Below, piece after piece: positions 1-64,000 of a stretch of 64,000 bases of DNA; position 1 is the first letter of the stretch; every line of letters starts with the position of its first letter. The position numbers were made by a program, and so were the translations under genes. The DNA comes from an uncultured bacterium (GTDB taxonomy: Bacteria > Zixibacteria > MSB-5A5 > UBA10806). The notes under the pieces are model-generated. The model ran no database searches and was not told where the DNA came from. It saw only the letters and a list, made by a program, of their open reading frames with translations. The stretch is taken from the NCBI GenBank assembly GCA_965541585.1, contig CBEUCH010000017.1:1-64000 (forward strand). Direction: 5' to 3'.

Positions 1-1110
1 CCTGTCCGCCCGATATAGCATTTGAGTGCGAGATAGGCGATGCCGGCACGGCTACAGCCACCGACAACTGCGATCCGAATCCCGACGTGTCCTACTCGGA
101 TAACGTCGTTAACGAGTTCTGCCCGACGATAATCGAGCGCACCTGGACGGCCGCGGACAGCTGCGGAAATACCGACAGTTGCGTGCAGACCATCACCATT
201 CAGGACACTACCGATCCGATTATCACCTGTCCGCCCGATATAGCTTTCGAGTGCGAGATGGGCGATGCCGGCACGGCTACGGCAACCGACAACTGCGATC
301 CGAATCCGGATGTGTCCTACTCGGATAACGTCGTTAACGAGTTCTGCCCGACGATAATCGAGCGCACCTGGACGGCTGCGGACAGCTGCGGAAATACCGA
401 CAGCTGCGTGCAGACCATCACCATTCAGGACACCACCGATCCGATTATCACCTGTCCGCCCGATATAGCTTTCGAGTGCGTAATGGGCGATGCCGGCACG
501 GCTACAGCCACCGACAACTGCGACCCGAATCCGGATGTTACTTACAATGATAACATCATGAACCCGCGTTGCCCGATAATCATCGAGCGCACCTGGATTG
601 CCACCGACAGCTGCGGCAACTTCGACAGTTGCGTGCAGATCATCACCATCGATGACACCACCGATCCAGTTCTCACCTGTCCGGCCGATATAGCTTTCGA
701 GTGCGAGATGGGCGATCCCGGAGTAGCCACTGCAACGGATAACTGCGATCCTTCTCCGGACGTCGACTACTCGGATAACGTTATCAGTCAGAGTTGTCCG
801 TTCATAGTCGAGCGAACCTGGACGGCTATCGACAGCTGCGGAAATACCGATAGCTGCGTCCAGACCATAACGGTCGAGGATACCCAGGCGCCGGTGCTTA
901 CCTGTGCTCCTGACGACACTTTTAGCTGCAGTGAGGAACCGGTCTTTACTCCGCCGACTGCTACGGACAACTGCGATTCGGATCCTGTTATCAATATGGT
1001 TTCGACCGACATTCCGGATGGCCCGGGAACGTACACGCGTTGCTGGATTGCTATTGATGCCTGCGGAAATGAGTCTGAGCCCTGTTGCCAGACCATCATT
1101 GTGGAACCAT
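1..1110 (+). repeat. Intragenic tandem repeat, 225-bp period, about 5 units
   Basis: cctgt unit starts at 1, 226, 451, 676 and 901; the first two units are nearly identical at DNA level. Confidence 0.9.
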
Positions 1111-1979
1111 GCCCGTGCACCTTTACTATCGGTGGATGGGGTACTGAGTGTCCTGACCAAGGGGAAGCCGATTGGCATCCCGGCTGCATCCGTGACGAAT
1201 ACTGGGATACAGTCTTCCCTGGCGGCGGATCTGTCATGATCGGGCACCCGGGCGGCTTCACGGCAACCTGGACCAGTTCGCAGGCCGTTGCAGACTTCCT
1301 GCCCGATGGCTCAACTCCTGGAATCCTGGATCAGGATTATGTCGATCCTATCACAACCTCTGCGGGAGTTCTGGCCAGCCAGATACTGGCTCTGCGTCTG
1401 AACGTCGAATACTCATGCGCCGGAATATTCAGCATACTTGGCGTTCCCAACGCGGGCGACTGCTACGGCGAGCTCACCGTACCGACTTCCTGCGCCAACG
1501 GTGTATTCGATGGCCTGACGGTCAATGAGTTCCTGGCCAAAGCCGATAAAGTGGTGGCGGGTATGAACGTTCCGGGAGTCACGCCTTCGGATGTCAACTA
1601 CACGGCTTCCTGCCTGAACGAGTTGCATAGCGACTGCGATCCATTCCCGTGGAACTCGGGATTCGCAGACGACAATCGCGTTAATTTGGCCAAGCCCTCT
1701 TTCGATCTGATCCCGACCGTGTTCTCACTGGGCGAAAACCATCCCAACCCGTTCAACCCGATTACGGAGATCACATTCGGTCTACCCGTTGATTCGCATG
1801 TGAAACTGGAGATCTTCAGCATTACCGGACAGAAGGTCACCACTCTTATTGCGGAACAGCGTGCGGCTGGAATGCATACTGTGATCTGGAACGGCTCCCA
1901 TGCGGCCAGCGGCGTCTACCTATACAGAATAGAGGCCACTGACTTCATTGAGACCAAGAAGATGTTACTGCTCAAGTAG
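1..1979 (+). CDS. Large secreted Cys-rich HYR-like repeat protein with T9SS-type C-terminal sorting domain (5' partial)
   Basis: Frame is open from the window start; 75-aa repeats TCPPD..ATATDNCD..RTWTAxDxCGN; C-terminus NHPNPFNP...GVYLYRI...KKMLLLK. Confidence 0.85.
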   Translation, partial: CPPDIAFECEIGDAGTATATDNCDPNPDVSYSDNVVNEFCPTIIERTWTAADSCGNTDSCVQTITIQDTTDPIITCPPDIAFECEMGDAGTATATDNCDPNPDVSYSDNVVNEFCPTIIERTWTAADSCGNTDSCVQTITIQDTTDPIITCPPDIAFECVMGDAGTATATDNCDPNPDVTYNDNIMNPRCPIIIERTWIATDSCGNFDSCVQIITIDDTTDPVLTCPADIAFECEMGDPGVATATDNCDPSPDVDYSDNVISQSCPFIVERTWTAIDSCGNTDSCVQTITVEDTQAPVLTCAPDDTFSCSEEPVFTPPTATDNCDSDPVINMVSTDIPDGPGTYTRCWIAIDACGNESEPCCQTIIVEPCPCTFTIGGWGTECPDQGEADWHPGCIRDEYWDTVFPGGGSVMIGHPGGFTATWTSSQAVADFLPDGSTPGILDQDYVDPITTSAGVLASQILALRLNVEYSCAGIFSILGVPNAGDCYGELTVPTSCANGVFDGLTVNEFLAKADKVVAGMNVPGVTPSDVNYTASCLNELHSDCDPFPWNSGFADDNRVNLAKPSFDLIPTVFSLGENHPNPFNPITEITFGLPVDSHVKLEIFSITGQKVTTLIAEQRAAGMHTVIWNGSHAASGVYLYRIEATDFIETKKMLLLK

Positions 1980-1996
1980 CAATATTCTTCTTTACT

Positions 1997-2032
1997 AAAG
2001 GGGACGAGATTCATATCTCGCCCCTTTTTTTT
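1997..2032 (+). terminator. Intrinsic terminator
   Basis: GGGG(A)CGAGAT-tcat-ATCTCGCCCC hairpin followed by T8. Confidence 0.8.
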
Positions 2033-2060
2033 ATTTCAGTATGTATTGAGTTTCCGCATT

Positions 2061-2180
2061 AGCCGTAGGTCGGGTTTATCGAGGTCAAAACGAGGCAAAA
2101 CCCGACACCCAGCCGTAGGTCAAAACTCCTGCGGCTTTGACAACATTCTTTATACGTCATTCCCGCGGAAGAGGGAATCC
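2061..2180. repeat. Cluster of REP-like palindromes (GTAG- and CGTC-type)
   Basis: agccGTAGgtc at 2061 and 2111, each followed by a hairpin (gtcgggttt..aaacccgac; gtcaaa..tttgac); cgtcattcccgcggaagagggaatcc at 2155. Confidence 0.55.
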
Positions 2181-2312
2181 TCTCCCGGCGGAAAGATGCC
2201 GTCAGGAATGGATTCCTAACCGCGCGGGAATATTTTTGTATTATCGTCGTACTTATGATAGTAATATGCTGATACGGAAACAATCGATCCGTGCGATAGA
2301 TGGAGGCAGAGA

Positions 2313-3218
2313 ATGCGTAAGCTGATATTATTCTTCGGTATTATCGCTGTTGCGATATTCTGCGAAACCGCCAACGCCGAAAGTATACCGCATCCTCTCT
2401 TGGAATTATGTCAGGATATCGATCTTATAGTAATAGCGAAGGTCGGAGAGAATCTGAAGGCCGAATATCGTGGCCGTTCTCCCCAATTTGGGGCGGAGTT
2501 GCTTGTTGAATCCATCTTAAGAGGGAAAAGCGAGCAAAAAGCGATTTTCTGTTTTTATAGTCCGTATGTAATATGTCCGTCTGCACCCTATTTTAAACTC
2601 GGCGAGAGGATATTGGCATTTTTGGTAAAGAATCAAAATACCGACGATTATTCGGCCTGTGGCGATTCGCAAGGCATAAAACATTTACCTGCGGATCAAA
2701 TGGAAGTATACCGAAATCGAATTACTGAAATATTGGAAATATTACAGCTACCCGATGATATCCGACGGCAACAGGAAATTGCTAACTGGCTTTTTAAATG
2801 CGCCCAAAACCCCGTTACCCGCGGTGATGCCATTTATTCCCTCGGGATGCCCCTCAACCTTAAAATAGACAATACAACTTACGCTGATAAGCTGTCCGAT
2901 GATCAGATTCAAGTACTATATGAAGCCGTTCTAAAATCGACAGAAGTCTCTTATCCGGAAATCCAAATGCTCAAACTAACATCCACAAAATGGGATGATC
3001 GTTTATTCCCGTTCCTTCTCGAATGCCTTAAGAAAGATGTCGACAATCCGGATAGTTTTTCTTTTGAGATAATGATGATCATAGCAAACATAATTGGAAG
3101 CGAAGAAGCTCTGGATTTGGCTCAGGAGGATAAGAGAATGGAGGGGAACCCGGAAAGATGGGAAAACCGTAAAACTCTGGTAACCCGTTTCATCGATTTG
3201 ATTGAAAATTTGAGATGA
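2313..3218 (+). CDS. Hypothetical exported protein
   Basis: 301-aa ORF, ggagg RBS, N-terminal signal peptide, AT-richer than neighbours; no family recognised. Confidence 0.7.
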   Translation: MRKLILFFGIIAVAIFCETANAESIPHPLLELCQDIDLIVIAKVGENLKAEYRGRSPQFGAELLVESILRGKSEQKAIFCFYSPYVICPSAPYFKLGERILAFLVKNQNTDDYSACGDSQGIKHLPADQMEVYRNRITEILEILQLPDDIRRQQEIANWLFKCAQNPVTRGDAIYSLGMPLNLKIDNTTYADKLSDDQIQVLYEAVLKSTEVSYPEIQMLKLTSTKWDDRLFPFLLECLKKDVDNPDSFSFEIMMIIANIIGSEEALDLAQEDKRMEGNPERWENRKTLVTRFIDLIENLR

Positions 3219-3311
3219 TTGTCAAGATCTCAGAATGCCTTTGATCTTACTGCAATCAAAAACCATTTGCCAATAACCTGCTAATCCTATATTTTCCAAT
3301 CGTACAGGAAT

Positions 3312-3385
3312 GCCCCCGTAGCTCAGTTAGGATAGAGCAGCGGCCTCCGGAGCCGCGTGCGGCCGTTCGAGTCGGCCCGGGGGTA
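3312..3385 (+). tRNA. tRNA-Arg(CCG)
   Basis: Cloverleaf: GCCCCCG/CGGGGGT acceptor, GCGGC-CTCCGGA-GCCGC anticodon arm, TTCGAGT T-loop; CCA not encoded. Confidence 0.95.
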
Positions 3386-3490
3386 TTTGAATAACAGTGA
3401 ATCCAGCCGCCCCCCGCTATTGCAGGAACAGATCACCGATCTGTCCTGATCATGGTTCATAGGGTTGATTGAATCGAGCGGCAGTAATTT

Positions 3491-3580
3491 GATTCACTCC
3501 CAAACAAGTTTGGGAGTGCCACCCCGGGACTATTATTCAACTCTCCGGGTGCCAACCCCAAACTCGTTTTGGGGTTGATT
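3491..3580. repeat. Inverted pair of REP-like palindromes
   Basis: cactcccaaacaagtttgggagtgccaccc and gggtgccaaccccaaactcgttttggggttg are related hairpins in opposite orientation. Confidence 0.55.
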
Positions 3581-4027
3581 ATGAACTTTACTATGCTCTA
3601 CCCAATCCGACAACTTACCGCCGATGATTACGACGGGATGATCGCTCTCTGGCAACGGTCCGGCCTGGGGTATCGCCCCAGGGGCCGGGACGCGTACGAG
3701 GCCGTCGCTAAAGAGATCAAGAGGTTGGAAACCGCTTTTTTCGGCATGTTTGACGGCGATAAGATGATCGGCTCCATCATCGGCACCGCCGACGGCCGCA
3801 GGGGCTGGATCAACCGCCTGACAGTAGACCCGGATTACCGCGGCCGGGGACTGGCCGCGCGATTGCTGAAAGAATGCGAGGATTTCCTGCATCAACTCGG
3901 CCTGAAGGTGATAGCGGCCTTAATCGAGGACGATAACCAGGGCTCATTCTCGGCCTTCAAAAAATCCGGCTATATATACAATCCCAACGTTGCCTATTAC
4001 TCCAAACGGTTCACCCAGGACGATTAA
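3581..4027 (+). CDS. GNAT family N-acetyltransferase (YpeA-like)
   Basis: DGRRGWINRLTVDPDYRGRGLA acetyl-CoA motif; start uncertain. Confidence 0.85.
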   Translation: MNFTMLYPIRQLTADDYDGMIALWQRSGLGYRPRGRDAYEAVAKEIKRLETAFFGMFDGDKMIGSIIGTADGRRGWINRLTVDPDYRGRGLAARLLKECEDFLHQLGLKVIAALIEDDNQGSFSAFKKSGYIYNPNVAYYSKRFTQDD

Positions 4028-4046
4028 TAGCATAAACAATCAAGAC

Positions 4047-4075
4047 TTGCATCGCTATCGATTTTCTACTATAAT
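4047..4075 (+). promoter_or_regulatory. sigma70-type promoter for proS
   Basis: TTGCAT-17 bp-TATAAT. Confidence 0.65.
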
Positions 4076-4214
4076 GCCAAATTCGAACCGGTAGGAGCTC
4101 AATATATTGAGCCCCTAATACGACGAACTGAGGAAATGCTTTTCTGGAAAAGCCGATAATTCTGACGAAATAAGGCACATCGCCAGGGGCGAGTAGCCAT
4201 CTGCGAGGATAAAG

Positions 4215-5930
4215 ATGCTCTGGAGCAAGACATACATCCCGACACTTCGCGAGGACCCATCCGATGCCGTTGTGGCTTCTCATAAGCTTCTGCTTCGCGC
4301 CGGATATGTGCGGCAGCTGACCGCCGGCGTCTATAACTATCTGCCGTTAATGCAGCGCGTGATCCATCGTATCGAGAAGATCGTGCGTGAGGAGATGGAC
4401 GCCTCGGGCGCTATCGAAATCGCCATGCCGGTACTGCACCCGGCGGAGCTCTGGCAGAAGACCGGACGCTGGGAGACAGTCGGCAAGGAACAGATGCGGA
4501 TGAAAGACCGCCACCAGCGCGACCTCGTCCTGGGCGGAACCCACGAGGAGGTGGTTACCTGGATTGCCAGGGGAGAGCTGAGAAGCTACCGTCAATTGCC
4601 CCTCAATCTATACCAGATACAAGTCAAATTCCGCGACGAGCCCCGGCCGCGCTTCGGCCTCATACGGTGCCGCGAATTCATCATGAAGGACGCCTATAGC
4701 TTCGACGCCGACTGGAACGGACTTAAGATCGCCTATCAGAAGATGGCCGACGCCTATTTCAAGGTTTTCCGTCGCTGCGGTTTCGATATCAAGATGGTGG
4801 AATCCGATGTCGGCGCCATGGGCGGTACGGGCGCGCATGAGTTCATGGTTCTGGTGGATACCTCCGGCGGCGAAGAGACGATCCTGTCATGCAACCGCTG
4901 CGAATACGCCGCCAATGTCGAGAAAGCTACCTCGCTTGTCATGCAGGAAAAGCCCAAAGAGGAACCGCCGAAGCAGAGGGAAATGGTTTACACCCCCAAC
5001 ATGAAGACTGTGGAGGAGGTGACCGGTTTTCTCAAGGTCGGACCGGAGAAACTGATCAAGACTCTTCTATATCAGTCCGACGGCCAAACCGTGGCAGCAC
5101 TTATTCGAGGAGATCGCGATATAAACGAAATCAAGCTCAAAAACCATCTTCGCTGCCTGGAGCTCGAGATGTCCCCGCCGGAGATCGTCATGCAGGTGAC
5201 CGGCGCCCAGGTGGGATTCGCGGGGCCCATCGGCCTCGAAGGGATCAGGATAATTGCCGATCCCGAGATCAAATCGATGCAGAATTTTGTTGTTGGCGCC
5301 AACAAAGACGATACTCACATGGTGGGCGTTAACCTTGCCGATTTCAAAGTGGACGAATACGTGGAGATCCGTAAGGCGGAGGCCGGAGAAATATGCCCCC
5401 ACTGCAACCAGGGGCGGCTGGAGTCATTTTCGGGCATCGAGGTGGGCAATATCTTTATGCTCGGCACCAAATATTCCGAGGCCCTCGGCGCCAGTTTTAT
5501 CGATGCCGAAGGCGGCGAGAAACCATTTATAATGGGCTCCTATGGAATCGGTATCACTCGCACCGCCCAGGCGGCCATAGAAGCCTTCCACGACGAGAAA
5601 GGCATAATCTGGCCCGGGACCATAGCTCCGTATGATTTTCATATTATCCCCATCGATATCAAAGAGGAGCGGATCAAGGAAACGGCCTTCAAGATATATG
5701 GAGCGCTGATTGAAAAGGGCTACGATGTACTTATGGACGATCGCAACGAGAGGGCCGGTGTCAAATTCAACGACGCCGATCTTATTGGCATCCCAATCAG
5801 GATATGCATCGGCGCCAGGGGCCTTAAAGAAGGCGTCGTGGAGATAGTCAGGCGCAAGGGCCTGGAGATGGAAAAATGTTCCGTCGAGACGGCCGTAGAG
5901 GGGGCTATCAGGATTCTCGAAAATTTGTAA
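4215..5930 (+). CDS. proS: Proline--tRNA ligase (bacterial type with editing insertion)
   Basis: FRDEPRPRFGLIRCREFIMKDAYSF, MGSYGIG, GVKFNDADLIG. Confidence 0.97.
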   Translation: MLWSKTYIPTLREDPSDAVVASHKLLLRAGYVRQLTAGVYNYLPLMQRVIHRIEKIVREEMDASGAIEIAMPVLHPAELWQKTGRWETVGKEQMRMKDRHQRDLVLGGTHEEVVTWIARGELRSYRQLPLNLYQIQVKFRDEPRPRFGLIRCREFIMKDAYSFDADWNGLKIAYQKMADAYFKVFRRCGFDIKMVESDVGAMGGTGAHEFMVLVDTSGGEETILSCNRCEYAANVEKATSLVMQEKPKEEPPKQREMVYTPNMKTVEEVTGFLKVGPEKLIKTLLYQSDGQTVAALIRGDRDINEIKLKNHLRCLELEMSPPEIVMQVTGAQVGFAGPIGLEGIRIIADPEIKSMQNFVVGANKDDTHMVGVNLADFKVDEYVEIRKAEAGEICPHCNQGRLESFSGIEVGNIFMLGTKYSEALGASFIDAEGGEKPFIMGSYGIGITRTAQAAIEAFHDEKGIIWPGTIAPYDFHIIPIDIKEERIKETAFKIYGALIEKGYDVLMDDRNERAGVKFNDADLIGIPIRICIGARGLKEGVVEIVRRKGLEMEKCSVETAVEGAIRILENL

Positions 5931-5937
5931 AAAACAG

Positions 5938-5966
5938 TTGCTTTTAATGAGTTATGAGCATATAAT
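5938..5966 (+). promoter_or_regulatory. sigma70-type promoter of the rimP-nusA-infB operon
   Basis: TTGCTT-17 bp-TATAAT. Confidence 0.7.
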
Positions 5967-5978
5967 TTGTGATTCGGG

Positions 5979-6002
5979 GAGTGGGTTGTGGCCCACTCTT
6001 TT
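5979..6002 (+). promoter_or_regulatory. rimP leader terminator-like attenuator hairpin
   Basis: GAGTGGG-ttgtgg-CCCACTC-TTTT between the promoter and rimP. Confidence 0.7.
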
Positions 6003-6033
6003 GAGTATTGCTCATACCGGGGGTGGAGCGCTT

Positions 6034-6480
6034 TTGAGAGTGGATGTCGAGGATTTGAAAAGCAGACTGGAACCTCTAATCGAGGATTCAGGTTTTGAGT
6101 TGGCGGAGTTAACGGCGCCGCTCGTCGGTGGGCGGCAGATAATCCGGATCTATATCCACTCACCGGACGGAGTCACACTGGATGACTGCGCACGTATCAG
6201 CCGTCAGGTATCCGACAGGCTGGAAACCGATGATCCCGTAGCCGGCCGCTACAATCTCGAGGTTTCGTCGCTCGGGCTCAACAGGCCTTTGACCTCAGCC
6301 GGTGATTTCCAGAGAAGGATCGGGGAGAAAATTGCCGTTACTTATGACGATGGAAATGGTAAAACAACAGTTCAGGGTCTTTTGAAAGAATGCAATGGTT
6401 TATCCATCAAAATTGCGATGGGAGAGAAGATAGTGGATATTCCCGTGGACGCGAAACCGCGCGGAAAGATTCTGTTGTAA
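6034..6480 (+). CDS. rimP: Ribosome maturation factor RimP
   Basis: GVTLDDCARISR, YNLEVSSLGLNRPL; position before nusA; TTG start after ggag is inferred. Confidence 0.92.
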   Translation: MRVDVEDLKSRLEPLIEDSGFELAELTAPLVGGRQIIRIYIHSPDGVTLDDCARISRQVSDRLETDDPVAGRYNLEVSSLGLNRPLTSAGDFQRRIGEKIAVTYDDGNGKTTVQGLLKECNGLSIKIAMGEKIVDIPVDAKPRGKILL

Positions 6481-6507
6481 GCGTGGTTTTCGTGGGAGGA
6501 TTTCTCA

Positions 6508-7860
6508 ATGAATTATGATATTATTGAAGCATTCGGGCAGATAGCACAAGAGAAAAACCTCGATATTGATTACGTGCTCCAGACGGTGGAAGCGGCTCTG
6601 GCTTCCGCCATTAAAAAGAAATACAATATCGAGGAACAAGATAATATCCGTGTCGAAATCAACAGGAAAGAGGGCGAGATTATCGTCTATCTGACCAAAA
6701 AGGTAGTCGAGGAGGTCACCAATGCGGGCCTCGAGATGACTGTCGAGGAAGCATCCGAGCACTATGAAGATGTTGAGCTAGGGCAGGAGCTCGATGTCCC
6801 GATGCCATTCGAGACTTTCGGGCGAAACGCCATAACTACTGTCAAACAGGTTCTGATTCAGAAAGTTCGCGAAGCAGAAAGAGAGAAGATCTTTGGCGAA
6901 TACGAAGATAGAGTCGGCCAGATTGCTTCTGGAAATGTGCAGCAGATTGAAAAAGGCAATATTCTGGTTAATCTCGGCAGGGCAGAGGCGATAGTCCCGA
7001 TTCGCGAGCAGATCAAAAAAGAGAAATTCCGCCAGGGCGACCGGATCAAGGCTATCATTACTGACGTTCAGAATTCAACCCGGGGCCCGCAGATTTCTCT
7101 TTCGCGTTCATCTACCGATTTTCTGAAAAAGCTATTCGAGATGGAAGTGCCTGAGATTGCCGAGCGAATTATCGAAATCAGAGCTGTGGCACGCGAAGCG
7201 GGCGAAAGATCCAAGGTTGCCGTTTTGTCCAACGATGATAGGATTGATGCGGTGGGTGCCTGTGTGGGCGTCAAGGGAGTGCGGGTTCAGAATATCGTAA
7301 GAGAGTTGAACAACGAGAGGATTGATATTGTTCCCTGGTCGGTTGAGCCGATGATATTCGTCACCAAATCGCTGGCGCCCGCCAAGATAGTCAATATCGA
7401 TGTGTTCATCGAGGATCAGAAGATGCTGGTTGCCGTCGCCGACGATAAACTCTCGCTGGCGATCGGAAAGGCAGGACAGAACGCACGGCTGGCCGCGAAG
7501 CTGACCGGCTGGAAAATAAATATCATGTCGGAGACCGAGTACGATGCTCTTAAGAAATCCGAGGAAGAGGAAAAGGTCGATATCGAAAACGTCAGCACCA
7601 TCGGCCCGAAGATGATTCAAAAGCTGTTTCGGGCCGGATTCGAGACGGCCCAGGATGTGGTCAACGCTGAACTGGACAGGCTTACCAAAATAGATGGAAT
7701 AGGAGCGAAAACGGCAGAGAAGATTGTCTCCGCCTGCAGGAATGCCATTGCAGAGGCGGAGGAAAAACTCAAGGCCGAAGGTGACGAGGAGGCTGAAACT
7801 CCTGCTGAGATGGAATTTACGCCCGAGGATGAAGCTCTGCCCAGAATGGAGGACTATTAA
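6508..7860 (+). CDS. nusA: Transcription termination/antitermination factor NusA
   Basis: S1 and KH domains (AREAGERSK, GACVG, AIGKAGQNARLA), C-terminal HhH. Confidence 0.97.
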   Translation: MNYDIIEAFGQIAQEKNLDIDYVLQTVEAALASAIKKKYNIEEQDNIRVEINRKEGEIIVYLTKKVVEEVTNAGLEMTVEEASEHYEDVELGQELDVPMPFETFGRNAITTVKQVLIQKVREAEREKIFGEYEDRVGQIASGNVQQIEKGNILVNLGRAEAIVPIREQIKKEKFRQGDRIKAIITDVQNSTRGPQISLSRSSTDFLKKLFEMEVPEIAERIIEIRAVAREAGERSKVAVLSNDDRIDAVGACVGVKGVRVQNIVRELNNERIDIVPWSVEPMIFVTKSLAPAKIVNIDVFIEDQKMLVAVADDKLSLAIGKAGQNARLAAKLTGWKINIMSETEYDALKKSEEEEKVDIENVSTIGPKMIQKLFRAGFETAQDVVNAELDRLTKIDGIGAKTAEKIVSACRNAIAEAEEKLKAEGDEEAETPAEMEFTPEDEALPRMEDY

Positions 7861-8039
7861 TTGGGGAAGATTGACGGTTCTCTATATATCGCAAATGAGG
7901 CCGATGGAATTTCGCCGGGCTATTCGATAGTCCGTCGTATATCGACAATGGGCGCAACCACAATAAGGCAGGTCAACCAGAAAAGGTCGGCGATTAAAAT
8001 CAGAATTGTGGAGATTTGCTGAATTTGTGCAGGTGAGAT

Positions 8040-10292
8040 ATGGTAAAAAAACGAATCTATGATCTGGCCAAAGAATACCATGTGTCTTCAAAAGCTATGG
8101 TTGATATTATCAAGGGATTGGGTTTTCCCGTGAAATCTCATTCCTCGTCGATAGATGATCAGATTCTTGAAGGGGTGCAGAAAAAATTCGAAGCGGAAAA
8201 AGAAGAAGTCAAAAAAGAGATAGCTGCGAAAAAGAAAAAATCCGAAGATCGCCATAAAATAGAACATGAGGCGCTTCGCAAGAAACAGGAGGCTGAACGC
8301 AGGATCTTAACGGAACTTCGGAAAACCAAGAAAAAAGAAATAAGGAAAATAGAAAAAAAGACGCTTTTCAGAAGAAAAAAAGACAAACGCAGGAAGAAAA
8401 AAGAACGCGTAGTCGATATAAAAGCCGTTCGCGCCAGTTTCAAGAAAACAATGTCAAACCTCGATATTGTCAAGCGCAAAAGATATAGAAGAGCAGATGG
8501 GAAAACAGGGGAGATTAACGGCGAGGACGCCGATGCGAAAATCCTGAAGGTCACTGAGTTTATGACTCTCTCGGAGCTGGCAGGTTTAATTGAAGTAAAA
8601 CCTGCTGTTCTCGTTGCCAAGTGCATGGAACTGGGTATGATGGCGACCATCAATCAGCGTCTCGATATGGATACGATAGGAACCCTGGCCCTGGAGTTCG
8701 GCTACGGTGTGGAGGAATCCAGGCTGGTGGGAGATGAAGAAAAAGATGTAGATGACGATGCCGACATGGAAGGTCGACCTTCCGTAGTGACAATTATGGG
8801 CCACGTAGATCACGGAAAGACCTCCCTTCTGGATTATATACGAGAGTCAAATATCATAGCCGGCGAGTCGGGCGGCATTACCCAGCATATCGGCGCTTAC
8901 GAAGTTGAGCTTCCAGGCGGCAAGATAACGTTTCTCGATACCCCCGGGCACCAGGCTTTCTCGTCCATGAGGGCGCGCGGCGCTCAAATCACCGATATAG
9001 TCGTATTGGTGGTGGCCGCTGACGACGCGGTGATGCCTCAGACTGTTGAGGCTATCGATCATGCCAGGGCGGCGGGTGTTCCGATCATTGTTGCTGCAAA
9101 TAAAATAGATCTCCCGACAGCCAACGTGGACAAGATAAAAGAGCAGCTCTCCAAACATAATCTCATTCCGGAAGAATGGGGAGGCAAAACCGCAATGATT
9201 GAAATCTCCGCAAAGAATGGTCAGGGAATCGATAAGCTGCTGGAAATAATTCTGCTTCAGGCCGGTGTAATGAATCTTTGCGCCAATCCCAATAAAAAAG
9301 CACGTGGTGTTATTGTAGAGGCTAATCTCGATCGTGGCAAAGGTCCGGTTTGCACTGTCCTCATACAGAAAGGTACGCTCAGGGTCGGAGATTCATTCGT
9401 GACGGGCACTCATTTCGGCAGAGTGCGCGCCCTGCTCAATGAAAGAGAGAATGCCGTAAGCGAAGCGGTTCCGTCGACTCCTGTGAGAATTCTCGGTTCG
9501 GGTGGAGTGCCCCAGGCCGGAGATTCTTTCACGGTGGTTGACGGCGAAAGCGAGGCAAGAGAGGTTGCCCGGAAAAGGCTCAGGCTGAAGCGAGAACGGG
9601 ATCTTCGTCATATCAAGAGATTTACTTTGACCGAAGTATACGACCGAATAAAGGAAGGCCGGATAAGAGATCTGAATCTTATCATCAAGGGCGACGTGGA
9701 CGGTTCGGTCGAAGCGCTTTCCGATTCGCTGGCCGCAATTCAGCATCCCGAGGTAAAAGTGAACGTGATCCATAGAAGCGTCGGTGCCATATCGGAATCA
9801 GATATTCTGCTGGCCGCTGCCTCGCAGGCTATTGTTGTCGGCTTTCATGTCCGCCCGGAATCGAGAGCCGCTGAACTTGCGGTAAAGGAAAAAGTAGACA
9901 TCAGGTTATATAAAATCATTTACGAGGTTGTCTCAGATATCAAGGCAGCACTCGAAGGCCTGCTGACGCCGGAAATTGTCAGGGTAGATATTGCCGAGGC
10001 CGAAGTAAGGCAATTGTTCAAAATACCTGTTCTCGGATTCATCGCGGGAAGTTTTGTGAAGACCGGCAACGTCAAGAGAGGTGCGCTGGCGGAAGTCTAC
10101 CGCAACGATGTTCAGGTAGGGGAAGGAAAGATATCTTCGCTCAGGCGTTTCAAGGATGACGTAAAGGAGGTATCCGCAGGATATGAATGCGGGATCGGGA
10201 TCGAACCGCATCCCGATTTGCAGGAGGGTGATCTCATAAAAGTCTTTGAAGAGGTAGAGCACGCTCGGCGGCTCGAACCGGGCGATGAGTAA
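8040..10292 (+). CDS. infB: Translation initiation factor IF-2
   Basis: GHVDHGKTSLLD, DTPGH, NKID. Confidence 0.97.
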   Translation: MVKKRIYDLAKEYHVSSKAMVDIIKGLGFPVKSHSSSIDDQILEGVQKKFEAEKEEVKKEIAAKKKKSEDRHKIEHEALRKKQEAERRILTELRKTKKKEIRKIEKKTLFRRKKDKRRKKKERVVDIKAVRASFKKTMSNLDIVKRKRYRRADGKTGEINGEDADAKILKVTEFMTLSELAGLIEVKPAVLVAKCMELGMMATINQRLDMDTIGTLALEFGYGVEESRLVGDEEKDVDDDADMEGRPSVVTIMGHVDHGKTSLLDYIRESNIIAGESGGITQHIGAYEVELPGGKITFLDTPGHQAFSSMRARGAQITDIVVLVVAADDAVMPQTVEAIDHARAAGVPIIVAANKIDLPTANVDKIKEQLSKHNLIPEEWGGKTAMIEISAKNGQGIDKLLEIILLQAGVMNLCANPNKKARGVIVEANLDRGKGPVCTVLIQKGTLRVGDSFVTGTHFGRVRALLNERENAVSEAVPSTPVRILGSGGVPQAGDSFTVVDGESEAREVARKRLRLKRERDLRHIKRFTLTEVYDRIKEGRIRDLNLIIKGDVDGSVEALSDSLAAIQHPEVKVNVIHRSVGAISESDILLAAASQAIVVGFHVRPESRAAELAVKEKVDIRLYKIIYEVVSDIKAALEGLLTPEIVRVDIAEAEVRQLFKIPVLGFIAGSFVKTGNVKRGALAEVYRNDVQVGEGKISSLRRFKDDVKEVSAGYECGIGIEPHPDLQEGDLIKVFEEVEHARRLEPGDE

Positions 10293-10574
10293 GTGGTAGT
10301 GGCCGTCTTGAAAATAGTCCTTTCCATACCTCATGCCAATTCCCTCAAGGATAAAAGGCGAGTTATCAAAAGCGTAAAGGATAGACTTCGGAACGGATTT
10401 AATATCTCCGTTGCCGAGATAGGAGATCAGGATGTCTGGCGATCCGCCAAACTGGGAATTGCTGTTGTTTCCGAGGATTCGTCGTACGCGAACGGTGTTT
10501 TATCGAGAGTACAGGATAATGTCGGCAAGCTCAAGAATGCCATCCTGACTCATTGCGAACTGGAGTGGCGTTAA
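10293..10574 (+). CDS. DUF503 (YlxP) family protein
   Basis: SLKDKRRVIKS, FNISVAE; lies between infB and rbfA. Confidence 0.88.
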   Translation: MVVAVLKIVLSIPHANSLKDKRRVIKSVKDRLRNGFNISVAEIGDQDVWRSAKLGIAVVSEDSSYANGVLSRVQDNVGKLKNAILTHCELEWR

Positions 10575-10575
10575 A

Positions 10576-10932
10576 ATGGATTTTTCCAGAGTTGACAGGC
10601 TCCAGAGCCAGATTCTAAAGGATCTGGCCGCCGTCATTGTAGAGGATCTCAAGGACAGTTTACCTTATATGCTGACATTTACCAGGATCGAAATAACGAG
10701 AGATTTAAGATATGCTAAAGTATTCTATTCGGTATTGGGCAAGGAGGGGGCCGTCGAGGATAGCCTCGAATTCCTGAAGCGTCATAACGGTGTAATAAGA
10801 AGAATGCTGGGAAAAAGGATAAGGATGCGGCGCATCCCCGAACTTTTGTTTAAATATGACGACTCTATCGAGCATGTGCTGCGGGTGAACGAACTTCTGA
10901 AGGAATCGAAAAAACGTGAAAATGAAAGTTGA
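10576..10932 (+). CDS. rbfA: Ribosome-binding factor A
   Basis: DLRYAKVFYS, RMRRIPELLFKYDDS. Confidence 0.93.
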   Translation: MDFSRVDRLQSQILKDLAAVIVEDLKDSLPYMLTFTRIEITRDLRYAKVFYSVLGKEGAVEDSLEFLKRHNGVIRRMLGKRIRMRRIPELLFKYDDSIEHVLRVNELLKESKKRENES

Positions 10933-11896
10933 AATAGATCGAATACTCTCGATTATAAATGAAAATGATAAGTTCCTGATAACCTCGCACATGGATCCCG
11001 ACGGAGATTCGATTGGCTCACAGCTGGGATTGTATCGTGCGTTAACAGATGCGGGTAAGGAAGCCGTGATTGTCAACCAGGGAGCCATATCGGATAAATA
11101 CGATTTTCTGGATCCCGAAGGCGTTGTCAAGTGTCGGCCTGAGGACATTGGATTTAAGCCCCGGGTGGTATTCATAATTGAGTGCCCGTCGCTCGAGAGA
11201 ATAGGTTTCGTCCGGGATCTTATCCCCGAATCGGCAACTACAATTAATATAGATCATCACCCCGATAATTCTCAGTATGGCGATATCAACCTGGTTGAGC
11301 CCGAAAGTTCGGCCGCCGGCGAGATCATCTATTCTACGCTGGAAGCGGGTGGATATGAGATTACCCCGGAAATTGCCGGGCAATTGTATGCCGCCATAGC
11401 TGCCGATACCGGCGGATTTCGTTTTGGATCGACGACTGCCAGAGGGATGAAGATCGCCTCCGAACTGATCCGGCGGGGCGCTGATCCCAAATTCATATCC
11501 GACCGCCTCTTCAACAACTTCTCCCCGGAAACGATTCGGCTGATGGGTCGTACTCTCGCCAGCCTGAGCCTCGAGGCAGACGGCAGAATAGGCTATGTGA
11601 TGATCACCCTGGATGATCTTAAAGGATCGGGCGCCGATCTGAAAAACTCGGAGGGATTTGTAGATTTTACCCTGGCGATCTCCGGAATCCTGCTGGGCCT
11701 GTTATTCAAAGAGGTCTCTGATGATGAGGTCAAGGTTTCGGTTCGTTCGCAGAACGGTATGGATGCGGCCGCGTTCGCAAGGATGTTTAATGGGGGAGGT
11801 CACGCTAACGCCGCCGGGTTCAGACTGCACGGGCGACTGGACAGTATCGTCAAGCGCGTTATCTCCAGTGCAAAGGAGTTTGTCGTTGGCAGTTAA
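10922..11896 (+). CDS. nrnA: DHH/DHHA1 oligoribonuclease/PAP phosphatase (NrnA-like)
   Basis: PDGDSIGS, NIDHH, DTGGF, GGGHANAAG. Confidence 0.88.
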   Translation: MKVEIDRILSIINENDKFLITSHMDPDGDSIGSQLGLYRALTDAGKEAVIVNQGAISDKYDFLDPEGVVKCRPEDIGFKPRVVFIIECPSLERIGFVRDLIPESATTINIDHHPDNSQYGDINLVEPESSAAGEIIYSTLEAGGYEITPEIAGQLYAAIAADTGGFRFGSTTARGMKIASELIRRGADPKFISDRLFNNFSPETIRLMGRTLASLSLEADGRIGYVMITLDDLKGSGADLKNSEGFVDFTLAISGILLGLLFKEVSDDEVKVSVRSQNGMDAAAFARMFNGGGHANAAGFRLHGRLDSIVKRVISSAKEFVVGS

Positions 11897-12833
11897 GGAT
11901 GGCATCATGCTCATAGATAAGCCGGCTGGCATGACATCGCATGATGTGGTCGATTTTCTTCGCGGGCAGTTGAAAATCAGACGCGTGGGACATACGGGCA
12001 TTCTCGATCCTAATGCCACGGGATTGATGCTGATGCTTGTGGGTAAAGGAACCAAATTTTCCAGCTTCCTTACGGATTTGCCCAAGAGATACGTCGCCAG
12101 GTTTGTATTCGGAGCTGCGACCGATACGTTTGACGCAGAAGGAAAGATAGCATTCAGGGCCGAACCGGGAGACATGAAGAGAGCCGATTTTGAAAAGATA
12201 TTGCAGGAATTTTCCGGCGAGATTGAGCAAATTGTCCCGCCATTTTCGGCCGCCAAGAGAAATGGGGTGCCGCTATATAAACTGGCGAGAAAAGGCAAGA
12301 CGGTAACTCCCAGCCATAAGATGGTAAGAATCAACAATATTGAAATCGTAGATTTCGATTGGCCGGAGGTAGCCTTGGATATCTCATGCTCTCCGGGAAC
12401 ATATGTTAGGAGTATGGCGCACCAGATGGGGGAGATGTTGGGATGCGGCAGCCACCTCAAGAACCTTCGTCGTCTCGAGGTCGGCCAATTTCACGTGTCG
12501 GCGGCGTTGACGCCGGAAGAAGTCTCCAGAACCGACGTTATATCCCGTTTAATAAAACCTCTCAAAGATGCGCTACCGACGCATCCGGCCATCCATATCA
12601 AACCTCAATATTATGGCGCAGTGCTGAGCGGCCGACCGCTTGTGAAAAAATATATAGCGGAAAGCAATTACTCCGGCGACGGAGATATTCTTTCGATGCT
12701 TCTGGGACCTGACGATAAGGTCTTGGCGCTGGCAAGGCTGAATATGCTCTGGAGGGCAGTTGACAGACTCGGCCCATCCGAAATTATGGGAACTTATGTG
12801 AGGGTGATCGATGAAGGTCATCTCAGGGCTTAG
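11886..12833 (+). CDS. truB: tRNA pseudouridine(55) synthase
   Basis: DKPAGMTSHDVV, GHTGILDP, GTYVRS; TTG start after aaggag. Confidence 0.95.
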   Translation: MAVKDGIMLIDKPAGMTSHDVVDFLRGQLKIRRVGHTGILDPNATGLMLMLVGKGTKFSSFLTDLPKRYVARFVFGAATDTFDAEGKIAFRAEPGDMKRADFEKILQEFSGEIEQIVPPFSAAKRNGVPLYKLARKGKTVTPSHKMVRINNIEIVDFDWPEVALDISCSPGTYVRSMAHQMGEMLGCGSHLKNLRRLEVGQFHVSAALTPEEVSRTDVISRLIKPLKDALPTHPAIHIKPQYYGAVLSGRPLVKKYIAESNYSGDGDILSMLLGPDDKVLALARLNMLWRAVDRLGPSEIMGTYVRVIDEGHLRA

Positions 12834-13737
12834 CCAACTGGAATTAACGAACATCTCCGATGTAGCCGCCACCATAGGCACTTTCGATGGCGTGCATCTG
12901 GGACATAAGAGGATTATCGAGGTGTTGCTGGAGAAGGGCAGGCATATGAATCTCCAATCGGCTCTGGTGACTTTTAACCCCCATCCTCAAATGGTGCTTG
13001 GCAAGAGAGGGCCGACGGAGATATTGACAACACTGGATGAGAAACTCGAGCTTCTACGCGCCACCGGAATTGAGATCGTTATTGTCCTGGATTTCAATCG
13101 CCAACTCGCCTCTTATCCGCCGGAGGATTTCGTTCGGGAAATCTTGATCAAGAGACTCGGTATGAAGGCTCTGGTTATAGGATACGATCACGGATTCGGA
13201 AAGGACCGCGCCGGCGATAGCGCGCTTCTGGAGAAAATGTCAAAAACCGATGGTTTTCATTTCACCGTGGTGCCTGAATTTCGGGCCGACAGTCGGACCG
13301 TGAAATCTACCGTTATCAGAAGAGAGTTGAAATCGGGCGATTACCGGGAGGTCAGGGATATCCTGGGATATGATTATTTGATATCCGGAAAGATAATAAG
13401 AGGTCACGGGGTCGGCAAGACACTCGGCTATCCCACGATCAATCTCGCCGTACCGCCCGTGAAACTCTTGCCGAAAGAAGGAGTTTATGCTGCCCGGGCG
13501 CGGTTCAACGGCAACGAATTCGACGGCATGGCCTATATCGGCGGGCGATTGACTTTTGGCGATCCGGCGCTCTCCGTGGAGATCAATCTTTTCGATTTTT
13601 CCGGTCGAGTCGAATCCGATAAGATCCTTCTGGAGCTAAAAGAGTTTATCAGGCCGCCGGTGAAATTCGAATCGTCCGCAAAACTGGCTGAAAAAATGAA
13701 AAGTGACGAAATGGAAATAAAAAAGAGGTTCGCATAA
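12811..13737 (+). CDS. ribF: Bifunctional riboflavin kinase/FAD synthetase
   Basis: GTFDGVHLGH, GYPTIN. Confidence 0.95.
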   Translation: MKVISGLSQLELTNISDVAATIGTFDGVHLGHKRIIEVLLEKGRHMNLQSALVTFNPHPQMVLGKRGPTEILTTLDEKLELLRATGIEIVIVLDFNRQLASYPPEDFVREILIKRLGMKALVIGYDHGFGKDRAGDSALLEKMSKTDGFHFTVVPEFRADSRTVKSTVIRRELKSGDYREVRDILGYDYLISGKIIRGHGVGKTLGYPTINLAVPPVKLLPKEGVYAARARFNGNEFDGMAYIGGRLTFGDPALSVEINLFDFSGRVESDKILLELKEFIRPPVKFESSAKLAEKMKSDEMEIKKRFA

Positions 13738-13749
13738 GGAGGCAGTCAA

Positions 13750-14019
13750 TTGACTATATCGAAGGACAAGAAGCGAGAATTGATCGATCAATATCGGCTG
13801 CATGATACCGATACTGGTTCTGTCGAGGTACAGGTGGCCCTTCTGACGACAAGGATCGCGGAGTTAACCGGGCACCTGAAATCTCGAGAGAAAGATCTTC
13901 ACTCCCGGTACGGGCTTTTGAAGATGGTTGGAAAACGGCGCCGGCTTCTGGAATATCTAAAGAAGAATGATCTGGAGGCCTACAGAGCTTTGATTGAAAA
14001 CCTCGACCTGAGGAAATAA
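13750..14019 (+). CDS. rpsO: 30S ribosomal protein S15
   Basis: [26 protein letters not shown]. Confidence 0.97.
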
Positions 14020-14045
14020 CAAATCGCATTAGCGGAGGCTATACT

Positions 14046-16172
14046 TTGGAAGTTTTTGAGTTTAAATTAGATGATGGTCGCGTATTGACAATCGAAACAG
14101 GCCGCATGGCAAAACAGGCCGGTGCCTCGACGGTTGTTCGCCTCGGAGACACAATGGTTCTTGCCACGGCTACCAGCGCGCCCTCACAGCAGGAACGCGA
14201 TTTTTTCCCGTTATCGGTTGATTACCGGGAGAGATCATACGCCGCGGGGAAAATCCCGGGCGGATTTTTCAAACGTGAGGGTAGACCCAGCGAAAAAGAG
14301 ATCCTGTCCGCTCGCCTCTGCGATAGACCGTTGAGACCCCTATTTCCTGACGGTTATACCGATGAGGTGCAGATCATGATACAGGTCCTTTCCTCCGACC
14401 AGGAAAACGACGGTGATATCCTGGGAATAATCGGGGCCTCGGCAGCTTTATCGCTCTCTTCAATTCCTTTCTTCTTTCCAATAGGGGCCGTCAGAGTGGG
14501 CAGGATCGACGGCAAGTTTGTGGCTTTCCCACAGTTTTCGGATCTGGAACGATCGGATATGAATATCATCATGGCCGGTACCTCCGAATTTATCAACATG
14601 GTGGAAGGCGGGACCAGGGAAATCAGTGAAAAGGAATTGCTCGATGCTCTGGCTTTCGGGACTGAAAAGATAAAGAAGATCACCGGCGTCATCGAAGAAA
14701 TGAAAACCAGATTGGGTAAGTCCAAAGAAGAAGTTCAAAAAGTGGAATATGATCCGGAACTGATCGCCGCTGCAACTGAAATGTCCGAGGAGAGAATCAA
14801 ACAGGCTAATAGGATAAAAGATAAGGGAGATCGCTCTGAAGCTGTGAGCAATACAAAAACTGAAACGTGCGAGGCTCTATCCGAGAAATTCCCGGAATCT
14901 GATAAGGCGATAAAGGCCATCATTGAAAAAATCGAAAAAGAAGATCTCCGGAATATGATCTTAAACGAGAAGATACGTTCCGATGGCCGCGGTTATGAGG
15001 ACGTTCGGAATATTTCGGCAGAGATCGGAATACTCCCCAGGACTCATGGTTCCTCCCTGTTTACCAGGGGGCAGACACAGGCGCTGGTGGTACTTACACT
15101 GGGGACGAAGATGGATGAGCAGAAGATCGATGATCTTCTCGGTGAATCGTATAAGAGTTTCATGTTGCACTATAACTTCCCGCCGTATTCCGTCGGTGAG
15201 GTAAGGCCGAACCGGGGGCCGGGAAGACGCGAGGTCGGCCACGGAGTGCTGGCAGAGCGGGCTTTAGAACCGATCATACCGGCTGAGGAGAATTTCCCCT
15301 ATACAATAAGAATCGTCTCTGATATTCTGGAATCAAACGGCTCATCGTCTATGGCAACCGTATGCGGAGGCTCCCTCGGCCTGATGGACGCCGGTGTGCC
15401 CATCAAGGCTCCGGTGGCGGGAATTGCCATGGGGCTGATCAAGGAGGGTGACCAGGTCGCCGTCCTGACCGATATACTGGGATTGGAGGATCATCTGGGG
15501 GATATGGATTTCAAAGTAGCAGGCACGGCTGATGGAATAACCGCCTTCCAGATGGATGTAAAGATTTCCGGTCTCACTCTCGATATAATGGCGAAAGCGT
15601 TGGAGCAGGCGCATAAAGCACGCCTTTTAGTAATCGGTAAGATGAATGAAGCGATCTCACAACCTCGTAGCGAGCTCTCGCAATATGCTCCCAGGATTAT
15701 CACTCTCAAGGTGCCCGTTGATAAGATCGGGGACATAATCGGCCCGGGCGGCAAGATCATCAGGGGCATTATCGAAGCCACCGGTGCTAAGATCGATATC
15801 GATGATGACGGCACCGTGATTATCGCTTCCGTGGATCAGGTCGCGGGGGAGGCCGCTCGCGATAAGGTTCTTGAACTTACAGAGGAACCCGAGGTCGGTA
15901 AAATCTATACAGGTAAGGTAAAACGGGTTACTGCCTTCGGGGCATTTATAGGGATTCTACCAAACGTCGACGGCCTTGTGCACATCTCGGAAATCGACAA
16001 TTATCGAATCGCCAGAGTAGAGGATGTCCTTAACGTCGGCGACGAAGTCAAAGTCAAGGTAATCAGTATCGATGAGGAAGGAAAGGTGCGTCTTTCGAGA
16101 AAGGTCCTCCTGCCGAAAACGGGTTATGCAGGAGACCCTAAGTCGGAAAGACAGGACCGTTCACGGAGATAG
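14046..16172 (+). CDS. pnp: Polyribonucleotide nucleotidyltransferase
   Basis: IPGGFFKREGRP, ESNGSSSMA, GDMDFKVAG, KH and S1 domains. Confidence 0.97.
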   Translation: MEVFEFKLDDGRVLTIETGRMAKQAGASTVVRLGDTMVLATATSAPSQQERDFFPLSVDYRERSYAAGKIPGGFFKREGRPSEKEILSARLCDRPLRPLFPDGYTDEVQIMIQVLSSDQENDGDILGIIGASAALSLSSIPFFFPIGAVRVGRIDGKFVAFPQFSDLERSDMNIIMAGTSEFINMVEGGTREISEKELLDALAFGTEKIKKITGVIEEMKTRLGKSKEEVQKVEYDPELIAAATEMSEERIKQANRIKDKGDRSEAVSNTKTETCEALSEKFPESDKAIKAIIEKIEKEDLRNMILNEKIRSDGRGYEDVRNISAEIGILPRTHGSSLFTRGQTQALVVLTLGTKMDEQKIDDLLGESYKSFMLHYNFPPYSVGEVRPNRGPGRREVGHGVLAERALEPIIPAEENFPYTIRIVSDILESNGSSSMATVCGGSLGLMDAGVPIKAPVAGIAMGLIKEGDQVAVLTDILGLEDHLGDMDFKVAGTADGITAFQMDVKISGLTLDIMAKALEQAHKARLLVIGKMNEAISQPRSELSQYAPRIITLKVPVDKIGDIIGPGGKIIRGIIEATGAKIDIDDDGTVIIASVDQVAGEAARDKVLELTEEPEVGKIYTGKVKRVTAFGAFIGILPNVDGLVHISEIDNYRIARVEDVLNVGDEVKVKVISIDEEGKVRLSRKVLLPKTGYAGDPKSERQDRSRR

Positions 16173-16175
16173 TCT

Positions 16176-17444
16176 GTGGTAACTGGGGAATCGGCAATCT
16201 ATAGAAAGACAGTTTTGCCTAATGGTGTCAAGGTTGTAACTGAGACAATACCGTATGTCCGCTCGGTATCGCTCGGTTTATGGGTCGATGTCGGTTCCAG
16301 AGACGAATCGAATCAATCGTCCGGGATCTCCCATTTCATCGAGCACATGGTTTTCAAAGGAACGCGAACGAGAAGCGCATCCGAGATCGCTTCCTATCTC
16401 GAGTCTGTCGGCGGTATGCTTAACGCTTTCACAGGCAGGGAGCAAACCTGTTACTACGCCAAATTTCTCGATGAGCATCTTGGAAAGGCGATGGAGATCT
16501 TATTCGATCTTTTGAATAATCCTCTCTTCAATACTTCCGATATCGTAAAAGAAAAAAAGGTGGTCCTGGAGGAAATCCGCGACATCGAGGATTCCCCCGG
16601 TGATCTGATTCATGATCTGTTTGCCGGCGCCATATTCGGCGATCACCCTCTCGGTCGATCTATATTGGGCAGCAGAGGCACCGTCAAGGACATGAATCGC
16701 TCGAAGGTTCTTCGGTATAGGGGTAAATTCTATCGTCCGGATAGAATAGTGGTCGCAGCCTGCGGGAATCTGCAACATAAACGTCTGGTGCAGCTAACCA
16801 AAAAATATGTCGACCCGAGAATTTTGCCCGGATCTCCCGATGGTCGAAAGAAACCGACATTCAAACCAAATCGAAAAACTTACAGGAGGAAAACCAACCA
16901 GACGCATGTCTGCCTTGGTCTACCGGCCAGGGAGTTCACCCATCGATCGCGAACGTCTTTATTGCTGCTAAACTCGATCCTGGGCGGCGGGATGTCATCG
17001 AGGCTCTTTCAGCGTTTAAGGGAGGACCTTGGCCTGGTTTACAGCGTCTTCTCGTACCTCGATTTCTTTGCAGACAACGGCATTTTTGGCATCTATCTCG
17101 GTACAGATAAAAAAAGTGTCAAGAAGGCGTTGGCGGCCGTAAAAAAGGAAATAGACAATATCACCGGCAGCAAATTTTCCAGGGCGGAAATCGAAAAAGC
17201 TAAAGAACAGCTGAAGGGAAATCTCATGCTGGGATTGGAGAACACCTCCAACAGGATGAACCGTCTGGCCAGGCACGAGCTTCTGGCCAACAGATATATC
17301 AGCCTGGATGAAACGGTTGCGACTATAGACGCGGTCAAGCCTGAAGAGGTGAGCGAAATCGCATCTGAAGTTTTTGGGAATAGTGAATTTTCAGCAGTCA
17401 CTCTTGGCCCGGTAGAAGGCGATATATATTCCGCTCTAGAGTAA
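16176..17444 (+). CDS. M16 (pitrilysin) family zinc peptidase
   Basis: HFIEH inverted zinc motif, LGGGMSSRLFQ. Confidence 0.92.
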   Translation: MVTGESAIYRKTVLPNGVKVVTETIPYVRSVSLGLWVDVGSRDESNQSSGISHFIEHMVFKGTRTRSASEIASYLESVGGMLNAFTGREQTCYYAKFLDEHLGKAMEILFDLLNNPLFNTSDIVKEKKVVLEEIRDIEDSPGDLIHDLFAGAIFGDHPLGRSILGSRGTVKDMNRSKVLRYRGKFYRPDRIVVAACGNLQHKRLVQLTKKYVDPRILPGSPDGRKKPTFKPNRKTYRRKTNQTHVCLGLPAREFTHRSRTSLLLLNSILGGGMSSRLFQRLREDLGLVYSVFSYLDFFADNGIFGIYLGTDKKSVKKALAAVKKEIDNITGSKFSRAEIEKAKEQLKGNLMLGLENTSNRMNRLARHELLANRYISLDETVATIDAVKPEEVSEIASEVFGNSEFSAVTLGPVEGDIYSALE

Positions 17445-17471
17445 ATCAAGTATCCCATAAGGCCATCGAGG

Positions 17472-17837
17472 ATGAACCATCTTTCTTTTAAACGATTCTT
17501 AATCAGAGTGCTGATTACCAGCGCGGCCGTTCTTATAGTGGTCAGGATACTGCCCTGGGCGGAGGTCAGCGGTCCGGGCGCACTGATAGTCACGGCACTG
17601 CTTCTTGGTATATTCAATTCCATTCTCAGGCCACTTCTCATAATTCTCACTCTGCCGATAAATATACTGAGCTTCGGCCTGTTCATATTTATTATCAACG
17701 GGCTGATTCTTTACCTGATCTCAGTCCTGGTGCCGGGATTCGAAATAAGCAGCTTCGGCGCCGCAGTCCTGACATCCATACTTATTTCGATCACCGCCGG
17801 GACGATCAACTGGCTGATACGGGATAAGCGACATTGA
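17472..17837 (+). CDS. YvlD/DUF360 family 4-TM membrane protein
   Basis: ILRPLLIILTLPINILSFGLF signature. Confidence 0.85.
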   Translation: MNHLSFKRFLIRVLITSAAVLIVVRILPWAEVSGPGALIVTALLLGIFNSILRPLLIILTLPINILSFGLFIFIINGLILYLISVLVPGFEISSFGAAVLTSILISITAGTINWLIRDKRH

Positions 17838-17849
17838 AGCGCGAGTTGA

Positions 17850-20351
17850 ATGATGTCTGAAAATAATAAAGGGCCTGTGGTTTCCGGATCTTATCCGTTC
17901 AAGAAAATCGAGGCCAGGTGGCGAGAATACTGGGAACAAAATGGTCTGCATAAAACAGACCTCTCGAATTCCGCTAAAAAACTCTATTCGCTTGTGATGT
18001 TCTCATACCCGTCGGGTGAAAGGCTTCATATCGGCCACTGGTATAATTTCGGCCCGGCGGACACGTGGAGCCGTAAGAAAAAAATGGAAGGTTATAATAT
18101 ATTCGAACCAATGGGATTCGATTCTTTCGGTTTGCCCGCTGAGAACTATGCGGTCAAGACCGGGATAAATCCGGTTGTCTCCACCGCGGAGAATATAGAT
18201 ATCATACGAAAACAGCTCCGGGAAATCGGAGCCATGTATGATTGGTCCAGACAACTGGCAACCAGCGATCCCGCTTATTATAAGTGGACTCAATGGCTTT
18301 TCTTGAAATTCTTCGAACGCGGTATGGCAGTCCGCAAAGAAGCCCCGGTTAACTGGTGCCCTTCCTGCAAGACTGTTCTGGCCAATGAACAGGTCATCGA
18401 CGGTAGATGCGAGCGATGCGAGACCAGTGTAACCAGGCGAAATCTCAAGCAGTGGTTTCTAAGAATAACAGAATATGCCGACCGGCTGCTGGCCGGACTC
18501 GATAAAATCGACTGGCCCGAGAAGACGATCAGCATGCAGAGAAATTGGATCGGCCGATCCGAGGGAAGTGAAATTATCTTCAAAGAGGAAAAAACAGGGG
18601 AGAAGATCCCGGTATTTACAACTCGCACCGATACCCTGTTCGGTGTGACCTACCTTGTTCTGGCCCCGGAACATCCATTAGTTACGAATTTCACCAAGCC
18701 CGAACAAAAAAAGAGCATCAACGATTACATCGAACAGAGCCGCAGCCTCTCGGAAATCGAGCGGCTTTCAACCGCTAAAGAGAAGACCGGTGTCTTTACG
18801 GGGAGCTACTGCATAAATCCGATTAACGGCGACCGTGTCCCCATATGGATCGCGGACTATGTTCTGTTTTCATACGGTACGGGTGCCGTGATGGCGGTTC
18901 CGGGACATGATCAGCGTGATTGGGAATTCGCCACAAGATTCGGATTGGAAATCAAGCAGGTGATAAAACCCTCCAGCGAAACCGGGGCCGATCTCGATTC
19001 CGGCGCCTTTGTCGATTATGGAGTTATGGTCAACTCGGGTGAATTCGATGATCTGAGCTCCGAGGAAGGCGCCAGACGTGTAACCGAAAAACTCAAAAGC
19101 AGTAAATCAGGGGACTTTAAGATCACTTTCAAGCTGAGAGACTGGCTTATTTCACGTCAGAGGTACTGGGGCACGCCGATCCCTGTTATCAGGTGTCCAG
19201 AATGCGGCGACGTTGCGGTCCCTGAAGAAAGCCTGCCGGTGTTGTTGCCGGAGATCGACGATTTCAGACCCACGGGCGACGGTAAATCCCCGCTGGCAAA
19301 AGATTCAGGATTCTCAAATGCCAGATGCCCAAAATGCGGGGGAGAGGCCGAACGAGAAACAGATACCATGGATACTTTCGTTGATTCCTCATGGTATTTC
19401 CTGCGATATGTCGACCCTGAATACAAAGACGGCCCCTGGAACTCGAAGCTCGTAGAGGAATGGCTTCCCGTAGATATGTATATAGGCGGGGCAGAACATG
19501 CCGTGATGCATCTAATGTATGCGCGCTATTTCTGTATGTGCTTGCACGACATAGGGTTAATTTCATTCGACGAGCCTTTTTTGAAACTGCGCCACCAGGG
19601 GATCATAACCAACAGAGGAGCCAAGATCTCGAAATCCAGGGGCAACGTGGTCAATCCTGATCATTTCCTCGACCGATATGGCTCCGATACCCTTCGCATG
19701 TTTTTGATGTTCATGGGCTCTTATAAGCACGGCGGCGACTGGGATGATACTGGAATTAACGGCGTCGCCAGGTTCCTGGCCCGAGTATATCGATTGGTCA
19801 TACAGAACGCTGATGGAATCAAGGATCGTATCTCCTTATCGTATTCAGACCTGACCGATAAAGCCCCGACCTTAAACCATCGCTTGAACCTGACGATCAA
19901 ATGTGTTACCCACGATATTGGCTCGCTGGAGTTCAATACGGCTATCTCAGCCTTAATGGAGCTTGTAAACGAGCTATACCGATCTTACGAAAATGATAAG
20001 GCGGCCGGCGATCTATTCTATTTCAGCATGAAGCAACTTATCCTGACTCTCGCACCCATGGCGCCGCACCTGGCCGAGGAGTTATGGCAGGCAGTCGGTG
20101 GTAAACCGAGCATATTCGATCAGAAATGGCCTGTTCACGATGAATCCGCCTTGCTTTTAGATACAATTACGATGGTGGTCCAGATAAACGGCAAGCTTCG
20201 TGGGAGTTTCAGCGTGCCCATCGATATCAGTCAGGATGATTTCTATAATCTGGCCATGGAAGACACTACGTTATCACGGCACCTGAAAGGAAAACAGGTG
20301 CAAAAGACGATATTCATACCCGGCAAAATATTGAATATAGTGGCTAAATAG
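17850..20351 (+). CDS. leuS: Leucine--tRNA ligase
   Basis: HIGH, DWLISRQRYWG, KISKS. Confidence 0.97.
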   Translation: MMSENNKGPVVSGSYPFKKIEARWREYWEQNGLHKTDLSNSAKKLYSLVMFSYPSGERLHIGHWYNFGPADTWSRKKKMEGYNIFEPMGFDSFGLPAENYAVKTGINPVVSTAENIDIIRKQLREIGAMYDWSRQLATSDPAYYKWTQWLFLKFFERGMAVRKEAPVNWCPSCKTVLANEQVIDGRCERCETSVTRRNLKQWFLRITEYADRLLAGLDKIDWPEKTISMQRNWIGRSEGSEIIFKEEKTGEKIPVFTTRTDTLFGVTYLVLAPEHPLVTNFTKPEQKKSINDYIEQSRSLSEIERLSTAKEKTGVFTGSYCINPINGDRVPIWIADYVLFSYGTGAVMAVPGHDQRDWEFATRFGLEIKQVIKPSSETGADLDSGAFVDYGVMVNSGEFDDLSSEEGARRVTEKLKSSKSGDFKITFKLRDWLISRQRYWGTPIPVIRCPECGDVAVPEESLPVLLPEIDDFRPTGDGKSPLAKDSGFSNARCPKCGGEAERETDTMDTFVDSSWYFLRYVDPEYKDGPWNSKLVEEWLPVDMYIGGAEHAVMHLMYARYFCMCLHDIGLISFDEPFLKLRHQGIITNRGAKISKSRGNVVNPDHFLDRYGSDTLRMFLMFMGSYKHGGDWDDTGINGVARFLARVYRLVIQNADGIKDRISLSYSDLTDKAPTLNHRLNLTIKCVTHDIGSLEFNTAISALMELVNELYRSYENDKAAGDLFYFSMKQLILTLAPMAPHLAEELWQAVGGKPSIFDQKWPVHDESALLLDTITMVVQINGKLRGSFSVPIDISQDDFYNLAMEDTTLSRHLKGKQVQKTIFIPGKILNIVAK

Positions 20352-20389
20352 GGGGTCAAATGAGTGACAGGGTTAATTTACAGAAATGA

Positions 20390-20417
20390 AGTTTACATAA
20401 TATATCTTATAGGACTC
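20390..20417 (-). other. XerCD dif site (probable chromosome terminus)
   Basis: Minus strand GAGTCCTATAA-GATATA-TTATGTAAACT; right arm identical to the Bacillus/Staphylococcus dif arm; sits at the +/- gene-orientation switch. Confidence 0.8.
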
Positions 20418-20495
20418 TAAAGGCCGGTTCAAGCGCAAAAGCCGAGGCCGAAAAAAACGGCGGAAGCGGTAGGCTGGCGGAACAGCTAATTTTGA

Positions 20496-20532
20496 GGCCG
20501 CCTGGTCTCCTACAAAGGAATACCAGGCGGCC
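20496..20532. terminator. GC-rich hairpin between convergent genes
   Basis: 11-bp stem GGCCGCCTGGT/ACCAGGCGGCC; no clear U-tract. Confidence 0.5.
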
Positions 20533-20575
20533 CTCTAGGTAAGTCTATCTAATCTTAAACGTCCTTCATCCCCCT

Positions 20576-20983
20576 TTAACCTGAATCCTTGATTATCATG
20601 AGCACATATTCCCAGCCCAGATAATCCTGCAATGGGTCGTAGACATAAACTCTGCCATTCGTTAACTGCACATCCTCAATAAACTGATAAGCCCACAGGG
20701 CTGGGTCCGAGCTCATCCAAAGTTGAACTACGTCAGTATCGCTTATGTATGAACTCAGGATGTTAATCAAATTCCCCTGGTAATCAGAAATTGAAATTGT
20801 CCCGTATACGTGGATGATAACAGCTCCATCTTCCCCTGGTGGCCCTGTCGGCCCTGTTGGTCCTGTCGGTCCTTGAGGTCCGTCTGCCCCTGTCTCTCCC
20901 GCCGGTCCCGCCGGTCCTGTATCCCCCTCGCAGCCCAACGATACCAGCGCCAACAATAAAGCTAAAATAATAGATCTTTTCAT
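20576..20983 (-). CDS. Collagen-like (Gly-X-Y x12) lipoprotein
   Basis: Signal peptide MKRSIILALLLALVSLG-C, then GDTGPAGPAGETGADGPQGPTGPTGPTGPPGEDGAV; gggggtga RBS. Confidence 0.82.
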   Translation of the reverse strand: MKRSIILALLLALVSLGCEGDTGPAGPAGETGADGPQGPTGPTGPTGPPGEDGAVIIHVYGTISISDYQGNLINILSSYISDTDVVQLWMSSDPALWAYQFIEDVQLTNGRVYVYDPLQDYLGWEYVLMIIKDSG

Positions 20984-21019
20984 GAAATCACCCCCTTTCG
21001 CGTGATCTGATATATCAAT

Positions 21020-21048
21020 AAGATACAGAATTGATTTTTTTCGGTCAA
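21020..21048 (-). promoter_or_regulatory. sigma70-type promoter of the collagen-like gene
   Basis: Minus strand TTGACC-17 bp-TATCTT. Confidence 0.5.
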
Positions 21049-21060
21049 GCAAAAAAACGC

Positions 21061-21089
21061 TTGACAGATCGAGATCTCCTGTGTATAAT
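21061..21089 (+). promoter_or_regulatory. Consensus sigma70 promoter with no downstream gene
   Basis: TTGACA-17 bp-TATAAT. Confidence 0.7.
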
Positions 21090-21237
21090 CTCGGCCGACT
21101 GATTTTTGATAGCCCTTTTATTGAATTGCTGAAGGCCCTGGAACCTTCTCTCTCGAAGGAATTCCGCGGCCCGAGGCATCTAAAGAGAGAAGAGGTTGTC
21201 CTGCCAAAAAGACAGTGTTACATGTTACCGTTGCAGG

Positions 21238-21265
21238 GTTTAAGACGTATATATTATAGGACTAC
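21238..21265 (-). other. Degenerate dif-like site (intact XerC-side arm)
   Basis: Minus strand TAGTCCTATAA-TAATAT-ACGTCTTAAAC; 10 bp identical to the first site's arm, same orientation. Confidence 0.5.
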
Positions 21266-21312
21266 AAGGACTACAGGTTTTCTCTTGCGTCTCCATGCCA
21301 GTGGGCTATTAG

Positions 21313-23475
21313 TCAGACCATCCACGGAATCCTATCTGAGCCGGGTCTTGGCAGTTCAATACGCAAGGCCTCGGACGGAGGCCAAACCTCCAATAGCTTG
21401 TTATCCTCCTTAACCTCAACCCTGAAGGAAATTATTTCCTCCGGTTTCAGCTTGAATTCCATAAGCGGCAGCGAAATCTCCAATATGTCCTCGATCTGAT
21501 GTCTAAAGCCTTGAATCTCTCTGTCGTCAAGCTTCATTTTCGCGTCAGGGCCGGTTATAGAAAGCCTCCCTGCTCTTGGCTTCAAGAATTCAATTACAAA
21601 AGTGAGCCGGCGGAATCTTATAATATCTACACCAGTAGCTTTGTCGACACGAATATACAGGTTCCTCTGATCAAAGCCGAACCATATCCCGGACACTAGC
21701 ATTTCTGATTTATGCATGGTTGAGCCGGCTTTAAGACAATTGAGGAATCCGGCCTGCTGCCATTCAAAATAATGGGTCAGCATACCGTCTATGGTCGGGG
21801 TTATATACTCGATCGGGACCGTCAGGTGCTCGGGCGTAAAGCTCGACCGTATAGGCTCTAAAAGGCCGGGCGGCGGATCCCGGTCAGTAAGTTTATAAAC
21901 ATTAGCCAGATGTGATCTAAACAGGCGGTCGAAATCGTCGTTATTCGGCCCGACGTGATCATCGCCGAACCACCAGCACCAATCAGAACCCTCCGCTATA
22001 TAGATTTCCCTCCAGGCTTTCCGGAGCCCTTCCTTATCGAACTCCGGGTTGGATTTCTGGAAATTTAGAAGATCATTCCTTGCTTTCGATAGCAGATCCC
22101 AGGCTTTATTATCTTCGCGGTGCCCGATCCAGATGGCGAAATTGTGATTGATCCAGCTACCCGGATAGAGTTTTTTGAGTTGCAATGATTCCGGTTTACC
22201 GGATAGATACTGGCTGAAAGTCGTTGTCTCCAGCCAATCCGCCTCGGAAATTTTGGTATATAATATGCTCAGAAAATCATGACCATCGTTAGGATAATAC
22301 TCCCAGGCGTTTTCGCCGTCGAGAATGACCGATACAATGGGGTCTTTTATATTTTTTGAAATCAGGTTTCTGTGAATCGCATCTAACCTGGTGAGAAAAT
22401 CGTCGGCGCCCTTTTCCGGATCCCATTGTGAATAAACAAAACCGATATTATCAGAAAGCGTACGATCGCGGAAAAAGATCTTGAGCGCTGCCCCTCCCTT
22501 GCTGAGGGAATAACTCCTGTACAGATCTCCGGATTTAGCCGGTTTATCGACGCTTCCCTGCTCGCCCGGGCCGGTCAGGCTGCGGGCCAGAATCTCTTCA
22601 TCGGTGGCGATCCACTGGATTCCCTGTTCGGAGATTATAGGTATAATATCCTCGGAAACCGAGCCTTCCGACGGCCACATGCCGCTCGGCGGTTTGCCGA
22701 AAAGCTCGACGTACAGATCAACGGCCATGGCCACCTGCTTGTGGACGTCCTCCGGATGCTGAAATCTTTCCTGCGGTAACTCTGCGTCCGGTGTGGCAAC
22801 CTTTGCGACGGCAGAGTCATATAATAGGGGCATTATGGGATGAAAATAAGGACTGGTGGAGACCTCGATTTGCCCCATTTCCATCATCTCTTTCAACTCC
22901 GGGACTATCCTCCCGATAATTCTCTGATGCGCGGATAGAATTTCCCGCTTATCCTCCTCCGTGTACCTCTCCCCTTTTTCAGTTAATTCAGAAAGCCTGC
23001 CGTTCTTCTTGAATGTCGGATCGATCCATGCCAGGTTAGATAAACATTGCAGGTCGCGCCAATCGTTTTCCTCCCAGCTGTCCATGGCCCTTTTGCGATC
23101 GTCGAACAGCTGTCTATATCTGCGGTTCGGGTAGATCATGTTATCGTAATTAGCCTGAAAATGCAGATCCAGGATTCTCTGTTTATCTTCGTCTGTCAGA
23201 CCTGATGCTTTTTTCAAGCTTAATTCGAGATGCGGATCAAAAGCGACGCCTCTGGCATAGTCGTCCAGCTGCTCCAGCAGCGATGGAACCATATTGAACG
23301 TTTGTCTTATGCGGGGAAAGCTTCTGAGGATCTCCACCATGTCGAGGTAATCCTTGACGCCGTGAAGCCTGACCCACGGTAAGTGATAATAACCTGTTGA
23401 GAGGTCTTTATAAAAGGGTTGATGTTGATGCCATAGAAACGCTAATTTCAGCACAGGTTCAAGTGCCTGTATCAA
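21313..23475 (-). CDS. Glycoside hydrolase family 57 protein
   Basis: WHQHQP, WPSEG nucleophile, LDGENAW, AEGSDWCWW. Confidence 0.93.
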   Translation of the reverse strand: MIQALEPVLKLAFLWHQHQPFYKDLSTGYYHLPWVRLHGVKDYLDMVEILRSFPRIRQTFNMVPSLLEQLDDYARGVAFDPHLELSLKKASGLTDEDKQRILDLHFQANYDNMIYPNRRYRQLFDDRKRAMDSWEENDWRDLQCLSNLAWIDPTFKKNGRLSELTEKGERYTEEDKREILSAHQRIIGRIVPELKEMMEMGQIEVSTSPYFHPIMPLLYDSAVAKVATPDAELPQERFQHPEDVHKQVAMAVDLYVELFGKPPSGMWPSEGSVSEDIIPIISEQGIQWIATDEEILARSLTGPGEQGSVDKPAKSGDLYRSYSLSKGGAALKIFFRDRTLSDNIGFVYSQWDPEKGADDFLTRLDAIHRNLISKNIKDPIVSVILDGENAWEYYPNDGHDFLSILYTKISEADWLETTTFSQYLSGKPESLQLKKLYPGSWINHNFAIWIGHREDNKAWDLLSKARNDLLNFQKSNPEFDKEGLRKAWREIYIAEGSDWCWWFGDDHVGPNNDDFDRLFRSHLANVYKLTDRDPPPGLLEPIRSSFTPEHLTVPIEYITPTIDGMLTHYFEWQQAGFLNCLKAGSTMHKSEMLVSGIWFGFDQRNLYIRVDKATGVDIIRFRRLTFVIEFLKPRAGRLSITGPDAKMKLDDREIQGFRHQIEDILEISLPLMEFKLKPEEIISFRVEVKEDNKLLEVWPPSEALRIELPRPGSDRIPWMV

Positions 23476-23493
23476 TGGTTAGTATGGCTCTCG

Positions 23494-24165
23494 TCAATAC
23501 TTGATCTCCGCCAGAGATCGCCGCGCTGTATTGGCCTGCACCGAGTTCCCGTAGGAACTATCGATTTCGCTATAGGCTATTCTCGCCGATGCCGTATCCC
23601 CTGCCGCAACGAAATTTATGCCGGCCCGAAGGAGGTAACGGGGTGCCCATAGTTCATCGGGAAATATCATGGCTGCCTCCAGGTAGAGCCTTGCGGCCTC
23701 AAGCCTGTCGCCATCAATCTCCGTGCAGGAAGCGGCCCCGGCGACGGCGCTCGATAACATCATCTTATCTTTATCATATGCCGCAATGAGCCTTTCATAA
23801 TGGTCTCGGGCTTCTGTGTAATTCTTCTCCTGAAAACTGCGGTTGGCTAAGATAAAAGTCGCCCGCGCAGCCTGGTTTGTTCCGGAGTAGTTTTCGGCCA
23901 GGGATTTTAGATCGCCGAATGCTTCTTCCACCAGGCCCGCGTCGAAAGCCAGGTGGGCCCTGGCAAGAAGAGTAGCGGCCTCGTTTTTCTTCCGATCCGC
24001 GCTCCACAGCAAAAGCACCACGGCTATAAAAACAACCGCCACCGCTACCCCGCTAATCACAAAACGAGTTGGGTTTTTTTGAATATACTCACTGGCCTTG
24101 AAGACCGTGGTGACAAGCTTGTCTTCCTTGATCTGTCTTTTTGAAATCCTCTTGGCTGGACTCAT
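23494..24165 (-). CDS. Membrane-anchored TPR protein (YfgM-like)
   Basis: IKEDKLVT N-terminus, one TM helix, TPR-like helices. Confidence 0.8.
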   Translation of the reverse strand: MSPAKRISKRQIKEDKLVTTVFKASEYIQKNPTRFVISGVAVAVVFIAVVLLLWSADRKKNEAATLLARAHLAFDAGLVEEAFGDLKSLAENYSGTNQAARATFILANRSFQEKNYTEARDHYERLIAAYDKDKMMLSSAVAGAASCTEIDGDRLEAARLYLEAAMIFPDELWAPRYLLRAGINFVAAGDTASARIAYSEIDSSYGNSVQANTARRSLAEIKY

Positions 24166-24341
24166 TCCAACAACTCCTTCGCACCCGGATTCTGCTTCAA
24201 ATCCGGCTGTGCAATCTACAATTATATCGACGGATCGGCAAGCAATATTTAATTTGGGATACCGCTGTTATCTAATAAAAAAGGCGAGCTCGGTATTCAT
24301 CACAAAATCCAGGGCTCGCCTCGGAGTCAAGATCAAAATTA

Positions 24342-25688
24342 TCAGAAATACATTCCCGCCGAAATGAACAGCCGGCTGTAATCCCGCTTAATCTCAAAAT
24401 CCACCGGCGCTGTAAAAGTGACAGTGCCATTGTAGGAACTACTTCCAAACTGGTATGCCAGATCGAACCAGATCTTTTCAAAATATAAACCCGTTCCGAA
24501 CGTAATGATATTTGTCGAAATCTGATCGCCTCTTTCATCGGCCCAGGTGCTGTCTGTCGCATTAAAGGTATAAGAGGTACGCTCCTTTATCGCAGACGGT
24601 TCATTCCTGAAACCGGCTCTCACAGGGATATCTGCGAATCCGGCGTCCAGAATGTACTCGGCGCCTATCCTGAACTGGTTAACATCTTCCCATCCAAGAT
24701 TAAAGGTGGTATCGGAAATAATAATCCGCTCCCAATTAGTTTTAACGTCGACTTTTGACAGCGGACGGCTATCGAAATCAAACGCCAGGGTAAAATTCTC
24801 CACAGGCGCGATACCGATCCCCAGAGAATAGCTGAGCGGCATGTTATAGGTATAGCTCACGCGCTCAACGACACCTATCGGCGCCGGCGGAATAATGATT
24901 TGGTATGTCCATTTGGCGTCCTGTGTCAGGTCATAAGGCGTATGGACAACCGCCCCGCCTTTTATTATGCCAAAATCAGCGGAAAGACCCAAATCGAGAT
25001 TAAATCCGGAAAAGTGAGAATTGAAGTTGGTCCAGAAGTCTACCGTGTCTACGTTTTGTCCGGCTGAAATAAACTCAAAGGATGCGCCCTCAAATTCGTT
25101 TTGCTCGCTGTTGCGGATATAGAGATTGGCCGTCAGCCCTATACCAATCCCTTCTGTTATCTTGTTGGCGATCCCCATGCTTACAGCGTCGATCCCGCGA
25201 TCCTGTGAGAATGAATTTTCGGTACCGGCGAACCCCGGAGTATTGTATTCGAAAACCATATCATAGACGTTTCTATAACCACCGCCGACAGCCCATTCCC
25301 TCTCCATAAATTCGAAAGGCGCGGTAAATCCACCGAAGTTCAAGCTGAAATGCTCTCGGTTAATTTCTACAGGCTGGATGTTTGCCTCCGCGTATAATGG
25401 AGAGTATCGAGTGAATGTGCCATTGAACTTATCTCCGACGGAAACAAGCTGGACTCCGATCTTAGTCTTGTCGGTGTAAATCATGGCGGCGGGATTCCAT
25501 GAATAAGCCATCTCGCCTTCGGCGATTCCGAGGAAGGCCCCGCCCATACCTGCGGCCCTCGCTCCACCACCGGTTACGTTGAATTCCAGCCGGCTGGGAT
25601 TAATACCGACATCTTGAGCATTGGATATGGCTGACAGAAAAATCACAATTGCGATAGCCAGAAATATGCTATACCGCTTTCTCATCAT
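24342..25688 (-). CDS. Outer-membrane beta-barrel transporter (FadL/OmpP1-like)
   Basis: Signal peptide, GGGARAAGMGGAF, WNPAA, C-terminal Phe. Confidence 0.82.
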   Translation of the reverse strand: MMRKRYSIFLAIAIVIFLSAISNAQDVGINPSRLEFNVTGGGARAAGMGGAFLGIAEGEMAYSWNPAAMIYTDKTKIGVQLVSVGDKFNGTFTRYSPLYAEANIQPVEINREHFSLNFGGFTAPFEFMEREWAVGGGYRNVYDMVFEYNTPGFAGTENSFSQDRGIDAVSMGIANKITEGIGIGLTANLYIRNSEQNEFEGASFEFISAGQNVDTVDFWTNFNSHFSGFNLDLGLSADFGIIKGGAVVHTPYDLTQDAKWTYQIIIPPAPIGVVERVSYTYNMPLSYSLGIGIAPVENFTLAFDFDSRPLSKVDVKTNWERIIISDTTFNLGWEDVNQFRIGAEYILDAGFADIPVRAGFRNEPSAIKERTSYTFNATDSTWADERGDQISTNIITFGTGLYFEKIWFDLAYQFGSSSYNGTVTFTAPVDFEIKRDYSRLFISAGMYF

Positions 25689-25935
25689 TCCTCCAGAATT
25701 CGGGAAAACAATCCGTAATTATTCTCATCACAGTTCCGGGGCTTAGATAACTCCCCGTTTCGGGGATCTTCAGCTATCAAGCCCGCTTGATATACATCTC
25801 AAGCCTGCTGTTTATTCCCCAAAGCGCCCCAAATTTAATGTCTTGAGCAATCGTTTGCAAGCCTTTTTTGGCACGTGCCCGATATAAAATGCGGACCGTG
25901 GAAGATGGGGATAGTACGGTCATGCGCCATACAAA

Positions 25936-26009
25936 TACCCCCGGCCCGGCTCGAACGGGCGACCTGCGGTTTAGGAAACCGACGCTCTATCCAACTGAGC
26001 TACGGGGGC
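25936..26009 (-). tRNA. tRNA-Arg(CCT)
   Basis: Minus strand GCCCCCGTAGCTCAGTTGGATAGAGCG-TCGGT-TTCCTAA-ACCGC...GTTCGAG...CGGGGGTA. Confidence 0.94.
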
Positions 26010-26112
26010 GCATGCGGAAATATAAGCCTACTCTGAGATTTAGTCAATCACAGTTATGTCCATGAATCTGTAATGATGCCACGAACTTATACCCTGGATA
26101 CCCCGGGGGATT

Positions 26113-26595
26113 TCAGATCTTGAATGTCTCGCCCCATACGTCGGTTCCCTGATGGCACAACAGCCCGTAGCCTCTGCCCTGCCCTCGATCCTCAACGAGA
26201 CTGCCGGGATTAAAGAAAACAGTCCCTCCAAACCTGCCGTGGAAAGGATCATGCGTGTGACCGAAAAGAGCAATATCAACCCTGCCCTCGAATTCCTTTC
26301 TCACCATGTTAAGGGTCGCCCCCGGCCCTCGCCTCCCATGGATCAGGCCAATCTTCAGACCATCAAGGTCTATTATCTTCTTGGACGGGAATATTTCTCT
26401 TATCTCATGAGAATCACAGTTGCCGGAAACTGCCTCGAGCCTGGCGAGGATTTCAAGATAATGCACGACATCAAGAGAGATAAAATCACCCAGATGTATA
26501 ATAACATCCTCCCGGTTCACCTGATTGGTGAAAGAAACCGGGAGGTTTTTGCCAGACTTTAGATGTGTATCGGAGATCACCCAGATTTTGGACAA
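26113..26595 (-). CDS. Metallophosphoesterase (YfcE/MJ0936 family)
   Basis: ISDTH, HLGD, GNCD, GHTH, NPGS. Confidence 0.92.
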   Translation of the reverse strand: MSKIWVISDTHLKSGKNLPVSFTNQVNREDVIIHLGDFISLDVVHYLEILARLEAVSGNCDSHEIREIFPSKKIIDLDGLKIGLIHGRRGPGATLNMVRKEFEGRVDIALFGHTHDPFHGRFGGTVFFNPGSLVEDRGQGRGYGLLCHQGTDVWGETFKI

Positions 26596-26618
26596 AGGAT
26601 TATCCCCGCAAGGAATCG

Positions 26619-26714
26619 TTATTTATTCTTCTTCTTATGCCGATTCTTACGCAACCTTTTTTTCCGCTTATGCGTTTTTATCTTGTGTCTTTTGCGCTTT
26701 TTACCACTAGGCAT
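26619..26714 (-). CDS. Small basic protein, AURKAIP1/COX24 domain (ribosomal protein bS22-like), 31 aa
   Basis: Manual translation MPSGKKRKRHKIKTHKRKKRLRKNRHKKKNK; absent from the ORF track. Confidence 0.88.
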   Translation of the reverse strand: MPSGKKRKRHKIKTHKRKKRLRKNRHKKKNK

Positions 26715-26720
26715 TCAATC

Positions 26721-27014
26721 CTACATCTTATTGTGTTCAGAGTTCATAACCAGATTTTTGAATTCATTCGACGGCTTAAATACCGGAATTTTCCTGTCGG
26801 GAACCGGCACCACCTCCCCGGTCCTGGGGTTGCGGGCTTTGCGGGCCTTCCGGGGTTTGATCTTAAAAGTTCCAAAACCCCTAATCTCGATGTTTTTTCC
26901 GTTTTCCAGACTGTGCCTCACTGCATCCAAGAAAGTATCAACCGTGGCTGCAACATCCGTTCGCGTAAGCCCAGTTTTCTCCGCGACCTGCTCGACCAAA
27001 TCGGCTTTGGTCAT
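26721..27014 (-). CDS. hup: HU/IHF family DNA-binding protein
   Basis: MTKADLV, IRGFGTF, ARNPRTGE; aggagg RBS. Confidence 0.93.
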   Translation of the reverse strand: MTKADLVEQVAEKTGLTRTDVAATVDTFLDAVRHSLENGKNIEIRGFGTFKIKPRKARKARNPRTGEVVPVPDRKIPVFKPSNEFKNLVMNSEHNKM

Positions 27015-27052
27015 CGTGCACACCTCCTTAAGATTTGGATTACCTCTATCGT

Positions 27053-27271
27053 TTAATGACTACAACCGCTACAATTGTGGCTGGCGCACCCGCCGCAGGA
27101 TGAGCCTGCCGATGGTACAAAACGTTCGCCCGATCTCATTCCGAAGACTGAAAACTTCCTGCGAAGCTCAGCCGTACCACACCCAGGGCAACTTGGATCT
27201 TTTGAATTTGCGTAGATCAAGAGCTCAAAATCATTTCTGCAAATCAGACAGTGATACTCAAATATCGGCAT
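27053..27271 (-). CDS. FmdB family zinc-ribbon protein
   Basis: MPIFEYHCLIC...CPGCG, Cys-rich tail. Confidence 0.88.
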   Translation of the reverse strand: MPIFEYHCLICRNDFELLIYANSKDPSCPGCGTAELRRKFSVFGMRSGERFVPSAGSSCGGCASHNCSGCSH

Positions 27272-27277
27272 CTTTCT

Positions 27278-28177
27278 TCAATAGCCGTACCGGTATTCCA
27301 AATATGGCCATGTTCTCTCGAGACCCAGAAATTCGGGGCCGAAACCAGCCAGTTTCATCAGCATATCCCACCACGGTCGCTTGAAGGGTCTTTCCTTTAC
27401 AGTCCGGGGATCGTCTCCCAGGTCAGCCAGTTCTCCGGCAACCGCAATAGCATCCTGCAACGTGCCGAGCCGGTCTATCAGTCGGAGTTCCATACCCTGA
27501 CGCCCCGTAAAAACAGAACCATCAGCGAATTCTCTAACGGATTCGATTTCCAGATCGCGTGATTCGGCGATGACGTTAACAAACTGATCGTAGGAATCGT
27601 CGACAAGCAACTGAAGCATTTTTCTCTCGGCAGGCGTTATCTGACGGGCATAATTGCCCACGTCCTTGATATCTCCCGATTTGATGACCTCCATGCTGAC
27701 GCCCACCTTATCCATTAACCCCTGGAGTACCGGGAAAGAGATCATAACACCGATAGATCCGCACACCGTGCCCGGATTGGCCACAATCGAATCTGCGGCG
27801 CATGCTATGTAATATCCGCCGGAGGCGGCTACTGAGCCCATAGAGACGACTACGAACCTTCCGCTATCCTTGAATTTCAACAATTGGTCATAAATCTCCT
27901 GAGAAGCGGCCACGCCGCCGCCAGGGGTGTCTATTCTCAATACCAGAGCCTTTACGGAGCCGTCGTCCTCGTATTTCCTGAGCTGGCGCACAATGTTTTC
28001 AGAACTCACGATTACGCCCTTAACATCTACCAGAGCAACCCGGCCTCCGAGAGAAGCGATATCGAGTCCGGCGGCGCCTCTGGAGAATCCGAACAGGATG
28101 GCGGAGATAACGAAAAACATGAAAACCACAGAAATAATTATCACGGCGACTATTATTTTGTCTCTATTTTTGCCCAT
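27278..28177 (-). CDS. sppA: Signal peptide peptidase SppA (36K type)
   Basis: RIDTPGG, AASGGYYIA, GSIGV. Confidence 0.93.
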   Translation of the reverse strand: MGKNRDKIIVAVIIISVVFMFFVISAILFGFSRGAAGLDIASLGGRVALVDVKGVIVSSENIVRQLRKYEDDGSVKALVLRIDTPGGGVAASQEIYDQLLKFKDSGRFVVVSMGSVAASGGYYIACAADSIVANPGTVCGSIGVMISFPVLQGLMDKVGVSMEVIKSGDIKDVGNYARQITPAERKMLQLLVDDSYDQFVNVIAESRDLEIESVREFADGSVFTGRQGMELRLIDRLGTLQDAIAVAGELADLGDDPRTVKERPFKRPWWDMLMKLAGFGPEFLGLERTWPYLEYRYGY

Positions 28178-28232
28178 AATAGCGACTCACAATCTATTCA
28201 GGGACTGCTCTAATGTCAATTGTTTTTTGAGG

Positions 28233-30269
28233 TTACTTTAAATAAATCTTCAACTTATCGCCAGGATATAATCTCGATTTGGAGCTAATGTTGTTCCATC
28301 TGGCCAAATCCCTAATTTCCACACTGTTCTCTTTCGCTATCTTCCATAGTGTATCTCCGCGGCGAATAGTATAGATAAAAGAGTCCTTGTAGGCCGCACC
28401 CGATCCGGAGCTTGTATATTGTGTATCACTTGAACTGTTCGTCGGAACCATAAGAGACATACCAGGATAGATTTCATTAGATGCCAGGCCGTTGGCCCTC
28501 TTGATGCTCCCAACCGTGGTTTGGTAAGCCCTGGCGATCCGCCAGAGATTATCACCCCGGCGGACTTTGTATTTGATGAATGCTGCATCCGTATTCGCCG
28601 GACCTCCTTTGCCATCCGGGATGATTAGCTCCCGTCCGGCGTATATCCTGTTCGCTGAGAGTCTGTTTGTCCGTTTCAATGCGGCCACCGTAACGCCATG
28701 GGCAACAGCAATATCCCAAAGGGTATCGCCATACCTGACCATATATTTGCCATTGGAGCTTTTCTTGATTTTGATCTTCGCACTGCTTTTACCCTTCGAT
28801 CCGGCGGGCGTTGTCCTTCCCGGCGGAACCGGGATCACCAGGCTCTTGCCTGCGTAGATACGCTTTTTTCTGCCGAGGCTGTTGGCCTGGACGACTGATG
28901 CAATCGAAACACCGTATCTCCTCGCTATTGTAGATACGGTCTCGCCTCTTCTTATTCTGTGCTTCACCCAGTTGGTGTTCTTCTCCGACGGTATATCGTC
29001 ATAGGCAGCAAGGAACCGTTCTGAATCGCCTGCGGGGATCCTCAGCGAGTAATTCTTTATATCGGGAGGCGTTACTCCTCTCCGTAACTCGGGATTCAAA
29101 AGCTCCAGGTCCGAGACAGTTATGCCTGTTCTGGATGAAATATTCTTAAAGGATATACACTTGGAAACTTCAACCCGATCGAACTCAATTGCGGATTCGT
29201 AGTTCGGATGAAACCCATATTTCTCAGGTTGTTTGGCGATTATGGTGGCAGCCATAAAAAGCGGAACATAATTCATAGTCTGCTTGTGCGGCCGAAGCTT
29301 CCAGAAATCCTTTGTCTTCCTTTTACGTATTTCGCGGCGGATACGGCCGGCTCCTCCGTTATAGGCCGCCAGGGCCAGATTCCATGATCCGAATTCTTTG
29401 TAGAGATCTTCGAGATGCCGGGCAGCGGCCCTGGTTGATTTCTCAAAATCCCGACGTTGGTCATACCACCAGTTATGTCTAAGCCCATATGACCTTCCGG
29501 TAGCTGAGATAAACTGCCACATGCCTACCGCCCTGGCATACGAATATGCATGGGGATTAAAACCGGATTCAATCAACGGCAGATATGCAAGATCATGCGG
29601 GATCTCGTACTCCGCTAATATCTTCTCCACTAAGGGCATATATCTGCCTGAATTCTCAAGATATGTCGCAAACGCGTCCCGGGCGACGGTCTGCAGATAT
29701 ACCAGCGAGTTTTCTACCCTATCGTTCCATTCTATCGGAATATCGTAAATGACCGTGTCGGCCCTATCGAAATCCCGGAAAGCGTCGGATTCTTTCAGCT
29801 TTTTAAAATTCTTGACATCCTCGAAAAGCTCCCTGAAAGCCGCTACCGATGATTGCGAATAAAGCACACCGGTGCTCATCAAAGTCAGGCGAAAATCCTG
29901 TTCAATCTCGCTTAAAAGCCTGTCAATCCTGACAGCCTGATCAGGATACTCTTCGACATCGAGATCTACTTCGGAAAGAACCTCCAGAGCCTGTTCGTAT
30001 GTTTGCTGAGCCGAATCGAGGATACCCTGGTGAAAGTAGGCGACCGCCCTGGCATAATAGTATTCTGCCCTGTCGATCTCACGATCTATCTCCAGGGCAT
30101 CAGCCGGGATTTCATCGGATTCGATTGCCGGATCTTGAATGGTCTCTTGATCTCCCCCTTTAACCGGTCTATCACTGTCGGCCCTCATCAGCCGTGTGGG
30201 ATCAGGGTGAGAACAAGCTAGTAAAACCATGGTTAGGAACGGGACGATCGCAAGGTGCTCTTTTTTCAT
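28233..30269 (-). CDS. MltD-like lytic transglycosylase lipoprotein with LysM domains
   Basis: LLAC lipobox, IESGF, GMWQF, AAYNGG, four LysM repeats. Confidence 0.92.
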   Translation of the reverse strand: MKKEHLAIVPFLTMVLLACSHPDPTRLMRADSDRPVKGGDQETIQDPAIESDEIPADALEIDREIDRAEYYYARAVAYFHQGILDSAQQTYEQALEVLSEVDLDVEEYPDQAVRIDRLLSEIEQDFRLTLMSTGVLYSQSSVAAFRELFEDVKNFKKLKESDAFRDFDRADTVIYDIPIEWNDRVENSLVYLQTVARDAFATYLENSGRYMPLVEKILAEYEIPHDLAYLPLIESGFNPHAYSYARAVGMWQFISATGRSYGLRHNWWYDQRRDFEKSTRAAARHLEDLYKEFGSWNLALAAYNGGAGRIRREIRKRKTKDFWKLRPHKQTMNYVPLFMAATIIAKQPEKYGFHPNYESAIEFDRVEVSKCISFKNISSRTGITVSDLELLNPELRRGVTPPDIKNYSLRIPAGDSERFLAAYDDIPSEKNTNWVKHRIRRGETVSTIARRYGVSIASVVQANSLGRKKRIYAGKSLVIPVPPGRTTPAGSKGKSSAKIKIKKSSNGKYMVRYGDTLWDIAVAHGVTVAALKRTNRLSANRIYAGRELIIPDGKGGPANTDAAFIKYKVRRGDNLWRIARAYQTTVGSIKRANGLASNEIYPGMSLMVPTNSSSDTQYTSSGSGAAYKDSFIYTIRRGDTLWKIAKENSVEIRDLARWNNISSKSRLYPGDKLKIYLK

Positions 30270-30282
30270 AACTTCATCTCAT

Positions 30283-31227
30283 TTAACAAGATTCGCCTTC
30301 ACTGTCAAGCCCTTTAAGATATTCGTCTAAACTGCCAAAAACTTTATCGTAGAACCGGTTCTCATCAGGATTCATCCAGTTAGGGGAGGTCCGATTCTTA
30401 AACCAGGTCATCTGACGCTTGGCGTAATTGCGGCTATGTTGTTTTACAAGTTCAACTGCCTCATCGATTGATGTGTTCCCCTCCATGGCGTCGATAATCT
30501 CGTAATATCCGACTATTTTCCTTTTTTTTATCTGCTCCCCAAGGCCATCGGCCACCAATTCCTCGATTTCTGCAATCAGGCCGCTATCGACCATCTTTTC
30601 GACCCGACGGTTGATCCGATCATAAAGCTGGTTCCGGGGCGGATTCAATCCTATCCAATAATACTCAGCGTCGGGGATCGAATGTCGACCTGCGTTTTTC
30701 AACCGGCTTGGTATTTCACCCGAGAGCTTGAATATCTCCAGCGCCCTGATAATCCTGACAATATCATTTGGGGAAAATCTCCCGGCAGTTTCAGGATCGA
30801 TCTCCACCAACTCTCGATACAGGGTCTCCGATCCCTCACGATCCGCTCTTGCTTCCAATTCACTCCTGAGTCGATCGTCCCTTTCGGGACCCTCAAATAA
30901 TCCCCTGGTCAGCGCTTCTATATAGAGGCCTGCGCCACCGACTATCATTGGTATACGGTCGGCCTGATAGATAAGTTCGATAGCCTCCCCCGCCAGGTCC
31001 GCATAGCGCCTGGCGGTAAAATTCTCCTTTATATCGGCGACGTCGATCAAATAATGGGGAATCTTCAGTCTTTCGGCTTTAGAAGGCTTGGCGGTGCCTA
31101 TGTCGAGGCGGCGGTATATCTGACGGGAGTCGGCGCTGATTATCGATCCGCCGTAACGGGTTGCCAGTTCCAATGCCAGCGATGATTTGCCGGATCCGGT
31201 TGGGCCGCAGATAACGACCGCTCTCAT
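30283..31227 (-). CDS. miaA: tRNA dimethylallyltransferase
   Basis: GPTGSGKS, DSRQIY, YAKRQMTW. Confidence 0.96.
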   Translation of the reverse strand: MRAVVICGPTGSGKSSLALELATRYGGSIISADSRQIYRRLDIGTAKPSKAERLKIPHYLIDVADIKENFTARRYADLAGEAIELIYQADRIPMIVGGAGLYIEALTRGLFEGPERDDRLRSELEARADREGSETLYRELVEIDPETAGRFSPNDIVRIIRALEIFKLSGEIPSRLKNAGRHSIPDAEYYWIGLNPPRNQLYDRINRRVEKMVDSGLIAEIEELVADGLGEQIKKRKIVGYYEIIDAMEGNTSIDEAVELVKQHSRNYAKRQMTWFKNRTSPNWMNPDENRFYDKVFGSLDEYLKGLDSEGESC

Positions 31228-31231
31228 GGAT

Positions 31232-32962
31232 TTATTTTCTCTGGAAGATCCGTTCGAGATCATCACGGTTTAGAGAGGCCATGGTCGGCCTGCCATGAGG
31301 GCATCTATACGGTTCCTTGCATTTCATGAGTTCGACGTACAGACCTGTCATCTGCGGCTCTGAAAGCCGATGGCCGGCTTTGACAGCAGCCTTGCAGGCT
31401 ACACCTGCCGCCAGAGCCTTCTTCGTTTCCTCGCCTGCTTTTCGATTGGCAGAAAAACTCGCCAGTAGATCCTTAAATGCGATCTCAGGTGAGATACGGG
31501 ATAATTCTTGAGGCAATCCCGACAGAATCACCTCATCATCGCCAAACGCTCTTATCTCGAATCCAGCTTTCGCCAGCAGATCGGATAGCTCCTCTACCAG
31601 AGCAGCCTCTCCCGGAGTGATCTTGACTCTTGTCTCGAAGAGAAGCTTCTGCGACGGCATCGGATGCCGGCCGAAAGAATCCATGGTTTTTTCAAAGAGG
31701 ATTCGCTCATGAGCGGTATGTTGATCCAGGATTATTATCTCGCCGCCTTTGCGCTTGATAATGTAAGTATCGAATAACTGAAAGGCCGGATCGACCTCTG
31801 TTTCCGGGGATGTTGGCTCGCTCGCCTTGGCAGCTTGTTGTCCCGGCGGCTGCTGGATAATCGGTTCAACGGGTAGCGTATCTTTCTGCCTATCACCGAA
31901 TAATTCCCGCCTGACCTGTTTAAAGGGAATTGTGTCTCCTGCCGGCGAGGGAGTCTTTGTCGAGATACTCACAGGCAACTGCAAGGCTTTTCTCATGGCA
32001 TTTTTCAAGGTGGAGAATATGAAACCCCCATCCGCGAAGCGAACCTCGATTTTGGCCGGATGAACGTTGATGTCGACGAAACCGGTGTCTATTTCGAGAA
32101 AGAGAGCAACATAAGGGTATTGCCCCTTTGGAATAGAACCCTCGTATGCGGCGGCAACAGCTCCGAACATAGCCCGTTCCAGCACCGGTCTCTTATTCAC
32201 GAAAAAATACATTTCACTGCTATTGCCGCGCATTAACGGCGGGGCCGATACGCATCCATGGATTTTGACGGGACCAATCTGCTCTGCTTCAATGGGGATA
32301 AGGACTCTGGCTACATCCGAGCCCCAAACCGCCTGCAGACGTTTCAAAATATCATCGGTCGCCGGGAATGAGCTTTTGCTCTTGCCGTCGTATGTGAGCT
32401 TAAATCCCACGTCCGGGCGGGCAATAACGTATCTCCGGATTGTCTCGGCTATTCTCCTCTTTTCCGCCGATTCCGATTTCAGGAATTTGCGTCGAGCGGG
32501 AACATTATAGAACAAGTTTCTGACGGAGATGGAGCAGCCCTTTTTGGGCGGGGCCGGACCGAAAAAGACCTGTTTTCCACCCTCGAAACTTATCCGGATG
32601 CCTGTGTGCTCGTCCCCGGCGCATGTGATAAGTTCCATTATGGAAACCGAGCTGATTGAGGGTAGGGCCTCTCCCCTGAAACCCATGGACCCGGTTCTTA
32701 AGAGGTCTTCCCAGCTCTGGATCTTGGAAGTGGCATGCCTCATAAAGGCGAGTTCCACCTGGTCTTTCGGAATCCCCTTGCCGTCATCGACGATCAGTAT
32801 TTCATCCTTACCTCCACCGGCGATCGAGATTTCGATATTCCCGGCAGAGGCGTCGATAGAATTCTCCACCAGTTCTTTGACCACCGATGCGGGATTTTCG
32901 ATTACCTCACCGGCGGCGATCCTGTCTATCAGCCCCTCGGGCAGAACCTTGATAAATTTCAT
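31232..32962 (-). CDS. mutL: DNA mismatch repair endonuclease MutL
   Basis: IAAGEVIE, GFRGEAL, DQHTAHERI, CPHGRP. Confidence 0.96.
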   Translation of the reverse strand: MKFIKVLPEGLIDRIAAGEVIENPASVVKELVENSIDASAGNIEISIAGGGKDEILIVDDGKGIPKDQVELAFMRHATSKIQSWEDLLRTGSMGFRGEALPSISSVSIMELITCAGDEHTGIRISFEGGKQVFFGPAPPKKGCSISVRNLFYNVPARRKFLKSESAEKRRIAETIRRYVIARPDVGFKLTYDGKSKSSFPATDDILKRLQAVWGSDVARVLIPIEAEQIGPVKIHGCVSAPPLMRGNSSEMYFFVNKRPVLERAMFGAVAAAYEGSIPKGQYPYVALFLEIDTGFVDINVHPAKIEVRFADGGFIFSTLKNAMRKALQLPVSISTKTPSPAGDTIPFKQVRRELFGDRQKDTLPVEPIIQQPPGQQAAKASEPTSPETEVDPAFQLFDTYIIKRKGGEIIILDQHTAHERILFEKTMDSFGRHPMPSQKLLFETRVKITPGEAALVEELSDLLAKAGFEIRAFGDDEVILSGLPQELSRISPEIAFKDLLASFSANRKAGEETKKALAAGVACKAAVKAGHRLSEPQMTGLYVELMKCKEPYRCPHGRPTMASLNRDDLERIFQRK

Positions 32963-33086
32963 GGTACTCTCAGGAGGCTGGCTTGCCTGAAAGCTCAAAA
33001 TCCACCAACATTCCTCCATTCAGTATGGCAGAACGAAAATCTACTTTTGTCATAGCCGCATATATAACTGATATTTAAGGCTATAA

Positions 33087-34487
33087 TCAAGGTTTTTTGG
33101 GAAGGGAATAGCGATCGATCTTCCTGTATAGGGTGGATAGGTCGATCCCCAGGATCTTTGCCGCTTTGCTTTTGTTCCATCCGGTGTGATGAAGTGTATA
33201 GTAGATGTAAGCCTTTTCCATTGTCTCGAGATTCGGATTTAGCTCCAGAGATTCAGATAGAACTGCGCCGCTCTTCTTCGTGGTCTGCCTTATCTCCTCC
33301 GGCAAATCCTCGATAGAAATTACGTCATTCTTGGCAAGCATAACCGTTCTCTCCAGCACGTTCTCCAGCTGCCTGACGTTCCCCGGCCAGCTATACGATT
33401 TCAGCATCTGCATGGCCTCCCGCTCCATGGTCCTTTCGGCTATATCGAGCTTGGCCGAATGCCGTCGCAGGAAATGTGCAGCCAACAGTTCGATATCATC
33501 GGGCCTCTGGCGAAGCGGAGGAATATCTATGGTAAAAACGTCCAGACGGTAATAAAGGTCGGTCCTGAAGGCTCCATGATCCACCATTTCCCGAAGACTG
33601 GCATTCGTGGCTGCTATAACACGAACGTCGACGGAAATCGGCTTTGTCGCGCCCACAGGAGTGATCTCTTTCTCCTCGAGTACCCGCAAGAGCTTAGCCT
33701 GGATAGTTGGACTGGTCTCCCCTACCTCGTCGAGGAAAAAAGTGCCATCGACCGCGGCGGCGAAGAGGCCGGTTTTATCCTTTATGGCGCCGGTAAACGA
33801 GCCTTTCATATGTCCGAACAGCTCCGATTCGAGCAGGCTCTCGGGTAAGGCGGCGCAATTGATCGTCAAAAACGGTCCTGATTTTCGCCGGCTTTCGGCA
33901 TGAATAGCTCTCGATAATACCTCTTTGCCGGTCCCGGATTCGCCGGTGATCAGGACATTTGCATCCATAGATGCGGCCTTGGCGGCAAGCATTTTCACTT
34001 CAAGTATAGATTCCGAGTCGCCCATGAAAGATTCAAATCCCGTTGTCAGCGTTTCTTTAAGGGCCGTGTTCTGTCTTTTGATTTGCTTCTGCTCGATGGC
34101 TTTCTTGATTGAAATCTTGATCTCTTCCACTTTGAACGGTTTGGTGACATAATCGTTGGCGCCCTTCTTCAAGGCCTCTATAGCCGTATCTATTGAACCG
34201 AATGCAGTCATTACTATGACCTCCAGCTCGGGATCGATTTTTTTTGCTTCCGTTAAGATTTCCAGGCCTGATATCTCGGGCATCATTAGATCGGTGATAA
34301 GAAGATCGTAACGGTTCTCGGGATTTCTCTGTGATCGCATGAGATTTTGCAGGGCGCGGCCGCCGGATGTTTCCGCGGTGACTTCATATCCCTCCCTGCC
34401 CAGCATTATCCGCATGAACTCGCGCATGCTGGATTCATCGTCTATAACCAGTATCCTGGCTTTTGAAACAGCAGTTGTATTGACCAT
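33087..34487 (-). CDS. sigma54-dependent response regulator (NtrC/PilR-like)
   Basis: REC domain, GESGTGKE, GSFTGA, WPGNVRQL, Fis HTH. Confidence 0.92.
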   Translation of the reverse strand: MVNTTAVSKARILVIDDESSMREFMRIMLGREGYEVTAETSGGRALQNLMRSQRNPENRYDLLITDLMMPEISGLEILTEAKKIDPELEVIVMTAFGSIDTAIEALKKGANDYVTKPFKVEEIKISIKKAIEQKQIKRQNTALKETLTTGFESFMGDSESILEVKMLAAKAASMDANVLITGESGTGKEVLSRAIHAESRRKSGPFLTINCAALPESLLESELFGHMKGSFTGAIKDKTGLFAAAVDGTFFLDEVGETSPTIQAKLLRVLEEKEITPVGATKPISVDVRVIAATNASLREMVDHGAFRTDLYYRLDVFTIDIPPLRQRPDDIELLAAHFLRRHSAKLDIAERTMEREAMQMLKSYSWPGNVRQLENVLERTVMLAKNDVISIEDLPEEIRQTTKKSGAVLSESLELNPNLETMEKAYIYYTLHHTGWNKSKAAKILGIDLSTLYRKIDRYSLPKKP

Positions 34488-34733
34488 ATTTTAACCCGTT
34501 ATGAGAATCGGTATGAATGGCAAGCGTCTTTAGATAAAGTATATCGGGAATCGTAGTTCCCGAAATGCGATTTTGAGGATGTCGGCAAACCTTAAGCCGA
34601 TGTCAGGTCTGAAAAATGCTGGCCGGGAAAGTCCGCTCTCAGACGCCAATTAATTGGAAATCGAGGAAGCTCCGCCTCTCAGCATAGTGGCGGGGCGACA
34701 TCCTGAGGAAAGGAAACAGGTTCAGCTTCCGAA

Positions 34734-36101
34734 TTACCGGAATTTATGAAAGATATTTATCGGATATTTGCCGGAAAAACAGGCGGAGCAGAACTCATCC
34801 GGAGGGAGCGCCGGGAGGTTTATCATTCCCTCTATCGAGAGATAACCCACTGAGTCGGCCCCCAGGAAGCGCCTTATTGACTCCACCGATTTTCTCGAGG
34901 CCAGAAGCTCTTTTTTAGTCGGCATGTCGATACCGTAAAAACAGGGACTCACTATAGGCGGCGATGATAATCTCAAGTGGACTTCTTTAGCGCCTGCATC
35001 CCGCAACATGACGACGAGCTTTTTCGATGTGGTCCCCCGGACGAGCGAATCATCTACAATCACAACGCGCTTTTTATTGATTACTCCGCGGACAACGTTG
35101 AATTTCTTCTTGACATCGAGATCGCGAATTTTCTGTTCGGGTCGAATGAACGTCCTGCCGACGTAGTGATTGCGGATGAATCCGATATCATACCTGATTT
35201 TGGACTCCTCCGAAAATCCCAGTGCGGCCGTATTGGAACTGTCCGGTACCGATATTACGATATCGGCCTCAACGGGATGTTCTCTGGCCAGAAGCCGTCC
35301 CAGCCGCCTCCTGACTTTATCCACGTTCATGCCGTAGATCATCGAATCGGGACGCGAAAAATAGATGAACTCGAAAATGCAAAAAGCATGTCTGCTTCTC
35401 TTCAGAATATCATAACTTCGAATTCCATGGCCGTTGATGACGATTATCTCGCCGGGATTGATATCGCGAATATATCTGGCACCGATTATATCGAAAGCGC
35501 AGGTTTCCGAGGCTATGATCCAGGCCGACCTCTTTTTCCCCAGAGCCAGCGGCCTGACGCCGGCGGGATCCCGTGCCGCCACAAGATGTTTCGGAGTCAA
35601 AAGCACCATGCTGTATGCCCCGATAACCTTGCCAAGCGCCTCCGCCAGGGCTAGTTCGATCCGACGTTTCTTCGATCTGGCCAGAAAATGTAGAATTATC
35701 TCCGTATCCGACGAGGTGCGGAAAATGGAACCGCGCTTTTCCAATTCCTTCTTTATGCGGCGATAATTGGTCAGATTGCCGTTATGGGCCAGCGCCAGGT
35801 GGCCGCGGCTGTAGTTGATTACAAGCGGCTGTACGTTTTCGGTGGATGACGAGCCGGTAGTTGAATACCTGTTATGCCCTATAGCCGAATACCCTTTGAG
35901 TTCCTTGAGATCGTGATGCGAGGAGAAGACCTCGTTGACCAGCCCCATTCCCAGGCGAGAATGAAAACCGGTTTTATCGGCGGTTATGATGCCGCATGAT
36001 TCCTGCCCGCGGTGCTGAAGAGCGTAGAGCCCGAGATAAGTAAGATCCGCGGCATTCCGGGCACCATAGACAGCGAAAACGCCGCATTTGTCTCTAATCA
36101 C
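34734..36101 (-). CDS. purF: Amidophosphoribosyltransferase
   Basis: CGVF, LQHRGQES, GHNRYST, VDDSLVRGTT. Confidence 0.96.
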   Translation of the reverse strand: MIRDKCGVFAVYGARNAADLTYLGLYALQHRGQESCGIITADKTGFHSRLGMGLVNEVFSSHHDLKELKGYSAIGHNRYSTTGSSSTENVQPLVINYSRGHLALAHNGNLTNYRRIKKELEKRGSIFRTSSDTEIILHFLARSKKRRIELALAEALGKVIGAYSMVLLTPKHLVAARDPAGVRPLALGKKRSAWIIASETCAFDIIGARYIRDINPGEIIVINGHGIRSYDILKRSRHAFCIFEFIYFSRPDSMIYGMNVDKVRRRLGRLLAREHPVEADIVISVPDSSNTAALGFSEESKIRYDIGFIRNHYVGRTFIRPEQKIRDLDVKKKFNVVRGVINKKRVVIVDDSLVRGTTSKKLVVMLRDAGAKEVHLRLSSPPIVSPCFYGIDMPTKKELLASRKSVESIRRFLGADSVGYLSIEGMINLPALPPDEFCSACFSGKYPINIFHKFR

Positions 36102-36268
36102 GCAATTACCGCCCCGTCAGAATCAGTATCTACAGACAAAGTAAAATCACTCACAGAACCAGCCGATAACCCAATCAGGGGCCGACTGCCGGCGCGAATT
36201 GTGAATCATATTGACCGCCTGCTGTTCTGTCAAGTATATTGTTTTGTACGTATAATTATGAGGTTTTC

Positions 36269-37432
36269 TTGAAATTGCCCGACCCCGAAATCCAATATGC
36301 CATGTCTCTTCTCAGAGGCATTGGCCGTAGTCGTATAGGTGATCTGGCGGAGTCCTGCGGGAAGACGCTGATATCTATCGCCCGGCCTTCGGCAGTGAGA
36401 ATTTCGATCCAGCTGGAGGGATTGTCGGCGGAGATTTTCGAGAATGGCAGCCAAAGGCACCTGATGAGATTAACCCGGGCCCTGAAAGATTATGGATTAG
36501 CAGATCTTGATAGTGAACAACGGCTCCCGGATTATGTAAATATTTCAACCGATAATGGCAAGATCATCTGCCTTGCCGTAATCAAGCATCTCGGGCTCCC
36601 TATCGGTGTGGCCGCCGCCTTTTCAGGACCATCAGACACCGCTACTCTGCCACTCGATGAGGGCCTGTACTTATGTGTCTCCCAGCTCAATGCCCGTATT
36701 CATGCCATATTATCACCCGGTACTCAGAGTGCTGTGGAGGTTTTGTGCAGGCGTCTCCTGAGAGGTCTCCATGATACCTCGGCAAAAGCGGTCGGCGGGC
36801 AACTGGCCGATGACGGTGATTTCTGGATTTCCGTTTCTCATGCGAAAGAAATCACCTCCTGCCGGGAAACCGATCCACTCATTGCCGACGATATTGAATC
36901 GCTGAAAAACGGCGAGGAGATGGATGAGAAGATCTTAAGCCAGATCTGGCTGGAGCCGGAAATCGATGCCGGAGTCTGGATCACGGATTTGCCTGGCTAC
37001 TTCGTTGCCGTCGGATTCCCCGACAAGCAGGATATCACCAAACAGGTTATAGGCATTATTAAAAAACAGATTGAAAGCCTTGCCGTAGCAGATACGGATT
37101 ATATTATCAAATCGTTCGAAAAGCTCAAAGCGGATTTCAAAAAACTCGTCAAATCCGAACGAGTGGCCGCCATCAATGAAACGGCGGTTACCGTCAACCA
37201 TGAAATCAACAATCCTCTCACCGCTATTCTCGGCAATACCCAGCTTCTGTTGATGGCCAAAGATAAGTTGCCCGAAGATGCGATTGCCAAACTTCAGACG
37301 ATCGAAAAATCGGCTATCCAGATACGCGAAGCCACCAGCAAGCTCATGTCCATTGTAGAACCTGTCAAAACCTCCTATGCTTCGGGGCTGGACATGATCG
37401 ATATTGAAAAGAGTAAGAAGAAAAAGTCCTGA
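36269..37432 (+). CDS. Protein with a C-terminal HisKA domain and no ATPase domain
   Basis: TVNHEINNPLTAILG H-box about 75 aa from the C-terminus; start uncertain. Confidence 0.75.
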   Translation: MKLPDPEIQYAMSLLRGIGRSRIGDLAESCGKTLISIARPSAVRISIQLEGLSAEIFENGSQRHLMRLTRALKDYGLADLDSEQRLPDYVNISTDNGKIICLAVIKHLGLPIGVAAAFSGPSDTATLPLDEGLYLCVSQLNARIHAILSPGTQSAVEVLCRRLLRGLHDTSAKAVGGQLADDGDFWISVSHAKEITSCRETDPLIADDIESLKNGEEMDEKILSQIWLEPEIDAGVWITDLPGYFVAVGFPDKQDITKQVIGIIKKQIESLAVADTDYIIKSFEKLKADFKKLVKSERVAAINETAVTVNHEINNPLTAILGNTQLLLMAKDKLPEDAIAKLQTIEKSAIQIREATSKLMSIVEPVKTSYASGLDMIDIEKSKKKKS

Positions 37433-37555
37433 TAGCACCAACGCATCACAAAATCATTACAAGATTTCATAGAGAATTATTTCACTTGCCGAGAGATGCC
37501 TTTCCTTATAAATTGATCGGACGATTTTTGCGGATTGGCTTCAGGAGAGGATCAC

Positions 37556-38404
37556 TTGGGAATTTTCACAGCTCTGACAAAACGATTTATAGCAGGCGAA
37601 ACGAAACAGGATGCCGTGAACGCCGTCCGCAGGCTCAACGAAATGGGTATGAGGACCACCCTGGATATCCTGGGCGAAAATGTCACATCAAAAGAAATGG
37701 CCCGGGATCTTGCTGATTTTTATATCGATGTTCTCGACACCATATCATCCGAGAAGATCAGCGCCAACGTCTCATTAAAACTGACGCAGATGGGGCTGGA
37801 CATCTCGGATGAGTTTTGTTTTGAAAACGTCGGCCGAATCATAAAGGCCGCCAAAGAGCGCGATAATTTCGTGCGAATCGATATGGAAGGCTCCGACTAT
37901 ACTGAGAGGACCCTGAAACTGGTTTACCGCTGGGCCGAGGAATTCGACAACGTGGGGACTGTTATTCAATCCATGCTATACCGCTCGGAAAATGATATTA
38001 AAGAACTCAACCAGCGCGGTATAAGGATTCGCTTATGCAAAGGGGCATACAAAGAGCCGGCCAGCGTCGCCTACCCGAAAAAGGAGCAGGTTAACTCGAA
38101 TTTCATCGTCCTGATGAAACTTCTTCTCGACAGCGGTTACTTTCATGCAATCGCCACCCACGATAACGCTATGATTTCGGCCACAAAGAAGTATGCCGAT
38201 GAGCAAAATATCGGCAAAGACAAATTCGAATTCCAGATGCTTTACGGCATAAATCGCACCGTCCAGACCGAGCTGGTATCAGAGGGTTACGGCATGCTGG
38301 TCTATGTCCCCTTCGGGACTCACTGGTTTCCCTACTATTTCCGCCGGCTCCGCGAGCGAAAAGAGAATATCCTGTTCATATTAAAGCATCTGTTTAAGAG
38401 GTAA
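37556..38404 (+). CDS. Monofunctional proline dehydrogenase
   Basis: RFIAGE, RIDME, RLCKGAY, IATHD, EFQMLYG; TTG start after aggagagg. Confidence 0.92.
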   Translation: MGIFTALTKRFIAGETKQDAVNAVRRLNEMGMRTTLDILGENVTSKEMARDLADFYIDVLDTISSEKISANVSLKLTQMGLDISDEFCFENVGRIIKAAKERDNFVRIDMEGSDYTERTLKLVYRWAEEFDNVGTVIQSMLYRSENDIKELNQRGIRIRLCKGAYKEPASVAYPKKEQVNSNFIVLMKLLLDSGYFHAIATHDNAMISATKKYADEQNIGKDKFEFQMLYGINRTVQTELVSEGYGMLVYVPFGTHWFPYYFRRLRERKENILFILKHLFKR

Positions 38405-38445
38405 GCCAGGAAGCAATTTTATTTGTTACTCCAGGAGCAGTAAAC

Positions 38446-38631
38446 CTAAAACATCTCCCCCAGCCTGGCGGCGATGGACTCCAGGAGCTTCTCATCGCCG
38501 TCGCTGAAGGCGTTCAACTTATCAGAATCAATATCGATCTCTCCCTTGACCTGATCTCCAATCATAATCGGGACTACTATTTCGGATTTAGTTTCAATGG
38601 AGCATGCCAGATACCTGGGATCGGTGCTGAC
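38446..38631 (-). pseudogene. Displaced 3' fragment of the GAF gene (direct repeat of 43070-43255)
   Basis: 179/186 nt identical by manual alignment; no 5' part. Confidence 0.9.
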
Positions 38632-38731
38632 GGTGATCACTCCCTGACGGCCACTTTGACTTTTATGGAGGCTGCTTTGTAACCAGGGTTGATTCCGGGG
38701 CTAATCCGAAGAAGTTCAAAACCGTCGCAGG

Positions 38732-39202
38732 TCAGTCGTCTGCACCCGGCCGTAAGATTCTTTTCTTGACTCTCTCGGGCAGTAATTGCCCGATAAGTTC
38801 CTTGATATCCGCGCCTCCCCGGATATTCAGCCAGACCATTCTCTCATGGGATTCAAAGACAAGTTCATAGGTCAGGAAGACGCAGCATTTACGTTCAAAA
38901 ATGACGAATTCAACGAGGGCCTCGATCTTTTCGTCCGTGCCCTCAAATCCGAGACCGTATCCGTCCGATAGTTCCGCGAGAGCCCGTATATCGGCCAGCG
39001 CCCTGATGTCGGCTGCTCGTTTATCCGGGTTTCGCGCAATCTCGAGAAAGCAGGTATTCCGAGGCGACCTCTTTCCACTATCCCGCTCTTCCGCCGCGGC
39101 CGTCGGGACTACAAAATCGATCCGGTAAAACGTCGGCACCAGCATCATAATTACTATCAATCCTCCGAGCCGTCCGGCTCCAGGGCGGCATAATATATTC
39201 AT
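38732..39202 (-). CDS. Hypothetical protein with FERKCC motif
   Basis: aaggagagg RBS, hydrophobic N-terminus, vicinal Cys pair. Confidence 0.65.
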   Translation of the reverse strand: MNILCRPGAGRLGGLIVIMMLVPTFYRIDFVVPTAAAEERDSGKRSPRNTCFLEIARNPDKRAADIRALADIRALAELSDGYGLGFEGTDEKIEALVEFVIFERKCCVFLTYELVFESHERMVWLNIRGGADIKELIGQLLPERVKKRILRPGADD

Positions 39203-39781
39203 GTTCCTCTCCTTTCGTGATGCCCGATTTGCAGGCCGCAGTATGCTACACCAAACTGCAGATCATTATAATCCGCAAAAACTTAATATTCCTCGAACAT
39301 CTGCTATGTTGAATTAACCGACTCGGCTCCCATTTGTCAAGTCTGTTGTCCGATGCGGGCGTCAGGGCGGGGAGTACCGTCAGGTTGTCATTAACTCGAT
39401 AATATAGGATTGGATTGCAACATTTTCTTGAAACCGGTTTGACGGTTATTAAATTAGGCTGATACTGCATCACGCATGACAATATCACATTGGGTCAGAC
39501 TATACTTCTGCCGGGCCTCGCCAAAAGAGATGTTATAATGTATCCGGGTCGCAAAAAAGTTTAATAAATATCTTGACACGGTTGCCGCATACTGCTTAAG
39601 TTGACCTTTGTATAACAGCAAATCTTTACCCTCCCCCCGGGTATGGCTATGCACCAGGATTTTCCGGCTGTTTGCGTTAAGCTCATTGGCGATACGCAGG
39701 TGCCTTCGATGAAGGATTCGGTTGATTTGCACATTGTAATACTTTTGACCCGGGATATAAATTCTTTGGAGATTTCACAGC

Positions 39782-40627
39782 GTGCGTCCGAGAATCGTTG
39801 AATATCTAAATAATATAACCGGGATCGATATTTTCGGCTGGCTTGTTCCCGATCCGTCGGTAATTTATGCTTTTTCATTCGTGCTGGTGGTGATAGTCTT
39901 CGTGCGGCGATGCAAAACCGCCGGATTAGAGATCCGCGTCGCCCTGGATATCGCTTTCTGGGGATCTATTTGTGCATTCATATTCGCCCGCCTTTTTTAT
40001 CTTTTCATTTATCAGGAGGGTGGTTCCCTGAGGCCGGCCGATTTGCTGTCATCCGGCGGAACTGCTTCCTGGGGAGTGTATACGGGCGTTTTCACCGGAG
40101 CCGTTCTTTATCTGCTAATCAGGAAACGGCGGATACTTCCTTATCTCGACATTATCGCCGCCAGTTTGCCTTTAAGCACCTTCGTCGGCAGATGGAGTTG
40201 TTTTATGTATGGCTGTGATTACGGAACCCGCACAGATGTCGCCTGGGGGGTTCGTTACCCTTTCGCAAGTAAAGCCTTCGCCGCACATTTAGGCGACGGC
40301 CTGGTAATGCCGGATTCTCAACTATCTGCGGCGGTTCATCCAAACCAGATTTATCTTTCGATTAACGCATTGATCTTGTTTATTATAATATCCCGTTTCT
40401 GGAGCAACAACAGATCAAAGCCCGGATTGACTTTTGCCTTTTACTTGACAGCCTACGGAATATCTCGTTTTTTCCTCGAATTCTTCCGGGACGACGCCGG
40501 CTCCGGACCGATTTCGGCATTAAACCTGCCCCAGACAATATGCCTGATTTCAATCTTCTTCGGAATAGGATGGATTGTTTATCTGCATTATGGCGCTAGA
40601 GAATTCGCTCACGCCAGAGGAATTTAA
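39782..40627 (+). CDS. Prolipoprotein diacylglyceryl transferase (Lgt) family protein
   Basis: About 7 TM; ARLFY, GRWSCFMYGCDYG, HPNQIY, YGISRFFLEFFR. Confidence 0.85.
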   Translation: MRPRIVEYLNNITGIDIFGWLVPDPSVIYAFSFVLVVIVFVRRCKTAGLEIRVALDIAFWGSICAFIFARLFYLFIYQEGGSLRPADLLSSGGTASWGVYTGVFTGAVLYLLIRKRRILPYLDIIAASLPLSTFVGRWSCFMYGCDYGTRTDVAWGVRYPFASKAFAAHLGDGLVMPDSQLSAAVHPNQIYLSINALILFIIISRFWSNNRSKPGLTFAFYLTAYGISRFFLEFFRDDAGSGPISALNLPQTICLISIFFGIGWIVYLHYGAREFAHARGI

Positions 40628-40659
40628 CCATTAAAAGAAGGAAGGAGGGAATTATCCGG

Positions 40660-41910
40660 ATGTTTAAAGCGTATACTAGACAGATACTGATGCTTGGAAT
40701 CCTCGTCGCCGCGATTCTACAGTTCGGCGCCAATTGCGATTGCGAGCAACCTGTTATCGACTCCATGACCCCTGGTTCAGGGCCCGGAGGAACGATTGTC
40801 GAGGTCGTTTACTCGAAAGGCGGCTTGAGTGGGACGATCGAATACGATGGTGCTTTAGTGGAAACACGTAACGCAGGAAATCTGGGAATCGGCAAGACGC
40901 TTTTCTTCACCATTCCGTATGGTGCGACAGCCGGAGGAAAGAACGTCAGGGTGTATTCCGGAGGGAAGTACTCGGCCGCCCAGACGTTCAACGTAACAGG
41001 CTCCGCGGCCGTGCCAACCCCGGCCATCGACGGTTATGCATTCGGCAACGCCCAGGGTACCGAACTCACTATTTTCGGCAGCAATTTCAGCACTTTAACC
41101 GAGGTATTCATCGGCGGGGTGGAGGTCGCCGGCTATTCGGGGTCATCGCTTCCGTTACGGCAGATACCGCACGGTTTTGTCGACAATCTGATCATCTGCA
41201 AGCCGGCTTCCAATTTCGTTGCGGGAACATCTTACGGTGTACAGGCGCGGAATCCCGGCGGCATTAATTCCAGCACGGTTAATTTCACGTTCCCCGGCAG
41301 GGTTTGCGACATGGAATTCGACGCCATAACCGGCACGCCGGTTCCGGACTATTACGTCTGGCAGAACAACACGGTAAACACGATCAGACGAAGCTACAGC
41401 GAGTGCGGCTGGGTGATTGAGTTGGCCTATGACGACACTTCGCTGGTGGACCCGCTTCCCGGTACGCCTTTCTCCTTTGCCGATCTGTACAGTTTCTGGC
41501 AGGCCAACGCCGCACCGACGGCAGGATGCTATATGCATGGGGCGTTTATTCCGGACGGTCCCGGGCCTCGCGGAGTCATGTATATGAACATCTTTAGCAC
41601 CCCCAGTCTGCCCGCGGCCAATCGCCGGCAGGGCTTTGGCGTCTTCTGGGACGATTTCGCAGGCTACGCCGATAGAATGCAGAAATACTTCAGAACTACT
41701 CTTCACGAATCGGGGCATGGATTTAATTGCTTGCACGGCGATGCCAGCGCAAGCCAGACCCTGATGACCACAACGCCGTCGCTGGCCGCGGGGTGGCATT
41801 GCTTCTTCTCCACCACGAGCTGTCCTCATCTGAGCGGTCACACTCTCAACGCAGTCTGTCCCGGTGGAGAAGCCTTTGGCTCGTCACGTTCTTGCAACTC
41901 TTTGCATTGA
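40660..41910 (+). CDS. Exported IPT/TIG-domain zinc metalloprotease (metzincin-like), possible lipoprotein
   Basis: Signal peptide ending FGAN-CDC; PVIDSMTPGSGPGGT and LTIFGSNF IPT-like motifs; HESGHGFNCLH plus TLMT Met-turn. Confidence 0.75.
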   Translation: MFKAYTRQILMLGILVAAILQFGANCDCEQPVIDSMTPGSGPGGTIVEVVYSKGGLSGTIEYDGALVETRNAGNLGIGKTLFFTIPYGATAGGKNVRVYSGGKYSAAQTFNVTGSAAVPTPAIDGYAFGNAQGTELTIFGSNFSTLTEVFIGGVEVAGYSGSSLPLRQIPHGFVDNLIICKPASNFVAGTSYGVQARNPGGINSSTVNFTFPGRVCDMEFDAITGTPVPDYYVWQNNTVNTIRRSYSECGWVIELAYDDTSLVDPLPGTPFSFADLYSFWQANAAPTAGCYMHGAFIPDGPGPRGVMYMNIFSTPSLPAANRRQGFGVFWDDFAGYADRMQKYFRTTLHESGHGFNCLHGDASASQTLMTTTPSLAAGWHCFFSTTSCPHLSGHTLNAVCPGGEAFGSSRSCNSLH

Positions 41911-41947
41911 GCCTTGTAAAATGAAAACCAAAGTAAGGAGTAAGCCG

Positions 41948-42838
41948 ATGCGAAAAACGTCACTTCTGGTTCTGGCGGCCGTCATCTGTTTGATTTCTTC
42001 GGCGACCGCGCAGGACAGTATTAGAGTTGCGGTGGAAGCGGAGAAAACGGACTTTTTATTGGGCGAGCCGGTTGCCGTCTATGTCACGATCACGAATACC
42101 GGGACCCAGGATATCCGGGTTTATTCGGAGGTTGGGCCGGAGTTCGATGGAAGCTATTATTTCATCACCGATCCCGATGGCAACACACGGGCGTTTTCTC
42201 CGATATTCGTCGCCGAACCGGATGATCTCAGGACGCTCAGGCAAAACCAGAGCGTAAAAGGAGGCGGTCAAATATCCTACGGCGGCGAAGGATATTACTT
42301 TCCGAAACCGGGGAATTATGAAGTCGTCGTCCATTACAAAGGAGTTCAATCGGATCCTCTGCAGCTCACCGTTCTTTCTCCTCAAAACCAGGCGGAGCAA
42401 GAACAGGCCGATCTGATACTCGATCATCCCGAGGTCGGGCTATTCCTGGCCCTTGAGGGCGGCGATTTTCTCGAAGACGCCCTGGCACAAATCGAAACGC
42501 TTTCCGGCAAATATCCTAATTCGTTGATCACCTCCCACATGCTTTATGCCAAGGCGAAAAATCTATCCGTACCGGCCCGTAATTTTACTACCGGGAAACC
42601 CCGGGACGCAGACTTTCCCGGAGCCATAGGTATCCTGAATACCCTTAAGGATAGAAATCTGCCGTTATTCTATCAGAGTCGCGTATTCGGGACTCTCTCC
42701 CTCTGCCTCGAGAAAACGGGAAGAAAAAACGAGGCGGTAGAGACTTACCGCGAGTTCCAGAGAAAACTGGAATTGAACGAACGGCTGAAACCTTTTCACA
42801 TTGAAAAGATCCAGAAGGAGCTGAGAAGGCTTCAGTAG
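41948..42838 (+). CDS. Hypothetical exported protein (beta-sandwich-like N-terminus, TPR-like C-terminus)
   Basis: aaggag RBS; signal peptide ending ATA-Q; LGEPVAVYVTITN, FPKPGNYEV. Confidence 0.72.
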   Translation: MRKTSLLVLAAVICLISSATAQDSIRVAVEAEKTDFLLGEPVAVYVTITNTGTQDIRVYSEVGPEFDGSYYFITDPDGNTRAFSPIFVAEPDDLRTLRQNQSVKGGGQISYGGEGYYFPKPGNYEVVVHYKGVQSDPLQLTVLSPQNQAEQEQADLILDHPEVGLFLALEGGDFLEDALAQIETLSGKYPNSLITSHMLYAKAKNLSVPARNFTTGKPRDADFPGAIGILNTLKDRNLPLFYQSRVFGTLSLCLEKTGRKNEAVETYREFQRKLELNERLKPFHIEKIQKELRRLQ

Positions 42839-42840
42839 GC

Positions 42841-42871
42841 GAAGGGGCCGCCTTCGGGCGGCCCTCCCTTT
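42841..42871 (+). terminator. Intrinsic terminator of the island operon
   Basis: GGGGCCGCC-TTCG-GGCGGCCCT followed by ccctttaaaa. Confidence 0.7.
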
Positions 42872-43069
42872 AAAATCCTGAGATCGGGACTGTCAGGCTT
42901 TGCCTTTGATCGCCCGATCTATAGAATTCTATATAAGCTTTTTGCTGCTTTTCCCTCAGGATGGAAGCCTTCGACATCCTGAGGGCAATTGTCTCATCAA
43001 GCAGGCGTCAGGTCCTACGGATCCGTAGGAATGTCATTTCATTTCCATCCTCACGCAAAAGAGTCAGCC

Positions 43070-43552
43070 CTAAAACATCTCCCCTAACCTGGCGGCTATA
43101 GTCTCCAGGAGCTTCTCATCGCCGTCGCTGAAGGCGTTCAACTTATCAGAATCAATATCGATCTCTCCCTTGACCTGATCTCCAATCATAATCGGGACTA
43201 CTATCTCAGATTTAGTTTCAATGGAGCATGCCAGATACCTGGGATCGGTGCTGACATCCGGGATAACAATAGTTCTTTTGGCGCGGGCGGCGGCCCCGCA
43301 AATGCCCTCATTAACCGGAATTTCGCCATGCTGAGACGGTTTTCCCCTGTAAGGCCCTAATCTTAAAACATCGTCGTCATCCAGTATATAAATCCCCACC
43401 CAGTTATAATGGGGGACGCTGGCGTATAAGAGCCCGACAACCGCCTCCATTGCCGATTGGCTATTCGATGCCGTCTTGATAAAATCATCGGCGACCATTG
43501 CTATCCTGGATTTGGAGATATCTTCTAAAAACTCATCGGTCATCGTTTCCAT
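43070..43552 (-). CDS. GAF-domain protein, free methionine-R-sulfoxide reductase (MsrC/YebR)-like
   Basis: NWVGIY, LGPYRG, GICG, YLACS, SEIVVP, IDIDS. Confidence 0.8.
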   Translation of the reverse strand: METMTDEFLEDISKSRIAMVADDFIKTASNSQSAMEAVVGLLYASVPHYNWVGIYILDDDDVLRLGPYRGKPSQHGEIPVNEGICGAAARAKRTIVIPDVSTDPRYLACSIETKSEIVVPIMIGDQVKGEIDIDSDKLNAFSDGDEKLLETIAARLGEMF

Positions 43553-44547
43553 TCCTTGACAGCGTTGCTGAGTGCAAACAGGTTCTCATCCGGGGTATTT
43601 ACCTTTACCGCGCACCCCGGGCCAATCATCAACCTCCCCGGCGGGGAGTCGCGAAAAGAATTCTCGATCTGACTTCTTATCTGGTCTTCCGAACCGTTTA
43701 TCAGTACGCCGTTCTGATCGATTCCTGTGAGAAATATCTTATCGGTGATCTGGGCCGCCTGGTGGATCGATAAATTTCCGGCCTCGAAGGGATTCCAGCT
43801 TAGAACCGGGACGGGATAATCCCTGAAAAGCGGTAACATATTGTTGGCTTTACAGACGTGGACAACATTGAATATGCCACTGCCGGCCGCCTGAAGTACC
43901 CGCAGGTCATAGGGACGTCCGAATTCGAGATATTGCTCCTCTGTTATACGATCGCGGCTGGCCCATTCGGTAGTCGCAAAGAAAATCCCCGCCATACCTA
44001 TCTGCATGAATTCCCCGACATAACCGCTGAAAGTAGCAGTAATCGATTCCAGGGTCTTATGAAGATCGTCAGGCGCCTCGTGCATCATCTCTATGAAACG
44101 TCCCTCATCCTTTATCAAGTCCCCGGCAATTGATAACGGTGAAAAGATTGTGGGAAGACAGAACACCTCCGATCCTGTTTGAGCCAGTATCTCTTTCCCG
44201 GCGTTCAGGGTCTCGCCCAGGGCTCCTGATCTCCAATCAAGCGGTTTTATTTTCTCCCAATCCGATTTTTCAGCAACCGGATAGATTTCGGGCGATGGTT
44301 TCACCATAGAATCATTCGAATATCGGAACCTCATCCCCCAGTCTTCGACATGGTATGATGCCCGCGAATTGATCTTGATAAAATCCCAATCATACTTCCT
44401 CTGAAAACCGATCATCGATTTAACCAGATCCGGTTTTGTATTCTCCTTATCGAAGAAATGTCTCCATGCGGAAACAACGGGGCGGTCTACCTCCCGCCCC
44501 TCAAGGACTCTCTTGACACGTTCCTTATGTGTTAATTGCTCTCTCAT
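43540..44547 (-). CDS. Uroporphyrinogen decarboxylase family protein (URO-D/MtaA-like)
   Basis: DRPVVSAWRHF, TIFSPLS, VVHVC, IGPGC. Confidence 0.8.
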   Translation of the reverse strand: MREQLTHKERVKRVLEGREVDRPVVSAWRHFFDKENTKPDLVKSMIGFQRKYDWDFIKINSRASYHVEDWGMRFRYSNDSMVKPSPEIYPVAEKSDWEKIKPLDWRSGALGETLNAGKEILAQTGSEVFCLPTIFSPLSIAGDLIKDEGRFIEMMHEAPDDLHKTLESITATFSGYVGEFMQIGMAGIFFATTEWASRDRITEEQYLEFGRPYDLRVLQAAGSGIFNVVHVCKANNMLPLFRDYPVPVLSWNPFEAGNLSIHQAAQITDKIFLTGIDQNGVLINGSEDQIRSQIENSFRDSPPGRLMIGPGCAVKVNTPDENLFALSNAVKEWKR

Positions 44548-44702
44548 GTTTTATCCGATTGCCTGCCCGATCTTAAACTGACCCGATATTCCCTATCATT
44601 ACATTCAACCGACGGTCATATAATGCAATCAGACTTTTCCTGTCAATAGCGACCTGCAAGTTAGATATTCCACGTTTCAGGGGAGTCGGCAGAATTTCAT
44701 GC

Positions 44703-46541
44703 TTATCCACTCTTCAGACTCTCGACTATCCTGACGCTGGTTTCATAACGACCAAATGAAGGCATCAGATATATGCCGGCGACCAGGTCTCTGACTTCAT
44801 CTATGAACATTACTGCAATCTCCTCCCCCACATTTGCTGACTTCTCGCCGGCCTTTTCCATAGTTTGTCTTATATCCTCCGGTATGTCGATTCCGGGAAC
44901 CTCGTTGTGTAAGAACTGCGCATGCTTGAAACTTACCAGAGGCAACACTCCCAGCATAATGGGAACACCCGATATATTCAGTTTATCCAGAAACCGACGG
45001 AGTAAGTCGCTTTCATATAGCGGTTGGGTCATGATATACTGGCCACCCGCATCAAGTTTTTCTCGCAGGCGCGATACCTCTGCATCGAGATCCGGGTTTG
45101 CCGGATTGGCGGCCACGCCGATCGAAAACTCCGTCGGTTTTCCAATAGAATTGCCGGCAAAATCATTACCAGAATTCAGCCTGGCAATGATTTTCACAAG
45201 ACCGATAGAATCAACGTCATAAACGGCGGTGGCCTGAGGATAATCGCCTATGGATGGCGGGTCGCCGGTAAGAGCCAATATATTCCGAATGCCTATGGCG
45301 TTGGCCCCGATCAAATCGGATTGCAGACCCATCAGATTCCTGTCTCGCGTGGTGAAATGAAGGATAATATCGATATCCACCGACGATGAGATCAGGTACG
45401 CGAGAGCCAGACAGCTCATTCTAACCCTGGCCATGGGAGAATCGGCTATATTGACGGCGTCGGCGCCGGCGTCCTTTAGTTTTAGAGCCGCTTCGAGCAT
45501 CTTGGCGGGATTGGTGCCCTTGGGAGGGTCTATTTCCACCGATATAGCAAATTGTCTTTTCAATGTTTCGAAAAACCTGGTGGAAGAACCGCGGCCAGGC
45601 TTGACCGCAGGTAATCGATCGAGCTCTTTTACTTTCACCGTGGGCGTCCGCTTTTCCACGGTCGAATCCTTCACGGCCTTGGATAATGCGGCTATATGTT
45701 CCGGCGTTGTGCCGCAGCAGCCACCGACTATACAGGCACCGGCTTTCACGAAGGCTCTGGCAAAATCGCCAAAATAATCCGGGGATGATAGATAAACGAA
45801 TCTTCCGCCAAAATACCTCGGCAGACCGGCATTGGGCTGGGCTGAAATATAGGGCACCCCGAGTTCTGAAAGCTGCTCAACGGCCTCCAGCATTTTCTGT
45901 GGCCCGACAGAGCAATTGGTGCCCATCACGTCTACATCGAGCGGCAAAAGACGAGCGGCCATCTCCGCCGGAGTAGTGCCAAAATAGGTGGTACCCTCGG
46001 TGGTAAAAGTCATCTGGGCGACAATAGGCAGGTCTGCAACGGACCTGACGGCGGAAACTGCAGCCACTATTTCGTCGATGCTGGAAATTGTCTCGATCAT
46101 GAAGAGGTCGACACCACCTTCGAGTAAGGCCTCCGCCTGTTCTACGAACGCTTCTCTGGCTTCCTCGACCTTGATTTTACCCAGCGGCTCGATCGGTTTT
46201 CCCAACGGACCTATTGAACCGGCGACCAGCACATCGATGCCGCTAATTTCTCTTGCTTCGCGAGCGATCTTAGCTCCCTTTAAGCTTATCTCTCTGACAA
46301 GATGCTCCAATCCATGGCTGGCAAGTCTGAAACGATTGCCACCGAATGTGTTCGTCTCTATAATCTCTGCACCGGCACTTATATATTCGCGATGAACTTC
46401 CTCCACCAAGTCCGGCCGTGAAACGCAGAGCTCATCAAGACAGCGATCGTATGAGATCCCTCTTTGATTGAGATAGGTTCCCATGGCGCCGTCGCAAACC
46501 AATACTCCCGCGTCCAGCCGCTTTTTGAGATCGATTCTCAT
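44703..46541 (-). CDS. yitJ: Bifunctional homocysteine S-methyltransferase / methylenetetrahydrofolate reductase
   Basis: DGAMGT, GTNCS, GGCCGT zinc motif; VEIDPP, DSPMARVRMS, TGDPP. Confidence 0.9.
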   Translation of the reverse strand: MRIDLKKRLDAGVLVCDGAMGTYLNQRGISYDRCLDELCVSRPDLVEEVHREYISAGAEIIETNTFGGNRFRLASHGLEHLVREISLKGAKIAREAREISGIDVLVAGSIGPLGKPIEPLGKIKVEEAREAFVEQAEALLEGGVDLFMIETISSIDEIVAAVSAVRSVADLPIVAQMTFTTEGTTYFGTTPAEMAARLLPLDVDVMGTNCSVGPQKMLEAVEQLSELGVPYISAQPNAGLPRYFGGRFVYLSSPDYFGDFARAFVKAGACIVGGCCGTTPEHIAALSKAVKDSTVEKRTPTVKVKELDRLPAVKPGRGSSTRFFETLKRQFAISVEIDPPKGTNPAKMLEAALKLKDAGADAVNIADSPMARVRMSCLALAYLISSSVDIDIILHFTTRDRNLMGLQSDLIGANAIGIRNILALTGDPPSIGDYPQATAVYDVDSIGLVKIIARLNSGNDFAGNSIGKPTEFSIGVAANPANPDLDAEVSRLREKLDAGGQYIMTQPLYESDLLRRFLDKLNISGVPIMLGVLPLVSFKHAQFLHNEVPGIDIPEDIRQTMEKAGEKSANVGEEIAVMFIDEVRDLVAGIYLMPSFGRYETSVRIVESLKSG

Positions 46542-46550
46542 CTGCAGTGG

Positions 46551-46579
46551 ATTTTAGCTGAAAATCAATATTCTGTCAA
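46551..46579 (-). promoter_or_regulatory. sigma70-type promoter, near-leaderless yitJ transcript
   Basis: Minus strand TTGACA-17 bp-TAAAAT, only 9 nt before the ATG; no SD sequence. Confidence 0.65.
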
Positions 46580-46741
46580 CAATGGTCAGGTTCCCGGGTA
46601 GCTTTTGTCTGAGGATCTGGCTCTTTGGTCGTACAGGGCCCGAACACCCGTTCTGTAACGGTGATCCATCGTGAGGGCCCTATGGCAGCTCCCATTGCCG
46701 CCCTGGGGTCCCGACGCATATCCGGAACAGGACTTGGATTG
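46580..46741. ncRNA. Candidate structured RNA (6S-like rod with central bubble)
   Basis: End pairing gttcc/ggaac, gtc/gac, ggatct/gggtcc; apical stems AGGGCCC/GGGCCCT and ccgtt/aacgg. Confidence 0.4.
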
Positions 46742-46780
46742 ATGATGTATGAGAATTAATTAATAAAAGAAGAGTTCTGA

Positions 46781-47254
46781 TCAATTGCCCAGGGTTTCAA
46801 GGATACCGAGAATGCTATTATTTTCCCCGGTCGAGCCGGGGAAATAGCTTTCCCTGGTAGGAACGCGCCAGTTGACAGGCGATTTGGTGTTGTTGCAGAG
46901 GAAGTATTTGACGGTTCTCTTAAGTCTCTCGGAGAAAGCCAGGGCGCCTTCTCTGGGAGTTTCAATAAGTAGAATTGCCATCTTCCCTGAACCGTCATTT
47001 GAAAGAAGGTCCGTTTCCCTGATTGATTTTTTCACCAGATCACCGAGACCGAAATGAAATTGATCGAGATCGGAGAAATTCTCGATCTCGCCGTAAGAAT
47101 TGATATGGGAAATGTCCAGAAGGACTAACGAAATAAACGTGGGGTATCTTTTCGCCCGCCTTATCTCTTCGGTCGCCCGGGCTTTGAAAATCTCCAGATT
47201 ATTGTACATCGATTCGAGATCCGGTGAATTTGCATTTGTTGTCATTTTATCCAT
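46781..47254 (-). CDS. Stand-alone degenerate GGDEF-domain protein
   Basis: EEIRRAKRY, SLVLLDI, RETD I-site; GGDEF motif replaced by GSGKM. Confidence 0.75.
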   Translation of the reverse strand: MDKMTTNANSPDLESMYNNLEIFKARATEEIRRAKRYPTFISLVLLDISHINSYGEIENFSDLDQFHFGLGDLVKKSIRETDLLSNDGSGKMAILLIETPREGALAFSERLKRTVKYFLCNNTKSPVNWRVPTRESYFPGSTGENNSILGILETLGN

Positions 47255-47322
47255 CCGACAGGCTTCGGCACCTCATCTATTTCGAGGCTGTCGAACCGGC
47301 TAATTTAATTCACTTATCGAAT

Positions 47323-47338
47323 AGCAAAATGAATGCCG
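47323..47338 (-). promoter_or_regulatory. sigma54 (-24/-12) promoter
   Basis: Minus strand CGGCAT-TCATT-TTGCT (GG-N10-GC). Confidence 0.65.
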
Positions 47339-47507
47339 CTATCGGAAGAGGAGCAGGAGGCGATCATTGACGTGGAGAGCCAGCCCTATTTTATTATATA
47401 CGAATAAGTTACACTCAAATTCATTCTCGTCTGCATAGAAGAAACCGGGCCAGTCAAGCCAGCCCGGCTTTTGCATTTTGCAAAAACTTTCACATATAGT
47501 GCATGGT

Positions 47508-48899
47508 CTAATCTATGATTTTATAGTCTTTTATTTTATAAAGGAGCGACCGATAACTAATATCGAGCAATTTGGACGCCTTCCGCCTATTCCAGTTCGT
47601 TTTGTGTAAGACTTTGGTAATCAATAGCTTCTCAACTTCGCCCACTACATCATGAACCTTCTTCTTTAGCGAGAAATCACCATCAGATATATCTACGATG
47701 GCATTTTTCATTCCGGCGCCAGGGATCGGGCCTTTCAGGGTATCATAAATTATATTTTCGTCGGATCTGACGACTATCTGCTTCATCAAATTCTCAAGTT
47801 GGCGAACGTTTCCGGGCCAATCGTAATTCTGCAGTTGCCTGATTGTCTCGGATTTCAGTTCCCGCCGCTTCTTGCCGTACAATATCGAGTATTTTTCGAG
47901 GAAATGGTCAACGAGAAGAGGAATGTCGATACGCCTGCTGCTGAGTGGAGGCAAATTAACTGTGATTTCATTCAGCCTGTAGAACAGATCGTCCCTCATA
48001 TTCCCATCAGCAATAGCCTGTTCGAGGTCTCTGTTTGTGGCACAGACAATCCTGACATCGACGTGAATATTATTAATGCCGCCGACCCTTACGAATTCCT
48101 GCTGTTCCAAGACCTGCAGCAGTTTCGACTGTAGCTCCAGAGGCATATCACCGATCTCATCCAGGAACATGGTTCCCTTATCCGCAATTTCGAATCTCCC
48201 CGGCTTCGTCTTGTGAGCTCCGGTAAAGGCGCCTTTTTCATACCCGAACAATTCGGCCTCGAGGAGATCCCGAGGAATAGCGGCGCAGTTTACTTTCACA
48301 AAAGGCTCTTTGCAGCGGCTGGATTTGGCATGAATCATTCTGGCGACTATCTCCTTGCCGGTACCGGAAACACCCCTTATCAATACGGTCAACTCAGAAT
48401 CGGCAATTTCTTCGACCATGTTTTTAACATCGACCATGGAGGCTGAGTCTCCGATGAGAGTTCCCTGTTCGCTTTTTCTGAGCTTTTCCTGAAGTGCGAC
48501 AAGCTCCTCTTTCAGCTTTCTTTTTTCGAGCACGGAGCGTATATGTATCTCGACCTCTCTAACGTCAAAGGGCTTATTTATGAACTCGGCAGCTCCTTTT
48601 TTCACCGAATCTACGATGTTTTTTGTGTCGCCATGGCCCGAAAGCATGATGACATCAACGCTGTCATCGATAGTCCTGATTTTTTCCAGAACCTCGATCC
48701 CGTTCATCCCCGGCATCTGTATATCGAGAAGCACCAACTTGGGCCTCTGTCGTGGTGGTGTCTGGGAGATTTTGCTTATGCCCTCTTTCCCGTCGCGCGC
48801 GGAATCCACGGAGTATCCATTCCCGAGCCCCTCGGACAAGATCCAGGGAACCTTCGGATCATCGTCAATCACCAGAATATGTACAGCTTTTTCGCCCAT
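47508..48899 (-). CDS. sigma54-dependent response regulator (AtoC/NtrC family)
   Basis: REC domain, GVSGTGKE, GAFTGA, Fis HTH. Confidence 0.93.
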   Translation of the reverse strand: MGEKAVHILVIDDDPKVPWILSEGLGNGYSVDSARDGKEGISKISQTPPRQRPKLVLLDIQMPGMNGIEVLEKIRTIDDSVDVIMLSGHGDTKNIVDSVKKGAAEFINKPFDVREVEIHIRSVLEKRKLKEELVALQEKLRKSEQGTLIGDSASMVDVKNMVEEIADSELTVLIRGVSGTGKEIVARMIHAKSSRCKEPFVKVNCAAIPRDLLEAELFGYEKGAFTGAHKTKPGRFEIADKGTMFLDEIGDMPLELQSKLLQVLEQQEFVRVGGINNIHVDVRIVCATNRDLEQAIADGNMRDDLFYRLNEITVNLPPLSSRRIDIPLLVDHFLEKYSILYGKKRRELKSETIRQLQNYDWPGNVRQLENLMKQIVVRSDENIIYDTLKGPIPGAGMKNAIVDISDGDFSLKKKVHDVVGEVEKLLITKVLHKTNWNRRKASKLLDISYRSLLYKIKDYKIID

Positions 48900-48904
48900 A
48901 AAAT

Positions 48905-51001
48905 CTAAGCTCTCAAATCAACCATGAAGGTCGTCCCTTCCCCGACTTTACTATTTACGGAAATCCGGCCGTTATGAACCAGTATAATCCTTTCGGCAAT
49001 CGCCAGCCCGAGCCCGGTGCCGGTTTGTTTCGTCGTATAGTATCTGGCGAAGATCCTTCCCAAATCCTCCTCTGAGATGCCGACGCCAGTATCCTCAATC
49101 TTGATCCTCAGCCAATTTTGCCCATCTTCGGCAATTTCTTGCACATTTATAGTTAGGATTCCGCCTCTGTCCATGCTATCGACCGCGTTTTGGAGAATAT
49201 TAATGAAAACCTGAAACATCTCCGGCTCATTTACCATAACGTCAAGCTCGCCGGGACCATAGTCTTTGATCAGGCGGATTCCTTTGCTCAGCAAATCGGC
49301 GCTCAGGAGTTTCAAGCTTTTATCAAGCAATTTGCTTATGTGGAGTTTCCTGGTCTCGTATTTATTGGGATCGGAGAATTCCACCATCTCCTTCACCAGC
49401 TCGGAGAGCCGCTGGATTTCTATTTCTGCCTCCGGAAAAAACTCACGGGCTTTCTCGCCTTTGATTTTCTCTTTGTATATCTGTGTGATGCCTTTGATAT
49501 TCGTAAGCGGCTTTTTTAAATCGTGGCCGATCTCGGCGATAAGGCGCCCCATGGTCACAAGCTGAGTGGCGTTCAATACGGCTTTCTGTCGCTGGTAGAT
49601 GGCTGCTGTCTGAGTCAACGCCAGAACCGCCAACTCCCTTAGTGAATCGGTGAACCTGTAGTCCTGTGGAAAAACAAGCATCGCAACTCCGGCGAGAGCG
49701 CGCCTGATATAGATCGGCAGCGGTACTACCTTGACGTCGCGTCCGATGACCTTCCCGAAACTGTTAGACAGCTTCATCAAGATCTCCTGCATTAATTCCG
49801 GATCGGCCGCCTTGCCGATCGATATTGTCTCGCTTTCGAGTTTCACCGCCGTTAAATGCCCGGGGATTGCGGTCTCAGGAAGCTCACCATGATAAAATTC
49901 CAGCAGTAGTTCTCCGCTCCTCTCGAGATAGTCATACCAGAAAATGGACTCCAGCCTGACGAGCTTTCGCATGCCCTCGAACGTAACCTCGCCAATCTTT
50001 TTAGGGTCGTCGAGCATGGAGACCTTTTCCGCCAGGCCGTGAAGTACAGTCAAGTAGTCTATGGTCTCGGTCTTTTCCGCAATAAGATTGGCTCTATCTA
50101 TGGCCACTGCAGCGGGCACCGCAAGGGCGTGCAGCAATCGGAGGTCATCCTCCGAGAATGGTTTTCCGCTTGTCTTATTATTCAAATTTATGACACCATA
50201 GAGTTCATCTTTATAAGTCAGGGGAACTGAAATGAGAGATTTCGATTCATATTTCTGCCGGTTTATCCGCGCAAACCTCGGGTCTTTTTCGATATCCTCG
50301 ACTATTAGGGGACGACCGGTCTTGGCAACGTAACCTGAGATCGACGAGCCGAGCTTCATGCGGGTGGTTTGAACGACGCTGTCTTCGAGACCACATGATG
50401 CGCCGATATAGAGCTCGTTCTGGCCGGGGTCGAGGATCATTACCGACCCGAGCTTAGCTCCAATAACATCTATGGCCAGCGATAATATGGCTGTCAGGGC
50501 CTCCTTCAGATCCACGGTGGTGGCAAGGAGGTTGCCTGCGCTTGAAAGAGCGTCAAGCTGGACAAGTTTCATCTGCAATGTTTCATTGGCAACCTTTAAC
50601 TCCGTCAGCAGACGCAGTCTTTCGAGTTCTGCCTCTCTTTTCTCAATACCCCTGGTCACAGCCAGCTTAAGTTCATCGAGTTCCAGAGGCTTGGTTAGGT
50701 ATCCGAATGCTCCTTCACCGACGGCATTCTTGGCCGTTTCCAACGAGGCGTATCCGGTTATAAGAATCACGCCCATATAGGGGTCTTTTTCCCGGGCCCG
50801 TCTCAATAGTTCAATACCATCATATTGGGGCATTCTGATATCCGCAATTACAAGATCGAATTCCGATTTTTCCATAAGGTCTAAGGCTGCAGCGGAATCG
50901 TTCTCACCCACAACCTCGTAACCTTCCATGGTCAGAAGCGTTTTCAGACTGTCCACCATGCGAGGTTCATTATCTACGATCAGTATCCTGCTTCTCGCCA
51001 T
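48905..51001 (-). CDS. Hybrid histidine kinase REC-GAF-(GAF)-HisKA-HATPase
   Basis: ADIRMP, GAF domain, GHDLKKP, NILQNA, GTGLGL. Confidence 0.9.
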   Translation of the reverse strand: MARSRILIVDNEPRMVDSLKTLLTMEGYEVVGENDSAAALDLMEKSEFDLVIADIRMPQYDGIELLRRAREKDPYMGVILITGYASLETAKNAVGEGAFGYLTKPLELDELKLAVTRGIEKREAELERLRLLTELKVANETLQMKLVQLDALSSAGNLLATTVDLKEALTAILSLAIDVIGAKLGSVMILDPGQNELYIGASCGLEDSVVQTTRMKLGSSISGYVAKTGRPLIVEDIEKDPRFARINRQKYESKSLISVPLTYKDELYGVINLNNKTSGKPFSEDDLRLLHALAVPAAVAIDRANLIAEKTETIDYLTVLHGLAEKVSMLDDPKKIGEVTFEGMRKLVRLESIFWYDYLERSGELLLEFYHGELPETAIPGHLTAVKLESETISIGKAADPELMQEILMKLSNSFGKVIGRDVKVVPLPIYIRRALAGVAMLVFPQDYRFTDSLRELAVLALTQTAAIYQRQKAVLNATQLVTMGRLIAEIGHDLKKPLTNIKGITQIYKEKIKGEKAREFFPEAEIEIQRLSELVKEMVEFSDPNKYETRKLHISKLLDKSLKLLSADLLSKGIRLIKDYGPGELDVMVNEPEMFQVFINILQNAVDSMDRGGILTINVQEIAEDGQNWLRIKIEDTGVGISEEDLGRIFARYYTTKQTGTGLGLAIAERIILVHNGRISVNSKVGEGTTFMVDLRA

Positions 51002-51002
51002 G

Positions 51003-52337
51003 TTATGCTTTCAAAGGTATTCTTATTGTGAATGTCGCTCCACCGCCGGGATTGTTCGATGCCCATATCGTGCCATAATGGGACCTTATTATACCATAGC
51101 AGACGGCCAGGCCGAGGCCGGTACCGTCATCCCTCTTGGTCGTATAAAACGGTTCGAATATTCTTCGCAGGTCAGCCTCGGGAATCCCCGTTCCGTTATC
51201 GATGAATTTCATCTCCACAGTCTTATTCAACTTCCTGGCGGAGATTGTTATCTTGCCGCCTTTAGGCATGGCATCGCGCGAATTCAACAGCAGATTCAAG
51301 AAAACCTGTCTCAGCTTCTCCGGAGAGCCATCCAGCCATAAGGGTTTATTGTCAAAGGATCTCACGATTCTGATTCGAGAATTTTCAAGTTCATTTTTCA
51401 CCAGATCGAGAACGGCCGTCAGAGTTTCGCAGGCATCGAACTCCATCGGTTGCTCGACTGTTGGCCGGTAAAAATCGAGGAGTTGCTTCACTATCAGCGC
51501 TATTCTACCGACCTCCTCCTGAACAATTGCCAGGTTCTTCTTCACATCGGGATCATCGGTTGGCAATCTTGAGGTGATGGCGAGGTAGTTTTTGATTATC
51601 CCCAGCGGGTTGTTCACCTCGTGAGCGATGGAAGCGGAGAGTTTCCCCAGGGCAGCTAATCTTTCGGTTTCGACAAGCCGCTGCTGAGCCGAACGCAGTT
51701 CCTGCAGGGCCTTCTTTTCACGCTCGTAAAGACCGGCGTTTTCAAGACCCACGCTGAGTTGATTTACGAGAATCGAGACGAATTCCAGATCATTGTCCTG
51801 ATACGCCATGCCGCTAAGCTTCCGGGGAAGAAAAAGAATGCCCAGCAGATTATCTTTGGTTATCAAGGGTACGATCAGTTCGGCCTCCAGCATCTTGAGA
51901 CGCGCGAAATCCTCCGAATTCTCTGGAATATGTTTTCGCAGGATATCAAACAACTGAGGACCGGGGGTTCGCTGGAGATACCGGGCCAGGGGGCCGACGC
52001 GCGAAAATCTCCAGGATTCGATTTCCGGCAAATTGATTCCCTTTATGCTGATCTTGGATAAATCGCCTGTCGATTGATCCTGAACGACGATGGCGGCGCC
52101 GGATATACCCATCTGCCCTATGCAGGTGAATAATATGGCATCCAGGAGTGAATCGATATCAAGCATGGAACTCAGATGCCGGGATATTTCAAAAACGGTA
52201 TATAAGTCGAATATTTTCCTGCGAAGGTTTTTATTGGTGGCTGAAATGATACCTATGTTATCGGTCGGGGAAGGCTCCACCGTTTCCAGCTTATCCGTCG
52301 CATCTTTGGACGGATTCTTATCCTTAGAATTCTTCAT
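51003..52337 (-). CDS. GAF sensor histidine kinase
   Basis: AHEVNNPL, NLLLNS, DNGTGI, GTGLGL. Confidence 0.92.
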   Translation of the reverse strand: MKNSKDKNPSKDATDKLETVEPSPTDNIGIISATNKNLRRKIFDLYTVFEISRHLSSMLDIDSLLDAILFTCIGQMGISGAAIVVQDQSTGDLSKISIKGINLPEIESWRFSRVGPLARYLQRTPGPQLFDILRKHIPENSEDFARLKMLEAELIVPLITKDNLLGILFLPRKLSGMAYQDNDLEFVSILVNQLSVGLENAGLYEREKKALQELRSAQQRLVETERLAALGKLSASIAHEVNNPLGIIKNYLAITSRLPTDDPDVKKNLAIVQEEVGRIALIVKQLLDFYRPTVEQPMEFDACETLTAVLDLVKNELENSRIRIVRSFDNKPLWLDGSPEKLRQVFLNLLLNSRDAMPKGGKITISARKLNKTVEMKFIDNGTGIPEADLRRIFEPFYTTKRDDGTGLGLAVCYGIIRSHYGTIWASNNPGGGATFTIRIPLKA

Positions 52338-52804
52338 TCCATCTATTAGTCGGCAGGATTCCCGGGTCGTTTGACCCCGTCATTTAATATCCTCGCGGCA
52401 GCGAAATTCCACACGATTAGAAAATGATCCTGATAGGAAAATAATCAAGCATTAATTAATGTCAATGCATTTCTGGGAAGGATGGATCCGAGAGGAAGGT
52501 CGTGTTCAGCTATGCAACCTGTTTTCCTAAGACTATATCCTTCAAATCTGCGCATCGAATCCAGCGCTTGAAACTCAGGCAACATGCATGGCCCCTGAAA
52601 TATAGGTCTGTTGTTGAAATATCCGGGTACGCATAATATAATAATAGCCTTTTTGTTTCAGGAGACAATATAATTCCTGGTTAAGTTATGAGATTGATTT
52701 TGAAAATATTAAGACCGGTGGATCCGATTTCTGGTCACTGGAGTTATTCATGACGGAAGAGTATAGCCCCCGGTATTCAATTCGGGAACGAACTGTTTGG
52801 GTGG

Positions 52805-53914
52805 ATGAATATGAAGAGTCTCCCAGCTAATATTGCACAAGAAATAGGCGAATCACTGGCTGAGATTATCGAAGTTTCGGCAGTGTATACTTCCAGGCAA
52901 GAAATCCTGGTAAAGGGCAAGTTGCTATTTGAATCATCGTGGATACGGACTGAGATCGAATCGAGGCTGGCTGAGTTTGGCCTTAAAGTGGAAATTATAT
53001 CCACTCAGCCATCTCTGGTGATTCGCCTTAGATTGCTTGAAACGGCTAAATCCAGGGCATTCCCCTGGCTGAATGTTATCCTGTTCGGCGTCACCGTTCT
53101 GACAACGTTAGCCACAGGGGCCTTAATGGAGGGTGCGGACTGGATAGCAGATCCGCTCCTGATATTCAATGAGCCGTTACGAATAATATTAGCAGGATTG
53201 CCTTTTTCGGCATCGCTTTTGTCCATATTGCTGTTTCACGAGTTTGGCCATTACATAGCCGCGCGCATCCATGGGGTGAATGTATCGCTACCATATTTCA
53301 TACCGGCGCCTCCTCCCTTCTCGCTGTTAGGCACCTTGGGAGCCCTTATCAAATCCAGATCCGCCTTCTTGAATAAAAGACAGCTTCTGGACGTGGCCGC
53401 GGCAGGACCGCTGGCAGGGCTGGCTGTCGCCATAATCGTTACCATAATAGGTGTCAAGACTTCCTCGGTGCAGCAAATACCGTCCGATTCCGGCGGTGTA
53501 TTTTACGGCGACTCGATACTTTTCCAACTGATTACCTATGCCATCAAGGGCCCCATTCCGGACGGCAGCGCCCTTTTCATATCCTCTGTGGCTTTTGCCG
53601 GATGGGTCGGAATTCTGGTGACAATGTTCAATCTCCTGCCGCTCGGCCAGCTCGACGGGGGCCATATAGGCTACGCCCTCCTTGGGAAATGGCAGAAGAA
53701 TCTGGCATATTTGGTCATAGCCGGCCTGGTCGTCCTCTCATTATACTGGTTTGGCTGGACGATATGGATCTTGATCGGCATTTTACTCAAGCCCGGTCAT
53801 CCGCCGACGGTGATGGACGAACTGCCGCTCGGAAAGTGGCGGAAACTGATAGGCATACTAAGCATCATTGCCTTCGTCATCTGCTTCATACCGGTGCCAA
53901 TCGAGATAGCGTAG
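52805..53914 (+). CDS. Site-2 protease (M50) family protein
   Basis: HEFGH, AGPLAG, NLLPLGQLDGGH. Confidence 0.92.
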   Translation: MNMKSLPANIAQEIGESLAEIIEVSAVYTSRQEILVKGKLLFESSWIRTEIESRLAEFGLKVEIISTQPSLVIRLRLLETAKSRAFPWLNVILFGVTVLTTLATGALMEGADWIADPLLIFNEPLRIILAGLPFSASLLSILLFHEFGHYIAARIHGVNVSLPYFIPAPPPFSLLGTLGALIKSRSAFLNKRQLLDVAAAGPLAGLAVAIIVTIIGVKTSSVQQIPSDSGGVFYGDSILFQLITYAIKGPIPDGSALFISSVAFAGWVGILVTMFNLLPLGQLDGGHIGYALLGKWQKNLAYLVIAGLVVLSLYWFGWTIWILIGILLKPGHPPTVMDELPLGKWRKLIGILSIIAFVICFIPVPIEIA

Positions 53915-54010
53915 CCCTTTAAAGATTCTGTGATAATTAGAAAGCGCCCGGCGGATCTCCCATTCAATGGTCCACCGGGCGGATCTTGTGTCAGCTTTCG
54001 AGAAATAATT

Positions 54011-56914
54011 CTATTTTAGATATAGCATCTTTCTGGCGTTGGTAAAATCCCCTGCCTGCAACTTATACAGATAGATGCCACTGGCAACGTCGCCGCCGGA
54101 ACTTTCGCGGCCATCCCATACAACCGAATGAGCGCCTGCGGGAAGACCGGCAATCTCATAACCACGCACCAGGCGGCCGGCGATATCGTATATCTGGATT
54201 TCGACATCCGATTGCTCCGGTAAATCGAACGAGATTTCTGTTCGCCCATTGAATGGATTCGGATAGTTCTGATGCAAGGCAAATATGGTCGGGGTCTGAG
54301 TATTCGAATTCGGCTCCGTGCCGGTGGGGACGAATGAGTATATGGCGAAATCATCTACTCCGGCTTCCACCAGCGATCCCGGCGAACGGTCCATGGCGAC
54401 GAATCGTAATTGAATCTCCGAAGTTGGCTCCACGAATTGTTCCAGCAAAAACCTGGATCTCTGCCAGTAGTTCTCGGTGGAGGTAACCATTTCGAGGTTC
54501 GTCCACCTGGCGCCGCCATCATTGGAGATATCCACGAAGAAGGTGTCATCCATACTGGTGCGGATGGTATACCAGCGATAATATTCCATCAGGGCGCTTT
54601 CCTGCCCTTCCAGATCGTAAACCGGGGTATAGAGAGTCGTTTTGCCGTCGTCGACATCGTTGGCACCATTGTTCGGATCTCCCAGCGGATGCTGGCCGGT
54701 TACGAAACAGTAAATGCCCGGCGCAGACGTATGATCATCCTCCGGCTGATATGGGAAATTCGGGTCGCTATCGGAGTATGTTCCATTGGGATCGACCCGT
54801 TCCCAGATGCCGGAGGTGGCGTCATCGTCGAAAGCCCCGACTTGCCAGCCGGTTTCCGACTCAAGATCGTCAAATTCAATCAATATGGGCTCCCCGATCA
54901 CAAAAATATGTGTCCGATCGGGTGCTCCTGCCGGATGAAAGAATTCTCTACCGACAACGTCGGTGGCCGAGATATAGTATTCGACAAGTGTTCCCAGGGG
55001 CTGTGCCGGTATGGAACCGCTATATTCATCCTGATTACCCGTAGGCCCCATCTGAACCACATCGAATTCATCGTCTCCCACTGCCCGGTGAAACACGAAA
55101 ACGAGGTCATTATCAATCGGGAAAACAGGGGCGGTGATAGTTGCGATCACCGGATAAGGATTGGAGTCATCATCGGTATCGCCCAGAGGTTCATGTATAA
55201 ATGAGGCTCCGGCCGGTTCTATTCCATGAAGCGCAAAGGCGCTAAGGATCAAATCGGAATTCGGCGTGCCGTTATAAAGATCATCGTCATCATCATCGAC
55301 TAAGAGTATGTCGATAAGGTAGTCCCAGTAGTCGGTGGAATAGTAGTAGCGGGCGAAGTGGAAAAGGGTGTCGCAGTAGGTTACTCTCGGGTCAAGCGCC
55401 TCCCTCAAATCCCAGAGGGCGCCGGCGACGATCAGACCATCATTATGCGATTCCCCGCTCCAATCGTCGGGCCAGCGGTTGGTATTATCCACCGTGCGGA
55501 GGTATGTTCCTTCTCCCTGGAATCCCCTGCCGATGAGCGGCTGATCGGTGATGGTAGCAGCTATGTAATCCGACCACCCCTCGTGCTGGGCGCCCGATGG
55601 CGATTGCGGCCGGTACTGAAAATCTGTGATTCCATGTCCGTATTCATGGTAGATGACATCGGCTATTTCGCCGGTGTTCTCACAACCTCCTCCCCTGCGG
55701 AAGAAATTGATGGAGCTGCCGTCCCAGTAAGCGTTGCAGGTTTGATTCAGATTGACGTTGCAGGGCAGGGCGAAATCGAGAAGCGTGAATCCCGGATCGA
55801 TGGCCTTGATGTAATCATGGATAACATTGGTATGGAAAAAGCAGGTTCGCTCATCCGCGCGGGCGGTAATGAGATCCCATTCGAAATAGAGCGTATCTCC
55901 GGGGGTGATCTCACCATCATAGAGGGCATCGGCGCCCCCGGTGTTGTTGACGTTCACAAAATATCCATTTAGCTCCGTGCTAAAATTGCGCGTCTCCGGG
56001 CCGTCGACCTCTGAAGTGAAAAAACCCTCCTGGTCAGTATATACCCGACCTACCTGGTCGATATTGACCGACTCGAACTCGAAGGGCATGGTGGTGAGTG
56101 GATCAAAGGGCGTCGACTCGTAAATCTGGCCGCTTATATAACCGTCTACCGTTTCATAATAGATCAGGCTTTTACGGTAAAGAACCTCGCCACTGTTGGC
56201 ATCCACCACCGACAGCCAGCGCGACGGCTGATCAGACTCAATCTCCAGTCTGTATGCCAGTCTGTAATCGAACCCGCTCTCGGCGGGCAGCGGCATTATG
56301 ATCAACTCCGGTTCGGTGAATACGTATTCCGCTAATGACAAACCGGTCTGCGCCGCCAGGCTGGCAGCCTCCTTCGAGAGGGCTGGCGCCGGCGCAATAT
56401 CTATCCCGGGGAGATAGCCGCATCTGAACAGGACCACATTGCCTCTGTCTGAAATAACGACGGTGACAAGGCTCCGGAAAACATTCAGATTATCATATTG
56501 CTGGCCGAAATGCACTACCCAGCGGTCCAGGATATGCCTTGCTGAAAGCAATATCATATCCTCGATAGGCACCCGGAGCAGATCGAACTCCGATCTCAAA
56601 AACGTTTTCGCCAGCTCGCCGGCGCTGACATCGTCGATAGGGATTCCGATATAGGCGGAGCCTCCCACCCCCTGCCGAATCAGTCCCGTTCTTTCATTTA
56701 CCTGCATAGCCCAATTCCCATGCCGGCCGATGAAATCGCTTATTGTGGGATCAAACGATGATAGTTCGCTGAGACTCGACAAAAATACCGGCTGGTCATC
56801 ATAGTAAGGAATCGAAATCGACTCCGTCTCGAATCCTCCGTCGGTCGTAAAAGCGTAAGCGCTCGAGGATACTCCAAAAGAGACAATTAAGATCGTCGCA
56901 AATAAGGTTTTCAT
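54011..56914 (-). CDS. Secreted M4/M36-like zinc metallopeptidase with FlgD-Ig/T9SS-type C-terminal domain
   Basis: Signal peptide, propeptide, CNAYWDG, HEYGH...HEGWSD, NYPNPFN...KMLYLK. Confidence 0.85.
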   Translation of the reverse strand: MKTLFATILIVSFGVSSSAYAFTTDGGFETESISIPYYDDQPVFLSSLSELSSFDPTISDFIGRHGNWAMQVNERTGLIRQGVGGSAYIGIPIDDVSAGELAKTFLRSEFDLLRVPIEDMILLSARHILDRWVVHFGQQYDNLNVFRSLVTVVISDRGNVVLFRCGYLPGIDIAPAPALSKEAASLAAQTGLSLAEYVFTEPELIIMPLPAESGFDYRLAYRLEIESDQPSRWLSVVDANSGEVLYRKSLIYYETVDGYISGQIYESTPFDPLTTMPFEFESVNIDQVGRVYTDQEGFFTSEVDGPETRNFSTELNGYFVNVNNTGGADALYDGEITPGDTLYFEWDLITARADERTCFFHTNVIHDYIKAIDPGFTLLDFALPCNVNLNQTCNAYWDGSSINFFRRGGGCENTGEIADVIYHEYGHGITDFQYRPQSPSGAQHEGWSDYIAATITDQPLIGRGFQGEGTYLRTVDNTNRWPDDWSGESHNDGLIVAGALWDLREALDPRVTYCDTLFHFARYYYSTDYWDYLIDILLVDDDDDDLYNGTPNSDLILSAFALHGIEPAGASFIHEPLGDTDDDSNPYPVIATITAPVFPIDNDLVFVFHRAVGDDEFDVVQMGPTGNQDEYSGSIPAQPLGTLVEYYISATDVVGREFFHPAGAPDRTHIFVIGEPILIEFDDLESETGWQVGAFDDDATSGIWERVDPNGTYSDSDPNFPYQPEDDHTSAPGIYCFVTGQHPLGDPNNGANDVDDGKTTLYTPVYDLEGQESALMEYYRWYTIRTSMDDTFFVDISNDGGARWTNLEMVTSTENYWQRSRFLLEQFVEPTSEIQLRFVAMDRSPGSLVEAGVDDFAIYSFVPTGTEPNSNTQTPTIFALHQNYPNPFNGRTEISFDLPEQSDVEIQIYDIAGRLVRGYEIAGLPAGAHSVVWDGRESSGGDVASGIYLYKLQAGDFTNARKMLYLK

Positions 56915-57051
56915 TCTTCCTCCCGGGAATCAGGTTTTTCTACAATCTTAAAACAGATAAGGTGGTTATTAAATTCCACACTTTCCAATATAATAGATAA
57001 TCAGGCATTTAAAACTTGATTTTTCCACCCCTCGCCGATAGCTTGGCGTCC

Positions 57052-58044
57052 ATGGTAATGATTCCTGCTACACACTCGAGCTTTCCCCGGGTCGGGGATA
57101 AGCCCGAGCAGCAGAAACTCAGGCGGGCATATGCCGGCTATGAAAAGGGCAAAATCCCGGAGGCCGAGTTCAGGGAAGCTCAGGATTCGCTGGTTAAGGA
57201 GGTTATCTCCATCCAGGAGCAAGCCGGATGCGAGATTGTTACCGACGGTATGATCCGCTGGTATGATCACGTATCCCACATAGCCAGACAACTGATGGGG
57301 TTCGAAATAAACGGCCTCTTGCGGTTTTTCGATACCAACTATTATTATCGCCAACCTGTGGCTGGAGACAGCATCTCCGCCGGAGACGGCACCTTTTCTG
57401 ATGAATTCACTTTTGCCGCAAATAGCTCGAAGAGCCCGGTCAAGGCGACACTCCTGGGGCCTTACAGCATGGCGAGGATGTCGCAGAATAATTCATCGAT
57501 GAAATTCGAGCGATTCTGCCTGCGCCTGAGCGAGATCTTAAGCGACGAGGTTCACCATCTGGCGGATGCGGGTGCCGGATTCATACAGATCGAGGAGCCG
57601 GCCTTCGTCAGGGAACCGCAGCATTACGATCTATTCATAAGCTGTCTTGAGAATATTGCGCGATCGAAAGGCAAAGCGAAAATTATCCTGGCCTTCTATT
57701 TCGGAGACTGCGTTCCATTATGGAATCACTTACCTGATTTTCCCGCGGATTTCCTCGGCCTGGATTTCACCTACTCCCCCGGTTTAATGGATAGGATTTC
57801 GGCAGATGGCTTCCCCGGGTCGGTTTCGTTCGGTCTATTGGATGGCAGAAATACCAGAATGGAATCTGCGGATGAATTAGCGGGTTTACTGGAGAAAGCC
57901 CTGGCGAAGGTTGATTCCGACTGCTGCCATATTACAACATCATGTGGACTGGAGTTTCTCCCCCGCGATTACGCCATCAGGAAGCTCGAGTTGACATCAC
58001 GGGTGGCTGAACTGTTAAATGGGTCCTACGGATCTGCAGGATAA
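57052..58044 (+). CDS. Cobalamin-independent methionine synthase, N-terminal-half homolog (split MetE)
   Basis: RFFDTNYYY, QIEEP, LGLDF, DGRN, SCGL; lacks HxC; start uncertain. Confidence 0.8.
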   Translation: MVMIPATHSSFPRVGDKPEQQKLRRAYAGYEKGKIPEAEFREAQDSLVKEVISIQEQAGCEIVTDGMIRWYDHVSHIARQLMGFEINGLLRFFDTNYYYRQPVAGDSISAGDGTFSDEFTFAANSSKSPVKATLLGPYSMARMSQNNSSMKFERFCLRLSEILSDEVHHLADAGAGFIQIEEPAFVREPQHYDLFISCLENIARSKGKAKIILAFYFGDCVPLWNHLPDFPADFLGLDFTYSPGLMDRISADGFPGSVSFGLLDGRNTRMESADELAGLLEKALAKVDSDCCHITTSCGLEFLPRDYAIRKLELTSRVAELLNGSYGSAG

Positions 58045-58050
58045 AATGCA

Positions 58051-59049
58051 ATGAGCCGTGAAGTTTTGAATAAACTGGGAATAGACCTTCCGATTTTGCC
58101 GACGACATCGGTTGGCAGTTTCCCCAAGCCTCGTTATTTGATCAAAGGCCGATCGGATCGCAAGAAAGGCAAAATCAGCGATTCAGAATTGGCAGATCTC
58201 GAGGATCGCGCCACCCGGGAATGGATTGAATTCCAGGAGAATATTGATATCAGCGTCATCGTCGACGGCGAGATGTATCGCGGCGATATGGTCGCCTATT
58301 TCGCCGAGAATATCCCCGGATTCGATCCCGGCGGACTGGTGCGCTCCTACGGCAACCGCTACTATTACAAGCCCATCATCAAGGGAAAACTCGAATACCC
58401 GGGGCCGATAACGGTTGACTGGTGGAAGAAGACGCAATCACTGACTGACCAGCCGGTCAAGGGGATGCTGACCGGACCTTATACTATCATGGATTGGTCA
58501 TTCAATGAGTTTTATGCCGATCGAGCCGCCGCCAGTTGCGCTCTGGCGCAACTAATTCGCCAGGAGGTGGCCGAATTGATAAAGGCGGGTTGTAAGATCG
58601 TCCAGGTCGACGAACCGGCCATCAGCGTCAGGCCGGAGGAACTCGAGATAGCGAAAAAGGCGCTGAATATAGTCACCGAGGGGCAGGAGGCCTATTTCAT
58701 CACCCATATCTGCTATGGCTCGTTCGAGAAGATATATCCCGGCATGCTGGAGCTGCCGGTGCACAATATCGACCTGGAGATGTCGAATTCGGACCTCGAC
58801 ATGCTTAAATATTTCAAGCGTTACCCCTTCACCAAGGATATCACCTTCGGCGTTGTGGACGTTCACTCGCACGTGATCGAGGATGTCGATCTGATCAAGT
58901 CCCGGATCGAGCAGGCCTTAAAATACCTCCCGAAAGAAGCAGTCTGGATCGATCCCGATTGCGGCCTGAAAACCCGCACGGTGGACGAGGCCAAAGCGAA
59001 GCTGGAGAATATACAGGCGGCGGTGGCGGCGGTGCGCGAAGCGTTATAG
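58051..59049 (+). CDS. Cobalamin-independent methionine synthase, catalytic C-terminal half (split MetE)
   Basis: PTTSVGSFP, RGDMV, KGMLTGP, QVDEPA, THICY, PDCGLKTR. Confidence 0.88.
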   Translation: MSREVLNKLGIDLPILPTTSVGSFPKPRYLIKGRSDRKKGKISDSELADLEDRATREWIEFQENIDISVIVDGEMYRGDMVAYFAENIPGFDPGGLVRSYGNRYYYKPIIKGKLEYPGPITVDWWKKTQSLTDQPVKGMLTGPYTIMDWSFNEFYADRAAASCALAQLIRQEVAELIKAGCKIVQVDEPAISVRPEELEIAKKALNIVTEGQEAYFITHICYGSFEKIYPGMLELPVHNIDLEMSNSDLDMLKYFKRYPFTKDITFGVVDVHSHVIEDVDLIKSRIEQALKYLPKEAVWIDPDCGLKTRTVDEAKAKLENIQAAVAAVREAL

Positions 59050-59165
59050 GATTCTAAAAAAAAAGATATATATTGCGTTTTAATAATTGATGAACTAATA
59101 TATCTATGTTTCCTTCCCCCGGGAATCAATGGATAAGTATAACTTTTGAGCCGGGAGGTAAAAGA

Positions 59166-59642
59166 ATGCTAAGGCTAATTAGCGTCATGGTTTTATTGAC
59201 CTTCATTCTTTCATGTGCAACGACAGGAATGCAGAAGAAAGAAGAAGAAGCTCCGCTAAGAACCAAGGTTGAAGCATCAAAAGAAAAAATCTATCAAATC
59301 ACCGCAACAAAACTAATGGAGTATGGCTTTGAAATCGAATCATCAGATCCGGTTCTTGGCAGAATAAGCACGAAATATGTAAATCTAAAGCCCGGTTTTG
59401 CTGGAGGACTTGCCTTGGCAGCACTGGGGGCAAAGGATTTTAAAGTCAGTATCACAACACAAATTATTGAATCCGATTCCGGATATTGTGAATTGATAAT
59501 GAGAGGTGTTGGCCAATACGCAATGGATCAAGGTTTATTCCAAGAAGATGAAATCAAATATCAGCCCGTTCGGAAGGATACCTATACCTATAACCAAATG
59601 AAGGAGATTTCTCTGGCCATCAAGACGGAGGTTGAACAATGA
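59166..59642 (+). CDS. Hypothetical lipoprotein
   Basis: ggaggt RBS, ILS-C lipobox, AT-rich. Confidence 0.72.
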   Translation: MLRLISVMVLLTFILSCATTGMQKKEEEAPLRTKVEASKEKIYQITATKLMEYGFEIESSDPVLGRISTKYVNLKPGFAGGLALAALGAKDFKVSITTQIIESDSGYCELIMRGVGQYAMDQGLFQEDEIKYQPVRKDTYTYNQMKEISLAIKTEVEQ

Positions 59643-59992
59643 GAAAATATATATTATTCGTTTTCATAACCGTCACATTATTATTCGGCTGTGAAAAAGA
59701 CGAAGCAACCGGGCCTGTTATCTATTCTGTTAAATATGAGGCTACCGGGACTACTGCATCCGTCAATATTACGATTGAAAATGAACAAGGCGGAACATCT
59801 CAGTATGCTGATATAAATCCAACATGGGATTATAGTTTCACGCGGTCTGCGGGGGAATTCGTATATATCTCGGCTCAAAATCAAACTGAATATGGCTCAG
59901 TTACAGTCACTATTTACGTCGATGGCGATGTATGGAAAACATCATCGAGTAACGGCGCTTATGTCATAGCATCCGCAAGTGGCATACTATAA
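59639..59992 (+). CDS. Hypothetical lipoprotein (small beta-sandwich, MmpS-like)
   Basis: LFG-C lipobox, VKYEATG, TIYVDG; ATGA overlap with the upstream gene. Confidence 0.7.
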   Translation: MRKYILFVFITVTLLFGCEKDEATGPVIYSVKYEATGTTASVNITIENEQGGTSQYADINPTWDYSFTRSAGEFVYISAQNQTEYGSVTVTIYVDGDVWKTSSSNGAYVIASASGIL

Positions 59993-60066
59993 GCCAATCC
60001 CGCTGGAAGCACTGGGTCGAGGATGGAGTCGCGTATATAAGCGAAGGGGGTATGCTCTCATCATAA

Positions 60067-60136
60067 CTGTGGTTGGCGTACCTCCCGGTGCGCCAGCGGG
60101 ATCGTCGTCGGACGGGGACCCCGCCAAAGGCGGGGC
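60067..60136 (+). repeat. 70-bp double-hairpin repeat, copy 1
   Basis: 62/70 identical to 61331-61400. Confidence 0.85.
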
Positions 60137-60201
60137 CGAGCACAATCACCTTTAGTTACGACTCCCCTCCCCTTCAGATTTTCTATATTGACATAAGCAA
60201 T

Positions 60202-61248
60202 CTAAGCGCGGGAGCCGCGCTCATTCACTTCAGGCATCAGCCCGAATATTCGGACTATGGTCGGTAGTGAAAGAAGAAATACAAATGGCAACGCCTCGTA
60301 GTAGACCCGCAATTCATCGATAAAGCCGAATACAAAGGCCAGCGACAAAAGCGGTACTAAAGTCACAATCATGCCGCGCCGAAGGAAAACGGGCTTATGT
60401 TTCCACCCATAGATAAGCAGCGGCAGATGGAATGCAACAACCGCAATAAAATAGAAGAATGCCAGGGGATGCAGAAAGAGGATCAGATTGTGATCGAATA
60501 GATGAAATTCGAACGGCATGCCCGGATTGTCTGCGTACAGGATCATAACCAGTGCCTTGATCGCTATCCAGATCAAACCCTGAAATACCAGATGCAGTGC
60601 AAGTCTTGATCTTGGCATTTCACTGCCTTCTCGGAGATAAAATAAGGCAACCAGCAATATGGAGGTTTCTTTGTTCAGGGTGGCCAGGATAAAAACCAGA
60701 TAGTATAAAAGATATCTCCTTTTCATTATAAGCGCTATCCCCAGGGTGAAAAGAAAGAAAGCGCCGGGATCATATATATAGCTGCAATACCTGAAATATA
60801 TGGGAAGGGCCATTATTGCACCGACCGGTGCAAAATCTGCGACAAAGTCGGGGAAATCGTAGAAGATTTTGATCAGATGGCGCAACATCAATGCAGAACC
60901 GATAAAACATACAAATATCAGAATCAGCATGAGCGCATACTCATAGATATATTCGTTCTCCCATCCCAGCATTTTGATGAACCTCTGCGCAGAAAGGCTT
61001 CCAGTGAAGGCGGATTCGACTTTTTCCTCGACGATTGCAGGAGTTATCTCTGTCGCCACTCTTACTATGGTCGGCAGGAGAATTCTGTAAACATACGGTT
61101 TATGTGCCTTGCCGTAGACCATATCGGGGAACAAGGCTGCGCCGTATAGGTCTATCCCCGGATATATTACGAAGGCCACGGTTATCAATGCGGATATCAG
61201 GATATAGAGCGCTATAAGAAATAATCTTCTCTGGAAGGGCAGGCCCAT
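60202..61248 (-). CDS. Polytopic membrane protein (possible GT-C type glycosyltransferase)
   Basis: About 9 TM; PYVYRIL, YIYDP, NKETS motifs. Confidence 0.65.
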   Translation of the reverse strand: MGLPFQRRLFLIALYILISALITVAFVIYPGIDLYGAALFPDMVYGKAHKPYVYRILLPTIVRVATEITPAIVEEKVESAFTGSLSAQRFIKMLGWENEYIYEYALMLILIFVCFIGSALMLRHLIKIFYDFPDFVADFAPVGAIMALPIYFRYCSYIYDPGAFFLFTLGIALIMKRRYLLYYLVFILATLNKETSILLVALFYLREGSEMPRSRLALHLVFQGLIWIAIKALVMILYADNPGMPFEFHLFDHNLILFLHPLAFFYFIAVVAFHLPLLIYGWKHKPVFLRRGMIVTLVPLLSLAFVFGFIDELRVYYEALPFVFLLSLPTIVRIFGLMPEVNERGSRA

Positions 61249-61330
61249 GTTAGTTTAACAATCCAATGCTCTCCTGGTGCTCAACGAGTCAAATATCAAT
61301 GTCACATAAAAGCCCGTCAAGGATTTTATT

Positions 61331-61400
61331 CTGTAGTTGGCGTATCTCCCGATGCCCCAACAGGGTCGTCGTCGGCCGGGGACCCCGCCAAAGGCGGGGC
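61331..61400 (+). repeat. 70-bp double-hairpin repeat, copy 2 (GTAG-type REP-like)
   Basis: Direct repeat of 60067-60136. Confidence 0.85.
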
Positions 61401-61469
61401 GGATCGCAATAACCTAAAATAATATCATCTTGACACCGGGCAGAATAAAACCATAATTTCTTCTCGCAC

Positions 61470-61555
61470 GCCGGAGTGGTGAAACTGGTAGACGCGCTGG
61501 ACTCAAAATCCAGTGGGGTTAACGCTCCGTGTCGGTTCGATTCCGACCTCCGGCA
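61470..61555 (+). tRNA. tRNA-Leu(CAA)
   Basis: GCCGGAG/CTCCGGC acceptor, CTGGA-CTCAAAA-TCCAG anticodon arm, long variable arm; TTGACA-16 bp-CATAAT upstream. Confidence 0.95.
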
Positions 61556-61596
61556 TTTTTTTTATAGATAATTCGGCTGACTTATCAAGTATGTCT

Positions 61597-63813
61597 TTAT
61601 TGAGTCCCGGGGAGCGTCTGGCTGGCCTCAGGCATCTTTTTATCGACATCCTCAGGTCTGGCCGACGGCAAGAATACCCATATATAATGAGTCAGATTAT
61701 CGCATTCATCGTAGTATGGCAGCACTGATACGGTAATTGTGATTTGATTATTCTGGCCGGGATTGAAGACCAGGTCTCTGGTGAGGCTGCTTTTGCCTTT
61801 GAGGCTACTCCAGACCGAATGGAGGATTGTGAGGTTGGGACTGCGAAGAGCTAAGCTCTTTATACTCATACCCTCCGCTGCACTATCTTCCAGGGAGAAA
61901 AACTCCTTAAAAGAGGTGTTGAAAAAGGAAGCTATTCCTGCGGTATCGGTAATGAGCATAGGCTGCGCCAGTCCCGACAGGATCTTGTGGGAAAATCCGA
62001 TTTTATCTATGGTGTTTTTATATTCGCTGACGTCCCTCACGATCCACTGGATAAAATTGATATCGCCGGTGGCGATTTTTGAGGCGTTGATAGAGACCGG
62101 TATGAAAGTGCCATTTTTAGTTTCGTACTCTATTTCGCCGAGCGTTCCCCGGCCATCGGTGACCGCCGATTGCCATAACTGCCTGGCAATCGGCATTTGA
62201 GGTTGGGGATGGAGCTCCCAGATATATTTAGCAACCAGCTCCGATCTTAAATATTTGAAAGTTCTTATGCCGGTCTCGTTAGCATCGGTGATTTTCCCGG
62301 TTTCGGAATCAACAAAGAAGATGCTGTCGCCTGCCATGTCGACCGAACTTCGGTAAACCTTCTCAGACTCCTTAAGTCTCATATACAGCCGGCTTGTCTC
62401 TATTGCAGACGATGCCTGAGAAGCAAATACGGTTAGAGTCGAAATCTGTTCCTCGTAGAATTTTTTCTTGTTGATCTTATACAGGGTCAGAGCGCCAATC
62501 ACCACGTTTTTGGCCAACAATGGCACGGACAGCAGCGATTCGTCCACATCGGTAGTCCCGGGAACAAGAACTGCAATCTCCGTATCATCGTCACAGTTTT
62601 GAATGTGTGGTTTGCCATCCCGTACGACTGCGCCTGTTAGCCCCTGACCAACAGGGAACTCAAAATTCATCACCTCATCGCTGAAGACTTCTTCGGTCGA
62701 GTAAATAGGCTTTATAACCTGTCGCGCGTGATCCAGAGAGAAGATGGTGCAGGTATCAGAATCCGTGAGGGTCTCAGCCGCCGTGGCAATGGCCTCCAGA
62801 ACATCCTTCATCTCCAGCGACGCCGAAAGAGCCACGCTGGTATCATATAGCCCGGAGAAACGACGGGCCTCCGCCTTTATCCTGGCCCCCATTCTCTCAT
62901 ATTCCTGTTCGTCGTTTATCGTGCACATGAGGTTTTTCACAGCCCTGCCTTTTCGATAGATCTCGCTTATCGCCATAAATACTGGATGTTTTTCTCCATC
63001 CTGTCGGATTAAATGACATCTAATCCTCCTGGAATTTCTGGATGGACCCAGTCTCAGTCTCCAGTTACTCGGCATCTCAAAAATATCTATTGCCTCTTTA
63101 TTTATGAGTTCTCTTTTATCATAACCGGAGATTATCTGAAATTCATCGTTGCCGAAAACGACTCTGCCCGAGAGATTGAGTATTAGAAATGGATTCTTAA
63201 AGGCGTCTATTAGATCCTTCGACTCGAAGTCGAAATCCATAAATCTCTGGGCTCTGCTTAGAAAGCCCGCCCTGAAGAATACCAAACTGCCCATAACCAG
63301 ACTGCATCCTGATATATAGACCTGCGACGCCTGTGCATGATGCAGGACCCAGATAAGGGCTCCCAAGGACAATAGGAGCCTGCGAAAACCATGAAACCGT
63401 ATCAGGCCTGCCACCAGAAAAATGCTCCCGATAAATTCTATTGCCATACCCTGTATGTTTGCGAAGTTGGGCTTGTGGTTGTACAAAAGATGAAGAGCCA
63501 CTAAGATTATTGCAGCTAAAAGCCAGGAGTTCAATAATAATTCGCGCTTTCTTACTCCACCGACATTATTCTCCAGGCAGCAGGCATACGGAAGAAATAG
63601 GAGTATCAATATTCCGGGGTGGGATCGGATGGCAGAATCGAGATGCAGATATTGGAAATTTGTGGTTATTGCCTGGAGAATTAGAAATAGACCAATCAGA
63701 ATATCCAGCGTACATCTGCTGAAATCCGAGATACGGCGGTTTCTTCCGTTAGCGAACACTCCCAGGAAAACCGCAACCCCCAGGAATATTTCAAGTACTC
63801 CGTTAGGCGACAT
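61597..63813 (-). CDS. Membrane-anchored PAS-GAF-PAS-PAS sensor protein
   Basis: N-terminal TMs; PAS motifs (ISGYDKRELIN, ITDANE), GAF (GQGLTG, SVPLLAK); no output domain seen. Confidence 0.8.
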   Translation of the reverse strand: MSPNGVLEIFLGVAVFLGVFANGRNRRISDFSRCTLDILIGLFLILQAITTNFQYLHLDSAIRSHPGILILLFLPYACCLENNVGGVRKRELLLNSWLLAAIILVALHLLYNHKPNFANIQGMAIEFIGSIFLVAGLIRFHGFRRLLLSLGALIWVLHHAQASQVYISGCSLVMGSLVFFRAGFLSRAQRFMDFDFESKDLIDAFKNPFLILNLSGRVVFGNDEFQIISGYDKRELINKEAIDIFEMPSNWRLRLGPSRNSRRIRCHLIRQDGEKHPVFMAISEIYRKGRAVKNLMCTINDEQEYERMGARIKAEARRFSGLYDTSVALSASLEMKDVLEAIATAAETLTDSDTCTIFSLDHARQVIKPIYSTEEVFSDEVMNFEFPVGQGLTGAVVRDGKPHIQNCDDDTEIAVLVPGTTDVDESLLSVPLLAKNVVIGALTLYKINKKKFYEEQISTLTVFASQASSAIETSRLYMRLKESEKVYRSSVDMAGDSIFFVDSETGKITDANETGIRTFKYLRSELVAKYIWELHPQPQMPIARQLWQSAVTDGRGTLGEIEYETKNGTFIPVSINASKIATGDINFIQWIVRDVSEYKNTIDKIGFSHKILSGLAQPMLITDTAGIASFFNTSFKEFFSLEDSAAEGMSIKSLALRSPNLTILHSVWSSLKGKSSLTRDLVFNPGQNNQITITVSVLPYYDECDNLTHYIWVFLPSARPEDVDKKMPEASQTLPGTQ

Positions 63814-64000
63814 AAGAAATATCCTGCCCTTAATGAGTTTTATCGGGAATATGGATACCCTCTCATATGTTATCGATCATTCGGCGAGGATCTTGAATTT
63901 CGGGCATATGATCAAGTATTGCGATTCTGCCAAAAAGAGAGCCGGCCCCCGGATGAGGCCGGCATTCGATCGCAGATTGTGGAAATTTCAGAAAGCAAGA

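Follow-up and report, generated by a model that had tools for sequence, protein, structure and literature searches.

A short insert between leuS and a GH57 gene

The window analysed here is a stretch of 64,000 nucleotides from one contig of an uncultured member of the Zixibacteria. The locus is framed by two host genes that converge at its first dif site, leuS on the plus strand (17850-20351, TIGR00396 over the cut-off) and a GH57 glycoside hydrolase gene on the minus strand (21313-23475, Pfam PF03065). Between them lie a canonical dif (site 1, 20390-20417), a half-degenerate copy of it (site 2, 21237-21264) and an insert of 847 bp that amounts to one repeat unit (20407-21253, with the crossover anywhere in the spacer and XerC-arm stretch that the sites share). 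The GC content of the insert is 48%, like that of the host, and its sole gene encodes a lipoprotein of 135 amino acids on the minus strand (20576-20983). Further along the window, a gene at 24342-25688 encodes an outer-membrane barrel of 448 amino acids with weak BamG/PorV-type and FadL-type matches, below the cut-offs.

Site 1 is the predicted chromosomal dif

Site 1 reads AGTTTACATAA TATATC TTATAGGACTC on the plus strand and comprises an XerD-type arm (20390-20400), a spacer (20401-20406) and an XerC-type arm (20407-20417). Its left arm and layout agree with the XerD side of the Vibrio dif motif, as given in the accessible part of PMC12715192. A pattern derived from site 1 has exactly one match in 121 of 285 genomes of the phylum, and the reversed control has none; several families have no match to the pattern, which implies further variants of dif. 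Within its own genome, the pattern fully matches site 1 alone. Along this contig, the GC skew stays positive for the first 20 kb and then turns negative, with the switch at site 1. KOPS counts show no clear polarity. The genome has two chromosomal Xer-type recombinase genes (C5:128722-129675 and C3:215375-216259), which score just under the cut-off of the XerD model (TIGR02225, 325.8 against 329.6) and well under that of the XerC model (TIGR02224, 279-283 against 335), and an FtsK-gamma domain over its cut-off. On these sequence features, site 1 is predicted to be the dif that this bacterium uses for chromosome untangling.

The linkage of dif to leuS is fixed in two families and several others, where dif lies about 40-250 bp 3' of leuS (loci L007-L028 and L143-L242). 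One of these genomes (G029, L024:4287) has a second perfect XerD arm 149 bp beyond dif, without an XerC arm. Perfect XerD arms number four in all in the genome studied here, which is not clearly more than chance. A full site of this dif type is also found on 21 viral contigs (L092-L112), with spacers that are nearly all different; these are possible dimer-resolution or attachment sites of phages or plasmids.

Relatives carry a single dif and no insert

The interval between leuS and the GH57 gene was compared in relatives. From 29 leuS loci, we kept the 19 that also have the GH57 gene and left out ten, four without the end of leuS and six without GH57 in the locus. The gap between the two genes is 964 bp here and 77-291 bp in all 19 relatives, which belong to two families, and each of them has a single dif and no insert. 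In two genomes of the same genus the gap is 113 and 114 bp, close to the 117 bp that remain here once the 847 bp are subtracted. A contig of 4,072 bases from a public run (X1), about 95% identical overall, matches the window at 17500-20415, apart from 127 differences, and then again from 21274 onwards (49 differences in 893); the ten letters in between resemble the eleven behind the arm of site 2. This joint implies that the host flank follows site 2 and that the insert is one repeat unit to within a base. Joints in two further runs (X2 and X3) have short sides or unknown filling and were left out. The single dif in 19 relatives and in the contig thus points to a precise, strain-level insertion with IMEX-type ends, younger than the split from a relative at about 5% divergence and so with only limited time to decay.

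The sequence-only reading had proposed to look for an empty site in related genomes, which is what the 19 relatives and the joined contig provide, and had named an invariant interval together with an unconserved second arm as the observation that would speak against its reading; the interval is not invariant. It had also noted a 9-bp tandem, AGGACTACA x2, that overlaps the second site. The tandem is present (21258-21275, plus strand). It is host sequence outside the element, as the X1 joint implies, and a diverged version follows the single dif of the X1 contig.

Site 2 keeps the spacer and XerC arm of dif

Site 2 (GGTTTAAGACG TATATA TTATAGGACTA, plus strand) lies in direct orientation 847 bp from site 1 and is identical to it at 20 of 28 positions, distributed unevenly over the parts: 10 of 11 in the XerC arm, 5 of 6 in the spacer and 5 of 11 in the XerD arm. 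The single spacer change is adjacent to the XerC arm. In the XerD arm, all of the inner five bases are changed and five of the six outer bases are kept. The inner five depart from columns that are otherwise invariant (columns that the search pattern partly fixes), and the arm has neither the T at the first position nor the G at the fifth. The recurrence of the arm in the same orientation stands as first described, except that the second copy starts at 21254 and not at 21255, and the GTTTA reported as retained in the decayed arm is indeed kept.

Of all genome positions that match the right arm at 9 or more of 11 bases, only site 1 itself is a better match than site 2. We scored the spacer plus nine XerC-arm bases (15 positions). 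Site 2 scores 14, and among about 7.04 million positions in its own genome only one other besides dif reaches 14 and six reach 13. Because such scores are so few, the background for a 14/15 match within 1 kb is about 1 in 3,000 to 7,000. In the 1.43 Mb around 99 other dif sites, the maximum in the same orientation is 12. The bare 10-mer arm is not rare, with five copies in the genome, and a chance 10-bp match had been raised as a possible explanation; the match of spacer and arm together nevertheless exceeds chance. The decayed second arm itself is found here, beside a 14/15 match, and is conserved nowhere else that was searched. The other 14/15 position (C5:167983-168010 of the same genome, G000) is an intergenic look-alike of the spacer and XerC arm without an XerD arm.

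The cargo is a collagen-like lipoprotein

The Gly-X-Y lipoprotein gene that had been read from the sequence is real. The protein has a signal peptide with a lipobox Cys18, a stalk in which each third residue from 17 to 53 is Gly (13 triplets, Pfam Collagen over the cut-off) and a beta head of 80 residues (model pLDDT 91). When the genome's own paralogue was searched against 1.84 billion representatives, 61 hits came back; 41 of these were aligned with the two proteins of this genome, and Cys18 and the Gly positions are conserved in the 43 family members. The homotrimer model scores 0.79, against 0.00 for the best control, with at least 70% of contacts shared between runs and pLDDT of at least 79. 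The mark for a trimer is reached by 20 of 30 solved homo-pairs and by 1 of 23 single chains, counts that apply only roughly here, and the pass may reflect likeness, since collagen helices are well represented among solved structures. On these models, the lipoprotein is predicted to form a homotrimer and is likely to be a lipid-anchored surface stalk.

NCBIfam matches are to collagen only and far below the cut-off. The best hit of the head in a fold search has a Z of 7.5 (rmsd 2.4, 73 aligned positions), under the value of 8 that the tool calls common, and the chains retrieved are from phage baseplates, tailspikes and endospore appendages. The viral structure library gave no match to the head at E<=0.001, and Atlas hits were under 0.9. 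The source names of the cargo homologues and of one Atlas cluster point to Zixibacteria. Matches to the cargo in the genome and viral scans were to its signal peptide or collagen part, and none of them passed the head-domain profile. That profile finds eight loci in other genomes as well as the paralogue on contig C6 of the same genome; no dif pair lies within about 1.5 kb of any of these, several of the loci being cut short. The family is encoded in none of 100 fetched dif regions.

The paralogue on C6 sits in a repeat locus (C6:206555-208729, L070:6556-8730) in which a 24-40 bp repeat occurs four times, at intervals of 575, 603 and 576 bp. Each repeat is followed by one small gene: two 108-amino-acid Cys-rich paralogues, a 160-amino-acid lipoprotein and the paralogue of the dif cargo. 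No further copy of the repeat exists in the genome, and homologues in relatives do not have it beside them. About 2 kb past the repeats, at the contig end, are a tRNA-Asn, tRNA-like repeats and a GIY-YIG ORF. This locus is a possible cassette array. Close mosaic homologues of the cargo lie on short contigs (P0068, P0074, P0076, P0101, P0102, P0078 and P0104), the lengths of which are paired (940/941, 807/809/857 and 1572/1577 bp); judged by lengths and proteins only, these could be discrete units.

The remainder of the insert is non-coding

Next to site 1 is a purine-rich stretch (20418-20492) with no started ORF, no significant fold (z -1.1) and no homologue; it has no PHROG match and no protein relative, and matches in 285 genomes span only 18-37 bp. 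It is a candidate place of a deletion. It is followed by a GC-rich hairpin (20493-20536) that folds with z of -5.8 and -6.1, values that none of 200 shuffles equalled on either strand, in agreement with the strong hairpin noticed between the sites. The hairpin is likely the terminator of the lipoprotein gene and is possibly bidirectional. The terminator scan is silent on it because it has no U-tract.

The back-to-back promoters of the sequence-only reading are also found, as sigma-70 matches. The one for the lipoprotein gene is on the minus strand (21048-21020, 9/12), and the other, a perfect consensus match on the plus strand (21061-21089, 12/12), is one of 20 in the genome and points at site 2 with no gene behind it within the insert. 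Downstream of the latter is a leader of about 140 nt (21096-21236, plus strand) with no convincing ORF, a weak fold (z -1.9) and no homologue. Rfam gave only two matches to it, far below the gathering score. No tRNA or tmRNA was found in the leader and no 6S match in the genome, and a covariance model built from this one sequence matched only itself in 101 genomes.

No integrase is encoded in the insert, as had been proposed. Pfam and PHROG searches of the insert gave no match to a rep, relaxase, capsid or activator gene, no truncated gene was recognised anywhere in it, and the 98% complete genome has no DUF3653 (XafT). Three candidate features were rejected. A long stem that reaches into host DNA was dropped because it spans the junction. 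For a CTX-type hairpin attP, the best inverted partner, near 20541-20561, is equalled in 540 of 2000 shuffles and in 853 of 4274 genomic windows and is at the level of chance. A frame that is open across the modelled circle junction has a poor ribosome site, ends past the hairpin and has no relatives in its left part, and is probably a chance frame.

No further copies or exchanged cargo

We searched for a second insert of this kind in 100 of the 121 dif regions, fetched with 4 kb on the XerD side and 16 kb on the XerC side; 99 were scored, one being at a contig edge, and the remaining 21, from the same family and order, were covered by the shorter leuS loci. None of the 99 has a second same-orientation site of at least 13/15, whereas the opposite-strand control has two at 13; as a positive control, site 2 was recovered in the window. 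The XerC side is at least 1 kb long in 92 of the 99 regions, at least 5 kb in 73 and at least 15 kb in 55, so larger elements could be missed, and with one genome per species strain-level inserts are under-sampled.

Insert DNA has no real match in 200 further genomes, and its non-coding parts have none in 284. No parent element or donor locus was found in 285 genomes. Plasmids and phages gave only collagen or promoter-sized matches, and the contigs of three public runs, all of them without the insert, contain no circle junction. The sequence-only reading had suggested that cargo is swapped between the same arms. Other cargo occurs there in none of the 19 relatives and none of the 99 further dif regions, the cargo homologues elsewhere are not linked to dif and the non-coding parts have no homologue; these data do not make the interval a member of a cassette family.

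Pattern searches gave a number of rejected hits. The degenerate-site pattern has 19 hits in metagenomes, ten of them in one coding sequence and none with a dif nearby, and three in viruses, in two contexts that are both coding. The spacer and arm pattern has 29 viral hits, none with more than 5/11 to either XerD arm, and the hairpin pattern has 12, all unrelated. One degenerate-site match (L085:1214) lies between a gene end, which we take to be Kae1-like, and the next gene on a metagenome contig of 1,955 bp, and is either chance or an unrelated dif-like site.

Comparison with known Xer-exploiting elements

TLC spans several kb, and TLC and RS1 alike are elements of a few kb, compared with 847 bp here. 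The pairs of pdif sites are inverted in orientation, and the two sites of the insert are direct.

The comparisons below hold for the accessible parts of the sources cited. In TLC-type IMEXs and the gonococcal genetic island (GGI), a canonical dif is rebuilt from the XerC arm of the element and the XerD arm of the host, and the weak second site resists FtsK-driven excision (PMC9226527, PMC5357621, bioRxiv 10.64898/2026.06.12.731946). The insert resembles the TLC-phi-type IMEX of Vibrio cholerae, which has no integrase and lies at dif between a canonical site and one with an intact XerC arm, a homologous spacer and a degenerate XerD arm, and both have an ORF-free region on the XerD side (PMC9226527, PMC6744903). 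It differs from TLC-phi in having no XafT/DUF3653, no Cri replication protein or rolling-circle initiator, and no T in the first or G in the fifth XerD-arm position. Like the insert, the GGI has cargo between dif and an XerD-arm-degenerate dif and no XafT, and its stability is put down to the removal of Xer from the weak site by FtsK (PMC5357621, PMC9226527, PMC6744903). The GGI is 57 kb long, however, and GGI1 has changes in the outer six bases of the arm, whereas in site 2 the changes fill the inner five and most of the outer six are kept.

Enterogokushovirus and dif-type double jelly-roll prophages are likewise integrase-free and dif-flanked, with an element site that varies in the spacer and XerD arm, and one-armed attachment sites of 17 bp have been described (PMC7062461, PMC12715192). 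These prophages are 4.3-4.7 kb or larger and have capsid and replication genes, none of which is in the insert. A cis-mobilizable element (CIME) also keeps attL and attR while integration and transfer genes are absent, but CIMEs derive from ICEs or IMEs with their own integrase and usually lie at tRNA ends (PMC5704250); here the recombinase would be that of the host and, unlike in a CIME, would remain available. The pdif/dif modules of Acinetobacter are small single-gene units between Xer sites, in which the main dif is considered a non-participant (PMC12907356), whereas one site here is the main dif. The insert lacks the pair of inverted dif-like sites from which a CTX-type IMEX folds its single-stranded attP, and the attP spacer of VGJ differs on the XerD side (PMC5357621) while that of the insert differs only on the XerC side.

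Origin of the insert

The IMEX-like ends proposed from the sequence, a canonical dif and a direct site with a degenerate XerD arm, are those found at the locus, and it is very probable from the sequence evidence that the host XerC and XerD integrated the insert. A circle whose attachment site combined a good XerC arm with a poor XerD arm would have recombined with dif. The crossover would have taken place at the border between spacer and XerC arm, the product expected from XerC strand exchange, because the family-typical TATATC stayed with the host XerD arm (if the spacer is unchanged since). Integration would have restored a working dif at site 1, presumably a hybrid of the host XerD arm and spacer with the XerC arm of the element, and created site 2, presumably a hybrid of the element XerD arm and spacer with the host XerC arm. 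Site 2 would be a poor substrate for XerD, so that FtsK-driven excision would be rare and the insert locked in.

The route of integration may have departed from that of TLC. In Vibrio, and measured only there, a T at the XerD arm's first position and a G at its fifth favour integration driven by FtsK or XafT (PMC9226527). With neither base present, and with spacers that differ next to the XerC cut, the present site 2 is a poor fit to every described route. The arm may have decayed once the insert was in place, integration may have followed an XerC-first route resolved by replication, as described for CTX and VGJ (PMC4246890), or an unknown activator may have acted in trans, as XafT can and as has been proposed for the GGI (PMC6744903).

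Most likely the insert is now non-autonomous, and a trimmed remnant of a larger Xer-exploiting element is more likely than a complete helper-dependent mini-circle. Replication and activator genes would have been deleted later, most plausibly just inside the XerC arm, and the deletion would have left an orphan strong promoter and, as cargo, the gene for a trimeric surface protein with a lipid anchor and a collagen stalk. Three points make us favour a remnant: the insert encodes nothing with which it could replicate or move, its strong promoter is without a gene, and a second copy was not found in the material searched. TLC has its activator gene on the XerC side of attP (PMC6744903), where the insert has only 75 non-coding bases, and we count this for a remnant as well. 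The main argument against it is tidiness: no damage is apparent in the cargo gene, its ribosome site, the two promoter matches or the hairpin, there is no gene debris, and on the modelled circle both promoters converge on one hairpin. No larger parent element was found, and the time for decay was limited. With the later gene deletion included, we consider the whole account evenly balanced between right and wrong.

That same tidiness is what a complete mini-circle of 847 bp would explain, with its single cargo gene, a pole of divergent promoters and an opposite pole with a hairpin, replicated or carried by a helper and recombined by host Xer with an activator in trans. With the ends joined in silico, transcription from the strong promoter crosses the attachment site and runs up to the same hairpin at which the cargo gene ends, so that the two transcripts would converge only in the circle, and XafT acting in trans has a precedent in the proposal for the GGI (PMC6744903). 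The paired lengths of the short contigs with close cargo homologues are a weak lead in the same direction, but those homologues share their N-terminus with the C6 paralogue, which is not at a dif and is itself in a different repeat array, and most contigs of that collection are short anyway. No circle junction and no second copy were found in the material searched, no origin or helper was recognised, and the leader folds weakly, which makes this reading possible but doubtful. In its strongest form, it would make the insert the smallest natural Xer-exploiting element, a complete helper-dependent circle with no mobility gene, a site that breaks the XerD-arm rule, an RNA that crosses the attachment site only when the circle is free, and an unknown activator or an XerC-only route in Zixibacteria; we think this unlikely. 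The insert may instead never have been a mobile element, if XerC recombined dif with a random circularised fragment of a related chromosome that by chance had a look-alike of the spacer and XerC arm, and replication then fixed the product. The family of the cargo is native to the phylum and has no dif linkage at its other loci, the host-like GC content and a promoter style that matches other genomes of the phylum fit this, and the look-alike at C5:167983 shows that such a site exists. However, that site is intergenic, 285 genomes hold no donor locus, and site 2 also keeps five of the six outer XerD-arm bases; we regard such a capture as improbable. An insert that has nothing to do with Xer (a chance arm match or an assembly error), or one that is ancestral and was lost in relatives, is the least probable of all and largely refuted. 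The arm alone occurs five times in the genome and the insert is known from the assembled contig, but the breakpoints coincide with both sites, the match of spacer and arm so close to dif is rare by the background given above, the 10 bp that are shared exactly are too short to fool an assembler, and the insert is absent in all 19 relatives from two families.

Significance

Described dif-integrated elements include gokushovirus prophages of 4.3-4.7 kb (PMC7062461) and elements of 29 kb and 57 kb (PMC5357621), which would make the 847-bp insert far smaller than the described elements of its kind in these accessible texts. We found no sub-kilobase element at a main dif, and no report of dif or IMEXs in Zixibacteria, in the largely open-access literature searched. 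The locus extends Xer-exploiting insertions to a lineage for which we found no earlier dif or IMEX report, and a dif consensus is now defined for 121 genomes of the phylum. It also offers a natural attachment site that, by the Vibrio rules, should integrate poorly. As a remnant, the insert would be a solitary case of the ordinary decay that elements of a known kind undergo. A complete unit would mean that gene cassettes of less than 1 kb can travel without any mobility gene.
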